Origin: Cetorhinus maximus
Lineage: Eukaryota
Assembly (NCBI RefSeq): GCF_964194155.1
Contig: NC_135889.1
Location: forward strand, 106,578,001-106,642,000
DNA length: 64,000 bases
Reading direction: 5' to 3'
Part shown: piece after piece, positions 1 through 64,000 of the stretch
Layout: each line of letters starts with the position of its first letter
Numbering within the stretch: the first letter of the stretch is position 1
The notes under the pieces: model-generated
Told to the model about the DNA's origin: nothing
The model's database searches: none
Seen by the model: the letters and a program-made list of their open reading frames with translations, nothing else
Program-made: the position numbers and the translations under genes

Positions 1-379
1 CTTAAAAGCAGCCTCGGAGTGACATCCCTCCCTTTCTGGCAGGGTCACCCAGCGTGCTTAACCTGCTGACTCATAAAGACTGGATTTTACTGTGGGTTTC
101 GGTACCCCAAGATGGCGACCAATTGGGGGCTCCCGAGCCCACAAATGCCAACAGCGAGACCTTCAGAGCAATATTCCAGAAGGCAACCCAGTTGGTTGCC
201 TCAGTGCTCCTCACTGAGGCTGGACGCTCAATCAGCAGACCAGCAGCTCTGCCACCTTGGCAGCCCCACCGGGAGAAGTAAGACACTATTGAGGCAGGTC
301 AGGGACCACAAGGGAAGTGCCAACACTGAGCAGCACAGACGGGCTCCACTGAAGACTCTCAAAATCAGCAGGGACATTG

Positions 380-600
380 AGGTGGAGGCAGTTTTTCTCA
401 CAAAGGGTAGTAGAAATCTGGATTTCTCTGCCTCAAAAGGTCATGAGTGTTGGGTGAATTGGAACTTTCAAGGTTTGTTTGGTAAGCGTAGCAAGGGAGT
501 TGAGCAAAGATAAATGAAGCTGAGGTGCACATGAGCCATTGTCTAATTGAATGGTGGAGCAGAATTGAGAGGTGAAATTGTCTGCTCCTGTTATTAATGT
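380..600 (+). mobile_element. Decayed CR1 LINE 3' end fragment
   Basis: Degenerate match to the CR1 3' ends at 5090-5478 and 53976-54200 (ttttctcacaaagggtagtaga...attgaatggtggagcag...ctgctcctgtt). Confidence 0.6.
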
Positions 601-2882
601 TGTTAATAGTTCTTAGTCTAGCAAAACCCATTGTGATAAACTATATAAGCATATATAAGTTCTCACAGAGTTGTGGAGTTAACATGGTTTATATTATTTC
701 CAAATGTTCCCTGCAGGTCAGTTTTCTGTCGCGCAGTTAATAACACCAAGAGTTTGGGAAATGATTCATGCTGGTACCATTCCCACAGGTATACACTGAA
801 GAAACATCTTAATTTACTTTGGCCAACCTTGAGAGCTCATTAAACCAAATCTGGCACAGTGTGGCAGTTTGTGGGCCGGAGGTTGCACTCACTGTGCCTG
901 CCACCTCTCTCTATAAATTCTGGATCAGCTGGTTAGGGGCTTCTTATCCTCAGTGCCCAAGACTTCTTCTTTTCTGGAACCTATTTCTGCTAGGAGAACA
1001 TCCACCAGAACAATTTGTCAATCTTGGAGCCTTTAATCATCCAATATAAAGGCTGTTCCTTCCAGCCTCATTGCTGCATTCTGGCAAAGAATAGTGTGGG
1101 CCTTCCATCAGTTACACTATTTTAAATCCTGCTTTGTACTTGTAAAAAAAAAAGATGTCTTGTCAGCCCTACTGGCTGTCTGTGACCGATCTGGCCAACT
1201 CATTAACTCAATGATTGTCTTGCCAATCCAACACTTGCTATCTTTCCAGTTTTCAACTCCCAGTGCCCATCTCTCCTGTTTACCAGCCTAGCCACGCTGC
1301 TCCACTATCATGCCAGGACTTTCTTCTGTCAACCTGTCATGCTGACCTGCCTGTCCTGTTTCCCAGTCACCTCCTATGAAGGCCCCCAGGCCTCTTCTCT
1401 AATCTTTGCTGTTATAGGCACAAAGAGCACTCTCAGAACTTGCTGCCAGTGAACAGACAGGGAGAGCAGGTCTGGGGCACTTGGAAACGAAGGAGCTATA
1501 TATATTCTCAGCACCTACTAAGGCAAGCTGCCAGATTTGAAAAAAAAAGAAACATTTCTTGCTGGCTGTTGGCCTTCACAAATCTTGGCAAGTTTGCCTT
1601 AGGGTAGCAGCCAGTTGTGTGAGGATCATGCTTCATAAATTGTACTATACTCGCGTTGAGAGTACAGCTTAAAATTAATTTTTCGCCCACTCAAATACGA
1701 AGCAAATTATTCAGTAATCACCCTCTATAATGTTACTATTGGTAGCCACACAAAAGACATATTATGAGGAGAGGTGTTTATAAGGGGAATTTTCTGCTTC
1801 ACTGCTGATCCAGAGCCCACCAGACAAGCCTATAAGGGGGCTGGGTGCCTCAGCCTGTACCTTCACTTTAAATGGAGATTGTGCTGTATAAAGAGGTCAC
1901 TCACAAACAAGGCAGTGTGGTGGTACTGGTCAAAACATTCTGAGCTTCTTCAGTAAAATAAATCTGAGTTGCATACGTAAATTTAGTGGCCAAGTCATTA
2001 TAACACATGTAGACATGAAGGCTCTTTGACCACAGGAAAGAGTTGGAATTCGAGATAATGCTAATCAATAATAGTAGGAAGACATCAATTCAAGTGATAG
2101 CAGCATTGTTGTCACTGGTTTTTCCCACTTTTATATGCACATCAGGTCAAAGGATATTACTGTTGGCAAATGAAACATTTTGCCTTTTTAGCTTCTCCTT
2201 AATATCAACATCAACATTCAAGGTCAAGTTAGATACTCGGCAAATTTCCATTACTTTGCCCCAACAAATTACCTCAACAACAAACTCAGAAGAACATTCC
2301 GTGCTGCACCAGCATTACCATTTTTTCATTGCCGACATCAGCCACCTTTCTGAGGTCTCTTAGTGAGAGTGACAATTAGTGCAAACTTGTGCTAGGTTCA
2401 GGCCCGAAGAACTGAATTGAGACTGTCCAAACTCATTTTAAATAGGATCATTACAGCCAACAAATTGAGAAGACTTCCATCCTCTAACTCTGGGCAGAAT
2501 TCAACTAAATCTCATTAGGGACCAGTAACTTCTTCTTTAAAAAAAGGAGAAATCCAAAATCCCAGGTATTTAGCAAAAGAATGAAGCCAAAAAGATTTTC
2601 CACAGTTTAAAACAAAATAATTCTTTCCATACAAGAGTCAAATAAAGCAAACATTAAATGTTATTTTAGATAGCCACCCTTACTCTAATAGCCAGAATCA
2701 ACTTACGTTAAACATGGATTAACAGGAAAATTGCGGGTGATCATAAATTATAAATTACACATTAAATGGCACATACAACTAAGGGAGATCTGACCATTGG
2801 CTCAACAGTCCACAAGCATCTAGGCATTAAACTCAGTCACAAAGCTGAGTTCAAAACTCTATCTTCCTTATGAAGAATTTCA

Positions 2883-3115
2883 GAGCAGGGCTGTAAAGAG
2901 CGAGACTTAATTGAGCAGAGCTGTAAAGAGCAAGACTTCAGTGAGCAGAGCAGAGCTGTAAAAAGCAAGACTTCACTGAGCAGAGTGGGGCAGTAAAGAG
3001 CGAGACTTCAGTGAGCAGAGCAGAGCTGTAAAAAGCGAGACTTCACTGAGCAGAGTGGGGCTGTAAAAAGCCAGACTTCACTGAGCAGAGTGGGGCTGTA
3101 AAGAGCGAGACTTTG
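2883..3115 (+). repeat. Tandem repeat, ~32-38 bp unit (gagcagagtggggctgtaaagagcgagacttcact), about 7 copies; probable CR1 5'UTR
   Basis: Repeats are directly visible and lie just upstream of the CR1 ORF1 start at 3174. Confidence 0.8.
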
Positions 3116-3173
3116 AGAAGAGTAGGGCTCAAATTTAAGGAAATAGCCTTTTAATTAAAAACAAGCAGAGGGT

Positions 3174-3377
3174 ATGGCAAGGGAGTTCAGTCCCGTGTGT
3201 TGTATGGCCTGCAGCATGTGGGAATTCTTAGACACTCCTTGCAGTCTGGATGACCATATGTGCAGGAAGTGCCACCGGCTTGACCAGCTGGAGCAATGGG
3301 TTTCGGAGCTTGAGTGTCAGCTGGAGACACAGTGGTGCATAAGCGAGGTTGAGTTCAGGGCCAACATGTTCCCGTAA
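3174..3377 (+). pseudogene. CR1 ORF1 N-terminal fragment (Cys-rich zinc finger plus coiled coil)
   Basis: CMACSMWE...HMCRKC followed by heptad-like LDQLEQWVSELECQL, as in vertebrate CR1 ORF1; joined directly to ORF2 sequence. Confidence 0.75.
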
Positions 3378-5259
3378 AGGTGAAGGGTAAGACCAACAAG
3401 TCCAGGGAACCCTGGATGTCAAGGGATATAAAGGATTGGATAAGCTGAAAACAGCAGAAGCCCTAGAGGAGTATAGAAAATGTAGGGGGGTACTTAATAA
3501 AGTAATTAGGAGAGCGAAGAGGGGGCATGAAAAACACTGGCTGTCAAGATAAGGGAAAATCCCAAGGAATTTTATAAATATATTAAGGGTAAGAGGATAA
3601 CCAGGGAAAGAGTAGGGCCCATTAGGGAACAAAGTGGCAATCTGTGCATGGAACCTGAGGACGTAGGTGAGGTTTTGAATGATTACTTTTCATCTGTGTT
3701 CACTATGGAGAAGGACGATGTATGTGTAGAAATCAGGCGGGGGGATTGTGATATACTTGAACAAATTAGCTTTGAAAGGGAGGAGACATTAATGGTTTTA
3801 GCAGGATAAATCCCCAGGCCCAGATGGGATGTATCCCAGGCTGATATGTGAGGCAAGGGAGGAGATTGCAGGGGCTCTGACATTAATTTTCAAACCCTCT
3901 CTGGCCACAGGAGAGGTGCCAGAGGACTGGAGGACAGCGAATGTGCTACCACTATTCAAGAAGGGAAGCAGGGATAAACCAGGGAATAACAGGCCAGTGA
4001 GTCTAACATCAGTGGTAGGGAAAGTATTGAAAAAAATTCTGAGGAACAGGATTAATCTCCACTTGGAGAGGCAGGAATTAATCAGGGATAGTCAGCATAG
4101 CTTTGTCAGGGGGAGGTCATGCCTGACAAAATTTGAATTTTTTGAGGAGGTGACTAGTTGTGTAGATGAGGGTAGTGCAGTTGATATAGTCTACATGGAC
4201 CACAGTAAGGCATTTGACAAGGTCCCGCATGGGAGAATGGTCAAGAAGATAAGAGCCCATGGGAGCCAGGGCAATTTGGCAAATTGGCTTAGTGGCAGGA
4301 GGCAGAGGGTGATGGTTGAAGGTTGTTTTTGCGATTGGAAGCCTGTGACGAGTGGTGTATTGTAGGGATCGGTGCTGGGACCCTTGCTGTTTGTAGTGTA
4401 CATTAATGATTTAAACATAAATATAGGAGGTGTGATCATAAGTTCGCAGGTGACACCAGAATTGGTGGTGTGGTAAATAGTGAGGAGGAAAGCCTTAGAT
4501 TACAGGACGATATAGATGTGCTGGTAAGATGGGCAGAGCAGGGGCAAATGGAATTTAATCCTGAGAAGTGTGAGGTGATGCATTTTGGGAGGACTAACAT
4601 GGCAAGGGAATACACAATGAATGGTAGGACCCTAGGAAATACAGAGGATCAGAGGGACCTTGGTGTACATGTCCACAGATCCCTAAAGGCAGCAACACAA
4701 GTAGATAAAGTGGTTAAGAAGGCATATGGGATACTTGCCTTTATTAACCAAGGCATGTTGGAGCTGTATAAAGCGCTAGTTAGGCCACAGCTGGAGTACT
4801 GTGTGCAGTTTTGGTCACCGCACTATAGGGAGGATGTGATTACACTGGAGGGGGTGCAGAAGAGATTCACCAGGATGTTGCCTGGACTGGAGCGTTTCAG
4901 CTATGAAGAGAGACTGGGTAGGCTAGGGTTGTTTTTCTTAGAACAGAGAAGGCTGAGGGGGGACCTGATAGAGCTATACAAAATTATGAGGGGCATAGAT
5001 AGGGAGAAACTTTTCCCCTTAGCGGAGGTGTCAATAACCAGGATGGCATAGATTTAAGGTAAGGGGCAGGAGGTTTGGAGGGGATTTGAGGAAAATATTT
5101 TTCACCCAGAGGGTGGTTGGAATCTGGAACACACTGCCTGTGGGGGGCGGTAGAGGCAGGAATCCTCACAACATTTAAGAAGTACTTAGATGAGCACTTG
5201 AAACGCCATAGCATACAGGGCTATGGGCCAAGTGCTTAAAAATAGGATTAGAATAGATA

Positions 5260-5394
5260 AAAGCAAAATACTGCAGATGCTGGAAATCCGAAACAAAAGC
5301 AAAACCTGCTGGAAAAACTCAGCAGGTCTGACAGCATCTGTGGAGAGGAAAACAGAGTTAACGTTTCGAGTCCGTCTGACTCTTCATCAGAACC
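5260..5394 (-). mobile_element. Short Penelope-like terminal repeat inserted in the CR1 3'UTR
   Basis: aaaagcaaaatactgcagatgctggaaat...tcttcatcagaac family recurs across the window; flanked by AGATA at 5255-5259 and 5395-5399. Confidence 0.75.
5357..5393 (-). ncRNA. Minimal type I hammerhead ribozyme-like motif
   Basis: Minus strand reads GTT-CTGATGA-A-GAGTC(AGACG)GACTC-GAAA-CGTT-AAC: conserved core, 5-bp stem II, palindromic AACGTT in place of stem III, GTT/AAC stem I. Confidence 0.7.
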
Positions 5395-5525
5395 AGATAG
5401 GTGCTTGATGGCCGGCATGGACATGATGGGCCAAAGGGCCTGTTTCTGTGCTGTATAACTCTATGATTCTATGACTCTAACTGGTTGTCTAAAGAGACGG
5501 GACTTGTGGAGATTTAAGGAACAAG

Positions 5526-6242
5526 GGGCTTTATTTTATGTCACATCCCGACCCCGCCAGGCGTGATTTCAGCAGGGAGTCATGTAAAAGATGATGGGTG
5601 ACTAGCCCACAACCTTCCTGTCCACCCCGACCCATTCTCCATAAAACAGTGGGTGGAAGGAGGCTGAAATTAGCAGCCCACCCACCGTTTTTAAATAAAT
5701 AATTAGCAGGCAATTGAGCTTATTACCAAGCCACTTGACACAAATATTTCGCTGTCCAAGCCATGATACTGTTGGCATGGACAGGTGGGCAGGAGTGAGA
5801 AGACTTTTTTTTTAAAACATTGTGGAGAAAGTAGGAAGGAAGGGGGTGCTTCATTTGGGGCTCCATGTGTGCATCGGCGGCACCCCTCCAAGACGTTCTT
5901 CCTCCCTGAACAGCTTCCAAAACCGACCCCCACCCCCCGCCCCACCACCACCACCTCCTCTCTCGGCTCCCCAATCTCTCGCTGTTCGAAACTTTGGACT
6001 TGTCTTGGTCCAGATGCTATAGCTGTCTTCATCCCGGGCCTACTTGCAGTCCACCCGCTCTCTGCTCCATTAGCCCGCCCCAGTGCGTTATCACTATGGG
6101 GTGGGCTTTTTTGAATTGGTTACCTGCCTTCCAACTTTTACATGGGAGATGAGCCACATGCAAACTCCCCCTCCCCTCCCCCCCCACCCCCCACCACCAC
6201 CATCCCCACCACCCGCTACAAGCCTCCAGTGAAATTTAACCC
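5526..6242. mobile_element. Harbinger-type MITE
   Basis: Ends gggctttatttta / gaaatttaaccc; AAG on both sides (5523-5525, 6243-6245); no coding capacity. Confidence 0.65.
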
Positions 6243-6659
6243 AAGGGGTCACCAGGCTTGGGTAGACTTGTGTTATGATCTCAGTAGATACCAGTAACGT
6301 GTTTATTTATCTTTTAATCCAAAAACCCAAACTAAGAGAATGAAGGTACATGGTTCACGGTTTAAATCAAAAGAATTTTACTAAACAAAAATCAACGACC
6401 ATGAATACTAATAATTACATTCTATTGTAAGTGGTCATGTACATTAGAGATATTCAAAGTAGATTGAACACAGTTATTTATACTTCAATCTGACTCAACC
6501 GTCTTTCTACGTTCAATTGACTTACACCCCCAGAAACTCAAATTGGATGGTTATCTGAAATTAGAAAATTAACCACTTGGTCAAAGTACCGTTTCAAAGT
6601 TTTGTATAAGTGTTGAGATTTCTTGGTCCTTCTACCTATTTCCGGAAAGGTTGTCACTT

Positions 6660-6938
6660 CAAATAAAAACAGAAAATGCCGGAAAAAACCTCAACCGGTC
6701 TGGCAGCATCTGTGGAGGGTGACAGAGAGTTTCAAGTCCGTATGACTCTTCTTCAGAGCTGAAGAGAGGTGGAAGAGAAGTGCCAGTGAATTAAGTGCTA
6801 AAGTAAAAGCAAAATACCGCGGATGCTGGAAATCTGAATTAAAAACAGGAAATGCTGGAAAAACTCAGCAGGTCAGGCAGCATCTGTGGAGAGAGAAACA
6901 AAGTTAATGTTTCAAGTCCATATGACACTTTTTCATTT
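6660..6938 (-). mobile_element. Two tandem Penelope-like terminal repeats with degenerate hammerhead motifs
   Basis: Copies at ~6660-6765 and ~6805-6935 match 5260-5394; the first keeps CTGAAGA-A-GAGTC...GACTT-GAAA on the minus strand. Confidence 0.7.
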
Positions 6939-7394
6939 CAAGGGCAGGATTTTATCTATGGCGTGCGTATGGCGGGCCCCGCGCGTTAGGGCTTAAAATG
7001 TCGCACGCTGACATCGAGTGAGTGTCCCGACGTCAGTGCACGCCATCGCAATATTTAGGTGGGCGGACGCTATGAAGCGCGACGCGCGCCCGCCATTAAT
7101 TAAAGGTCTTGTTAAGGCCCTTAACTCGGCAATCGACGCTGGTTTTGAGGCGCCCGTACGATCTTCAGCTCGGCACACGGGCCCAACGGGCAGGCGGGTA
7201 AGTGATTTTCTAACAAACCTCATCCACGGGCGGGACATGTGGGCTCAGAGGGGTTGTTCATGTTTTATCTGAAGTATTTATTGCAGCAAGTGTTTTAAAC
7301 TTGCCTGTGTGACTGTCAGCAGCTGAGATCGATTTCCAATAGCTTTCTCTGTACTTTGAAGCTTCAGCTCACCAGTCTGCAGACAGGAATCTTT

Positions 7395-8672
7395 ATAGGG
7401 CCTGCAGCTTTCCGGAGGCTTCCATTTAGCCTGGGTAAGAGTTCTGACATCTCCACTGGAGGCAGCTTCTCTGAGGAGGAAGGGAGGGATAGAATAAGGA
7501 GAAGGCCAGGACTGAACAATCAGCCTCCAGGGGTGCCACCTTTGGGAGGCCAGGCACAGGCACAAGGGGTGCAGGGCCAAGAGGTTGTCCAAGGTGGAAG
7601 GGGCTGCAGAAGACGCCACTTTCCTGCTGCCAGGGTATACAGGCGGCGAAGCAGCTACCTCAATATGGCTGAGGTGCAGTGCTGAAGGAGGCTCCGTCTC
7701 TCAAGCGAGACAGTCAACTATATCTGTCAGATCGTTGGCCCTGAGATCCCCCCTAACTGTGTGGGTGGACACCCCATGCCAGCAGCTCTGAAGGTCACAG
7801 TTGCCCTCAACTTCTATGCATCTGGCACCTTCCAGGGCTCGGTGGGTGATCTTTGCGGTGTCTCCCAATCAGCTGTACACACTTGTGTCAAGCAGGTTAC
7901 AGAAGCTCTGTTCAGACAGGTATTGACTTTCATCCACTTCCGCTGTGACCAGGCAAGCCAAGCACAGCGAGCCAGAGGCTTCGCAGCCATTGCTGGATTC
8001 CCCCGTGTCCAGGGTGCTATAGACTGTACACATGTGGCCATCAAGGCGCCAGCAGGTGAGCCCGGTGCCTTCGTCAACAGGAAGGGCTTCCACTCCATGA
8101 ACGTGCAGATAGTGTGTGATCACAGGATGCAGATTCTGCAAGTCTGTGCAAGGTACCCAGGCAGCTCCCACGATGCCTACATCCTCAGACACTCCCAGGT
8201 GTCGGGGCTCTTCAGTGCTCCGGCTCGGCTGGATGGGTGGCTGTTGGGTGACAAGGGCTATCCCCTCAGAAGGTGGCTCATGACGCCTCTCCGTCATCCA
8301 AGAACAGAAGCTGAGCAGCGGTACAATAGGAGCCACAGCACCACAAGGGCTGTGGTGGAGAGAGCCATCGGCCTTCTCAAGATGCGCTTCCATTGCCTGG
8401 ACCGCTCAGGGGGCGCACTCCAGTATCCCCCAGATCGTGTCTCAGTGATAGTGGTAGCATGCTGCGCTCTGCACAGTCTTGTGCTGGAAAGGGGGGATGC
8501 AGTTGACGATGAAGAACTTGACACCCAGGATGAGGCTGCACATGATGAATCCAGCAGTGGCTCAGAGGATGAGGAAGCACAGGGCGATGATGAGGGGCAG
8601 CACGCCGACCGGCAACTACACCAAGGAGGCAGGGACACCCGGGACAATTTAATCCAACGGACCTTCAGCTAG
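7395..8672 (+). pseudogene. Harbinger transposase (HARBI1-like, DDE_Tnp_4), near-intact with one in-frame stop
   Basis: ORFs 7356-7685 and 7761-8672 share a frame, split by TGA at 7683-7685; catalytic motifs GAIDCTHV, LLGDKGY, VERAIGLLKMRF; acidic C-terminal tail. Start position approximate. Confidence 0.92.
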
Positions 8673-8874
8673 CTCCACACACATGGATCTGCAGGACCAG
8701 CATTGCCTGGCGCTTCCACACGTGGCACTTAGGTGCCACATCTTCCACCTCATCAGCTGCACTAAGGGCTTAGTACAGAAACATCAATGTCCACTCAAAC
8801 ACTCATGAGATGTCTGTGAAACATACAAATGCAGCACAAAGGAAACACCCTCAGCCATGGTCAGGAATGTGGAC

Positions 8875-8894
8875 TTTATTGCCAGCAAAATAAA
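8875..8894. terminator. Adjacent poly(A) signals on opposite strands between the convergent H1 genes
   Basis: tttatt at 8875-8880 (AATAAA on -) and aataaa at ~8889-8894 (+). Confidence 0.5.
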
Positions 8895-8980
8895 CAACAA
8901 ACATCGCTCTGACGCAGATAATGAAACATTCCCTAATCTGGGGCCAACACAAAATCACCAGTGACATACCCGCGGATTAC

Positions 8981-11900
8981 CTAAGGTGCCTTATGCTTAC
9001 GTTTGTGGGTGCTACATCTTGGTGCCGTCCCATCGCTTGGAGTGGCTTGTGAGACAGCCTGCTGACTCTGCTGTCCTGTTGGCGTCGATGACCTTGGCGG
9101 CCGTCCTCTGGCCCGTGGAGTCTGTGCTGGCCCCGCCTGGGAGGGAGTGGCCAGTTCCAGAACTGGCACCACCCCAGTTGTCGCAGCCTCAACAGATGCA
9201 ATGGTCACTGGCAGAGGGGCGTAGGAGCTGCTGCCCTCATCCGGAGTGCCCTGAGAGGAGCTCGCAGCGACGACAGGCAGCCTCTGCGCCGACGTGAGGT
9301 CACATTGGAACTCCCTGCTCACCGCAGATGGATGGGCACCGAACGGCGACACTTGGTGCCCAGAACATCTCCCACATTGGGAATGACCACGTGTGGCCAT
9401 TACCGCTGTGAGGGCTTGCAGGTCAGAGCGTAACCCAATCAGATGATTCTCAATCTGTTGGAAGCCCCTCCCCATGAGAGTCGCCAATCTCTCAGTGGAG
9501 GAAGCCTGAAGCTCTGTCCTGAGGTTCATGACTTCACTGACACTCTGCCTGGATTCCTCCATCACAGAGACCAAGTGAAGCACAGCCTCATACAACCCTG
9601 CCAGATGTTCCCGCGCACCGGGCCGCTTGCCCTGCAGCTACTGCATTGGTGACATCTCCAGAGGCACATCATCACTGCTAGACTCAGCATGTGCCTGGTC
9701 CCCTGCAGTCCTCCAGCTACTGGCGCCATCGACACTCTCTGTCCGTGCCATCTCCTCCAGCGATTGTGAAATGCTCTCTCCACTGTGCCCCAGGACACTA
9801 GCCGACATCATAATCCCCAGTGATGTGGTAGTCGCTGCGCTGGTGCCTGGCTCACTGAAATGATGTGACGCAAGTTGCGAGTGATGTCCCTCAGGTGTGG
9901 AGCGTTCAGTCAGTAACACCTTTCATCCCTTTCCCCCCAGCCTCATAATGTGCTCAACCTTCAAGAACCTAAGGAGACGAACATTGGTGGGGTGGTAAAT
10001 AGTCAAGACATACAGACAAGCTGGTCAGATGGCCTAAGGAATGCCACATGGAATGTTACGTGGATAAGTGTTCGGTTAAGCACTTGGGCAAGACAAGCAA
10101 GGTACGGGAATACATGAGTAATGGTAGGACCGTGGAAAGTCACAACGATTACAGGGACCTTGCTGGGCAAACCCGTTAAGGTAGCAGAACAGGAACATAA
10201 GGCGTTTAACAAGGTCAAAGCCAGACTTGCCTTTATTAGCCGAGGAATAGAATGTAGGAAAAAGGAGGTCATATTGCAAGTGCAGAAAACACTGTCGAGG
10301 CCACATCTACACTTCTGCGTTCAGTTGTGACCTGAGCTTCATGGGAGGGATGGCATTGGAATGGAGAGAGTGCAGAGGTTCCTGATCTGGATGCATGCTG
10401 GCCTGGAGAGTTGGAGCTATGAGGAAATATTGCAAACACTTGTGACATTTGCCGTAGATCACAGGAGATTGACAGCTCACATTATCGATCTTCATACTGT
10501 TATGAGGGGCATAGACTGGGTGGACAGAAGGCAAAATTCCCTTTGACTAACGTGGTGGCATTTATTTAAGCTGAGTGCCATGAGGTTGACAGGTGAGGTG
10601 CTGAGCACCTTATGGACAGAGTAATGTGGGACACACTGGCTGAAAGGGTGGTGGAGGTACAAACCCTCCTAAGATGCAAAACGTCTTTGGATGTGCAGCA
10701 GCGATGCCATGGCATGTTAGGCCATGGGGATAGTGGTCACAAATGGGATAAGGCGACTTTGGAAGGTGCTAGAGACGCACATCCTCAAGGGACCGAGGGA
10801 CGTTTGCATATGACCCACACGTCTGATTGTATCAGTCTGTGAATGAGCAGTGTTGCTGCATTAATGATTGCAGCAACCATCAGTGGGTTGGATGGTGGGG
10901 AGACAGAGTGGATGGGACTGGCCCTCAAATACCTGGCCGCTGCACCCCAGCCTAACCGACACCTGCCGATCTGGCCGCTTGTCTCCTCCCCAGCTCCATG
11001 ACCTGCTCCTCATATGTGGTGAGGCGCTGCAGCGCAGCGTGCCCACCACCAGTCCACAAACACTCCCGGCTATTGTGCTCTGTTTTTGCCTGCAGAACAG
11101 AGAAGAGCATTTATTGAGGCTGATCGCTCATGTACTCTGCACCCGCACACCGCACCCCAACCACAGTGGCCCATCTGAGGCCTCCAGCGGCTCCGTCCAC
11201 ACTACTGGTGATCAGTCCCCAGAAGATAGTACGGCTGGTCCCAACCCCCTCCCCCAACGGACATCTTGGACACATTCGGCATCCATCACTTTGAATAACA
11301 CATGGGCCTTAGCGCCCATGGCAAGGAGGTGCAACTAGGTGCGGCGCCAATGCCAGCAGATGGCTCTTGGCCACGACACCTTGAGGCTCCCCTTCCACCA
11401 TCTCATCACCATCAATAAGACATGTGTTGGAGTTCTGAGTATGTGTCTAGCTGCCTCTCCTGCAGGTTGCCCCCAGACTACTCAAATGCGACAAACACCA
11501 ACATATGCTGTGGGGAGAACCCATCTTCTCCTCAACCACTAAGGCTGCTGCAAACAAGGTCACTATCTGTTTGCCCACCCAGCGTATGCCAAGTGCCCAA
11601 TGCAGTAACGACACTAAGACGTGAGCAGGGAGTGGGGGAGACCTCAAAGGCTAAGGCTACCTGCTAGGTTAAATGGCCAAGGCTGACATGGTACTCACCC
11701 TTCCAGAGCGCAACGAATCATTGAAGCACTTGCGTCACTGGGTTCTTGTTCGCTGCACAGGATCTTGAGAGCTGACGACCTCCGCCACCTCCTGCCACGC
11801 CTGCCTGGTCACATGGGGGGCCCTCCTCCTCCCATCCTCAGGGAACAACACCTCCCGACGTTTTGACACCTCTTCGAGGAGGGCAGCAAGGCAAGCATCG

Positions 11901-12002
11901 GCGAACCGAGGGGCACATTGGCCCAGCCGCTGGCCTACCCTGGAGCCTGCTCCCCTCCTCCTCCTCTGCCCTGACCTCCTCTGCAGCCCAGTCGCTGGCC
12001 AT
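8981..12002 (-). pseudogene. Harbinger Myb/SANT-like DNA-binding protein gene (NAIF1/MSANTD-like), 3 exons, disrupted
   Basis: Exon 1 ~12002-11699 (APRFADACLAALLEEV...AWQEVAEVVSS...Q*RKCFNDSLRSGR|gtgagt); exon 2 11089-10933 (ctgcag|AKTEHNSRECLWTGGG); exon 3 9968-8981 ending PRCSTHKRKHKAP; stops and frameshifts present. Confidence 0.85.
9985..10830 (+). mobile_element. Highly diverged CR1 3' fragment inside intron 2 of the H1 Myb/SANT gene
   Basis: LAFISRGIECRKKEVILQVQKTLSRPHLHFCVQL, MERVQRF...SYEE and WDTLAERVVE correspond to the CR1 ORF2 C-terminus. Confidence 0.8.
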
Positions 12003-13236
12003 GGTGAACAGCTAAAGGAGGCTGCCTGGCCTTTCTTTATACAGACTGCCTGCTCCCCATTGGAACCGGCAGTCTGTACACGCCTGCCGCACATTTGAAT
12101 TTCCTGCTGTACACGGGAGTCCGAAACGCGCTGGTCGGGCCTTAATTGGCCCACCCGCACAAAATGGCGGCGCAGCCCGCTTCGCCGGCGGAGATCATCT
12201 ACGCACCCACCGCCAATTGGGTTGGGCCCGCCCATCCAACAAACGTAAAATTCTGCCCTAAATCTCCTCCAACCATTCCACTGTTGTGACTCCCAGTTCA
12301 ATATTGCTAACATCTTGCATGTAGCCACCTCAGGCTAGAACTTTCTTGGTTCTGGTATTTTTTAACTCTGGAGTCTTGCATCTAAAACTCTCTCTCTCTT
12401 ATCAGCTTGTCTATGCCTAGAAGTTCAACTCACTGTTACGATTCCTTCAGTTAACAAGAGGTTTAAACACTTTTTGCCAGCATACAGAATTTCAGATGAA
12501 CTCTGCTTGAAAGAGATGTCTCCTGCAGCAAGCTTGTTCTAAACTGAAAATAAAAACCTGCTTCAGACCAGAACCACACCCATAATCCACCCACCCCTGT
12601 AGTTAACTTCATGTTGACCCTTTGTTATTCTATTCCTTACCTCTGCGGCAACTTGGCCAAATGATCAGTTGTGTGAAGCCAGATGCTTTACCAGAAATCA
12701 CCTCCTACAAAAACCTAGTTTTTAAAGAGGCCATCATACCAGCATAAAGCATAGGCTCTTCCGCCAAAGCATGTAGGCCATCACAATTGGAAGACTCTCC
12801 CCACATTGGCAGGGAGGAGGCAGCCTGATAAAAAGCTGAGAGGAGCTTGAAACTTCGTTAAGGCAATACGTATGCAGGAAGCATGGTGTAAAGTTAAAAT
12901 ATGTCATAAGGTATATTTTGGTTGTGTTAGCTAATGGGGAAGTACCTTTTCTTTAGTTTGATGTATTAGTTGCCTGTTAAGTAATGTTTAGTTTATGTTA
13001 ATTTTAGTTTGTTTGTTGCCGAAAAAGTCTTAAAACATGAAATCTTTTCCTTCGGCCATTTCTGTTGGTTGCTGGGGAATTAATCTCTTCTGAAAAGTTA
13101 TCAGCCTCTTTGGAGATGGTAACATACCTCAGAGCAGTATTAAAGGAATGTTGTTGCATGGATGATGAGCCAAGGTCCTGTTCTGCTGGTTTAGGGGAAC
13201 CATTACAGCATTTAAAGCCCTCCTAAATAAAAACAG

Positions 13237-13797
13237 CCAGATTCTGTTTCCTTGACCACCGCCCAAGATCGGCTCCACAGTACCATTTTACGCGGGCGGG
13301 CCAATTAAGGCCCGACTAGCATGATACGTGAGCGGTAGCACTGAGCGCTACCTGTGCGGACAGGGGGAGGAGGGAGTTTCAGGTCCAGTGCTCTTTCGCA
13401 CATGCGCGCAAATGAGTGCTTCAATCTCCCTAAGGCTGCCTCAGGGAGATTGAAGCACTTTTGCAAAAAAATAACTAAATGCAATAAAAATTTAATGAAA
13501 TGTGTCCCCTCATGTGACTGTGTAAAAGCTTTAGGAAACCTCATCCCGCTCGTGGATGAGGTTTCCTAAAAAATATAAAGGCCACTTGGCCTTTTCGCCT
13601 GCCCACCAACAATTTAGTTCCTTAAAGGCCTTAATAGGCCATTTAATTATCGGCAGGCGCACAGCCGACTCCATTGCGCGCCCATCCAACGAAACATGGC
13701 GAGACAGCACAATGACATCGGGACACACGCCCGACTTCATCGCGCGTCACTTTACGTGTCGGGCCCGCCCTCGCACGCTGACTGAAAAATCCTGGCC
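13237..13797 (-). mobile_element. MITE related to H1 termini
   Basis: ccattttacgcgggcgggccaattaaggcccgac matches the reverse complement of 12130-12170; the right part matches the reverse complement of 6942-7230 and ends aaaaatcctggcc. Left boundary approximate. Confidence 0.8.
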
Positions 13798-16700
13798 TCT
13801 GAGTTTAGAAGGTTGGTGATCAAGAGGCTTAAAGGTTGCATTTATTTGTGCTGCATCACTAGGGGAGGCACTTCCTGCACGTGCACAGATGCATTAGTGA
13901 TAAGCTCCAGTGTTGTATCTGCTGCAAGCTCTACTTAAAAGTATGCTTGAAAATGAAGACCAGGATAGCAAAACCGTGATGGGGAATAGGGGAAAATGCC
14001 AATGAGAAAGCAGCAGTAGTGCCAGCAAAAATAATAGTTCCCCCGGTGCTAACTCCAGATGCCTCCCAGTGAATGTGTCAGCTATAACATTTCGCAATGG
14101 AACAATCCATATCTGCCAAAGAGCTGTGTGCAAACTACCTTATCCAAAAGTTTCTTGCTCAGTTATCCAAGTACAATTTATTACATTCCTAAAAAAACAT
14201 GTTAGAGGAATGATCATCGCCCAATGTGGGGCTCAATATCATGACCCTGGAATTAAGAGTCCCATCAACTATCAACTAAACTAATTGGGTTGTGCAGGAT
14301 CTTGGTCCACAAAGCTTTTGACAGATCCAAACTCACCGCATAAAACTTTTCAAACCTGCTGGTCTGAGCAAGAAATCTTTCTACAAGGTAGTTCCAGCAG
14401 TTCTTGGTGGTCTTCAGAATTTTTATTTTCCTGAAAAATTCACCGATACTCCTGCCGCCGGCCAGCCGGAAAGGCGTCAGGAGTTGTTGCGCATGAGTTG
14501 GCGGCCTCAGCGCAGGCCGAGCGTTTCTGTATCCACCCATAACCATTTTAAACACCACTGTAGCTCCTGTCGCTGAGCAGAAAGGGATCAGGAATGGTGG
14601 CGAATGTGCACTTAGCCTGCACTGCAACCGAGGATATCTAGAGAACCAATTATTGTCACTGCCACTGCTGCTACTCCTTCAATGGCATTTTTACCTCGTA
14701 CTCTGACATGGTTTTGCTATCCTGATCTTCATTTACAGGCATACTTTTAGGGTGGAGCATGCAGTAGATACAGCACTGTAACTCCCACCACTGTAATGCA
14801 TCTGCCCATGTGCAGGAAGTGCTCCATGTTGCGGCACAAATAAACGCAACCACAAAATGTTAAATTTAGTGCACACACTATTGTCAGCGTGCAAATAAGC
14901 TGGTGAATTTCAGAATCTCACAAGTTGCTGGATGACTGCATGGACAGCCTCATGAAAGCAGGAACTTGTCATCAATCTCCCAGTGAGTTACACGAAACTG
15001 CCACATTTGCACTGTTCAAATGAACTAAGAAAGTAGGGTCGATACTTAACGACATTCGGACCACTTCAACTACAATGTCTCTAATCCTCTAATGCTACCC
15101 AACCTCTCCAGCCCAGGAAAAGGAATAATTGAAACTGTGGAGTCTCACTCTTGCAGGTAGTAAATTGTTCTTAGAGGTTTTCAAAATTTGAAATGTAAAT
15201 GTTTAAAATGATTTTCTTGCTTTTCCTTTCTGCCTTTTTTTTCTTAACACAATTGTTCTGTCCTTCTGTTTATTTCTCTTTCTGTACCTGATTTTACTCA
15301 AATTCACCCTATATTTCCTTCTCTGTTGTCCTTGTTTTGTTCTCTATCCTTAAATCTCATTGGTTAAAGAGTTAGACTGTTGGCATTATTGCTCACCAAG
15401 GTGCTCAATGCCCTGTTATCAACTCGCAGTTCCAGCGGTTTACAATCCAAGACTATTACAAGCCCAAGGTGGTGGAAACAAATCCAACAAATGAGTCAGA
15501 CAGTGCAGTCCCTACTCCAAGACAGTCTGGTCTTCATGTTGCACAGAATGAGTTAATTTCTATGAATTCACATGCTGCTTGTGGACTATAAATAGTTTAC
15601 TTTATTAAGATTTAGGAAAATAAATTGCCTAACTTTATTGCAATCAACCGGCATTGTATTTCCTGATTTAAGCTGCTTCCCAGATCATTTTCACGTTAGT
15701 TGTCTAAGTTCTAACAGCCTGTCGGTCCATAATCACGGCGTAATTAGCTGGTTATAAAGGATATATTCTGACCTTAGCTCATTCTTTCTCCTTGGAAAGA
15801 ACAAAACAGAAGTGGCTGTAATCAGCAAAGCTTTTGTTGTTAGGAAATGGAGGGTGAGTCAGTTTCAGTGTGACTGAGCTTGATCATCAGTACGAAACTC
15901 CCATAGTTTATCAGTGTCACAGGCACAAGCAAATAATAAGGCTATTCTCACCACTGGAAGGTTCTTTATTTTCCTGGAACTCCTGGCAACCAATGCTTAT
16001 CTTGAAGTTGACAGGAATTTGTCAGTGTTCCTTTTTCCAAACATTGCTAGGGTAGGGCATGAAAGGGGAAACTGATGCTTTTTCTCATTCAAGGCTACGC
16101 AGGTCAGATGGAGGATAACTGATTTTTTTTTCCCTTGGATAGATGGTGTTTGTTATAATCAAGAACTGGAGAAGGCTGGGCAAAGGCAGGTGACTTATTG
16201 AAAACTCCATCTTGTTGCAACTGGTTTTACGAGCAGGTTACGATCTCAAAGTCACAAAAACTACAACTTATTCTTCAAACCAAAAAACAAGTGCTGCAAA
16301 GTAAAGAGTTTAGTTGGCAAATATTTGTTGCAACAAGAGTTATCCCAAAGCTTTAGGGGCACTTTCACTAGAAAAAAGGTTACTTCCCAGTGACTGTAAC
16401 ATCTCTTTAAAACCAAGACTGAAGGACTGTTTTTATAAGCCATCATAGGCAGGATATCCACTCATGTATTCCTCCAATTGTGGCCATTCCTCACATAAAT
16501 GGCTGTGAAATTTATAGTTTTTAGACAAAAGTGCCAGTCTTGACTCAATGGTGGCACTTTTGCGCTGAACCACAAGGTTACAGTGTCAAGCCCTGTTTCA
16601 AAAACAAAGGTACATAGGACTGGTTACCCACCTTCAGGCAGGTGGTGGGAGTCAGGAAATTTTGCGACTTGGCGCACCCACCTCAGGAGAAAGTGCTTGC

Positions 16701-16949
16701 AAAGGCAGGGTTTTCGTTCAGTAGGTGGGGGGAGAGGAGTAGCAGTGGGCTGTGCGGAGCAGGTGCTAAATGGAGTTAGACCCACTGGCCATGGAAAGAG
16801 TTCAGAGGCAGCCACAGGGGCTGCCAGGTGAGAGGCGGGCTGTCCAAAAGACCAACCCCCGTGCTCTGGGACTTAATCCCAGTTACAATAAAATCATGAA
16901 AACAAAAGCAGCCCACTAGCCTCAAACTCCCTAAGCCCCTACACACTCC

Positions 16950-17400
16950 CATATCCCATCCATGCCACCTCATGCCACCCACCCCCTTGGCCCCTCATGC
17001 CCTCCATGCCACCCTATGCCCTCCACACACCCACCATGTTCCCTCATGCCTTCCATGCCATCTCCCATCCCCCATGGCCCCTCATACCCTCCATGCCAAC
17101 CTATGCCCTCCACCAACCCACCATGTCCCCTCATGCCTTCCATGCCACCAATGCCCCCATACATTCCCCATGGCCCCTCATACCATACATGCCAACCTAT
17201 GCCCCTCCAACCACCCACCATGTCCCCTCATGCCTTCCATGTCAACTATGTCCCCACCTATCCCCCATGGTCCCTCATTCCCTCCATGCCAACCTATGCC
17301 CCTCTACCCACCATCATCACCCCTCATCACTTCCATGCCAACCTATGTCCCTCCATCTACTCCCATGGCCCCTCATATCTGCCATACCAGCCTATCACAC
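16950..17400 (+). repeat. C-rich (ccatg-based) degenerate minisatellite
   Basis: Recurring ccccatggcccctcataccctccatgccaacctatgccc units; accounts for the Pro/His-rich ORFs in all frames. Confidence 0.85.
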
Positions 17401-17574
17401 TTCAATGCCCATTCACCCAGTATACATTTAACCAGCTACCGATCAATAAATGTTGTCCCAGGGGCACTGCTGTTTCAACAGAGGGAACACATTGCTTGAT
17501 TGGCAGTTCTTTCTCTCTGACCTATTATGTCAATTACACAATGTTTATTTACACAAGATAAAGAAGTTTCAAGT

Positions 17575-17765
17575 TAAAAGCAAAATACTGCAGATGCTGG
17601 AAATCTGAAACAAAAACAAAAATAACTGGAAAAACTCAGCAGATCTGATAGCATCTGCGGAGAGGAATACAGTTAACGTTTCGAGTCCATATGAAGAGTC
17701 ATACGAACTCGAAACATTAACTGTATTCCTCTCCGCAGATGTTGCCAGACCTGCTGAGTTTTTCC
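17575..17765. mobile_element. Foldback Penelope-like insertion with 19-bp TSD
   Basis: agataaagaagtttcaagt at 17556-17574 and 17766-17784; ~60-bp inverted arms ~17626-17686 and ~17707-17767. Confidence 0.85.
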
Positions 17766-18714
17766 AGATAAAGAAGTTTCAAGTGCCTGCAGTTTCTGCT
17801 ACTGATACTTTCAAGGGTCTGGATGATTGACACTTTTATAGTGCTGTAGTAAAAGCAGTTTTTTTTATGAATAAATGACTGTTTTTTAAAGCTTTCTCAC
17901 ACAGGCTATGGTTACTATAGGGTTCAGTGACTCTGTATAGATTGTATACTTGTATGAGAGGCCTTTCGGGGAAGGGTGGGGAGGGGTTATAGGTTGGTAA
18001 AGGGACATTGGTAAGGTCTTTTGAACTTACCTTTCAAAAGATTGCCTCATCCAGACTATGGTTCACAACACCTCTGACAGGCCATGAACCACCAGCCCTT
18101 GAAAAGCTGGCCAGACTCCTTGAAAATTGTGAAGGGCTAGGAGATACCTATCCCCGCAGTGGAGCTGGCCAGGCTGGGATTGCTGACTCGCGACCCGCAC
18201 CTGCCTGCACCCTTATCCCACACTGGTGAAAATTTGGGGCGCCGGGAATGGGGTTGAGAATCCCGAAATTTGGTCCCAGCCGCATGGAGTCTCCCCGATG
18301 CTGTAAAAATCCAGCCCATAATCCGGGTGACTCTTCACTGAGTGAGTGCTATACTGATGGAGGTACTGTCCTTCAGGTGAAACATAAGGCCATGTCCGCG
18401 GAAACGGATATAATTGATCCATGGCACTATCCCCCAGTCATCACAACCCAAAAATCATTATCAGGCAGTTTACTTCACTGTTGTTTGTGGGTCCTTGAAG
18501 TGTGCAAGTTGGCTCCTACTTTACCCTACATGGCAATTGCACCTAAACTTCAAAATTACCTCATCGGCTGCAAAGAACTTTGTGAAATCCTCAGGTGAAT
18601 GGTGCTACGTCAAAGGATATTAAGGGAGCAATGCTAATATTGGTGCTATTTCCACACTACCTGTAGCATCCAAAACTCTGTTTCCTATGCCTTTATTTGT
18701 ACCAAATTACATTC

Positions 18715-19125
18715 TTCCATCACCCCTGTGCTCATTGACCCATACTGATTGTTGGTCAAACAACACTTCAATTTTCATCCTTGTTTTCAAATCCCCTCAG
18801 ATGGCCTTGCTCCTCCCTGTCTCTGTAATTCCTTCCAGCCATTCAACCCTCCGAGAACCTAATCCTGGCCACTTGAGCGTCCCCAATTTCATTCAGCTGT
18901 CTAGGCCGCAAACTCTGGAAGTCCGTCCTTAACACCCTCTGGCTCTCTACCTCTCTTTCCTCCTTTAAGATGCTCCTCAAAACCTACCTTTTTGGCCAAG
19001 CATTGGGTCATCTGCCCTAATATCACCTTATGTGGTTTGGTGTCAAGTTTATCTTCATGGCCACACTGTGAAGTTCCTTGAGATGATTTATTACATTAAA
19101 AGTGCTTTATGAATTCAAATTGTTG
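18715..19125 (+). mobile_element. L2-like LINE 3' end
   Basis: catcacccctgtgctc...ctcaaaacctacctttttggccaagc...tacattaaaagtgctttatgaattcaaattgttgt, resembling L2 3' ends. Confidence 0.6.
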
Positions 19126-20609
19126 TAAGGCTCACTGCCCAACTTAAGTAAAATAGATGTCGCACTGTTAGCTGTTTAGCATTGGGCCTAATAAGCTATG
19201 CATTTGTATTCAGTGTATGAGTAAATAGGTGATATAGAATGGGCGGCTTTGAGAATAAAAATACTTAATGATTATCTCACCACATAACCACAGGCAGTGA
19301 AGTCCAGCTCTGGGACACAATTTTGCCTGATTCAGATTAATAACAACCATTCCTGATGACCAAGTGGCCCAGATAATTCAAATCCCATTGTCACAGTGCG
19401 TTAACAGGGCTAGAGTATAAAACCAGTCCTATTCATGTCTGTGCCTATAGCCCAAATGCCATATCACAATCATATCCTCACAGTGCTAAGTGATTAGAAC
19501 TCAATTACCCCTTAAATTGCATCCATGTCATTGCCAATATCACTGGCTTCCAAATATTCCTGAGCTTTGACTGTACTGCTATAGTGCATCACTAAGTCCC
19601 AAGTACTTCCAAGCAACACAAAACACTTAAGTATTTATGTCACTAAGCCCCTAACACATGATATTGCCACACTACTGCAGGAGGATCCAAGTACTCTTGA
19701 ATTAAACAAATGTCATAATGCTGGTCTCCAAGAAAGCTGACATGATTTAGTTATTCAGTGAACATCATTCGAAGGTTCATTGCTGCAATTCAGCAGTTTG
19801 AGCTATTAAATTCATTGAAAAAATATATTAATAAATGAAGTAGCTATTTCCTAGTTTTATCCCCTTGACCTAGATGGTGATCTTTGCTTTTGATATTGCC
19901 CTCTAGCTTTGCAGAAAAAATGTTCCATTACTGGACTGAGTGGCTCACTTATTAACTGTCTTCACAACAGATGGAGTTTAAAACAATGCTGTAAAATGAT
20001 ATTCATCAAATTATCCTGTTGTAATCATGGAATTAAATGACTCCATATGCTCTCATAATGAGTGATGTGCCCAGGGATAGGTATCATTCTTGATTATGTG
20101 ACATCCAAACAAATAATACTGCAGATCTGCTTCTACATTAAAACGTTCTCTATGCTGCTTAATATTCATTGACCTCTGTCAGAACCGTAGGATGAGTGGA
20201 TGCAAGACGGGAACCACACTGGACTCAGTTGTAACAGCTCTTGTGGTGGCTCAGCATATCAAGGCTCCCTTTCTATCTTTATACATAAAGAATGACCACT
20301 GGGCAAATTACAATATGAGTGTGAGTTGTGGCCTTCAGAACAGAAAAGGCAGAAAATTAGAGGTAAATTGGATGCGCAGATGACAGCTTGTGGTGGGGTG
20401 CTTCACCATGTGCTCGGTATATGTATATGTATATTAGGGAATCTTAGGCTCATGCATAAGTTGGTTCATGGTTTCCTCGTATGAATAGGCGGCAGGAGAG
20501 ACTCCTGACATCCCAGTAGTTGAATCCCACTACAGCACCTAAGCAAGGAAAGATGCCCCCACGCTTCAGCCATCATACTTCACCGGAAGTTGTAAATTTA
20601 CAACCACCT

Positions 20610-20732
20610 ATAAGACCATAAGACATAGGAGCAGAAATTAGGCCATTCGGCCCATCGAGTCTGCTCCGCCATTCAATCCTGGCTGATGAGTTTCTCAACC
20701 CCATTCTCCCGCCTTCCCCCCATAACCTTTGA
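20610..20732 (-). mobile_element. CR1 3' terminal fragment (same family as 53976-56228)
   Basis: taagaccataagacataggagcagaaattaggcc... is nearly identical to 53976-54097. Confidence 0.85.
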
Positions 20733-23186
20733 CTGGGAATTTGCTAATGACTAATGTCTTAGGGTTCACTGTTTCTCAGAGTTTCTAATTTCATGTGTAA
20801 GGGGTTAAACTTGCATCAGTCCTTTACCAGGAAATTGATGGGCTGGCGTTGAGGTCAGTGAAAGGTTCTCCCTAAAACAATTGTCCCTGCCCTTACTCCA
20901 GTAGAAGCACTTGGCAATAGACTGGTAAGCTGGTATTCTAACTGAGTGGAGGTTCACAAGGGTGAATGTGGGCCCCATTGACAAGCAGCCTAGACCCCTG
21001 AAGAATTAAAAATAACTTGTTTTTGGAATCCATTCAGGTTGGCCCTGTTGTTCAGGAGACTGAGAGTACAAAAGCTGGGCAATTCTTCCCTCAAAGAACT
21101 AAGCCTGGGGTTTCTTGTAGAATTGGACAGGTGGGTGTCAGAAATGTATTAAGTGGTACCCACCAATCCAAGAGGTACTTTCCTATGACCCTGTAATCTC
21201 TTTCAGCATCAGTGTTGAAGGATACTATCGGGCAATTTAAGGATGACTAGCAGGATTGTGGCATTTGTAATACCACAAAAGATCAGCTAGGAAACATTAA
21301 TTTCTTTTAAATATTACAGGACAGAATAGATTTCCTTTGTAGCTCACCTTCTGAATATCACAACCTTCCACTGGTCTTCAGGATCCATCTCGGTCTCAAC
21401 AACCTTTCTTCTGTATTCCCACATTTGTCAGGAATTAATTTACAAGTGTAACCCACATTCAGGAAAATTTAAGTTACACTCTTAGCTTTCCAAACAACCC
21501 ATTCTCAGGTTTGAATTGAGTGTTGGACACAGGTAGAATGGTAACCAAAGCTATTAAATGCAAACACAATGGGGACCGAAGAGTAATTAACTTTTTTTTT
21601 TACAGGATTCATGTATGCTGCTCTGCAGGCAATTTTCTTTTTTCAACAATGCTGCACATAGCTTAACAGGATTTTAATGCTTAATCTTAGGCCAAGGCCA
21701 AGGCCAAAGCCTCAAGTCAAGCATCATTAGACTCAATTAGTAGTGCTGAGAGAAACAGTAAGATCTCTATACATATGTTGCCCTTGTTTTTCCACATAGA
21801 TTTTAAATGAAAACATAGTCCTGCCAGTTGACTGTAAAGGGTGTATAAATTATAACAGGTTAGATTTTTTTTTTTGCTTTCTATGATCTATTACTAATAA
21901 TCTCTCCCTCCAAACAAATTATACTCGATTCTCAGGCCTAAATTACTATGGCAACCATCAAACTGTGAAGACCCTACTTTTGAAGAGCCAAAGCTCAGTG
22001 CATTTCTTCCATCTGCTCCTTTAACTCTTGCTGTAATAATAGAGAACCATTAAAATAAATAGAGGCAATTGGCACATGTTCCCTCCTGGGTGCTTTCAGA
22101 CTTTAATGTTCCAGGGTTGGTGTCTTGAAGAATTTAGTATTTCTGTAAAAATTCAAAGCATTTTGCGTAAACAAATGATTTTTCGCTGATAAGGATTGTA
22201 CATATTACTAGGGATGCGCGCAAACTGAAAATGAAAATCGAAAATCAGTTGAACATATATGATTTATGGGTTATTCATTAATGTATACAATTGGTTCAAA
22301 TCGACATGCATGTTTTATTCATAATAACAAATGGAGTTGAATAGGCGACAGGCATAGTGGTTCTAATTTACCACTATAATTATAGTGGATTTAGGCAATT
22401 CAATATAAAAACAAGCCTTCCTTTTTGTTATGTTTATTCTGAATTTTACAAAAAAGAATTTCTACCAATGTATGTAAAAGAAGACCCCCACAGTTGAATT
22501 TGGGGGCACAGGTTAACACGACTGCTGCTAATTCCCACCTTCCTGCTCTGGATCTGGCCGCTCTACAAACCATATCAAAGCTTAAATGTTCCTTCTTTTT
22601 CTCATGCCAGGCATGGTAGCTGACTGATGCAGCATGTTATATTAATGCCAAAATAGTTGACATTTTCTTCCCATTCGAGTTGCGAGGTAGAGAAGCTAAG
22701 GCCTATTAAAACAAAGATATAATGCTCTACTGATGACTCAGTGAATAAATGTGCCACATAGTGTCCTACATGCAGCCTTGCAAATCAAAGGCCCCAAGCT
22801 CAATTCCTTGTCTGTGCTAATTTGATTGCTGCCAGGAGCAAAGGTACTTTAATTAAAGACTCAGTGTGCCTGACCCAATGCAGGGGGTGGGGGGAGAAAT
22901 CAAATAACAGGCAGTATCGTCCCAGATTTGCACTAAGTGCAGTAGCGGGCAGGGAAAAGGACTTTTTAACCCACTGGCTGCAATGGCGGCTTTTCATGCC
23001 ATATTGTCCCAATCCCGCCTCATTAATTATGCATTCCCAGGAAACACACCGTTTCGATGGCGGGCGGAATCTCATTCGCCAGCCACACCGTCACCTTGCC
23101 GCTTCATCACGCCGGGCGCCATATTTAAAATGTTGCCGTGCGAACACCTCTCAGTGCTTCCAGCCCACAACTGCTGCACGGAAGAC

Positions 23187-24710
23187 ATGGCCCCGAAAGG
23201 CAAGAAGACTGCAGCCTCTCAGTTTAATTCTGTGTCCCTTCAGTACCTTTTGGATGCAGTGAAGGCCTGATGCGATGTCCTGTACTCCTGGGGCTAGAGG
23301 ACATCACGCCGGGCCTCCACATCAATCGAACATGGGAGGCAGTGGCAGCAATGGCCAGTGCCCTGCAAAAGAGGACAAACACCCTGTGTCGCAACAGGAT
23401 GAATGGTCTCATCCCATCTGCCAGGGTAACTCACTCTTCTCATCACTCTCAACTCACACACTCACAAACCCATCGCACATCCACAGGGATCTCACACCTC
23501 AAGGGACAACATCACTAACTCTCACACACACCCTCACATCTCCATCAGGCTCATATCCTCTGGTGCTCATGTCATCATCCCATGTCTCACTCACCACACA
23601 AACATTCCACGCAGTGCCATGTGTTCTGCTCACACTCTCTCCATCTGTTTTCATGCAAGAGAAGCTGGCTCACTACAACAGGGAAAGGTCCCAGACTGGG
23701 GGTGGAAGGACCCACATTAGGCCCCTCACTCACTTTGAGGAGTGTGCCATCGCGCTGATTGGTGAGGATGTGGACCATGCCTGAGGCGACGGTGAGGTCG
23801 GCAGTGAACACCCTCGTAAGGATCCAGCACTACATCATCCCTCACTCAATGCAAATGAGAGCGCTCTGTTTCCTGCTTTTGACTCTGCTGACATGCACTA
23901 ATTATCTCTACGCTGATTCACAGGGAGCTCTGCCAAGTGACCAACGCCCTCAGCCACCCAATCCCTCAGCTCCATCCACATCCTCACCTCCAGCCAAGAG
24001 GACACCTCCTCCATTAAAAGGCTGGAAATAAGCAGTCTGGAAAACCTGTCACTGCACTTACCCACACCCTGCAGCAGAGGCACACAACTCGGTGGGATCA
24101 AGATCTAGAGCAGGCTCGGGTTCACAATCTGGTAGTCACTGCACGGATATGTCTCTGTAGCAGGAGCAGGCAGGTTCAGCTGAGCTCCCCGGCACTCAGA
24201 GGACTGCTGGGGAAGAGGCATCTGTGAGGTCTCAGTCAGATGATGAGCCTCTGGATTTGGCCTTCCAACTCATCCTGGAGAGTCAGCAGGAGGCGTGGGA
24301 ACATCATGCAGAGCTGTTGGAAGCCCTCAACAGAGTAGCACATGGAGGAGTGCGTCCGCCTGATCTCTGATGAAGTGGTGCCCACATGTGCGCATATAGA
24401 GGTCTCCATAGGGAGGATGGCAGACGCCATGGAAACCCTGGTCCAGCAGAATGTAGAAATGTGTGCAGACCTGCACTCCATTGAGGTAGCCATGGCTAAA
24501 TTTCTGTGGTAACGCGAGAGGGAAAAGGGGCACCTCATCATCCCCCCAGGTGCTCCTTCCCTTCAAGGAGTCAGGCCAGGGCCTTCAGGCACACAAAGGG
24601 AGGAGAGTGGCAGCTGGATGCCCCTGGGTCATCCATTGAGGAATCTCAGAGGATGTCCTCTCCTTCCAAGTCCCCTTTACCTGTGACCCCCTCAACCTCA
24701 TCCTCTGTCA
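23187..24710 (+). pseudogene. Myb/SANT-like gene of H3, spliced, disrupted and 3'-truncated
   Basis: MAPKGKKTAASQF...WEAVAAMASA...CRNRMNGLIPSAR|gtaact; EKLAHYNRERSQTGGG; collinear with 46195-44700. Confidence 0.85.
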
Positions 24711-25444
24711 CCGGGAGCAGCTCATCCATGAGTGATTCTGGAGGGACAAGTCTGTGTGTGACAGGGCCTTTCGGAGCCTTGTGCAAGCACACAGATCCTT
24801 CCTGCATCACACTGATTTCAATGTCTTGAGCATTTTCAATACTGCCTGCTGGCGTTCGCTTTCAGTTGTCCATCTGAACTGACCTACATCTCCGCCCACC
24901 CAATGAATTCACTCCAACGCAGCACCTGTTCTCGTCTACCACAACTCTCGTTTCACTTTCAATTTAGCCAGCATGGTGCATCTTAACATTTTTCTTCAGG
25001 GCCCCCGTCCTTTCCCCTCCCCCAGTGACCCATTTTCTTTCCCCCATTGCTGTCCACCCCACTGGCATCATCTTCCACCTCCCCACAATCACCTACCAGC
25101 CACAGCCCTTTTCTTTCGGGAATATCCAGGTAAATATGTCTGTTCCCCTCCTTCCTAAAAATCCCACCCCCATCCACATTCACCTCCCCGACCTCCTTCC
25201 TCCCACCCCCAGGATCCCTGTCTGCCTCCAAGTCCCCACCAACCACCCTCAACATCCCTTCTACTGGTACCATCACACCCTCACCCTCCCACTCTACCAC
25301 CTCAATCTACCCTTGGTCATTCTCACCATCCCCTCCTACCATGCCCACCCTCAGTTTACACCCCAGGAGGCAGTCATGGACTCATCAGAACCCTCCCTTG
25401 CATATTCACCTGGACATCCCCCCCCTCCAGCCCCCTTCCCCCCT

Positions 25445-25512
25445 TGGAACTCTTTCCCCATTTGGAACTCCTTCCCATCTTGGAACTCCTTCCCCCCTTG
25501 GAACTCCTTCCA
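25445..25512 (+). repeat. 18-bp tandem repeat, about 4 copies (ttggaactccttccccat-like)
   Basis: Directly visible; gives the WNSFP repeats in the ORF track. Confidence 0.85.
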
Positions 25513-26429
25513 TTCACCCCAGGACTCCCCCCACCATCCCCAAACTACACACCCCCCTTAGATCTTCCCCTTTCCCAACTCCTTCCTCCACCCTTACTTC
25601 TTCCTCCACGCTTCCTCCTTCCCCTCTCCAGATTCCTTCCTCGCCTTTCTCTCTATGTCCTCGACAATCATCTGTTGTGAGCAGACCCTGAACGGTGCCT
25701 TCCAACTTCCGTGAGCTGATTCGCTGCAGAGCCATGTCCATGAGAATTCATCCAGCATGTCATGGACCTCCAGGGTCTGGTTGCTGTCAGGCTCCAGTGT
25801 CTTCTACTCCTTGGATGTCGGCAATGTGAGCAAGACCCTGGCGATAAGCCCTGACTTCTGCACATCACACTTATCAAAACGTGTTTGTCACCAGCGTGTT
25901 TTCCTGCTGCCATGGACGGATGATCCAGCCTGGAGGGGATGGTTCGGCGTCTAGACTTATAATGACTTGCAGATGTATTACAGTGAAGTTCCCGACATCC
26001 GACAGTGGGAAACGCAGCCCGCCATCGACAGGCAGAGCGGAAGATTGCAAACTGGTTTCACAACATCATGAAACCAAGTTTTGGCCTTCTCGCCATATTG
26101 TCCGCTCACACTGCCGAATGCATGGGAAATTTCACCCAACATTTCTGCCAACATGACCTTTGCTGGAAGGTGTAAATGTGTGTTTTTTAAATTCTTTCAT
26201 GGGATGTGAGTGTCACTGGCTGGGCCAGCATTTATCGACTATTCCTAATTGCCTTTGAGAAGGTAGTGGTAAGTTGCCTTCTTGAATTGCTGCAGTCCAC
26301 ATGGTGTAGGTACACCCACAGTGTGGCCATTGGATGAAGGTCGAATTAGGATCTGCTACAACACTTAGGAAAATAATCTGTTGGCAGGCTGATATATGAG
26401 AAATAATTTCCTGGGTTGGATGATTGCAT

Positions 26430-27490
26430 AGGAATAGAATAGAACATTTAGTCCCTCAGGTATATTCCATTCAATGAGAACATGACTGATTTGCAATCTA
26501 ATCCACATATTCACCTTTTCCCCTTGTGCCATAATACTGTTGGTTAACAAAAATCTATTAACCTCGGCTTTAAAACAAACAATTGATCCAGCATCAATTG
26601 CTGTTTGTGGCAGACAGTTCTTTTGCATGTGGAAGTGTTTCCTAATTTCACTCCTGGTCTTAGACCCTCCAGCCAGCGGGAATAGTTTCTCTCTATCTAT
26701 CCTGATTGTTCCCCTTAATAGCTTGAAAATTTTGATCAAATCATCCATTAACCTTCTAAATTCCAGGAAACACAACCCTAGTTTGTGTAATATCTCCTCG
26801 TATGGTAGCCCTTGAAACTAGAGGCTGAATCTTCGGCTCGGCGAGGCATAAAATGACGTGGGGTGACATCAGGCATGCGTCCCAACATCACCGTGCGTCA
26901 TTTAGATTTTTAGTTCAGTGGGCGCACAGCCGAGTTGGCTGCGTGCCCACCGAACTGTCAAAGGCTGGTTAAGGCCATTAATGAACTAATTAAACCTATT
27001 GAAAAAACTGCCCATCCAACCTTAAGGTTGGGGGGTGCAGGTGAAGAGCCCAGGCGGCCTTTGCATTTTTCAAGGAACCTCATCCACGGGCGGGATGAGG
27101 TTTCAAGAACGATTTAAAATTTTCAGAAAAACTTCTATTAAAATTAATGCACATATCCCAGCTCATGAGGGGACATGTCATAAAAATGTTTGCAACACTT
27201 TATCAGGCTGTTTAAACTTAAAACTAATCTCCCTGAGGCACCCCCACAGGGAGCGCTCAGCGCTTCCAGGCGCACGTCAAGCTGGGTGGACCTTAAGTGG
27301 CCCGCCCACGTAAAATGGCGACGCCCAGCCGATAGAGGGTGCCAATCGGCTCTGCGCCCACCCGCGCCCGCTCCCACACAATCCCCCAATGGGGAGAAAA
27401 TTCTCCCCCAGATATCATTCTAGTAAATCTATCCTTCACTCTCTCCAAAGTCAATATATCCTTCCTATAAGGCGTGGTGGCCAGAATTGC
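26430..27490 (-). mobile_element. CR1 3' fragment interrupted by a MITE
   Basis: ORFs give LEFRRLMDDLIKIFK...DREKLFPL and PYRKDILTLERVKDRFTRMI on either side of the MITE. Confidence 0.8.
26822..27408 (+). mobile_element. MITE related to H1 termini
   Basis: Ends aggctgaatctt / aaaattctcccc; flanks TAG / CAG; shares aacctcatccacgggcggga with 7216-7235 and aaaatggcg with 12161. Confidence 0.82.
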
Positions 27491-27553
27491 ACCTGGTGCT
27501 GGAGAATGATCAATGACATCCATTGAATTATGCTCCAAAAATGCTAGGAAGCA

Positions 27554-29108
27554 ATTTAATTTGGTTTTGATGAGAATTATCCCGAGGGCTCTGTGAATCA
27601 TATAAGTATATAATTTACAACACAGGAGACGATACAGCCCATCGTGCCTGTGCTGTGTCTTTTATCCATGCCCTTCTACTATTTTTCAAATATTTACCCA
27701 CCTCTGTTTTGAGATCAGTTACGGATTTTACTTCCATCACTGCTTCTGGAGTGCATTCCAAATCCTAACAACCCTCATGTAAAATAAATTATGCTCACCT
27801 TTGCTTTATTGGCAAGGATCTTAAATTTATGTTTGCTATTTACCGACTCACTGGTCAGTGGAATTAGTATGTCCCTGTTCATCTCATTGAAACCTCTGTC
27901 AGATGTCTGTCTTGGTGAAAAGGGCCCCAGTTGCTATAGTCATTATCAATAGGTTTGTAATTTTGTTACATACAATGATTAGGGGAAGTCTTCCGCCCTA
28001 TATATTAACAGCAACCGGATAAACGGTGCAAGATTCCCTCTAATCGCTGTTGATGGGGAAATCATATGTGCAGGCTTCTAGAATGCATTGGTGATTTCAC
28101 TAGAAATATAATCCATAGGAAATCTTTGTCATGCATATGATGCTGGTTTCAATTATTTCAAGAAATGAGGGGACGGGAATAATACTTTAAATTGTAGCCG
28201 GGAAATGAACGGAGATGCAGGCTTTCCCACTGCTATGATTTCCCTTTGTCTTTTGGAACAAAGTGCCCCACAGTGTCAACAGTCTCATCTGTGAAGATAT
28301 AAGAGAGAGTTTGCATTATTAGACTCCAGACACTGAAAAGACTTTGGGTGTGTATACTGTAATTCACCATTACAGCAAAACAAAGGACTAACAATTGTTT
28401 ATTTTGAACACAGCAAATGACGAAGGACAAAAGGCATTAATTGGTTAGAATAGGGCGAGGTGGTTGGTGAGGCAGGGTTGGAGGGGGTGGGGTAGTGGTG
28501 GAATTTTGTCTGGCGACTGTTTAATAACAATATCATAAGCATGACAAAGATTTCCTATAAGTTCTATTTCTAGTGAAATCACCAATGCATACTAGAAGTC
28601 TACACACATGATTTTACCATCAACAGCAATTAGAGGAAATATTGCAGCATTTATGATGCCGCTATTAATAAACAGGGCAGAAGATTGACTTCCTCTGTCC
28701 AAAGATCACAAGCCCGTTAATAATTACTATAGCAACTGGGTCTCCTTCCACCGAGCCAGACATCTGATAGAGGCTTCAATGAGATGAACAGGGATATATT
28801 ACTTCCACTGGTCAGTGAGTTGGTAAATAGCAAACATAAATTTATGATCCTCGCCAATAAAGCAGAGATTAACAGAGTTCATTTTACATGAGGATTGTTA
28901 GGACTTGGATGCTACTGCAGAAATAGCGATTAAAGTAGAATCCATAATTGCTCTCAAAACAGAGGTAGATAAATATTTTAATAATAGCACAAGGGCAAGG
29001 ATAAAAACCAGCACAGGCACGATGGGCTGTATGGTCTCCTGTGTTATAAATTCTACTTTTATGATTCACAGAGCTCTCAGGATAATTCTTATCAAAACCA
29101 GATTAAAT
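27554..29108. repeat. Long inverted repeat: arms ~27554-28148 and ~28526-29108, spacer ~375 bp
   Basis: Arms are collinear reverse complements, e.g. ggttttgatgagaattatcc / ggataattcttatcaaaacc and gcattggtgatttcactagaaat / atttctagtgaaatcaccaatgc. Confidence 0.9.
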
Positions 29109-29199
29109 CTATCCCTATCATTTTCTGAGAACTTCAAATTGTTGATTGCCTGAAGCTCTGAAGATTAAAATAAAATAAACTCGTCAGATCTTGTGTCTT

Positions 29200-29420
29200 T
29201 TTTTTACACAGCAAGTTATTGTGCCCTGGAATGCACTGCCTGAAAGGGTGGAGGAAGCTGATTAAATAGTAACATTCAAAAGAGAACTGGATAAATATTT
29301 AGGAAAATATTTACATGGTGATGGAGAAAGTACAGGGGAGTGCGGCTAAATGAATAGATCTAACAAAGAGCCAGCACAGATACAATGGGCCGAATGGTCT
29401 ACTTCATTGCTGTATTCATT
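29200..29420 (+). mobile_element. CR1 3' fragment
   Basis: ctggaatgcactgcctgaaagggtggaggaagc...gggccgaatgg; near copy at 31511-31790. Confidence 0.75.
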
Positions 29421-29434
29421 CTTGATTATGAATA

Positions 29435-29820
29435 CTTGCTCTACTCGGAACACAGCAGGAGAATTTTAGGAGGACAGTGGAAACAGTTTAGGGATGTCCT
29501 CAAAGCATTCCTAAAGAGGTCAAACATCCCTGCCACCTCATGGAAGTCCTCGGCCAGTGACCGACCAAAATAGAGAAGTCTCATCCAAGAAGACGCTGAA
29601 TGCATTGAGAGACTTCACCGGGAATGTGCAGAAGCAAAGTTGTGGTGTCAGAGGGAGCGTACAATCCTCCAAACTACCCATCTATCCAACTCTTCAAGCA
29701 CCACCAGCCCCACATGTGGTAGAGTCTGCAGATTGTGCATTGGACTTAGCTGGTATCTCAGAACCCACTGAAACGGAGTGAAAGCAAATCATTCTCAATC
29801 CCAAGGGACTGACTAAGACA
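29435..29820 (+). mobile_element. RTE (BovB-like) LINE 3' end
   Basis: GGQWKQFRDVLKAFLKRSNIPATSW..ASDRPK followed by a decayed C2H2 motif (PTCGRVC...LRTH*), typical of the RTE C-terminus. Confidence 0.7.
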
Positions 29821-30169
29821 GAGATAAGAGCATGAGGCAGGTTCCTTAAATGTATCGCTAACCAAGCACTCGCCATTGGTCAGGTGATGAGCGAACCTTT
29901 CCTTGATCCCTGACAAGGTCAGGAGCTAAAGTTTTTAGCGGGCACAGCATGCTTAGAATGATGGGTTTCTTCCCCTCCTCCCCATTCATTTACAGTCCCC
30001 AATCTCTGACAGCCCAGCACTTTGTAAGCAGCACATCCATGCTCCTGGTAAATCATGTCCTGTTTTCGCTTTTGGCGGCTGTTGTAATATCCTCCCCATT
30101 CCTGCTGGACTGGTTACTGTTGCATGGCTGACCCCTGGCAGCTTTGTTGATAAAACATGGATGCTCCTG

Positions 30170-31510
30170 GGTGAATTGGGATCAGGTGAGATGTTAAAAC
30201 CTTAAAAGTTTCAAACCTGACTCTAATCCACCTCCAAAGCATTCACTTCCCAGTTTCATGAAGGTGAGATGTAGGGTGGGCAGTTTACCTGCTTCCAAGA
30301 GACAGGTTGGCAATTGAAATATGTTAATGAGGCTGGCAGCCTCAGACTTAACCTACTTTTCAGGTTAACCCCTGGCCAGCTAGGTTTCCCAAACCTCAGG
30401 AAACCAGGCAGCTGAAGGGAGGTGGGGCAACTTTGGGGAGAAGATAAGTGCCCTCACAGGACTACTTGTGAGCCAGGAAGAGGAGTGCTCACCCCAACTC
30501 TCCAAGCTTGTACCTCTTGCATCGGATTAGACCCTGCCCCGTCTTCCCCATTCAAAGACCATCTGATGTTGGTGATCAAACGCTCCTGGGATTGGGCCCC
30601 CATACCCTGTCCCCCAGAATAAGGAAAGCAGATGTGTCTTATACAAACAGATGAGGAATTTTGATGGAGAAGAGAGGGAGTAATTGTTTCCACTGGCAGG
30701 AGGGCCAGTGGTCAGAAGACACAGTGGGGAGTCTTGTGAAGGTGACAGGGGTCACGGCAGATGGCTGGACAGCCAGCGAGAGTTCCACATCACCCCTTTT
30801 TGGGAAGGCCACAGCATTTTGTTCCACTCAGGCACTTGACAGGCCATCAGCAGGCCTTCCCCCAGGATCAAGGACCCCCATGAGCCCTCTAGACATAGAG
30901 GCCAGCAGCACTATTGAACGATAGCATCATCAGGGAGGCAGTAGCTACTGCTGGTATGACACCCGCCCAAGGCTTCAGATCACAATGGGACCCAGGCCTC
31001 AGGTGAGTGATGGCGGGAGGGGAGGTCATGAGGGTGGGGATCCCGGGGGAGGGGTTCAACAGCAAGGACGAGGGTTGGCTTTCAGTGCACCCCCACCCCC
31101 CCCAACCCCACCCCCCACCACACCGCCCACCCACCAGCCCCCCACCCCCCCCCCCCACCCCCGCCCCACTCCCCACCCCACCCCACCCCACCCCACTCCC
31201 TGATGCCGGGTCTCTCAATCAGGTACTGGGTACCTTTGAACGAGGGATGGCCCCTGAGAGCCTGCAAGCAACTCAACAGCGTTTGCTTGTCCTGCTCCCG
31301 GCATTGGGATTTCCCCTGCCTGCCGCAAGGTTAATACCAGCGGTGGTGGGGTTAAACCCTTAAGTGGGCATGAACTGCCCACTTAAGAGCCTCAATTTGG
31401 CGGCGAGGCAGGAAGGTCGTCCTCAGGGTCCCAACCCCCACCCTCCCATCCGATTAAATGCACCCACTACCCACCAAACTCGCCATGGGGGAAGGCACAA
31501 GATTGTGCCC
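30170..31510. mobile_element. Decayed Harbinger-type non-autonomous element(s)
   Basis: GC-rich, ends caagattgtgccc at 31510 with a subterminal ttaagtggg...cccacttaag motif; left boundary uncertain. Confidence 0.5.
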
Positions 31511-31790
31511 ATAGATTTAAAATAATTGGCAAAAACAAAGCCTGGGGGAAGATGTGGAGAATTTTACTTTACTCAGTGAGTTATGACCTGGAATGCACTG
31601 CCTGAAAGGGGTGTGGAAGCAGATTCAGTGGTAGCTTTCAAAAGAGAATGGGAACTTTATTTAAGAAGGGAACATTTGCAGTGGCTATAGGAAAAGAGCA
31701 GGGATTGATTGGGTAGCTCTTTCAGAAGAGAGCTGAAAGGCATGATGGGTCGAATGGCTTCCTTCAGTGCCATATGAGTCCATGACTCTA
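31511..31790 (+). mobile_element. CR1 3' fragment
   Basis: atagatttaaaataattggc...ctggaatgcactgcctgaaagg...tail catatgagtccatgactcta. Confidence 0.75.
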
Positions 31791-33959
31791 AGGGAAATTC
31801 GTGAGCAAAATTGCTTTGAGTAGCTGAGCATAAACCTAGCAATGTATTAAACTTAAGATTTAAATATTTGTACAGGCACCAACATCAAGAAAAGTGTGGG
31901 GTGGGGGGTGGGGGTTGCAGAGGTGGGCAAAGGCCTCAGGGGTAATGCAAGCTCAGCTTAACTAGCCTTTTCCCAAAAAACTGTTTAAATCCAACAATAT
32001 AAAACATAAAAAAAACTCTCCTTACTGGTGTAAAACCTCTCCTACGCCCTCGGGAGGAAATAGTACTCAATCTGCAGGCAGGTGGAGTTTGATTTCTGTC
32101 AGTTCTGACTTACATCCTGGAATGTTAAACCGAAGGGAAAAGGATGTTCCTTCTTTGAAAATGGGGGCGGGGATAGGGGTGCAGGACACATACCATGATC
32201 AACTGTCAGCACACTAATCGTGGAGACGCTGGATGCGGATTTACGTCGGGGATTCTTCCCAGTTGATTTTTTTTTAAACACACAGCACCTACATGAGCAT
32301 GCTGCACATCAGGACATGACTATCAGTCAGAGCAGGTTGTTTGTTCATTTAACTAGATACCATCTGTTTGCCAGATTCAGATCAGCACACTATGGTGTAT
32401 GTGATTAAAATACCTCCCAAAACGGCAACAGCTGTCAAACAGAACATTCATCTTGCTCCTTTGAGTCTATCCTGGAATCACTGCGATCCACAACTCCTGT
32501 AATACAACGTAAGAATGCAAAGTTTCAAATAACATAGTTATATGTTTTGCAATTCATATTTTAATCATTTTTTGATCAGGAAGTAATAACACACTACTTT
32601 CCGTTTCAGCCCATTTTGTGAGATTTATTACGCAGAAGATGACAAGTCTTTCTTTACTTGCAGAGATTTTATAGTCCCAAAGTACTTTACTGCCAATTTT
32701 GTTTCATCCATGGGAACAATGTTTACCACATATTAAAATATATCCCCTGACTTACAAGGAATTGCACTGCAATAATTGCTGCAAAAAATGTTCCAAAACA
32801 AAGGCAAAAATGTCACTGCTCCTCACATTTCATCCCACCTGCTTCCGGTTTACCATCTTATCTCCAATCTTTTCTATCACATACAACATGATTCCACCAC
32901 CAAACACATCAGTCCTGAACTCCCATGGAGGTTGTAACAGCCTCTTGCCATAACTCCAGCAGAATAATGACATCGCCAGCGAAACTGTGCAAATGATTGG
33001 AACAGCCAAATGCACCAATTTCCTTGGGGTGGGGAGTTCACCAATGTCTTCAATTCCTTTCCTCTCCTCTCTGCTTTCTTGAGGAACTGTTCTCTCCCTG
33101 ACAGTTTTGCCCTTTTACCAATCCAAGCTCCGGCTGCCCCTTCCCCTGGTACTTGCCGATGCGAACACCTGCCCAATCATCTCTTCCCATGCCATTACTC
33201 AAAGCCACAATCACTGCCTCTATGTGAGATAGCATTTTGGATGTACTTCCTACAATCTAATGCACTGCGGCCCAGAAATTTGTCACAGCTGGTCCCATTG
33301 CACCATTATTACTCCATTGTTTGAAGTAACATTGCCAGGGCAGAACTAGCTCTGAGGTATTTTCTGCTCTATTTTTACTGTGTATGGTGCAGTTTACTTT
33401 GCATAAGGAAGAGCAAATATGATTAGATAACCACTTTGCATAAAACCTATCTGTTGAAGCCACTCTCATTAGCCCCTCCCATGTTTCAATAAAGATCAGT
33501 GATGGCATAAGGAATGACATTTTCATCTTCCTTTCTCATGGAGTGAGGAGCGCTCAACTTTTATCTCACGGACATTTTCCAAGCTGAAACAGTGGACTGA
33601 AGCAATATCAACCATTCCCTCATAGGTCAGGTCGCCAATAATATCTTCAGGGAAGTCAGAAAATTCACCCGTTTTGCAACGATACCCAGGTAGCAATGAG
33701 AAATGGCTATTCATTTCTATCATGTTGCTGGATTCCCCAGAGTTCAGGGGCAACAGCAACATCCAGGGTGCGCCATGAGCTCTTATTTTGGAAATCTTGA
33801 CCTTTCCTGTATAGAAAGGCACTCCACTCCCTCAATTTCAAATAAGCTGTGACCGGCATCAATGAAGCCTGCATGTCAATGCCAGATTTGCAATGAGTTG
33901 TTACAGGAAGGCATTGAATTAGTCAAACCTTGAGGTACAGTTTGGAATTTCAAAAGGTT

Positions 33960-34180
33960 GAAGCAGGGGCAGAGGTGGATGATGGTAATGAGGTGGAAGT
34001 AGGTCATTCTTGGATGGAGAGGTTATTTGTTCAGAAGCTGATCTTGGGTTCATATAGGTTGCGAACAGTCTGGTTCAACCTCAGACAATGGGAGAGATTG
34101 GAAAGGAATCGGTGGTGACGGTGTGGAGTTTCTGACAATGCCCAAAGACAATGGCGTTAGGTTTTGCAATGTTTATCAGG
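33960..34180 (-). mobile_element. Old L2-like fragment
   Basis: gaggtggaagtaggtc...ggttgcgaacagtctggttcaacctcagac resembles the reverse strand of the L2 post-RT region. Confidence 0.45.
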
Positions 34181-35104
34181 CTATGCAAGTTACCTCCAGT
34201 ACTAATTTATTAATGTTGCTTTAATTATCGATAATGTTACATATATTTTAAAATTACATTTTGACTTCATGTTTTTTTTTAAATACCACTGTTGTGTCTT
34301 TTTGCAGACTGACGCTTCTGTCACTTCGATTGATTAATATGACGCTTACCAGAGAAAGCAAGATCTCGGGAATTGAGTTGAAATTCAGACTCAATTGGAA
34401 AGCTGACGGTTGATTGATTTCAAATTATGTGAAATACACAATAAGAGGAAGCTGGAACATCGAGATGGTAAAATCCTTGTAGGAGCTACATTAAATAACT
34501 ACGTGGTTAGAGAAAGGCAACTAAATGCTGAGATAATCAGGACAGGAAACCTATAGTATCAACTCCGAAGGGATCATTATCAATGACTTGAAATTTTTTA
34601 ATAGATAATATGTAAGGAAAGCCAAAGAATTGCAAGGTAGCACACAAATTACTTCAAAACCACACTTGGTTTCACAGATAGTAGCTAATCTAATATCAAT
34701 AATGGCACAGAAATTGCTGTGGCAAGTCAATGTGTGGTATCCACTGTTAGACCGCCCTTTCCCGTTTAATGTCACTGCACATCTCTGCATTAGACGATGG
34801 AAACAGCCTTACACACTCTCAGGGATTTGAGTGATCAGAGCAGGTGACTGTACATCCTTTACCAATCAGATTGGTGGATTCTGAAATCAAGAATGCAGAG
34901 AAGGAAGTGGAGTTTAAAATGATGGATTCAATGTGAAATCAGGCACAGGAAGAAGTCAAGAAAGAGAAAAAAGATAGGATTAAGAGACAGTGCAAAAAGA
35001 GACAAAGAAAAAGTAAAAAACATTTTCTTTTAATCATCAACAATTAAATCCTGAAAGAATGAAACTCTGTGCTGATAATAGTTAATTTTCATTGCCAGAG
35101 AGGC

Positions 35105-35697
35105 TCACAGAATCTCAGAATCTTAATGGCACAGAAGGAGGCCATTCGGCCCATCATGCCTGCACCAGCTCTCCAAATGAGCATTATGACCTAGTGCCAT
35201 TGCCCTGCCTTTTCCCTGTACCCTTGCACATTTTTTCTATTCAAATAATCATCAAATGTCCTCTTAAATGCCTTGATTGAGCCTGCCTCCACCATACTTC
35301 CACTCGTTGTGTGAAAAATTTTTTCTCACATCACACTTGCTTCTTTTGCAAATCGCTTTAAACCTGTGTCCTCTCATTCTTGATCCTTTACAAGTGGGAA
35401 CAGCTTCTCCCTATCTACTCTACCCAGCCCTCTCATGATTGTGAACTTCTCCATCAAATCTCCTCTCAGCCTTCTTCTCTCCAAGGAGAACAGACCCAAC
35501 CTTTCCAATCTATCCCCATAGTTGAAGTTTCTCATTCCTGGAACCATACTTGTAAATCTCTTCTGCACTCTCCAATGTGTTCACATCCTTCCTATAATAT
35601 GGTGCCCAGAACTGTACACAATATTCCAGTTGAGGTCTAATGAGTGTCTTATATAAATTCAGCATAACCTCCTTGCTCTTGTACTCTATGCCCCTAT
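35105..35697 (-). mobile_element. CR1 3' fragment
   Basis: RGIEYKSKEVMLNLYKTLIRPQLEYCVQFWAP and LFSLERRRLRGDL; tail cacagaatctcagaatc. Confidence 0.9.
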
Positions 35698-35734
35698 GCT
35701 GGCAGTAGTTAATATTTATCACGTTATTCAATCA

Positions 35735-36605
35735 GGACCACTCTGCCCCAGGCTTCATTACATCCTTGATCCAAACATGGATAAAAGGGCTGAATTTCAG
35801 GGGTGAGGTGAGAGTGATTGCCTTTGATATCACTTCAGAATTCGCCCAGGTGTGGCATCAAGAAACCCTTACAAAATTGAAATCAATGGGAATTAGAGGG
35901 AAAATTCTCCATTGGTTGTTCTATACAAGCTCAAAGGAAGGTGGCTGTGGTCGTTGGTGGCCAATCATTTTAGCCCCAGGACATCGCTGCAGGAGCTCCT
36001 CAGGGTAGTGTCTTAGGCTCAGCAATCTTCAGCTGCCAATAAATGACTTTCCCTCTAACATAAGGTCAGAAGTGAGGATGTTCACTGATGATTGCACAGT
36101 GTTCAGTACCTTCACAACTCCTCAGATAATGATACAGTCCGTGCCTACATGCAGAAAAACCTGGGCAACATTCAGGCTTGGGCTAATGAGCAGCAAGTGA
36201 CATTCACACCATGCAATTACCAGGCAATGCCATCTCCAACAAGAGAGAATCTAACTACCACACTTGACATTCAATGGCATCATTGTCAAATCCCCCACCA
36301 TAAATATCCTGGGACCACCTTTGACCACAAAGTTAGCTGAATGAGCCACAGAAATACAGTGGCTACAAAAGTAGGTCAGAATCTGGGTATTTTACCTCGT
36401 GTGCCTCACTTCCTGAATCCCCAAAGCCTATCCACCATCTACAAGGCACAAGTCAGGAGTGTGATGGAATACTCTCCACTTGCCTGGATGAGTGCATCTC
36501 CCACAACACTCAAGAAGCTTGAAACCATCCAAAACAAAGCTATCGCTTGATCAGCACCCTAATCATCTTAACACATTCACTAACCCTATCACCGGCACAG
36601 TAGCG
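35735..36605 (+). mobile_element. Second CR1/L2-group LINE family, RT fragment
   Basis: VRVIAFDITSEFAQVWHQ, PQGSVLG, MFTDD and IYKAQVRSVMEYSPLAW; same family as 53250-56310. Confidence 0.8.
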
Positions 36606-37989
36606 GAATGGTGTGCTAGTACGAGTGAAAGGCTTTATAAGATGATTATGTTTTGAACTGTCTTATTTAATTCAGTGGAATATTGGAGAGGCATATGTGA
36701 CCTCCTATTAGTTCTGAAAGAAAAAAATCAAGCCCCTTTGTTCTTTCTCCATATATGCACAATATTATTTCTATGCCTTACTGTGGATTTCTTTGTTGTC
36801 ATTGATGGGGTGAGAATGTGTGGTCTGACATGGCAAATACTATGATATCAAGATGACAAAAGGGGCATAAGCATATTTGGACATCAATAAAATTACTTTG
36901 TATGGCCCACATGAAGCACTTTGTAAACAATGGTTGCAACAAGTTAACATGACTAACAAGGATTAAGGTAAACACACAGCAGTTATTCAATAGATTGTAC
37001 TCATACCTGTGTTGCTTGTCTTCATGCATACAGTATTACTGTGGTTACTTGAGATAGGCTACCACATTACTGCCTCACTTTGCTTTATTTTGCACATTAT
37101 GTTGTGACAGTTAAGATCTGCAGTTATGTTGAGCCTGCAAAAAATATGGTAATGTGTTCAGAATTAGCCTTAGAAAGACAAATAACCTACATGGTTTAAG
37201 GAAAGTACTGCGTTAATGTTTTTGTCATTACTTAGTTCCTGCATGTCAGCAGTTTACACAATATCATTCACCCTTTAATGTAATTAGAGCAATAATAATT
37301 TTTTAAAAATGAACATTAAAGATTCAAAAAGCAAATAAATTCCCAGAGGGTCTTAAGTATGCAAATTATGCTGTTAATATTCAAAACAGTGTTTCAAGAA
37401 ACTGCAAGGCATATGAAGTAGGGTTGGTGCCTTTGTAAGATAATCCTTTGTAATGGTTTGATTTTTTTAAAAATGCCACTAAGGTTGAAATCCTATCGTT
37501 TAAATGTTTATTGTTAAGATCTTGTGGAATTATAGGGATACTCTTATCAAGGACACTTGGTCTACAAGAAGCACCAGCTAGTGTATACATTAAGATTTAG
37601 TGAGAAAGCATGTGTTGCGAATTTTGCACCAACCAGAATTGGACACATCTTTACCATGCTGAATCTTCCACAGTCAGGCCTAATTATGTTTATGCATTGA
37701 GATCCAGTTGCCATTGCTTGCTGGATGATTGTTGAGGGGGTGGGGTGGGTCAGGACAGCTAGTGCTGCTGCAAAGACCTGTGAAGACTAGCAGCAGCAGT
37801 TTTAGAGAGGAAGAGGGTTTTGATTGATAATAGTTCGACCATGTTACAAATCATTACCTCAATGGAAGGGAGGTATCCAGGATTCTTCCTCCAATTTAAC
37901 TGGAATTGCTACCGGGAGAAAGACAACAGAGCAATAGAAGATGATTGCCTCATTTAACACCACAGGGAAACTACAGCACGATGTGAGTA

Positions 37990-38225
37990 AACACTTCTAT
38001 ATGCAAAGGGTGGTGACAGTGTGTATTGCACTTGATAAAAAGCAATAGATGCTAGCTCAATTGGCCTCTGTAACTCAGAGATCAATAGATTTTTGCTAAC
38101 CAATGGTATAGGATTGTGAAGGCAAGGCAGAGGGATGGAGTTAGGATATGGATCAAACAAGATCCCATTGAATGGTAGAACAGGCTTGAGAGGCTGAATG
38201 ACCTACTCCTGTTCCTATATGTTCT
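37990..38225 (+). mobile_element. CR1 3' fragment
   Basis: gagatcaatagatttttgctaacc...attgaatggtagaacaggcttgagaggctgaatgacctactcctgttcc. Confidence 0.7.
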
Positions 38226-38647
38226 TATCCGCATTGGTGAGCTGTATAGAAATCATTGGAGGTGGTGAACCATAATATTATACTTCCGCCATGCATGCAG
38301 GGCACGGCTACAGGTCTTTAGAAATCTCAATAAATATGCCAAGTAGTTACCCAAAATGGCCTTATACCAGTAGGTTGTCTAAATATAAATAAGCACAAAT
38401 TGTTTCCATTCCATTCAGATTACAGTTGAATGATTACAATTTATGCCCAGAACACTCTTGCAGCAGCAACATATACTGACATTCTTAAAGGGTATTACCC
38501 AAAAAGTACTTCAGGAAAACATTAGCAGTTAGATCTTAGATGGCAAAATATAGCAGTGCAAAACACGACGGAGTGAGACAGTAATGCAGTAACATGTCTC
38601 AAGTGACAACACTAATGTATTCACATCAAAATGGATATAGGACAGGC

Positions 38648-38785
38648 AGTTCTGACAAAAGGTCATCAACCTAGAACATTAACTCTATTTCTCACTCCAC
38701 AAATGCTGCCAGACCTGCCGAGTGTTTACAGCATTTTCTGTTTTAATTTCCAATTTTCAGCAGGCACAGTATTTTGCTTTTGTAT
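38648..38785 (+). mobile_element. Penelope-like terminal repeat, decayed, opposite orientation to 5260-5394
   Basis: gttctgacaaaaggtcatcaacctagaacattaactct...cagtattttgctttt; partial copies also at ~41478-41540 and ~62495-62585. Confidence 0.7.
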
Positions 38786-40612
38786 TGCCGTAGGATAGAC
38801 ACTTGGGTGTCACTCCTCATGCTCCTGATCCTTCCAATATCTCAATATTGCTTCTCTACTTGAAAGACAGCAGCACACAAAATAAGGTCCCTGACACAGA
38901 CAGTGGAAGAGCCTGACAATATAAAGCCTTTGTGCTCCTTCGAAAGACACTGGAAATCGTGACATGAGAGGAGAGGAGAGCATGAATACAGAGGTCTCCT
39001 CACGTGCAGCTTGTTGTAAGGTAAGTAACTCGTAAGGTCAGTTCAGCACCACGAAGCACACACACACACGTGTATGTGTACATATATAGACATATGCATT
39101 TACTCCAATATATATATGCCAATAAGGACCCCTTTCTGTAAAGGATATGGTTCTTTTTGTTATAAACACAAAGCTTATTATTCAATTCAACAGTAAACTG
39201 CATTGACGCCTAAAGCACCTGGCTTGTTAATAATTGATTCTTGCTTATTATTTCTTAGCTTATGAAAGGCAAACTGAGAAACAGTAATGGTGAGACACTT
39301 GTTCATATTCTTTGTATTTTTCTACTGTTTAAAGACTCTTTAGTGTTGGAGACATGTCTCTGCTGGATCTCTATTCCATCGGGACAGTCTACAATAGAAA
39401 AAATGGCAAGGATCCAATAAAATGAAGCCTTCACTAATCTGCAGTGATTTTCGCACTGGTGGGAGATTCTAGACAGTAATGTGCACTGATATTCTTCAAT
39501 GTTCGAATCATTGTTCTTTGACAAGTGAAGTGAATTTTGTTTTAGCCTACCTCTGCACATGGTCCCAATGACAAACAATAGGAGTGCTTGCAAGAGACTA
39601 AAATAAATTTCACCACAGGCAGTGTTAACTTTCCCAAGTGCATTGACCCTCACCCTCATATCTTCAGGCAAATGCCACTTACTGGTTCAAATGAAACAGG
39701 GCTCACAGACTCAATGGCATGAGCTCCCTCTGCTGTCAGTTCATCTTAAATAAGCATGATGAATTAAAAGTCTTTAATCACCAGTAAACTCTCATAATGC
39801 CACCACACCCTTTATATGATGTTAAATTACCCTCAGCTCCTACACCCCTATCAGTTTTGCTATTCTCTCCCATCTGTCATGAGGTCTGCACTTGTGTCAT
39901 CTTTCCTACGAAACAGATGATCAGAATGATCTAAAAAAAATGCATAATGGGAAATGAATGCTCATCTGTATCTTCCTGGGTAAGATAAATGAAAAGTTAG
40001 TCTAATATGCAACCCTTTTCTCATCTTTAGCTTCTGGTTCTGATCTGCCTCTGGATCAGAAACGTCCTTGTCCTTTGTTTTGTTGATACTACAATGATCA
40101 TTGTAGCTATAAGCAATTTTCTGTTTTGTTCCTATAAAGCAAGACATTTACATCTCTTTTCCCCTTCCTTGTATTATCACAGTATTGAACAAAAGATATA
40201 CAACAGCAGATCAAACGCTTACTTAATCCATTGTTCTCAAGACCTCGAAGCTCTACGTAGAATTTTGTATTCTCTTCAGAGAATTTGTCCTGGGGAGCAG
40301 TGTTTAAGTGGAGCAACCAGCATCTGCCACTCTTGCCTATTTAGTTTCCTTCCTGTCCCAACTCCAAATCAAGGCTGTAGATCTGTGATTCCCCCAAAGT
40401 TAAAAGAGAAGGAATCCAACTTTAAGTTTTAAAGTTGTTGACCCAATTGCAGCTCAGATGTGGGCTTCCAATACTATCAGATATACAGAGGTTGAACAAT
40501 ATATCTTGAATAACGCCATTGATAGGCAAAGTGGGCCATGTATTTACTTTCAAAGGCACCTCATTTGTGTAAAACCAGCTATAGCCAACCCTTTCCCCTA
40601 TAGTTTATAGGC

Positions 40613-40617
<5 letters not shown>

Positions 40618-40648
<31 letters not shown>
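40618..40648. repeat. (TA)n microsatellite
   Basis: About 15 TA units. Confidence 0.95.
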
Positions 40649-40651
<3 letters not shown>

Positions 40652-42753
40652 GGTCAATGAAGAAGACCAAACTGAGCTACTGCTTTTTCTTTCCTGTGAG
40701 ATGAGCAGTCTCCATTCACAAATGTCACAAATCAGATGTACTCTTTACCTTGTTGACGAGCGTTAGTCTCATTGAAAATTTCTCTGTATTCCTGATGATG
40801 AACATATTTTAGTGATGTCATATACTACTATGTGCAAAGCAGATGAGGAACAAAACAGTTTTTAATATTTTGATTGGAAGTCACTGGTATTCACAGTTTT
40901 AAATGACAAGACACAAATTAAAGGGAATCCTCAAGCGAGACCCCAGTTGTCTGTCCTTTTATTTCTCCACCTTGTTCTCCTACTGACCTATCCTGTTCCA
41001 ATGAAGCTCAATGTAAGACCAGGGAACAGCAGCTCATAGGAACATGGGAGCAGGAGTAGGCCATTCGGCCCATCAAGCCTGCTCCCCCATTCAATTAGAT
41101 CATCTAGCTCAATGCCACTTTACTATGCTAGCCCCAAATCTCAATGTCATCTTTCAATTGACTTCACAGCCTCCTGGACTCAATATTGAGTTCACCAATT
41201 TCAAACCGTAATTTCTGCCTCCATTTTCTTTTCTTTGCATGTTTTGGTTCTATTCTTATTTTCCCTTTGTTTTTGCTTTCAGACAACAGCTGTTCCTCTT
41301 ACGTCTTTCACACCTCCTTTAGGCACAAGTTTTGTTACTTTACTCCTTTCATTGCTACTCGCTTTGGCCAGAAATGTTTGCCAGGAACATACACAGCCGG
41401 CCAGCGGACATGCCTCACCCTGTTTCTCGCTCCCTTGTTGTGATCCTGCCTCATATGGGCTGGAAAAATTCTCCTCATGTTTCTCTCTCCACCTATGCTG
41501 CCTGACTGGTATGAGCATTTCCAGCATTTTCTGTTTTCAATACAGGTAAAAGGGAGGTTGAGTTTCACTGAGAGATACACGAGGCAGAATTTCCTCCCGT
41601 TTACAGTGAGCGTCTTTGGCGGCGTGAGCAGAAAATATCACGAGGTGGCCCTGTTCGCGTTTCGCAGCAACTTAAGCCCAGGATGTGATTCCCGCCCCCC
41701 ACTTCGTCAGTGCTGGGCCACGTTTCCCACTGTCCAATATTGGTAAGTTAATTTTATTGCATTTGCATCTCATTATCATGCCCGCACACCGGAATCAACC
41801 CCCCACTTCAAATTTAATTCTCACGTCGGCGTGACTTCAGAATGGCGGGATTTACGCCTGCTTTTTAAAGGCATGCACCTGGCGAGCTGAGCTTCAAGGG
41901 GAACTCGAGGTGAGTGCGCACAATCTCGCGCAGCGCTTGCGAGGATCACCCGTAGGACATCAAGGAAGAGGCGCCGCGCAATCAGGGATGGGGCACAGGC
42001 AAGTCACTTTTCCCCAGCTGGCTTTCAGTGCAGTGCCGGGGCAAGGGCTCCAGTGTGGGTGGGGCCGGGAGGGATGGATAGTGAGGGCAAGGCTGCACAG
42101 GCTGATGGAAGTACACAAGCACATGCCGGGGTCGGGGGGAGGAAGAGGTGGGGAGACCGTTCAGCAGCAGCTCCATTGACATGCTTGGAGCCGGGCCTCT
42201 GAAGCTTTTCTGCCCACTCAAGCAACGCAAAAGCATGCAAGTGCCACCAAATGCTTCAGAACTTTGCACCTCTCGGGCGCAGACTGCAAATTAATGTGAC
42301 TTTTAGGGGGCTGCAGAACAATTGGACGACTGGGCAAGTTGTAGAGCCCTTTTGCGAAAGCTGGACATGGAACAGGCACTGATGGAGGCACCCTTGCAAT
42401 GTATTTATTCAGGCTTAGAGCAGTAACCCTTATGATTCAAGCCAACAGTGCAGCTTTGCAGTGCAGGTTAGGATAATACCTGCAACCGAGCTGAGAACAT
42501 AGCATGCAGTCAAGTAGCCAAACCTGCCGTCAATCGGGCAAGTGGAGTGGGGCGGAGGTGGGTGGGGTTTTGAATAGCCATGAAGCGCACTAAATACTGG
42601 CCATCCAAGTGGTGGTCAGCACTCTTTTGCTGCATGTGAAGGGGCCTTGAGATGCAGCAGGAGTTGGAGACATAACCAAGAGAGGCCCTTAGGAAACAAA
42701 TGCTAACCCACGCATCATTCTCTTTGATCCTGCAAGAGCAGAACACCAGCATC

Positions 42754-43940
42754 ATAGAGCCTGGTGATCTAGCTGTGTGCCTCATGGCTTACAGGGAGCA
42801 GAGAAGAAGGAGAAGATTACGATAGAAGTAGCTGGCTCAGCAAAGGGAGGAGGACCACCCTCAAGCTGAAGGAGTGGCAGGGCCTCCTCTGGCGGCAACT
42901 GAAGGTCCACAGCGAGCTGTTGCTCTTGGGGGCCTCGCTAGACCCAGGGCCTACAGACGGCGCTTGCCATTTCTGCAGATGAGTGAGAACCAATGTCGCC
43001 AAAGACTGCGCATGTCTAGGGAACTGGTCAGTCACATATGCCACCTTCTGCAGGATTTAGCACCACAGGGACTTGGAGTGTGTCCACTGCCAGTGGCAGT
43101 GAAAGTGACCATTGAGCTCAATTTGTATGCCAGTGGCTCCTTCCAGGGCTCCACAGGTGACCTGTACAGGATCTCGCAAGCCTCCACCCACAAATGAATC
43201 CAGGAGATTACAGATGCCATCTTCGCGAAGGCACTGAACTTTAATTTCAATTGGGATCAGACAAGCCAGGAAGTAAGAGCGCTGAGATTTGCGGAGATCT
43301 CTGGTTTTCCACAGGTGCAGGGCGCCATCGACTGCATTCATGTGGCGCTTAGATCTCCATGGCAACAAGCAGTCCAATATGTCAACCGCAAGGGCTTCCA
43401 CTCACTGAATGTTCAGCTGATCTGTGACCACAACAAATGCATCCTACAGGTCTGCGCACAATACCCCGGAAATGTCCACAACTCCTACATCCTCAGCAGG
43501 TCGCAGATCCCTGACATCTTCCAGGGTTCAGGGAGGCTGAAGGGTTGTCTCCTTGGGGGACAAGGGCTACCCACAGGGGACATGGCTGATGACACCCATT
43601 CAGCAGCCTCAGACTGCAGCAGAGAGATGGTACAACAAGGCTCACACCGCAACCCAGACTTTGGTGGAGCACACAATTGGCATCTTGAAAATGAAGTTCC
43701 AGTGCCTCGACAGGTCTAGTGAAGCACTCCAGTACAGTCCCCAGAGGGTGTCAGGTATCACTGTAGTTTGCTGCATGCTACACAATCTGGCACCGCAATA
43801 GGGGGAGGACCTGGCTGGGCAGGAAATGGAAGGGCTGCATGTCTCCTCCGATGAGCAGGATATTGAAGTTGTGTTCAGGCTCATGTCATTGAAACACAGC
43901 AGGGGCCCTAATAGTCGCAAGATTCCAGGAGGATGATGAC
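42754..43940 (+). pseudogene. Harbinger transposase, disrupted
   Basis: LPVAVKVTIELNLYASGSFQ, GAIDCIHV, YVNRKGFHSLNVQLICD, GDKGY, VEHTIGILKMKFQCLDRS; stop at 43195 and frameshift near 43555. Ends approximate. Confidence 0.9.
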
Positions 43941-44492
43941 GACATGCAGTGAGGACACCCACATTTCTTCACATTGCCTCTGTGAACATCTGACCTCAAT
44001 CTGCCTGAGGTCAGCACGCTTGCACTCTGTGAACAGGGTCAAATCATGGAGACGCAGCAGTGATACTTTAACAGCACCTGATCCTTTGGCATCCTGGCCC
44101 CTTCAGGACCACACTGTCAGCGGTCACAGATGCTGAAGAGCTGGGGGGCCAGCCCTCCCTTAAAGGTGCTGAGAGAGAATGACGGAACTCTGTGACGCCT
44201 GCCCATGACATTCTGGCAGCCATGCCAAGCACTATCGAGGTGCAGGCATCACTAATGTGTCCAGTGAGTGTGAAGCCGGACTTTGGTCAGAAGGTTACAC
44301 GCTGCACAGGGAAGAGGCCCTGGCCTGAGACACCTGCCTTTATCTTGTGCAGAAACTAAGGTTTCACATCTGAATGGCACGAACACTGCTCATCATAACA
44401 AGGAGCCATAGACAAGGAGACACTCGTGGCAGTTTATTTACAATCGTGAACATGATGTGCACGTGATTAACACCTGTGCCCACACTGTGCAA

Positions 44493-46195
44493 CTAAATCT
44501 TCTTAACCTTCCTAACCCTGCCGCTACATCTTGGTACTCCCCCGAGATCCACAGTGAAGGTGGAGGCAGCCCAGAGGATGTCTGACTGCTATGCCCTGAT
44601 GGGCGGGCGTCCTCTGGAGGGCTGAGGCCTGGAGGGACCCCACCTGGTTTCAGGGTCCTGCTGGGTGTCAGTGGCACCTCCTCGGCTTGCTGAGCTGGAG
44701 CTGCAGGAGTCACGGGAAGATTGGAACTTGATGGACTGGACTCTCCCGGACTCACCTGGGTGGATGGCCCTGGGGTGTGCACCTGCCGATCCTCCTCCCT
44801 ATGGATACCTGAGAGATCCTGGTAGACTCCTTGAGAGGAAAGGGCAGCTGGAATGAGTTTGAAATGCCTCGTCCCCACCCCCCATCTCTCGCATTGACAA
44901 TGACGGATGCCAGCAAGTGCCTCAGTGATGGAGTGCAGCTCCTGTAGCAGTGCAGGCCTGATGTCCTGGACCAAGGTCTCCATGGCAGCCACCATCCTAC
45001 CAGTGTTGACCTCCGTGCATTGGCATGACGGTGCTATCACCTCAGACTGAAGGCGGACAGACCACTCCATTGTGCCTTGCAATCTGAGGAGTGCAGCAGA
45101 CATCCCTTCCTGATGGTCCCGAGCTTGTCTTTGCAGCTCCAGCAACTGAGGTAGAACTGAGTCCAGAGGCTTGTCATCTGACTCAGACTCAGCAGAATCC
45201 TGGCCTCCAGCTGTCCTCTGAGTGCCGGCACCCTTGGATTTCCCCGCGTCCACCTGCTGTGGATCAGACAGTGCAGTGTGCACACCAGATTGTGACCTCG
45301 AGGCTAATCTAGAACGAGTTCCCACTGAGGTGTGTGTCTCTGCGCTGGTGGAGGGTGTTGGCGAACGCTGTGATGGGTCTTCCATTGGTGTGCCTGCGGA
45401 TTTCTCTTCCGAGATGTCCTCGGGGCTGGAGTCAATGACCTGGCTTGTGGCCGCCCTCAGCTGCTTCCCGGATGTGCCGGTGAGAGAAAAGAGAAATACT
45501 TAATGCTCAGCAGGGGACTGTGGAACAGGAGACACCACTCACAGTGAGATTGCCTGATGGATGTTGCAGCACAGGATCCTCACTTAGTTGAGCATCACCC
45601 TCACCTCTGCGTAGGAATGGTCCACATCCTCGCCAGCCAGTTGGATGGCTCTATTTTCAAAGGCCATGGGGACCTTCAGCTTGGGTATGACTCCCGCAAC
45701 CTTGGACGTCTCCCTCTTGTTGTGGGATAACTTATCTTGCATGGAGACAGGTGGAGAGTGTGTAAGCAAAATGCCTGCCAGGCCAGATGTGAAGGGTGCC
45801 TGGCATGTGTGAAGTGTGAGTGGTGCTATGGACGGCATGAGAGCACAATGGGCAGGGAAGATTATGGTGTTTGTAAGAGAGTGAATTAACTCTATGGATA
45901 TGTGATGGGTTTGTGAGTGTGAGAGTTGAGAGTGATGAGAAGAGTGACATACTCTAGTGGAACGAAGGAGATCATTCATCGTCTTGAGGCATTGGGTGGC
46001 TGTCCTCTTTTGGAGGGTTTTGGCACTCACCACCATCGCCACCACCTCCCATGCTGGATCATTGAGCTGGGTGGCTGGTATTTGCCCAGAGCAGGGGTAG
46101 AGGAGCTCGCGGCGGGTTTTCACTGAGTTCAGCAGGCGCCCCAGAGAGGCGTCAGTGAATTCAGGGGCTCCCATCTTCTTTGCTTTGGGAGCCAT
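44493..46195 (-). pseudogene. Myb/SANT-like gene of H2, spliced, disrupted
   Basis: Exon 1 46195-45953 MAPKAKKMGAPEF...AWEVVA...TQCLKTMNDLLRSTR|gtatg; exon 2 from 45736 DKLSHNKRE; large last exon with coiled coil ending in basic PRCSGRVRKVKKI*; AATAAA on - at ~44433. Confidence 0.87.
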
Positions 46196-48838
46196 CGGTT
46201 GCTTGGAGTAGCCCTGGTCTGAAGACATGAAGTTGGCTGCGCTCTCGTACGCTTTAAATTTGGCGCCCGGAGCGAGGAAGCGTTAAGGTCATGGTGTGGT
46301 GGGCAAATCTGAGCCCGCCCGCCGGCGATCCAGCATGTTTCCTGTGCATGCATTATTAATGAGGTGGGTCACATCGGGAAGCGGACGATAAAGCGCAAAA
46401 ACCCGCCATTGCGGCTGGCGGGAAAAACATGTTTTTTCACGACTGCCACAGCACTTAGTGCACTTCAGGGAAAATTCCGGCCATGGATGCAAACGGAGCA
46501 GAATTGAAATTAGCACTAAAAAGGGGCTTCATGCTAAATATCCTGAGTTTGACCATAGAAGGACAATCTTACTGATTCCCCTAAAGCAGAGATGCCCAAA
46601 CTACAATTGCCTGAGTCACAAGATTGCTTCGAATTTCTGGTGTCCATCTGCAGTGATACTGCAGAAAATTGACTCCTTGAGACCGAATAATTTGGTAAAT
46701 AGTTTTATATCTGTTGGGGTATTAAAATAAAAAAGGATTCAAAGAGTGTTATCACACCTTTCGCAGAGCTGAGAATGGACTTCATACGCTTTTAAGCAAA
46801 TTTTAGGAGCTGATTGGTCTCTGGCATCCAGGTTTCAATGTTCCCAGTTTGTAGAGTAGAATAGCAAACTGTCGAACAGCTAAGGAAGAGTCACAAAAGT
46901 TCACACATCTAATCAAACAGCTGCTTTTGTCATCCACATGGATAACAAAACTTATCACATTCCCCACGCCTCTACCCAAACCAAGCCAACGAAGTCTGGC
47001 AATCCTTTCCAATCTACAGTCACACAAGCAAACAAACTAAATTCTCCCAAACAAATGAACTGTTTCTGACATCCGCTGTAATCCATATGCTTCCAAGCAA
47101 GAAAAAAAGAGGATCTGGCACCCTCCCTTAATTCTACACTCTCAACCAAGCATCCACATTCTAATTCAAATAAAGTGTTTACATGTGGCTCACAAGCTCT
47201 CAGGTAAACAACTAAGTGGTTCCTTAAAAAGTTTGAAGAGCCATACCCTGGACTCCTGCTGACAGGCCAAGTGACCTCTCTCTGTGTCATAAACCTTCTA
47301 TGATGCTACCAGGTCCAAGCATAATGCATTGGTCATTTTATCTGTGTAGCTTAAGGACCGTGCGTGATTTTGTCAAAATCCCTCATCTTTACGCAGAGAT
47401 GTCAAAGTTTCCTTTGGTGTTAAATTGTGAATCACATTTAGAGAGGCCACGGTGATAATGCAGGAAATGGGGGTGGTGTGGTGCATGGGGGGAAATCACC
47501 CTGGTACATTAAGACTCACCTTCTGCAAATTTGGCCATCAAGCTACATTCTTACATTACAGTCTACTCCTGATAAAGTGAAGCAATTTTAACAATTTTAG
47601 CAACAGAAACAGTGAATTATCCCAATAAGTCAAATTAAGCAATGATTTCTCACATCCAGATATTATCTGTTGATCCCTTGTCTAATGGTGTGACACTCAT
47701 GGTTATTTTGCACTGCACTCTGTATCACACGTTCTGACTTTACAGCAGAACTGCTATGAAAATAATTTCCCTTTTAGAGAAATATTTTCCAATGTGTTCA
47801 AAATATATTAAAAGAATGAATATTATACCATACGAAAGTTAGTAATCTGCTGCTAAAATAAAATGTGTGCATTATGTAGGAGCTGAAAGTGTATTTTTAC
47901 TCGTGTCACACTATGTTTTATATACTGCCACCTCCATCAGTCTGTATAATGAAGTGTAAAAAGAAAGAACTAAATGTTCTTTCATGACATGGAGCACAAC
48001 AAATGTCTAGCAACAAATTCCACGCAGTAATTCAATCTCATGATTCTCCTCTTAAAAGATGCCCGAGTTTCATGTTAGGACAATATCATTAGATTCACTG
48101 TACTGAATTATGGTTTAGAACTCACCTATAATGCAAGATGTTTATACAGTTCTTCAGCTATTTAAATGTCTCATGGCTTGCACTCATCTGCACTCTGTGT
48201 ATCTGTTCTCAAGCAATCCAAATGACAAATAGCTACCAATGTTTGCCTGGTGTTTTCACAGTTGGCAATACCAGTTTAATGTAGTGGCAATGTTGTCACA
48301 CATTAAAGGAGCATGAAAAGCTAATGGAGCCAGACATAGTTACTTAATTGCAGGCCTTTACTGAATATCATCCTAGATGAATTGAAGACGTTAACTAGTA
48401 ATCCCCTTGTCTTCCATTCATTCTCTTGAAGTCACTTTTCAATGATCTTGTTGTGCCACTAATTGCTATTTCCTGGTGCTTAAACTGCACAGATTGAATG
48501 ATTGATACTAAACTCATATAATTATGGGCTTAAGTTAATTTACCGATGCTCGGGAAAATTAGATAGAAAAATATGCAACAATTAAGGAACTTGGCAAACT
48601 TGTGCCATGCATATTATTATGTAATATATGATATTTCCTGAAAGTGTGGACCATTGTCAATGGAGTCACAGAAAATTTGGCTTTTCCAGATGAAGAAAAA
48701 GATTGTAGGCGAGAATCTTGAACAGGGAAATCAGGGGATTTTATTTTTCTTTATTCTTTCATGGGATGTAGGCAAATGTTGGCAAGGCCAGCATTCATCG
48801 CCTATCCCTAATTACCCTTCAACTGAGTGGCTTGCTCG

Positions 48839-48969
48839 CCCAGAAGGAAAACAGTAAAAACTGGGAAATAAGAACACTGGTCCGCACTGGTCTCGTACAT
48901 CATAAAATGGAAAACCAGTAAAACTGGGAAATAAGAGTACTGGCCTGAGCTGTTTTTTTTCCTGCTGGG
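48839..48969. mobile_element. 131-bp MITE with CCCAG termini (possibly CMC/EnSpm)
   Basis: cccagaaggaaaacag / ctgttttttttcctgctggg, with two internal direct repeats of cagtaaaa(a)ctgggaaataaga. Confidence 0.55.
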
Positions 48970-49070
48970 AGGCCATTTTAAAGGTCAGTTAAGAGTTAAC
49001 CACATTGCTCTGTAGTCACAAGTAGGCCTGACCAGGTAAGGATGGCAGATATCCTTCCTTAAATGATATT

Positions 49071-49435
<365 letters not shown>

Positions 49436-49949
49436 AAATGATATTAGTGAACCAGCTGGGTTTTATCCACAATCAATGATAGTTGTTGTGGCCACCATTA
49501 CTGAGACTAGGTTTATATTCTAGATTTATTGGTGAGATTTGAATACATGTCTCCGGAGCATTAGCCTAGGCCTCTGGATTACTAGTCTAGTGACATTAAT
49601 ACTATGCCACTGACTCCCCCCAGTTATAATAAAAAGCACGAGATGACTATGACAAACAGAAAAGTCAAACAAATGGCAGTCTTGAGATATGGGGTTCGGC
49701 GGATTGTGGTTGGGGAGTGGGTTTGATTGGCAGCAGGTTTTGGACAAGTGGGAGGCAGGGACAGTGTGTTCAGCAAAGCTGCCCAATGTTAGCAACTTGA
49801 GTTGTTAAGCCAATCCTAACTCTCAGACTTCATTGCATTCTGCCAATAGTCTGCCTGCTTGAAATGAACATAAAGAAGTAGCTGGCTGACCTTGGGGAGG
49901 TCAAAATGGAGGGTCACGGAGGCTACCTTTCCAACATTGAGGTATGCGG

Positions 49950-50270
49950 TGATTAAGGGGAGATCCATTTGAGGTGTTTAAGGCATTTAAAGGAATTGTT
50001 AGAGAGAAACTATTTGCTTTAGTGGGAATCAGGGAACATAGCCTTAAAATTAGAGTGAGCTTCAGGGGTGAAGTCAGGAAGGGGAAACCTGGAGCTCTCT
50101 CCCCCCAGAAAGCTGTTGATTTCAAAATTGAGATTGATAGTTCCTGGCAAGGGTATTAAGGTTTACGGAGGCAAGGTAAGTAAATGGAATTCAAATGCAG
50201 GTCAGCCGTGTTTTAATTGAATGGTGGGACAAGCTCAAGCGGCTGAACGATCTACTCTTATTCTAATGTT
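49950..50270 (+). mobile_element. Decayed CR1 3' fragment
   Basis: RGDPFEVFKAFKGIVREKLFALVG plus a CR1-type 3'UTR. Confidence 0.7.
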
Positions 50271-51676
50271 CCGAACAGAGGGTGTTATGCAAATGAGAAA
50301 GGGGCAGGTGGAGGAGGAAGCCTGCAGCAGCAGAGGTCCAGCCTCCCTTTGTGGGATACTCCTGAACCTCCGGGCCCCCCATAAGCAAAGTTTTTCAACA
50401 TACCTTAGAGATTTTGTGTCAGTGCGGGGCATGTAAAATATATTCTGGGTGTTTTTATACATGAAGTAAATAAGTTCATTAAAATATTCATTCAATTATT
50501 TTATAATATATTTCCTCAATAATTGTACAATTTGAATTTCACATTTTTAACAGGAATGTTTTCATATTTAATTTATGAACTGAATACAGTTCATTGATTT
50601 GGCCATGAAAGTGTGTATATTTATAAATTACCAACTGTTTTTTTAATGTAAAATTTATATTGTAATTATAATTGCTTACCTGTCATGTTCTGAAAACTAA
50701 TATTGGACTAATTCTGTTTTGTATCTGAACATCATCACCAATTGATGTCACTTTTTGTCCTTGCTCATATAAAATTCATAAATGACAATTAATATTTTGT
50801 GCAGCATCTCAAAATTATGAATTAAGTACTTATTACTTTTCCAGTCACAGTCTGGTATTTGAATTCATCTTCATAATATATTATTAATTGAAAAATTAAT
50901 ATGAGGAATAGAATGTGACTCATTTCCCTGCAAGCTATTTCCCACCAAACAGAAATCGAATAACCCAACCCATCAGAATTGATGAGTTACTACAATGTGG
51001 AGCAAAGTATCAAGGATTTGTCGGAAGATGGATAGGGAGAATCTTTAGGAGGCTGAGTGAGGGAAACATGAGTGGCTGTGCAGAGAACCTTGAGGTTATC
51101 CAGTGGCTTCCTCACAATGAGGTGTCAAAGTTGTTGGCAGGTGCAGGGACCGAAACTGCAATGAATCTGCAAAATACTGAACATTTCTAGTTTGACTGCT
51201 CAATTATACCAATGTAACTTCAACAGGATGGGGCAGGAAATAGTTTAGGAGTTGTTCTTCCAGGAGTTAGTCCACTTTTGCATCCATGAGATTTCCCACC
51301 AAAGGTAAAGGACCATTTAAAAACTTCCAACTACTTTGGTGTGACAGAACTTTAATAGTTTGCAAATGCCATAAGTTATCCAGTATTTTTTTTAACTGTT
51401 ATTTGTATTGTAGCCACACTTGGCTTAAAGGCATGAGTTCTTCCTGACATCCAATTTTGTGATTTGTGGTGGGGGAGCATTTAGATTTTTAAGGGCCGAA
51501 AAGGCACATCAATCAATTGTACTTAGTCAGATTGCTGTGTATTCTACATAGTTCACAGAAACAGGCCATTTGATCCAACTAATCTGTACAGATGTTTATA
51601 CTCCACATGAGTCTTCCTCTTCCTTCACCCCACCCCATTCTATCCACCTCATCTCAGCCTTTCAGCATAGCCTTCA

Positions 51677-51790
51677 GCATTACAACAGTGACTACACTTC
51701 TAAAAAGAACATCATTGGCTGCAGAGGACTTTGGGATGTCCTGAGTTCATGAAAGACATGATATAAATGCTAATCAGGCTTTTTCTATTG
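51677..51790 (+). mobile_element. SacSINE1/Deu-type SINE 3' fragment
   Basis: cattacaacagtgactacacttc...attggctgcagaggactttgggatgtcctgag...atataaatgc; other fragments at ~57270-57440 (+) and ~63865-63915 (-). Confidence 0.7.
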
Positions 51791-51859
51791 TACTCATCTA
51801 GTTTCCTTTTGGAAACAACTCCTGAAGCTACTCACATTAAGATGTCTTTTTCTGAACAT

Positions 51860-52152
51860 TTTAACTTTGAAAATCAGAGTCAAGCTGCCTGGTTTAAATT
51901 TCAACAATGCTTGGCAGTTAACTGTCAGACACCATCAATTGTTGCATACTTCATAGCAACACCTCTACCAATCAGAGTCCACTTGTCTACCAATCAGAAT
52001 TTACTTGCCGATCAATCAGCACTCTCTTCTCATATAGTATAAATTGTTGTTCCCTTTACATTTGGCGTTCTTGCGAACACCATTGCCCTGATGAGTGCAA
52101 GACAAAAAGCTTTGTCAAAAAATGCCTCTTTTTTTTTTCAGCAATGCTCAAG
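51860..52152 (+). mobile_element. Second Penelope-like terminal repeat family with CCAAT boxes, TATA and a decayed hammerhead
   Basis: ccaatcaga x2-3, tataaat at ~52038, then CTGATGA-GT(gcaag)AC-aAAA-AGCTT at ~52088-52112. Confidence 0.55.
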
Positions 52153-53249
52153 AGACAGACTATTGAGTTATGAACACAGTCTTGCAGAGGGCCAAGCTCC
52201 CATCCCAACTGATTTCTGCTGAAATTCAGCACAAAATCTAGATCCTGGGTTTATTTTAATTTTGATTTCCACTCATCAGCGCTCTCAACTAACTGCAAAA
52301 TGCCACCCCAGAAAAATAAAGAAAAATATGTAGGAAAATCTCCAGCTCAGAGAAAAGATAGTTAGATTCCATGTAACAGTAACTCCTCCTGTATCAACCT
52401 GGAAGTGATCAATGTTGACACTTTGAACTCACTAGCTGGAGAATTGACACTGATGCACTCTACAGGCACAATTTTCCCAAACAGTGAGAAAAAACTTAAT
52501 CATGGAAGCATTCACCTAGCAACATCAAATGTTTCAGCAGCTGGTTTAGCGGCTGCCATTGTTGATGTTTGGATAGCCCATCAATAAGTGATGAGTGGTC
52601 AGTTTATTTTCTGTGTCTTATTGCAAATACAGTGAATGGTTGCTGTCCTTGCCCCATGAGGAGGGGACTCTATCCAAAATTTCACAAGGAGAAATAAAAG
52701 CCATGAATCTGACAGGGACGTGAGATGACCACTTTCTAATCTTGCCATCTGGTCTTGATTGCAGAATGGGTGGGGCTGGCACACAGGGTAAGGAAATGGC
52801 TTTAGGTCAATGTTAACAATGGGTCTCCCTCTTATCAATCGACACACATCTCTTTATCCAAGTATCAGTGGTAGCTTCTTATTGCTATTGCTATCTGAAA
52901 TGAGAAGGTTAAATGAGCTTCATTAGTGTCATTTTACTAGAAAATCCTAAACTAAAGTTAATTTAACAATGAGATTGGGGTTGGATTTTGTCCTGGGCTG
53001 CAGGGCTCCCCAAAGTCAGGGCCAACGTGTGTGCTGAGCCCACACTTGCTAGCAGTGAGACTGGCTCAGATTTCTTCCAGGCAACAGCCTCCTAAATGGC
53101 AGCCTCTTGCCATCCTATTAAGGATGGTGGGTAGGCTCCAATACTGCTGGCCCAAGCAGAGAACATACAGCTCTGCAGCCTCACCAGGAGAGGTAGGTGT
53201 TGCTGGGGCAGTTTGGGGGCTGTAAGGACATCGCAACATGGAGATGTCC

Positions 53250-56200
53250 TCAGGAGCAGTCCATGCCCAAATGCAGCAAAACCTGGGTAATATCCAGGCT
53301 TGGGCTGACAAGTGGCAAATAACATTCATGCCACAAAAGTTGCAGATGGTTACTGCCTGGCACAAGAGAGAATCTAACCATTTCCCTTTGGCATTCAATG
53401 GCATTACCATTGCCAAATCCCCCACTATCAACAGCCTAGAGGTTACCATTGACCAGAAACTGAACTGGACTAGCCGTATAAATACTGTGGCTACAAGAGC
53501 AGATCAGAGGCTAAGAATCCTGCAGCGAGTAACTCACCTCCTGACTCCCCAAGGCCTGTCCACCATCTACAAGGCACAAGTCAGGGGTGTGATAGGATAC
53601 TCTCCATTTGCCTAGATAAGTGCAGCTCCAACAACACTTAAGAAGCTTGACACCATCCAGGACAAAGCAGCCCGCTTGATTGGCAACCCATCAATAAACA
53701 TTCACTCCCTTTACCACGCAGTAGCAGCAGTGTGTACCATCTACAAAATACACTGCATAAACTCATCAAGGCTCCTCAGGCAGCACCTTCCAAACCCAAG
53801 CCCACTGCCACCTAGAAGGACAAGGGCAGTAGACACATGGGAACACCACCGCCTGCAAGTTCCCCTCCAAGCCACTGACTATCCTGATTTGGAAATATAT
53901 CGTCATTCCTTCATGGTCGCTGGGCCAAAATCCTGGAACTCCCTCCCTACCAGCACTGTGGGTGTACCTACACCATAAGACCATAAGACACAGGAGCAGA
54001 AATTAGGCCAATTGGCCCATTCCGTCTGCTCCGCTCTTCAATCATGGCCGATAAATTTCTCAACCCCATTCTCCCGCCTTCTCCCCATAACCTTTGATCC
54101 CCTTACCAATCAAGAACCTATCTATCTCGGTCTTAAGTACACTCAATGACCTGGCCTCCACAGCCTTCTGTGGCAATGAATTCCATAGATTCACCACTCT
54201 CTGGCTAAAGAAGTTTCTCCTTATCTCTGTTCTAAAAGGTCTTCCCTTTACTCTGAGGCTGTGCCCTCGGGTCCTAGTCTCTCCTACTAATGGAAACATC
54301 TTCCCCATGTCCACTCTATCCAGGCCTTTCGGTATTCTGTAAGTTTCAATCAGATCCCCCCTCATCCTTCTAAACTCCATTGAGAAGAGACCCAGAGTCC
54401 TCAAACCTTCCTCATATGTTAAGACTTTCATTCCTGGGATCATTCTCGTGAACCTCCTCTGGACCCTTTCCAGGGCCAGCACATCCTTCCTGAGATACGG
54501 GGCCCAAAATTGCTCACAATATTCTAAATGTGGTCTGACCAGAGCCTTATAAAGCCTCAGCAGCACATCCCTGCTTTTATATTCTAGTCCTCTCGAAATA
54601 AATGCTAACATTGCATTTGCATTCCTAACTACCGACTCAACCTGCAAGTTAAACTTAAGAGAATCCTGGACTAGGACTCCCAAGTCCCTTTGCACTCCAG
54701 ATTTCTGAATTCTCTCCCCATTTAGAAAATTGTCCATGCCTCTAATCTTCCTACCAAAGTGCATGACCTCACACTTGCCCACGTTGTATTCCATCTGCCA
54801 CTTCTTTGCCCATTCTCCTAACCTGTCCAAATCCTTTTGCAGCCTCCCCGCCTCCTCAATACTACCTGTCCCTCCACCTATCTTTGTATCATCTGCAAAC
54901 TTAGCCAGGATGCCCTCAGTTCCTTCATCTAGATCATTAAGTGAAAAGTTGTGGTCCCAACACTTACCCCTGCGGAACTCCACTAGTCACCGGTTGCCAT
55001 CCTGAGAAGGACTCCCTTATCCCCACTCTCTGCCTCCTGCCAGACAGCCAATCTTCTATCCATGCTAATACCTTGCCTCTAACGCCATGGGCTCTTATCT
55101 TACTGAGCAGCCTCCTGTGTGGCACCTTGTCAAAGGCCTTCTGGAAGTCCAAGTAGATAACATCCATTGGCTCTCCTTTGTCTAACCTACTTGTTACCTC
55201 CTCAAAGAATCCTAACAGATTTGCCAGGCATGACCTCCCCTTGATGAAACCATGCTGACTTTGCCCGATTTTACCATACACTTCCAAGTATTCTGAAATC
55301 TCATCCTTAATAATGGACTCTAAAATCTCACCAACGACCGAGGTCAGGCTAATCGGCCTGTAATTTCCTGTCTTTTGCCTCACTCCCTTCTTAAACAGGG
55401 GGGTTACATTAGCGATTTTCCAGTCCTCTGGGACCCTCCTTGACTCCAGTGATTCCTGAAAGATCACCACTAACGCCTCCACTATCTCTTCAGCTATCTC
55501 CTTCAGAACTCTGGGGTGTAATCCATCTGGTCCAGGTGATTCATCCACCTTCAGACCTTTCAGTTTTCCTAGCACCTTCTCCTTGGTAATGGCCACCATA
55601 CTCACCTCTGCCCCCCGACTCTCTTGAACTTTGGGGATGTCACTCGTGTCTTCCACTGTGAAGACTGACGCAAAGTATCTATTCAGTTCCTCCGCCATTT
55701 CTTTGTTCCCCACAACTACTTCTCCAGCGTCATTTTCCAGCGGCCCAATGTCCACTTTTGCCTCTCTCTTACCCTTTATATATCTAAAAAATCTCATGCA
55801 ATCTTCTTTTATATTACTGGCTAGTTTACCCTCATATTTAATCTTCTCCCTCCTTATTTCTTTTTTAGTTGTCCTCTGTTGGTCTTTGTAGGCTTCCCAA
55901 TCCCCTGGTTTCCCACTGCTCTTCGCCGCATTGTACGCTTTCTCTTTAGCTTTTATGCTGTCCCTGACTTCCTTTGTCAGCCATGGTTGCCTCGTCCTCC
56001 CTTTAGTATGCTTCTTCTTCCTAGGGTTAAATTTTTGCTGTGTCTCCCAAATTACTCCCAGAAACTCCTGCCATTGCTGTTCCACTGTCTTTCCTGCTAG
56101 GCTCATCTCCCAGTCAATTCTGGCCAGCTCCTCCCTCATGCCTCTGCAGTTGCCTTTATTCAACTGTAATACCGTTACATCTGATTCCAGCTTTTTCTTC

Positions 56201-56310
56201 TCAAATTGCAGGGTAAATTCTATCATATTACACCACAGGGACTGCAGCGCTTCAAGGGAAATTAAGGATGGCAATTAATGTTGGCCTGGCCAGCGACTCT
56301 CACATCCCAT
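53250..56310 (+). mobile_element. CR1/L2-group LINE 3' portion, split by a younger CR1 (53250-53975 and 56229-56310)
   Basis: MQQNLGNIQAWADKWQITF...IYKAQVRGV; sequence resumes after the insertion through ggcctggccagcgactctcacatccc. Confidence 0.82.
53976..56228 (-). mobile_element. Young 5'-truncated CR1 LINE with near-intact RT
   Basis: ORFs 54964-56274 and 54060-54983 (YLDFQKAFDKVPH, SGVPQG, KFADDTK, RPHLEYC), split by one frameshift; (tcttatgg)n tail; TACACCA at 53969-53975 and 56229-56235. Confidence 0.96.
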
Positions 56311-58315
56311 AAATACATTTTTTAAAAAGCATGGATCTAAAATAAAAATTACGAAGGCCGCTCAGAGCAGAGGGGAACCCTCTCTGGGTGAATTGGTTGG
56401 GCTGCAGGTGTGGCCTCTCCTGTCTGTGACCCCCTCTTTGGGGCAAGGAGCCTCCAGCTCCAATGATTACCCCCCACCCTCCAAACAACCTGCCACATGG
56501 AGGCAGCCTCCTCATTCAACTGGGTTTTTGGGAGGGGGAGTTGGTGGAGGGGGCAATTGGTCTGCAGGTGGCAAAATGCCACTAGGGTGCAAAATTCCCC
56601 TAACTAGAACCTTAAGCATCTTAACTGTTTTCCCACCTCTGTCCTGATCCAGCTCCCCCAGTTTTCCAGTCCCCCTGCCTCCAAGCCTGCCAACATGCAG
56701 CCGGGAAAATTCAGCCCTTGAATTCCACAGATGTCCTGCTATGGAATGCACAAACACGCTGGCCCCAAGTTTAACATATTTCAAGATTGGAAAAATGGTG
56801 AAACAAATAAATGATATTTTATCATTTGTTGGTGCACTTTATTGATGGAATTTTTGCCTTTATTTTGGATACAAAGAGCCTGAGAATGCTGCTAATCCTA
56901 ACCCCACCATCCCCACCGCCTCCCCACCCCACCTGGTGCAAACTGGGCATTGGCAGTTAAAATACCAACTCATTACCACTTCACTCTGGCTACAAAATGC
57001 TTGATTATGAGATACCGCCGCTGTGCAGTCACCAACCGTGAGGACTTTGCACCAGAGGCCAAGGAACTCATGGCTGGTTGACTGAAAGTAAAGACATCTG
57101 AATGCTCCGCATGCACAACCTGCTTTATTTCTTTAATCCTGAATCAACAGCAGCAACTCTTAGGAGGTCAATTGCCCATTCTGGAAGACACTCAATTAAT
57201 CCAGAGGCTTTACAACCAAGCAATGCCCCCCCGCCCCCAACCAGGCTGTTAGCCAACATCAGTAACACATATCCAGTCATTTATCCAATTTATCTGTAGG
57301 GCTCTGCTGTATGCAACTTGCTGCATTTCCTTACCTCACAATGGTTACAGCAATTGGAAAGTATTTCATTAGATGTGAAGAACAATGGGTTATACTTGAG
57401 TTCATGAAAGGCATTATATCAAAGCTTGTCCTTTCTTCTTTCTACTTTCCAAAGGCACCTACAAGCCACAAAGCAATTTCTCCACCTTCCAACTGCAAAG
57501 CACTTGGCCTCCAATCAGCCTCTTCTCATAGCGGTATTATGTAGATTAGGAATATGCCATTTGAAGAATTACAGCCCTGAACAGGATAACTTTCTTTAAC
57601 CAGATAATTGAAGAAGCTTCTCCATTTCATTACTTAGCTGCTAGAAGATAATGTACATTAATTTAACATCATTCCTTCAAAAGAGAAAACAAATTTTAAA
57701 TGATTCACGCAGGAAACTAATTTAAGTGGGATTATTGAGGCCCCTTGGGGGAATCTGGCTGTGTGATATTGTGGAATAGAAGCGTAAACGCTGGAATGTG
57801 TTCTGTGTGCAGGCTATCAACGCTTAATTACAAAGTTGTTTGGCACATTTTTTTTTCCCCCTCTTAGTTTGCCGGAACAAATGTTATAATGCATTATTAA
57901 AAACTTGCGGCATCCACTTTTAGCTGTTTTTAAATATTGACTGAAGCATTTGCAAACTAAAAGGAAATGGTGTTAACACAGCTGTCCTGTTTGAACCTTT
58001 TCCATTTGCTGTGTGTTTTCAGCACCATTCAGCTGAAAAAGAATCCATTCAGGGTAAAGAATAATGCGAATACTTCCCAGCTCGAGGACTGCAATAATTT
58101 CTTTAATTTGAAGGTCTATGGTCCAAGTTCCCACCCATAATTAAGCTACAGTCATGACTTTCAAAGGTGATTCATAGATCCTGTAGGTATTTTCCACTGC
58201 AGCAAGAAGGTTATTTTCCCCTCAAATTACTGCCACTATTTAGATACATTGTTCTCTGACAAAGTGCACAATTCTTTGCTCTTTTCACACAAGCATGCCC
58301 ACTTAGCTGGTTGGG

Positions 58316-59545
58316 CCATAAGATGTAGGAGCAGAAGTAGGCCATTCAGCTGATTGAGTCTGCTCCACCATTCAATGAGATCATGGCTAATCTGATAATC
58401 CTCAACTCCACTTTCCTGCCTTTTCCCCATAACTCTCGATTCCCTTACTGATTAAAAATCTGTCTATCTCAGCTTTGAATATACCTAACGACCCAGTCTC
58501 TACAGCCCTCTGCAGTAAAGAATTCCACAGATTCACCACCTTCTGAGAGAAGAAATTCCTCCTCATCTCTATCTTCAATGGGCAACCCCTTACTCTGAAG
58601 TTATGCCGTCTGGTCCTAGACTCTCCCACAAGGGGAAACAACCTCTCAGCATCTACCCTGTCAAGACCCCTAAGAATCTTAGATGTTTCAATAAGGTCGC
58701 CTCTCATTCTTCTAAACTCCAGGCCCAACTTACTCAACCTCTCCTCATAAGAAAATCCCTCCATACCCGGGATCAACCTAGTGAACCTTCTCTGGACTAC
58801 CTCCAATGCCAGCATAACTTTCCTTAGATAAGGGGACCAAAACTGTTCACAGTATTCTAGGCATGGTCTAACTAGTGCCTTCTGTAGCTCTAGCAAGACT
58901 TCCCCATTTTTATATTCCATTCCCTTTGAAGTAAAGGCCAAAATTCCATTTGCCTTCCCTATTACCTGTTGAACTTGTATGTTAGCTTTTTGGGATTCAT
59001 GCACAAGGACTCCCAATCCCTCTGCAGCCTTCTGCAGTCTTTCCCATTTAAATAATATTCAGCTCCTCTTTTCTTGCTGCCAAAGTGCATAACCTCACAT
59101 TTTCCCACGTTATTCCATCTGCCAAGTTTTTGCCCATTCACTTAACCTGTCTATATCCCTCTATAGACTTCTTGTGTCATCCTCACCACTTCCCTTCCCA
59201 CCTATTTTTGTATCATCCACAAATTTGGTGATAGTGCACTCACTTCCCTCATCTAAGTCATTAATATTTATTGTAAATAATTGAGGCCCTAACACTTATC
59301 CCTGTGGCACTCCACCAGTTACAGGTTGCCATCCTGAAAATGCCCTCCTTATCCCAACTCTGTTTTCTATTAGTTAGCCAATCCTCTATCCATGCTAATA
59401 TACTATCCCCAACACCATAGGCTCCTAACTTATTAAGTAGCCTTATGTGCAATACCTTATTGAACACCTTTTGGAAATCCAAATATATTACATCTACTGG
59501 TTCCCCATTATCCATCCTGGTTGTTACCACTTCAAATAATTCTAA
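58316..59545 (-). mobile_element. 5'-truncated CR1 LINE, disrupted
   Basis: ORFs 59261-59575 (VDVIYLDFQKVFNKV) and 58402-59016 (ALVRPCLEYCEQFWSP). Confidence 0.92.
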
Positions 59546-60290
59546 TAATGGTTTTTTCTCATTGCAGATCTTCACAGAGGACTTCCATCAGCAGAAAAGC
59601 AAATATGAGGAATGTAGCTGTAACAATCCCATTCACTGTTCTGTTACCTGTTTATTATGTTTGATTTTGTTCTTAGGATGTAAACAAAGCCTACTAGCTA
59701 TTATTGGAGCCACACAATTGGAATGGTAGGCATGTTTTGCAAACGTTAGATGTAGGTGCCATCAATGAATATGGTTGAAAGACTCTCAGGCAGACTTGCA
59801 GAGTTTTGATTTCTTGCTGGTCTATAACCTTGATATTCCTTTTCCCTAAATCACTCACTGCTGAATTGCCAGTGTGTAGCTTCATAAAGGGAATTGCAAG
59901 TCATTATCACAATCCAGGAAGAAAAACCCTGGAGATCTCCAATCTCCCTTGAAGAGAATTGATAAGGCTCACGGGCTGCATTGACAGAACATGGCTTCTC
60001 TTGTGAAATGTCAGATAACACATAATTCTTCACAGATGTATATTAGTTAAGGACCATAGCCTAAGAATCACTATTTTGTTATTAGCAGACAAATACATAA
60101 CGGATTCATAAAACATTCCACTGTATCACAATTTAATACAGGTGTTAATCCATTTATTTTAAGTGGGTTTATTCTCCTAATAAAGTAGTAAGCAAATAAA
60201 TACTGTACCAATGCATGACATGTATATCTTCTGGTATGATCATTAGGCACCTCTCAGCTCATTCCCAATGAAAGATGTAAGGGAAATGAA

Positions 60291-61009
60291 GGCTAGGAAT
60301 TTTCAGGGTTTTTGATCATGAACTGTCACCATTATTACGCCTCTAAATCTGACCACAACTACAGGATTTAGCACAAGCGCAGATTAACAAGGACACCCTG
60401 ATGCTGTGGTCCATCAATCACTGCCCCACCACATGTTGCCCTGTGGATGCTCCATTGATAACCTTCCCTCTTCCACTCTCACATTGCTTCTAGAAACCCA
60501 TAATAAGTTAAGTCTTGTTCAATCACCGGGTTTTTAACAGTGACCTGAGTAATAATAACTGCTGAGCAATCCTGAAATAATAATTTTGTATTTGCACAAT
60601 GTTGTTAACTGCATGTAACATCATTATTGCTTACTAGAATTTTTAAACTAGATATTTAAATATTAAAAATAATTGAAAGTTTATTAATGACATTTCTGCT
60701 TCTATCTTAACCCCATGTGGTTGTCCTAATCTTTCTTTTGCTCTCTGTAAAACGTTAAAGTGATTTGATAATTATTAGTGCTTTTCATTTGCTGGTTGAC
60801 TGTCTGTGAGAATTCATGAACGTGATTGTTTATTGATGCCATCACTGCAGCCCCAAGCTGGGAATCCCCATCGAAGAACGTTACAATTTACTACACAGCG
60901 AGAGGAAGTAAAGTTCTCACCTCAGGAATTGCTAAATCTCTCAGCAAGGCTTTCCTCGAGGTCAGTGCTGAGTGCTCTTGCTTTACCTCTCACTGCAAAT
61001 TCTAGGGCA
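60291..61009. mobile_element. Old MITE-like repeat
   Basis: Approximate inverted ends ggctaggaattt / aaattctagggc; loose internal resemblance to 14850-15520. Confidence 0.35.
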
Positions 61010-64000
61010 TGTATTTTACACTGATATCATTGTCAGCAGGTATTGTAAAGTAAACAAGATGCTGAGAGTCACTTTGTGAGGCAAGTTTCGGAAGGTAAGC
61101 TGGAACCAGAACATTATTGGAAGGCAACATGAGTTATAGCAATAGGTCACTGTTCTTCACTGCAAGGCCCTCAAGCCAGTGGCGGCTCCCATCGACACTA
61201 AGTGCAGCTCCCCGGCTCCATCCATCCATTTTCAGTAACCACTTTATCCTCAGAGGGTCACAGCGAGCCGGCACCCAGCCCAGCATTATATTCTTATTTA
61301 TTTTGTTTTTAACATTAAAAAATGTGTACCCAGCCTATCAACAGTCAGCCTTCCTTCCATGTCACGTTGACCACATGGTATAATGTGTGCCAATACATAT
61401 ATCTAAGTATGTGCATTGTATAGTAACAGTTATATTGCCATAGCAACCACCATAGAACTAGCAGAGTATTCAATCATTGGTGTCGTGTATATTTTTGGCC
61501 CAAGTGAGTTACTGGGTTAGTAAGCAATGATATTTTAGTAATCGTTGTGGCTCTCTCACTGCAGGTTTTTTGCTAAAGTGGCCCTTGCTTGAAAAATTGT
61601 GAAGAAAACTGCACTAGGTGTTACATGCTGCAATGTGTAAACCTCAAATCAAAAATACAAGCTTTTCGAAATTTAAACACAACTTTGCAATCATAATCTT
61701 GCAACCATGCATATCTTTCAGGGTAGCCATTCTGTTATTGTGGCTTTATTTCAGGACTTGTTAGCTTCTTACTCTAGAAGAGATCTTTGCTGGAGGAAAT
61801 GGTCTTCTGTTGAAAACACATTTATTTACATACTACCTATTTACAAAGGTTAAGTAAGATTAAGACATAGCTGGAGCGACTCAAAGATCTGACACACTCA
61901 TCTTCCTTCAGTGAGTGACATCACTTTGATATAGCTCCTTAAGCACATGCTCAGTAACTATCATTAGAGTTAACCCATTATTCTGCGGGCATCTGAGCTG
62001 ATTTTTCCCTTTAATGTAAATTGAGTAAATTCTCAGCATTGGCAGTCTCTCAGCATTGAGGAATCCGGCCTGTGTTGCAATTTGAAATTCAAAATTTCGA
62101 CACAAACTGCTCAAATTCCCAAATGATTTATTAATAACAAAACACATTTAGACAACATTCCCTCTGGCTGTTAATTTATTGAGTGTTGGCATTTTCATGT
62201 GCTAATTATTACACAGCACAATTGCACCCCAAAATTGGCCACAAGTATGGCTGGTGTGGGAAAAGACATGTCAGTGACTTTACTGGTGCATAACCCATGT
62301 GACCTTGTGAGTAACTCGCTGCATAGTGATTTTAAGACCGTACCTACCCCATCTTATACCTATCCTGGAAACTTGTTTTTGTCTAGAAAAAATGAGTTGC
62401 AGTAACCAAAACTGATCAGCACAAAGCAAAAGCAGCAAAACACTCAACAGTCTGAGAGGAAAAAAAAGAGTCATCTGATTCAAAATACTAATTCCGTTTT
62501 TCTCCCGACAGCTGCTGCCAGACCCACTGAGCTTTTCCAGAACTTTCTGTCTTTATTTCAGAGTTCCAGAATGTGCAGTATTTATATTAACAAATATAAA
62601 AGAGTTGAAGTCCTAATAAACTGTTAAATTTCTTTATTTTATATCCATTGAGCCAAATTTGAATAAAATCATTTGTAGCTCACCCGAACGAAATTGTGCA
62701 ATCCTGGATCTATTAGAAAGGCTTTATTTTACTTAGTGCAACGTTTTTTGTAATTAATTAAAAGCTTTTCATTTTATGTTAACATTGTCTTATTGTTAAC
62801 TGAGTGTTTGAAACATATTGGAGCCCATTACATCCAAACCAATTCCATACCAATAGAGTTCCTACAGAACCAAAAAAGTTTGTAGTTTACAGCACAGAAG
62901 GAGGCCATGCATGTCTGTCTGATTCATTATTAAACTAATCCGAAATGAATCTCCTTTTTCCCCATATCCTTACATCTTCCTGTAACTGTTTGTAACATTC
63001 TTAAAGTCATATTTAAAAGTATTTTGCTGTAACACATAAGATAACCACTCATCTGAGCTAAATTATTCAGTGCAGTGCAACAAAATTAAATTAAGATGCT
63101 TTTTCCTAAATATTTCATGAAGTATAACAGCATTCCTCTATACCCCACAAGTCTGTATCTCTTTCTGTTGAGAACATTAAACTTGACAGAAATTAATATG
63201 CAAACCATTGCCCTTTCCGAACTTACTTAAATAACCCACAGCTCTAAACAGATTCAGTGTTTGAAGTCTGTTACGCAAAGCTGCATTCATCCTTGGCTCT
63301 GCCCTCAAAGCAGAAATGAAGCATCTGCACAATTTTCAAACCAATATGTGTAAAAGCAATTCACCTTCTCGGGTGCCCAGGAGACACTAATGTCTCTTAA
63401 GTTTCCAGAGCCCAAGCTCCTGTGCTTTCAGTGAATGTACTGCAGAGTTTCCCTCAAGGCTTCAGGACTAATGTGAAGCTGTCAGGATGATCTTGTGTCA
63501 AATATCAGCTCTTTCAGGGGCAATGCTGGGAGCACGTTCATTCCTGACATTTTTATTTTAATTGTAAATGCAAATTTTGCTGCATTCTTCGAGCTGTTAT
63601 ACAATTTTCTGGTTATTTTATTTAAAATATAGCGGGGACTTTGTGGACTGAAACCATAATTTCATTTATAGAGAGCGTATTAACAATTTTGCCACATGAA
63701 ACTCACAGAAGAAGTCTTGCTCTTGTGTTTAGCATTGGTTGCAGAATCATTAACAGTAACCGCTATTTAATGGCAAGAAAGAGCTTGCCTCTGTCTGGCA
63801 CTTTTTGTGGGTCAGGATACCCCAAACAGCCTCACACAAAAAGAAGTACCTTTGAACTTTAGCCATTATTGTAACGCAGGGAAATGCAGCAGCCAATTTT
63901 CACACAGCGAAGCAGCACAATTCAGATAAAGACTAGCAATTGAGAGTTGCCTCCCCAACAGATCTGACACTATCAGCCCATTGCTGTTAGAAGAGAAGGC

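What the first reader, a model, noticed from the sequence alone, without database searches (positions are those of the whole stretch)
5260..5394. SINE-sized mobile unit carrying an intact minimal hammerhead ribozyme core
Seen: a 135-bp insert with a 5-bp duplication whose minus strand has CUGAUGA, a perfect 5-bp stem II, GAAA, and a palindromic AACGUU with no stem III loop. Known: Penelope-like elements carry minimal type I hammerheads that fold as dimers. Seen: about seven related short copies in 64 kb, mostly sharing the AAAAGCAAAATAC end, with no Penelope ORF in the window. Inference: an abundant non-coding, ribozyme-bearing, retrozyme-like family that could cleave transcripts it lands in. 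This is one of the best candidates for a poorly described system here.
Basis: partly seen in the sequence, partly recalled or inferred. Interest (0 to 1): 0.7.

Follow-up and report, generated by a model that had tools for sequence, protein, structure and literature searches.

The report
Hammerhead-bearing tip of Penelope retrotransposon
This 135-base insert is the leftover end of a very common jumping gene of the known Penelope type and carries a small RNA motif predicted to cut itself only weakly; it is mostly ordinary, except that such short leftovers tend to begin at one point, which likely marks where the jumping gene's RNA starts.

Summary
In detail: 5260-5394 is a 135-bp insert with a 5-bp duplication in the tail of a LINE, and its minus strand carries a complete minimal type I hammerhead motif. 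The interpretation mostly fails. The sequence is the 3' terminal module (pseudo-LTR end) of a ~3.3-kb Penelope-like element of the same genome. Nineteen of the 30 closest copies run on into the element's body, which encodes RT, a CX4CX2C linker and GIY-YIG. Full-length copies are module-ORF-module partial tandems. Short copies form no separate lineage, and no array of intact hammerheads was found, so this is not a retrozyme or SINE family. Stem II is kept across subfamilies (94% of cells paired, some compensatory changes). One feature is not random truncation: 5' ends pile up at the first bases of hammerhead stem I (4- to 14-fold excess) and none fell at the predicted cut site. Most likely reverse transcriptase primes inside an uncut RNA and runs off its start. 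The scan noted this same reading earlier on other DNA of this genome. Cleavage and the RNA start are untested.

The parts
5260..5394 (-). 3' terminal module (pseudo-LTR end) of a Penelope-like element, inserted alone
   Evidence: Same module ends long copies carrying RT and GIY-YIG remnants and flanks full-length ORFs on both sides; empty-site test
5356..5394 (-). Minimal type I hammerhead motif: stem I 5394-5391/5359-5356, core 5390-5384, extra A 5383, stem II 5382-5378/5372-5368, GAAA 5367-5364, loop-less ACGU 5364-5361, predicted cut between 5360 and 5359
   Evidence: Sequence; pair counts over 47 distinct copies
5274..5340 (-). Predicted 3' stem-loop (CAGAUGCU/AGCAUCUG closing an inner hairpin), likely near the sites where reverse transcription starts
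   Evidence: Centroid fold, whole-module z -1.64, 13 of 200 shuffles as good; role inferred from PMC11167929
5260..5292 (-). Optional ~33-base tail, absent from a second class of 3' ends
   Evidence: 3' ends in the unbiased sample: 32 of 61 within 3 bases of the full end, 20 of 61 short by 27-49
5255..5259 (+). AGATA, left copy of the 5-bp duplication; also equals the element's own continuation on the minus strand
5395..5399 (+). AGATA, right copy of the duplication
3802..5460 (+). Host: decayed LINE (RT remnant 3802-5051; CR1-like is a recalled label) whose 3' tail received the insert in antisense; end approximate
   Evidence: RVT_1 E 9e-13; translation; empty sites
6660..6936 (-). Direct partial tandem of two related modules joined by the element's ~30-base continuation; both cores broken
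17557..17785 (.). Head-to-head inverted pair of modules (one with tail, one without) flanked by a 19-bp duplication; source of the spurious mir-999 Rfam hit
38648..38780 (+). Older solo module, core degenerate
40937..41546 (+). Decayed 3' end of a related Penelope-like element: GIY-YIG remnant 40937-41208 followed by a tail-less module 41441-41546
62466..62583 (+). Older solo module, core lost

Best explanation
The insert is the 135-bp 3' terminal module of an abundant ~3.3-kb Penelope-like retrotransposon of this genome, likely written into a LINE tail when the element's own reverse transcriptase primed inside an uncut element RNA and likely ran off that RNA's 5' end at the first bases of the hammerhead. 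Shown: the module ends long copies that carry RT, linker and GIY-YIG sequence; it flanks full-length ORFs as direct partial tandems; it has two alternative 3' ends about 33 bases apart; it often has an inverted partner at its 5' side; 5' ends pile up at stem I and not at the predicted cut site. Inferred: the GIY-YIG nuclease nicks AT-rich DNA; RT starts at one of two internal sites about 100 or 67 bases downstream of the cut site, as shown in vitro for an anole element; priming at the downstream module of a long RNA gives long, randomly truncated copies, while priming at the upstream module leaves only ~135 bases to copy. The hammerhead likely serves the parent element (slow, dimer- or protein-assisted processing); a solo copy like this one is likely close to inert as a ribozyme.
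For: 19 of the 30 closest genomic copies continue past the hammerhead into a shared body, up to >=1.45 kb within the fetched flank. That body translates to RT (KPADKGG, YIDD; RVT_1 E 2e-5), CNRRRCNTC linker and GIY-YIG (E 2.4e-4). 8 of 20 copies found with an N-terminal query have a direct upstream module; 7 of the 8 loci fetched in full are module-ORF-module with a 3.3-kb unit. 19 of 52 top-hit copies have an inverted partner at the 5' junction; 18 of 52 have a 7-15-bp duplication. Short (27) and long (25) copies: short-short distance 0.061, short-long 0.059, long-long 0.054; no diagnostic column after correction; 3 of the 8 copies nearest to this one are long. 5' ends, in profile positions where 103 is the cut site and 138 the first base of stem I: unbiased 784-kb sample, 41 young copies, 12 end at 126-150, 0 at 101-110, excess over 151-400 of 5.8-fold (p 6e-5; 4.5-fold, p 0.002 without the window); 29 copies found with the last 91 bases only: 20 end at 111-149, 0 at 101-110, 0 at 151-200; 138 is the commonest single value. 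The stretch around that point is YYAGTT in several subfamilies, which fits an initiator (consensus recalled). PMC11167929: internal RT start at two sites, tail between them, uncut RNA is the main substrate.
Against: Pfam scores are below the curated cut-offs (24.8 vs 29.6; 21.8 vs 22.6 bits), and the 838-codon frame gave no Pfam hit. None of the 8 loci fetched in full has an uninterrupted ORF. A fixed RNA start at stem I predicts upstream repeats of ~135 bp, yet 5 of 7 are 288-821 bp, which needs template jumps, read-through or circular RNA. In Drosophila Penelope the start lies about 120 bases upstream of an intron end that maps to helix I (PMC2377424, PMC4209133); the same YAG here follows a pyrimidine tract and could be a splice acceptor. 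The short/long label test was weakly non-random (permutation p 0.037). The 91-base query came from a short copy, which may inflate the 14-fold figure. No RNA end could be read.
Confidence: 0.85

Rival explanations
1. Same parent element, but the short class arises because RT stops or switches template at this point on a longer RNA: a folded or protein-bound hammerhead, or splicing factors bound on the pyrimidine tract and AG just upstream of stem I. (Confidence is for this step only; it is compatible with the identity above.)
For: Pyrimidine tract plus YAG abuts stem I in all three main subfamilies seen; the Drosophila Penelope intron ends at helix I (PMC4209133). Upstream repeats of full-length copies usually extend far beyond this point. 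Many inversion junctions fall here.
Against: A stall at a cis hairpin should fall on its 3' side (about position 100-112), where no young copy ended (0 of 41 and 0 of 29 at 101-110). Short copies carry no shared upstream exon. No GT..AG joint to this position was among the joints shown (lists were cut).
Confidence: 0.3
2. An independent non-autonomous SINE-like or retrozyme-like family: a short master RNA, possibly circular, is copied in trans by the Penelope protein.
For: A discrete size class with clean duplications exists; one direct dimer lies in the window at 6660-6936; vertebrate retrozymes are reported to derive from Penelope pseudo-LTRs, with one cartilaginous fish among the carriers (10.64898/2026.07.22.740005).
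Against: Short copies are no more alike to each other than to long ones; short copies occur in several subfamilies that also have long copies; among 70 modules in 784 kb only 2 direct neighbours lay within 600 bp, and neither pair has two intact cores, against 8 inverted neighbours.
Confidence: 0.08
3. The copy is an active monomeric ribozyme, kept or used by the host to cut transcripts.
For: It is the only one of 8 window copies with an intact core.
Against: It is young (94-96% identical to many copies), and 24 of 46 such top hits also have intact cores, so intactness needs no selection. No stem III can form in a monomer; the double-hammerhead fold of two 45-base copies scores -11.9 against -22.1 kcal/mol for the best dimer fold. 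Single minimal motifs showed no detectable cleavage in vitro (PMC4209133). It lies antisense in a decayed LINE among other repeats; no host protein family was seen among 26 long open frames scanned.
Confidence: 0.03

Closest known systems
Minimal hammerheads (min-HHR) in pseudo-LTRs of metazoan Penelope-like elements (Cervera and De la Pena 2014, PMC4209133)
   Same: Type I core without helix III loop, extra base between 9 and 10.1, G10.1-C11.1 pair, palindromic 15.2-16.2, short helix I; mostly solo copies tied to truncated elements; thousands per genome.
   Different: Far more copies here (rough extrapolation ~350,000 modules); 5-bp helix II; the pile-up of 5' ends at helix I is not described in the parts I read.
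EN+ Penelope-like elements of the Neptune/Nematis type (Craig et al. 2021, PMC8557442; Adineta elements, PMC3846280)
   Same: RT then CX2-5CxxC linker then C-terminal GIY-YIG; DKG motif; partial tandems; inverted 5'-truncated partner; optional 30-40-bp tail; solo pLTRs; duplications of about 8-15 bp.
   Different: Clade not fixed by a tree (Neptune versus Nematis untested); whether this family is already in Repbase or Dfam could not be checked.
Poseidon element of Anolis, PAc (Frangieh et al. 2024, PMC11167929)
   Same: Two RT start sites a tail apart, roughly 70-100 bases downstream of the hammerhead cut site; uncut RNA as template; both strands extended.
   Different: In PAc the ORF starts inside the hammerhead; here the likely ATG lies about 40 bases after the module. 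PAc lacks the linker. Junctions here show a mean of 2 bases shared between target and element in 11 copies, whereas PAc priming was described as non-homologous.
Non-LTR retrozymes of vertebrates (bioRxiv 10.64898/2026.07.22.740005)
   Same: Non-coding, hammerhead-bearing, derived from Penelope pseudo-LTRs; monomers dispersed.
   Different: Defined by tandem units that each hold a complete hammerhead; none found here.

Membership tests
EN+ Penelope-like element (parent of the insert) | RT followed by C-terminal GIY-YIG nuclease in one ORF | tested here: met
   Order and motifs; Pfam RVT_1 and GIY-YIG hits below curated cut-offs; every copy seen is interrupted
EN+ Penelope-like element (parent of the insert) | Partial-tandem pseudo-LTRs of variable length | tested here: met
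   7 of 8 loci fetched in full, direct repeats 78-821 bp; 8 of 20 in the N-terminal search
EN+ Penelope-like element (parent of the insert) | Inverted 5'-truncated partner and optional 30-40-bp tail | tested here: met
   19 of 52 with inverted partner; two classes of 3' end
EN+ Penelope-like element (parent of the insert) | RT groups with Penelope/telomerase RTs in a tree | not tested
   No reference set at hand; PDB sequence search empty
Neptune/Nematis type | CX2-5CxxC linker before GIY-YIG | tested here: met
   CNRRRCNTC or a close variant in 6 of 8 loci by pattern; definition from PMC8557442; does not separate Neptune from Nematis
Minimal type I hammerhead of PLEs | Core CUGANGA/GAAA/UH, extra base after A9, G10.1-C11.1, palindromic 15.2-16.2 | tested here: met
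   definition from PMC4209133
Minimal type I hammerhead of PLEs | Helix II kept by compensatory change | tested here: met
   94.4% of cells paired, 3 of 5 pairs with a change on both sides; covariation score reached by 1 of 500 shuffles, but the number of covarying pairs by 185 of 500; relatedness not controlled
Minimal type I hammerhead of PLEs | Self-cleavage as a dimer | not testable with these tools
   Predicted dimer fold is not the lowest-energy one
Rfam hammerhead families | Covariance-model match | tested here: not met
   No hammerhead family among 1 match and 7 matches at E<=10; expected for a motif lacking helix III
Non-LTR retrozyme | Tandem units each with a complete hammerhead | tested here: not met
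   2 direct neighbours among 70 modules, neither with two intact cores; only 784 kb sampled
Non-LTR retrozyme | Unit-length circular RNA | not testable with these tools
   Only assembled contigs were offered
SINE / non-autonomous family | Lineage of its own, apart from the autonomous element | tested here: not met
   Distances and columns; low power on 108 bases of 52 copies
SINE / non-autonomous family | Discrete 5' end | tested here: met
   Pile-up at stem I, spread over about 25-40 bases
SINE / non-autonomous family | tRNA-, 7SL- or 5S-derived Pol III head | tested here: inconclusive
   No such Rfam match; A/B boxes not scanned

The most novel reading that the evidence does not exclude
The element's RNA starts at the very first base of the hammerhead, so each ~135-bp stub carries its own start site, ribozyme and RT priming sites. 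Stubs could then be re-transcribed and re-copied in trans at low rate, a SINE-like life cycle constantly reseeded from the parent, and the hammerhead would act as a switch that removes the cap from the element's own message. Hundreds of thousands of genomic stubs would map a Penelope RNA start by DNA alone.
Probability: 0.2. Interest if true: 0.55.

Novelty: new member of a known kind. Interest (0 to 1): 0.22.

Why it matters
As a family it is a further, very abundant example of a known class (about 3.4% of six sampled 100-kb blocks). What could matter is the non-random 5' end: the role of the hammerhead in Penelope-like elements and the source of their templates are open questions, and a sharp class of stubs that start at stem I and avoid the cut site supports uncut RNA as the template in vivo and names one base at which to look for the RNA start.

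Tried and rejected
Rfam scans found no hammerhead; the mir-999 hit at 17650-17743 is the inverted pair. Two own-genome searches with the 3' ends of other subfamilies returned no candidates, which the tool says shows nothing, so the 5'-end-neutral sample comes from one subfamily. Sequencing runs: only assembled contigs, RNA mostly by guess; two layings showed pieces of the element in all runs but no start, end, strand or splice joint that can be read; I draw no claim on expression. PDB sequence search of the RT frame: 0 hits. Protein atlas: no answer for this sequence. The microhomology count had an off-by-one error and is replaced; that result (mean 2.0 against 0.95 shuffled, 11 of 18 duplications abutting the end) is partly circular and is not relied on. 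The idea that only short copies keep the continuation after the 3' end was rejected: both classes do. A cap-derived extra G (GGTTCTG in 4 of 11 short against 1 of 19 long top hits) is too weak to use. Cleavage run-off as the source of short copies was rejected. Lunse et al. 2017 was not held and is known only through a review. Papers seen: PMC4209133 and PMC11167929 parts 1-2 of 4 (results and discussion); bioRxiv 10.64898/2026.07.22.740005 parts 1-3 of 5; PMC8557442, PMC2377424, PMC3846280, PMC6765202, PMC6155905 passages only; PMC7151607 abstract. No supplements were read; those of the preprint (closed) and of PMC4209133 may list this family. Searches for a shark Penelope hammerhead or for a pile-up of 5' ends found no paper on it; Repbase and Dfam could not be searched.

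Full report
Observation. The minus strand of 5394-5356 reads GGTT CTGATGA A GAGTC AGACG GACTC GAAA C GT T then AACT. This is a type I hammerhead with a 5-bp stem II, a 4-bp stem I with one G-U pair, no stem III loop, and a predicted cut after GUU between 5360 and 5359. The insert is real: 3 of 3 other copies of the host LINE tail that match both flanks lack it and show a net gain of 135 bp plus AGATA. The host is a decayed LINE on the plus strand (RVT_1 E 9e-13 at 3802-4362), so the hammerhead is antisense to it. The 5-bp duplication equals the element's own next bases, so it may be partly microhomology. The window holds 8 related modules at 6 sites; only this one has an intact core. Rfam has no model that matches it.

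What it belongs to. The window lies in a 3.99-Gb animal genome; that it is a shark is my recall and an earlier scan note, not a test. A search with the insert gave 3309 candidates, 40 scored, 30 fetched at 93-100% identity. Nineteen of the 30 continue past the hammerhead into a shared sequence, by 20 bases up to at least 1.45 kb. That sequence translates to the thumb region of an RT, a CNRRRCNTC linker and a GIY-YIG motif. Further searches (13,059 and 4652 candidates) gave frames with KPADKGG and YIDD (RVT_1 E 2e-5) and GIY-YIG (E 2.4e-4), both just under Pfam's cut-offs. Of 20 copies found with an N-terminal query, 8 have the module directly upstream. Of 8 loci then fetched in full, chosen for reaching the 5' end, 7 are module-ORF-module with a unit of about 3.3 kb and direct repeats of 78-821 bp. 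None has an uninterrupted ORF; the longest stop-free frame (838 codons) leaves the coding frame before the nuclease. The likely start codon lies about 40 bases after the module. Among 52 distinct top-hit copies, 19 have an inverted partner at the 5' junction and 18 have a 7-15-bp duplication. 3' ends fall in two classes about 33 bases apart. These are the described marks of EN+ Penelope-like elements, and the linker points to the Neptune/Nematis type (PMC8557442, passages). The window itself holds a GIY-YIG remnant at 40937-41208 in front of one of the modules.

Abundance. A profile of the module gave 70 hits in 784 kb of unselected DNA, 52 of them in six 100-kb blocks away from the window (3-14 per block), a rough 350,000 genome-wide. 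The family covers 3.4% of those blocks.

Is the hammerhead real? On 48 copies from that sample (the other 21 rows did not cover the motif in register and were left out), stem II is paired in 94.4% of cells and 3 of its 5 pairs change on both sides; 1 of 500 shuffles reached the covariation score, but 185 of 500 reached the number of covarying pairs, and relatedness is not controlled. Only 7 of the 48 have a full canonical core; among 36 rows with CUG in register, position 6 is A in 18, U in 9, C in 6 and G in 3, while A9, A13, A14 and A15.1 hardly vary. This copy has A6. Folding does not favour the active form: the double hammerhead scores -11.9 against -22.1 kcal/mol for the best dimer fold. 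Single minimal hammerheads of Penelope-like elements showed no detectable cleavage and dimers little (PMC4209133); the anole motif cut only with its protein, and cutting was not needed for insertion (PMC11167929).

Is the short class a family of its own? On the last 108 bases, 27 short and 25 long copies are intermixed: short-short 0.061, short-long 0.059, long-long 0.054; the best single column (p 0.007) does not survive correction; the permutation test was weakly non-random (p 0.037); 3 of the 8 copies nearest to this one are long. Among the 70 modules only 2 direct neighbours lie within 600 bp, neither with two intact cores, against 8 inverted neighbours. The retrozyme definition (tandem units each with a complete hammerhead; bioRxiv 10.64898/2026.07.22.740005) is not met.

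The one non-random feature. In profile positions, 103 is the cut site and 138 the first base of stem I. Of 41 young copies in the unselected sample, 12 end at 126-150 and 0 at 101-110; ends per base at 111-150 exceed those at 151-400 by 5.8-fold (p 6e-5), 4.5-fold without the window (p 0.002), 4.4-fold over all 61 copies. Of 29 copies found with the last 91 bases only, 20 end at 111-149, 0 at 101-110 and 0 at 151-200; 138 is the commonest value. Profile ends overshoot by a few bases, and inverted junctions are counted with plain ends. So short copies are not made from cut RNA and are not purely random truncations.

Mechanism. Shown: identity, architecture, two 3' ends, pile-up. Inferred: as in the anole element (PMC11167929), the nuclease nicks DNA and RT starts inside the RNA at one of two sites. 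An RNA that begins at the YYAGTT at stem I (initiator consensus recalled) and holds two modules would give long, randomly truncated copies from the downstream module and ~135-bp stubs from the upstream one; priming on both strands gives the head-to-head pairs such as 17557-17785 with its 19-bp duplication. I put this run-off step at about 0.55, a stop at a bound or folded site or at the splice-acceptor-like AG at 0.3. Against run-off: 5 of 7 upstream repeats are much longer than 135 bp, and in Drosophila the start lies upstream of an intron that ends at helix I (PMC2377424, PMC4209133). RNA data could not decide.

Known and new. The class, the motif and the mass of solo copies are in print (PMC4209133). 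Four searches found no paper on this family or on the pile-up, but repeat databases and supplements were not seen. The scan's own notes on other DNA of this genome reached the same reading and the position-6 variants; I had noted both the identity and the pile-up before looking, and those notes are not independent support. Verdict: real feature, new member of a known kind, interest 0.22.

Noticed in passing
alignment A1; e.g. L067 both modules, L098:5525-5576, L134:3589-3640, L090:1528-1579: Successful subfamilies carry non-canonical cores CUGUUGA, CUGCUGA, CUGCCGA or CUGGUGA (position 6 is not A in 18 of 36 rows) while the rest of the core and stem II are kept; A6C is a known natural variant with altered metal preference (PMC7151607, abstract). 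Earlier scan notes cover this.
   Followed up: partly
window 17557-17785: Head-to-head pair of modules with a 19-bp duplication; folds as a long hairpin and scores as mir-999 (E 2.8e-7, below gathering), a likely source of false miRNA calls and of double-stranded RNA.
   Followed up: partly
window 6660-6936 (-): Direct dimer of two modules joined by the ~30-base continuation of the element; both cores broken.
   Followed up: partly
window 7686-8672 (+), 11735-12334 (-), 43198-43719 (+): DDE_Tnp_4 frames (E 4e-40 and 4e-11) and a Myb/SANT-like frame on the opposite strand: Harbinger-type DNA transposon remnants (label recalled); the first has a 328-codon open frame.
   Followed up: no
window 54060-56274 (-): LINE RT remnant with 436- and 308-codon open frames (RVT_1 E 6e-17).
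   Followed up: no
window 32820-33268: Weak match to Penelope-like linker/GIY-YIG region (E 6e-5) with no module found next to it; possibly an older family.
   Followed up: no
L031 (G000:C14:60031000-60040000): Two 5'-truncated copies of different subfamilies (82% identical) lie in direct orientation about 430 bp apart.
   Followed up: no
11 top-hit copies with duplications abutting the 3' end: The duplicated target shares a mean of 2 bases with the element's own continuation, hinting at microhomology in priming; control imperfect.
   Followed up: partly
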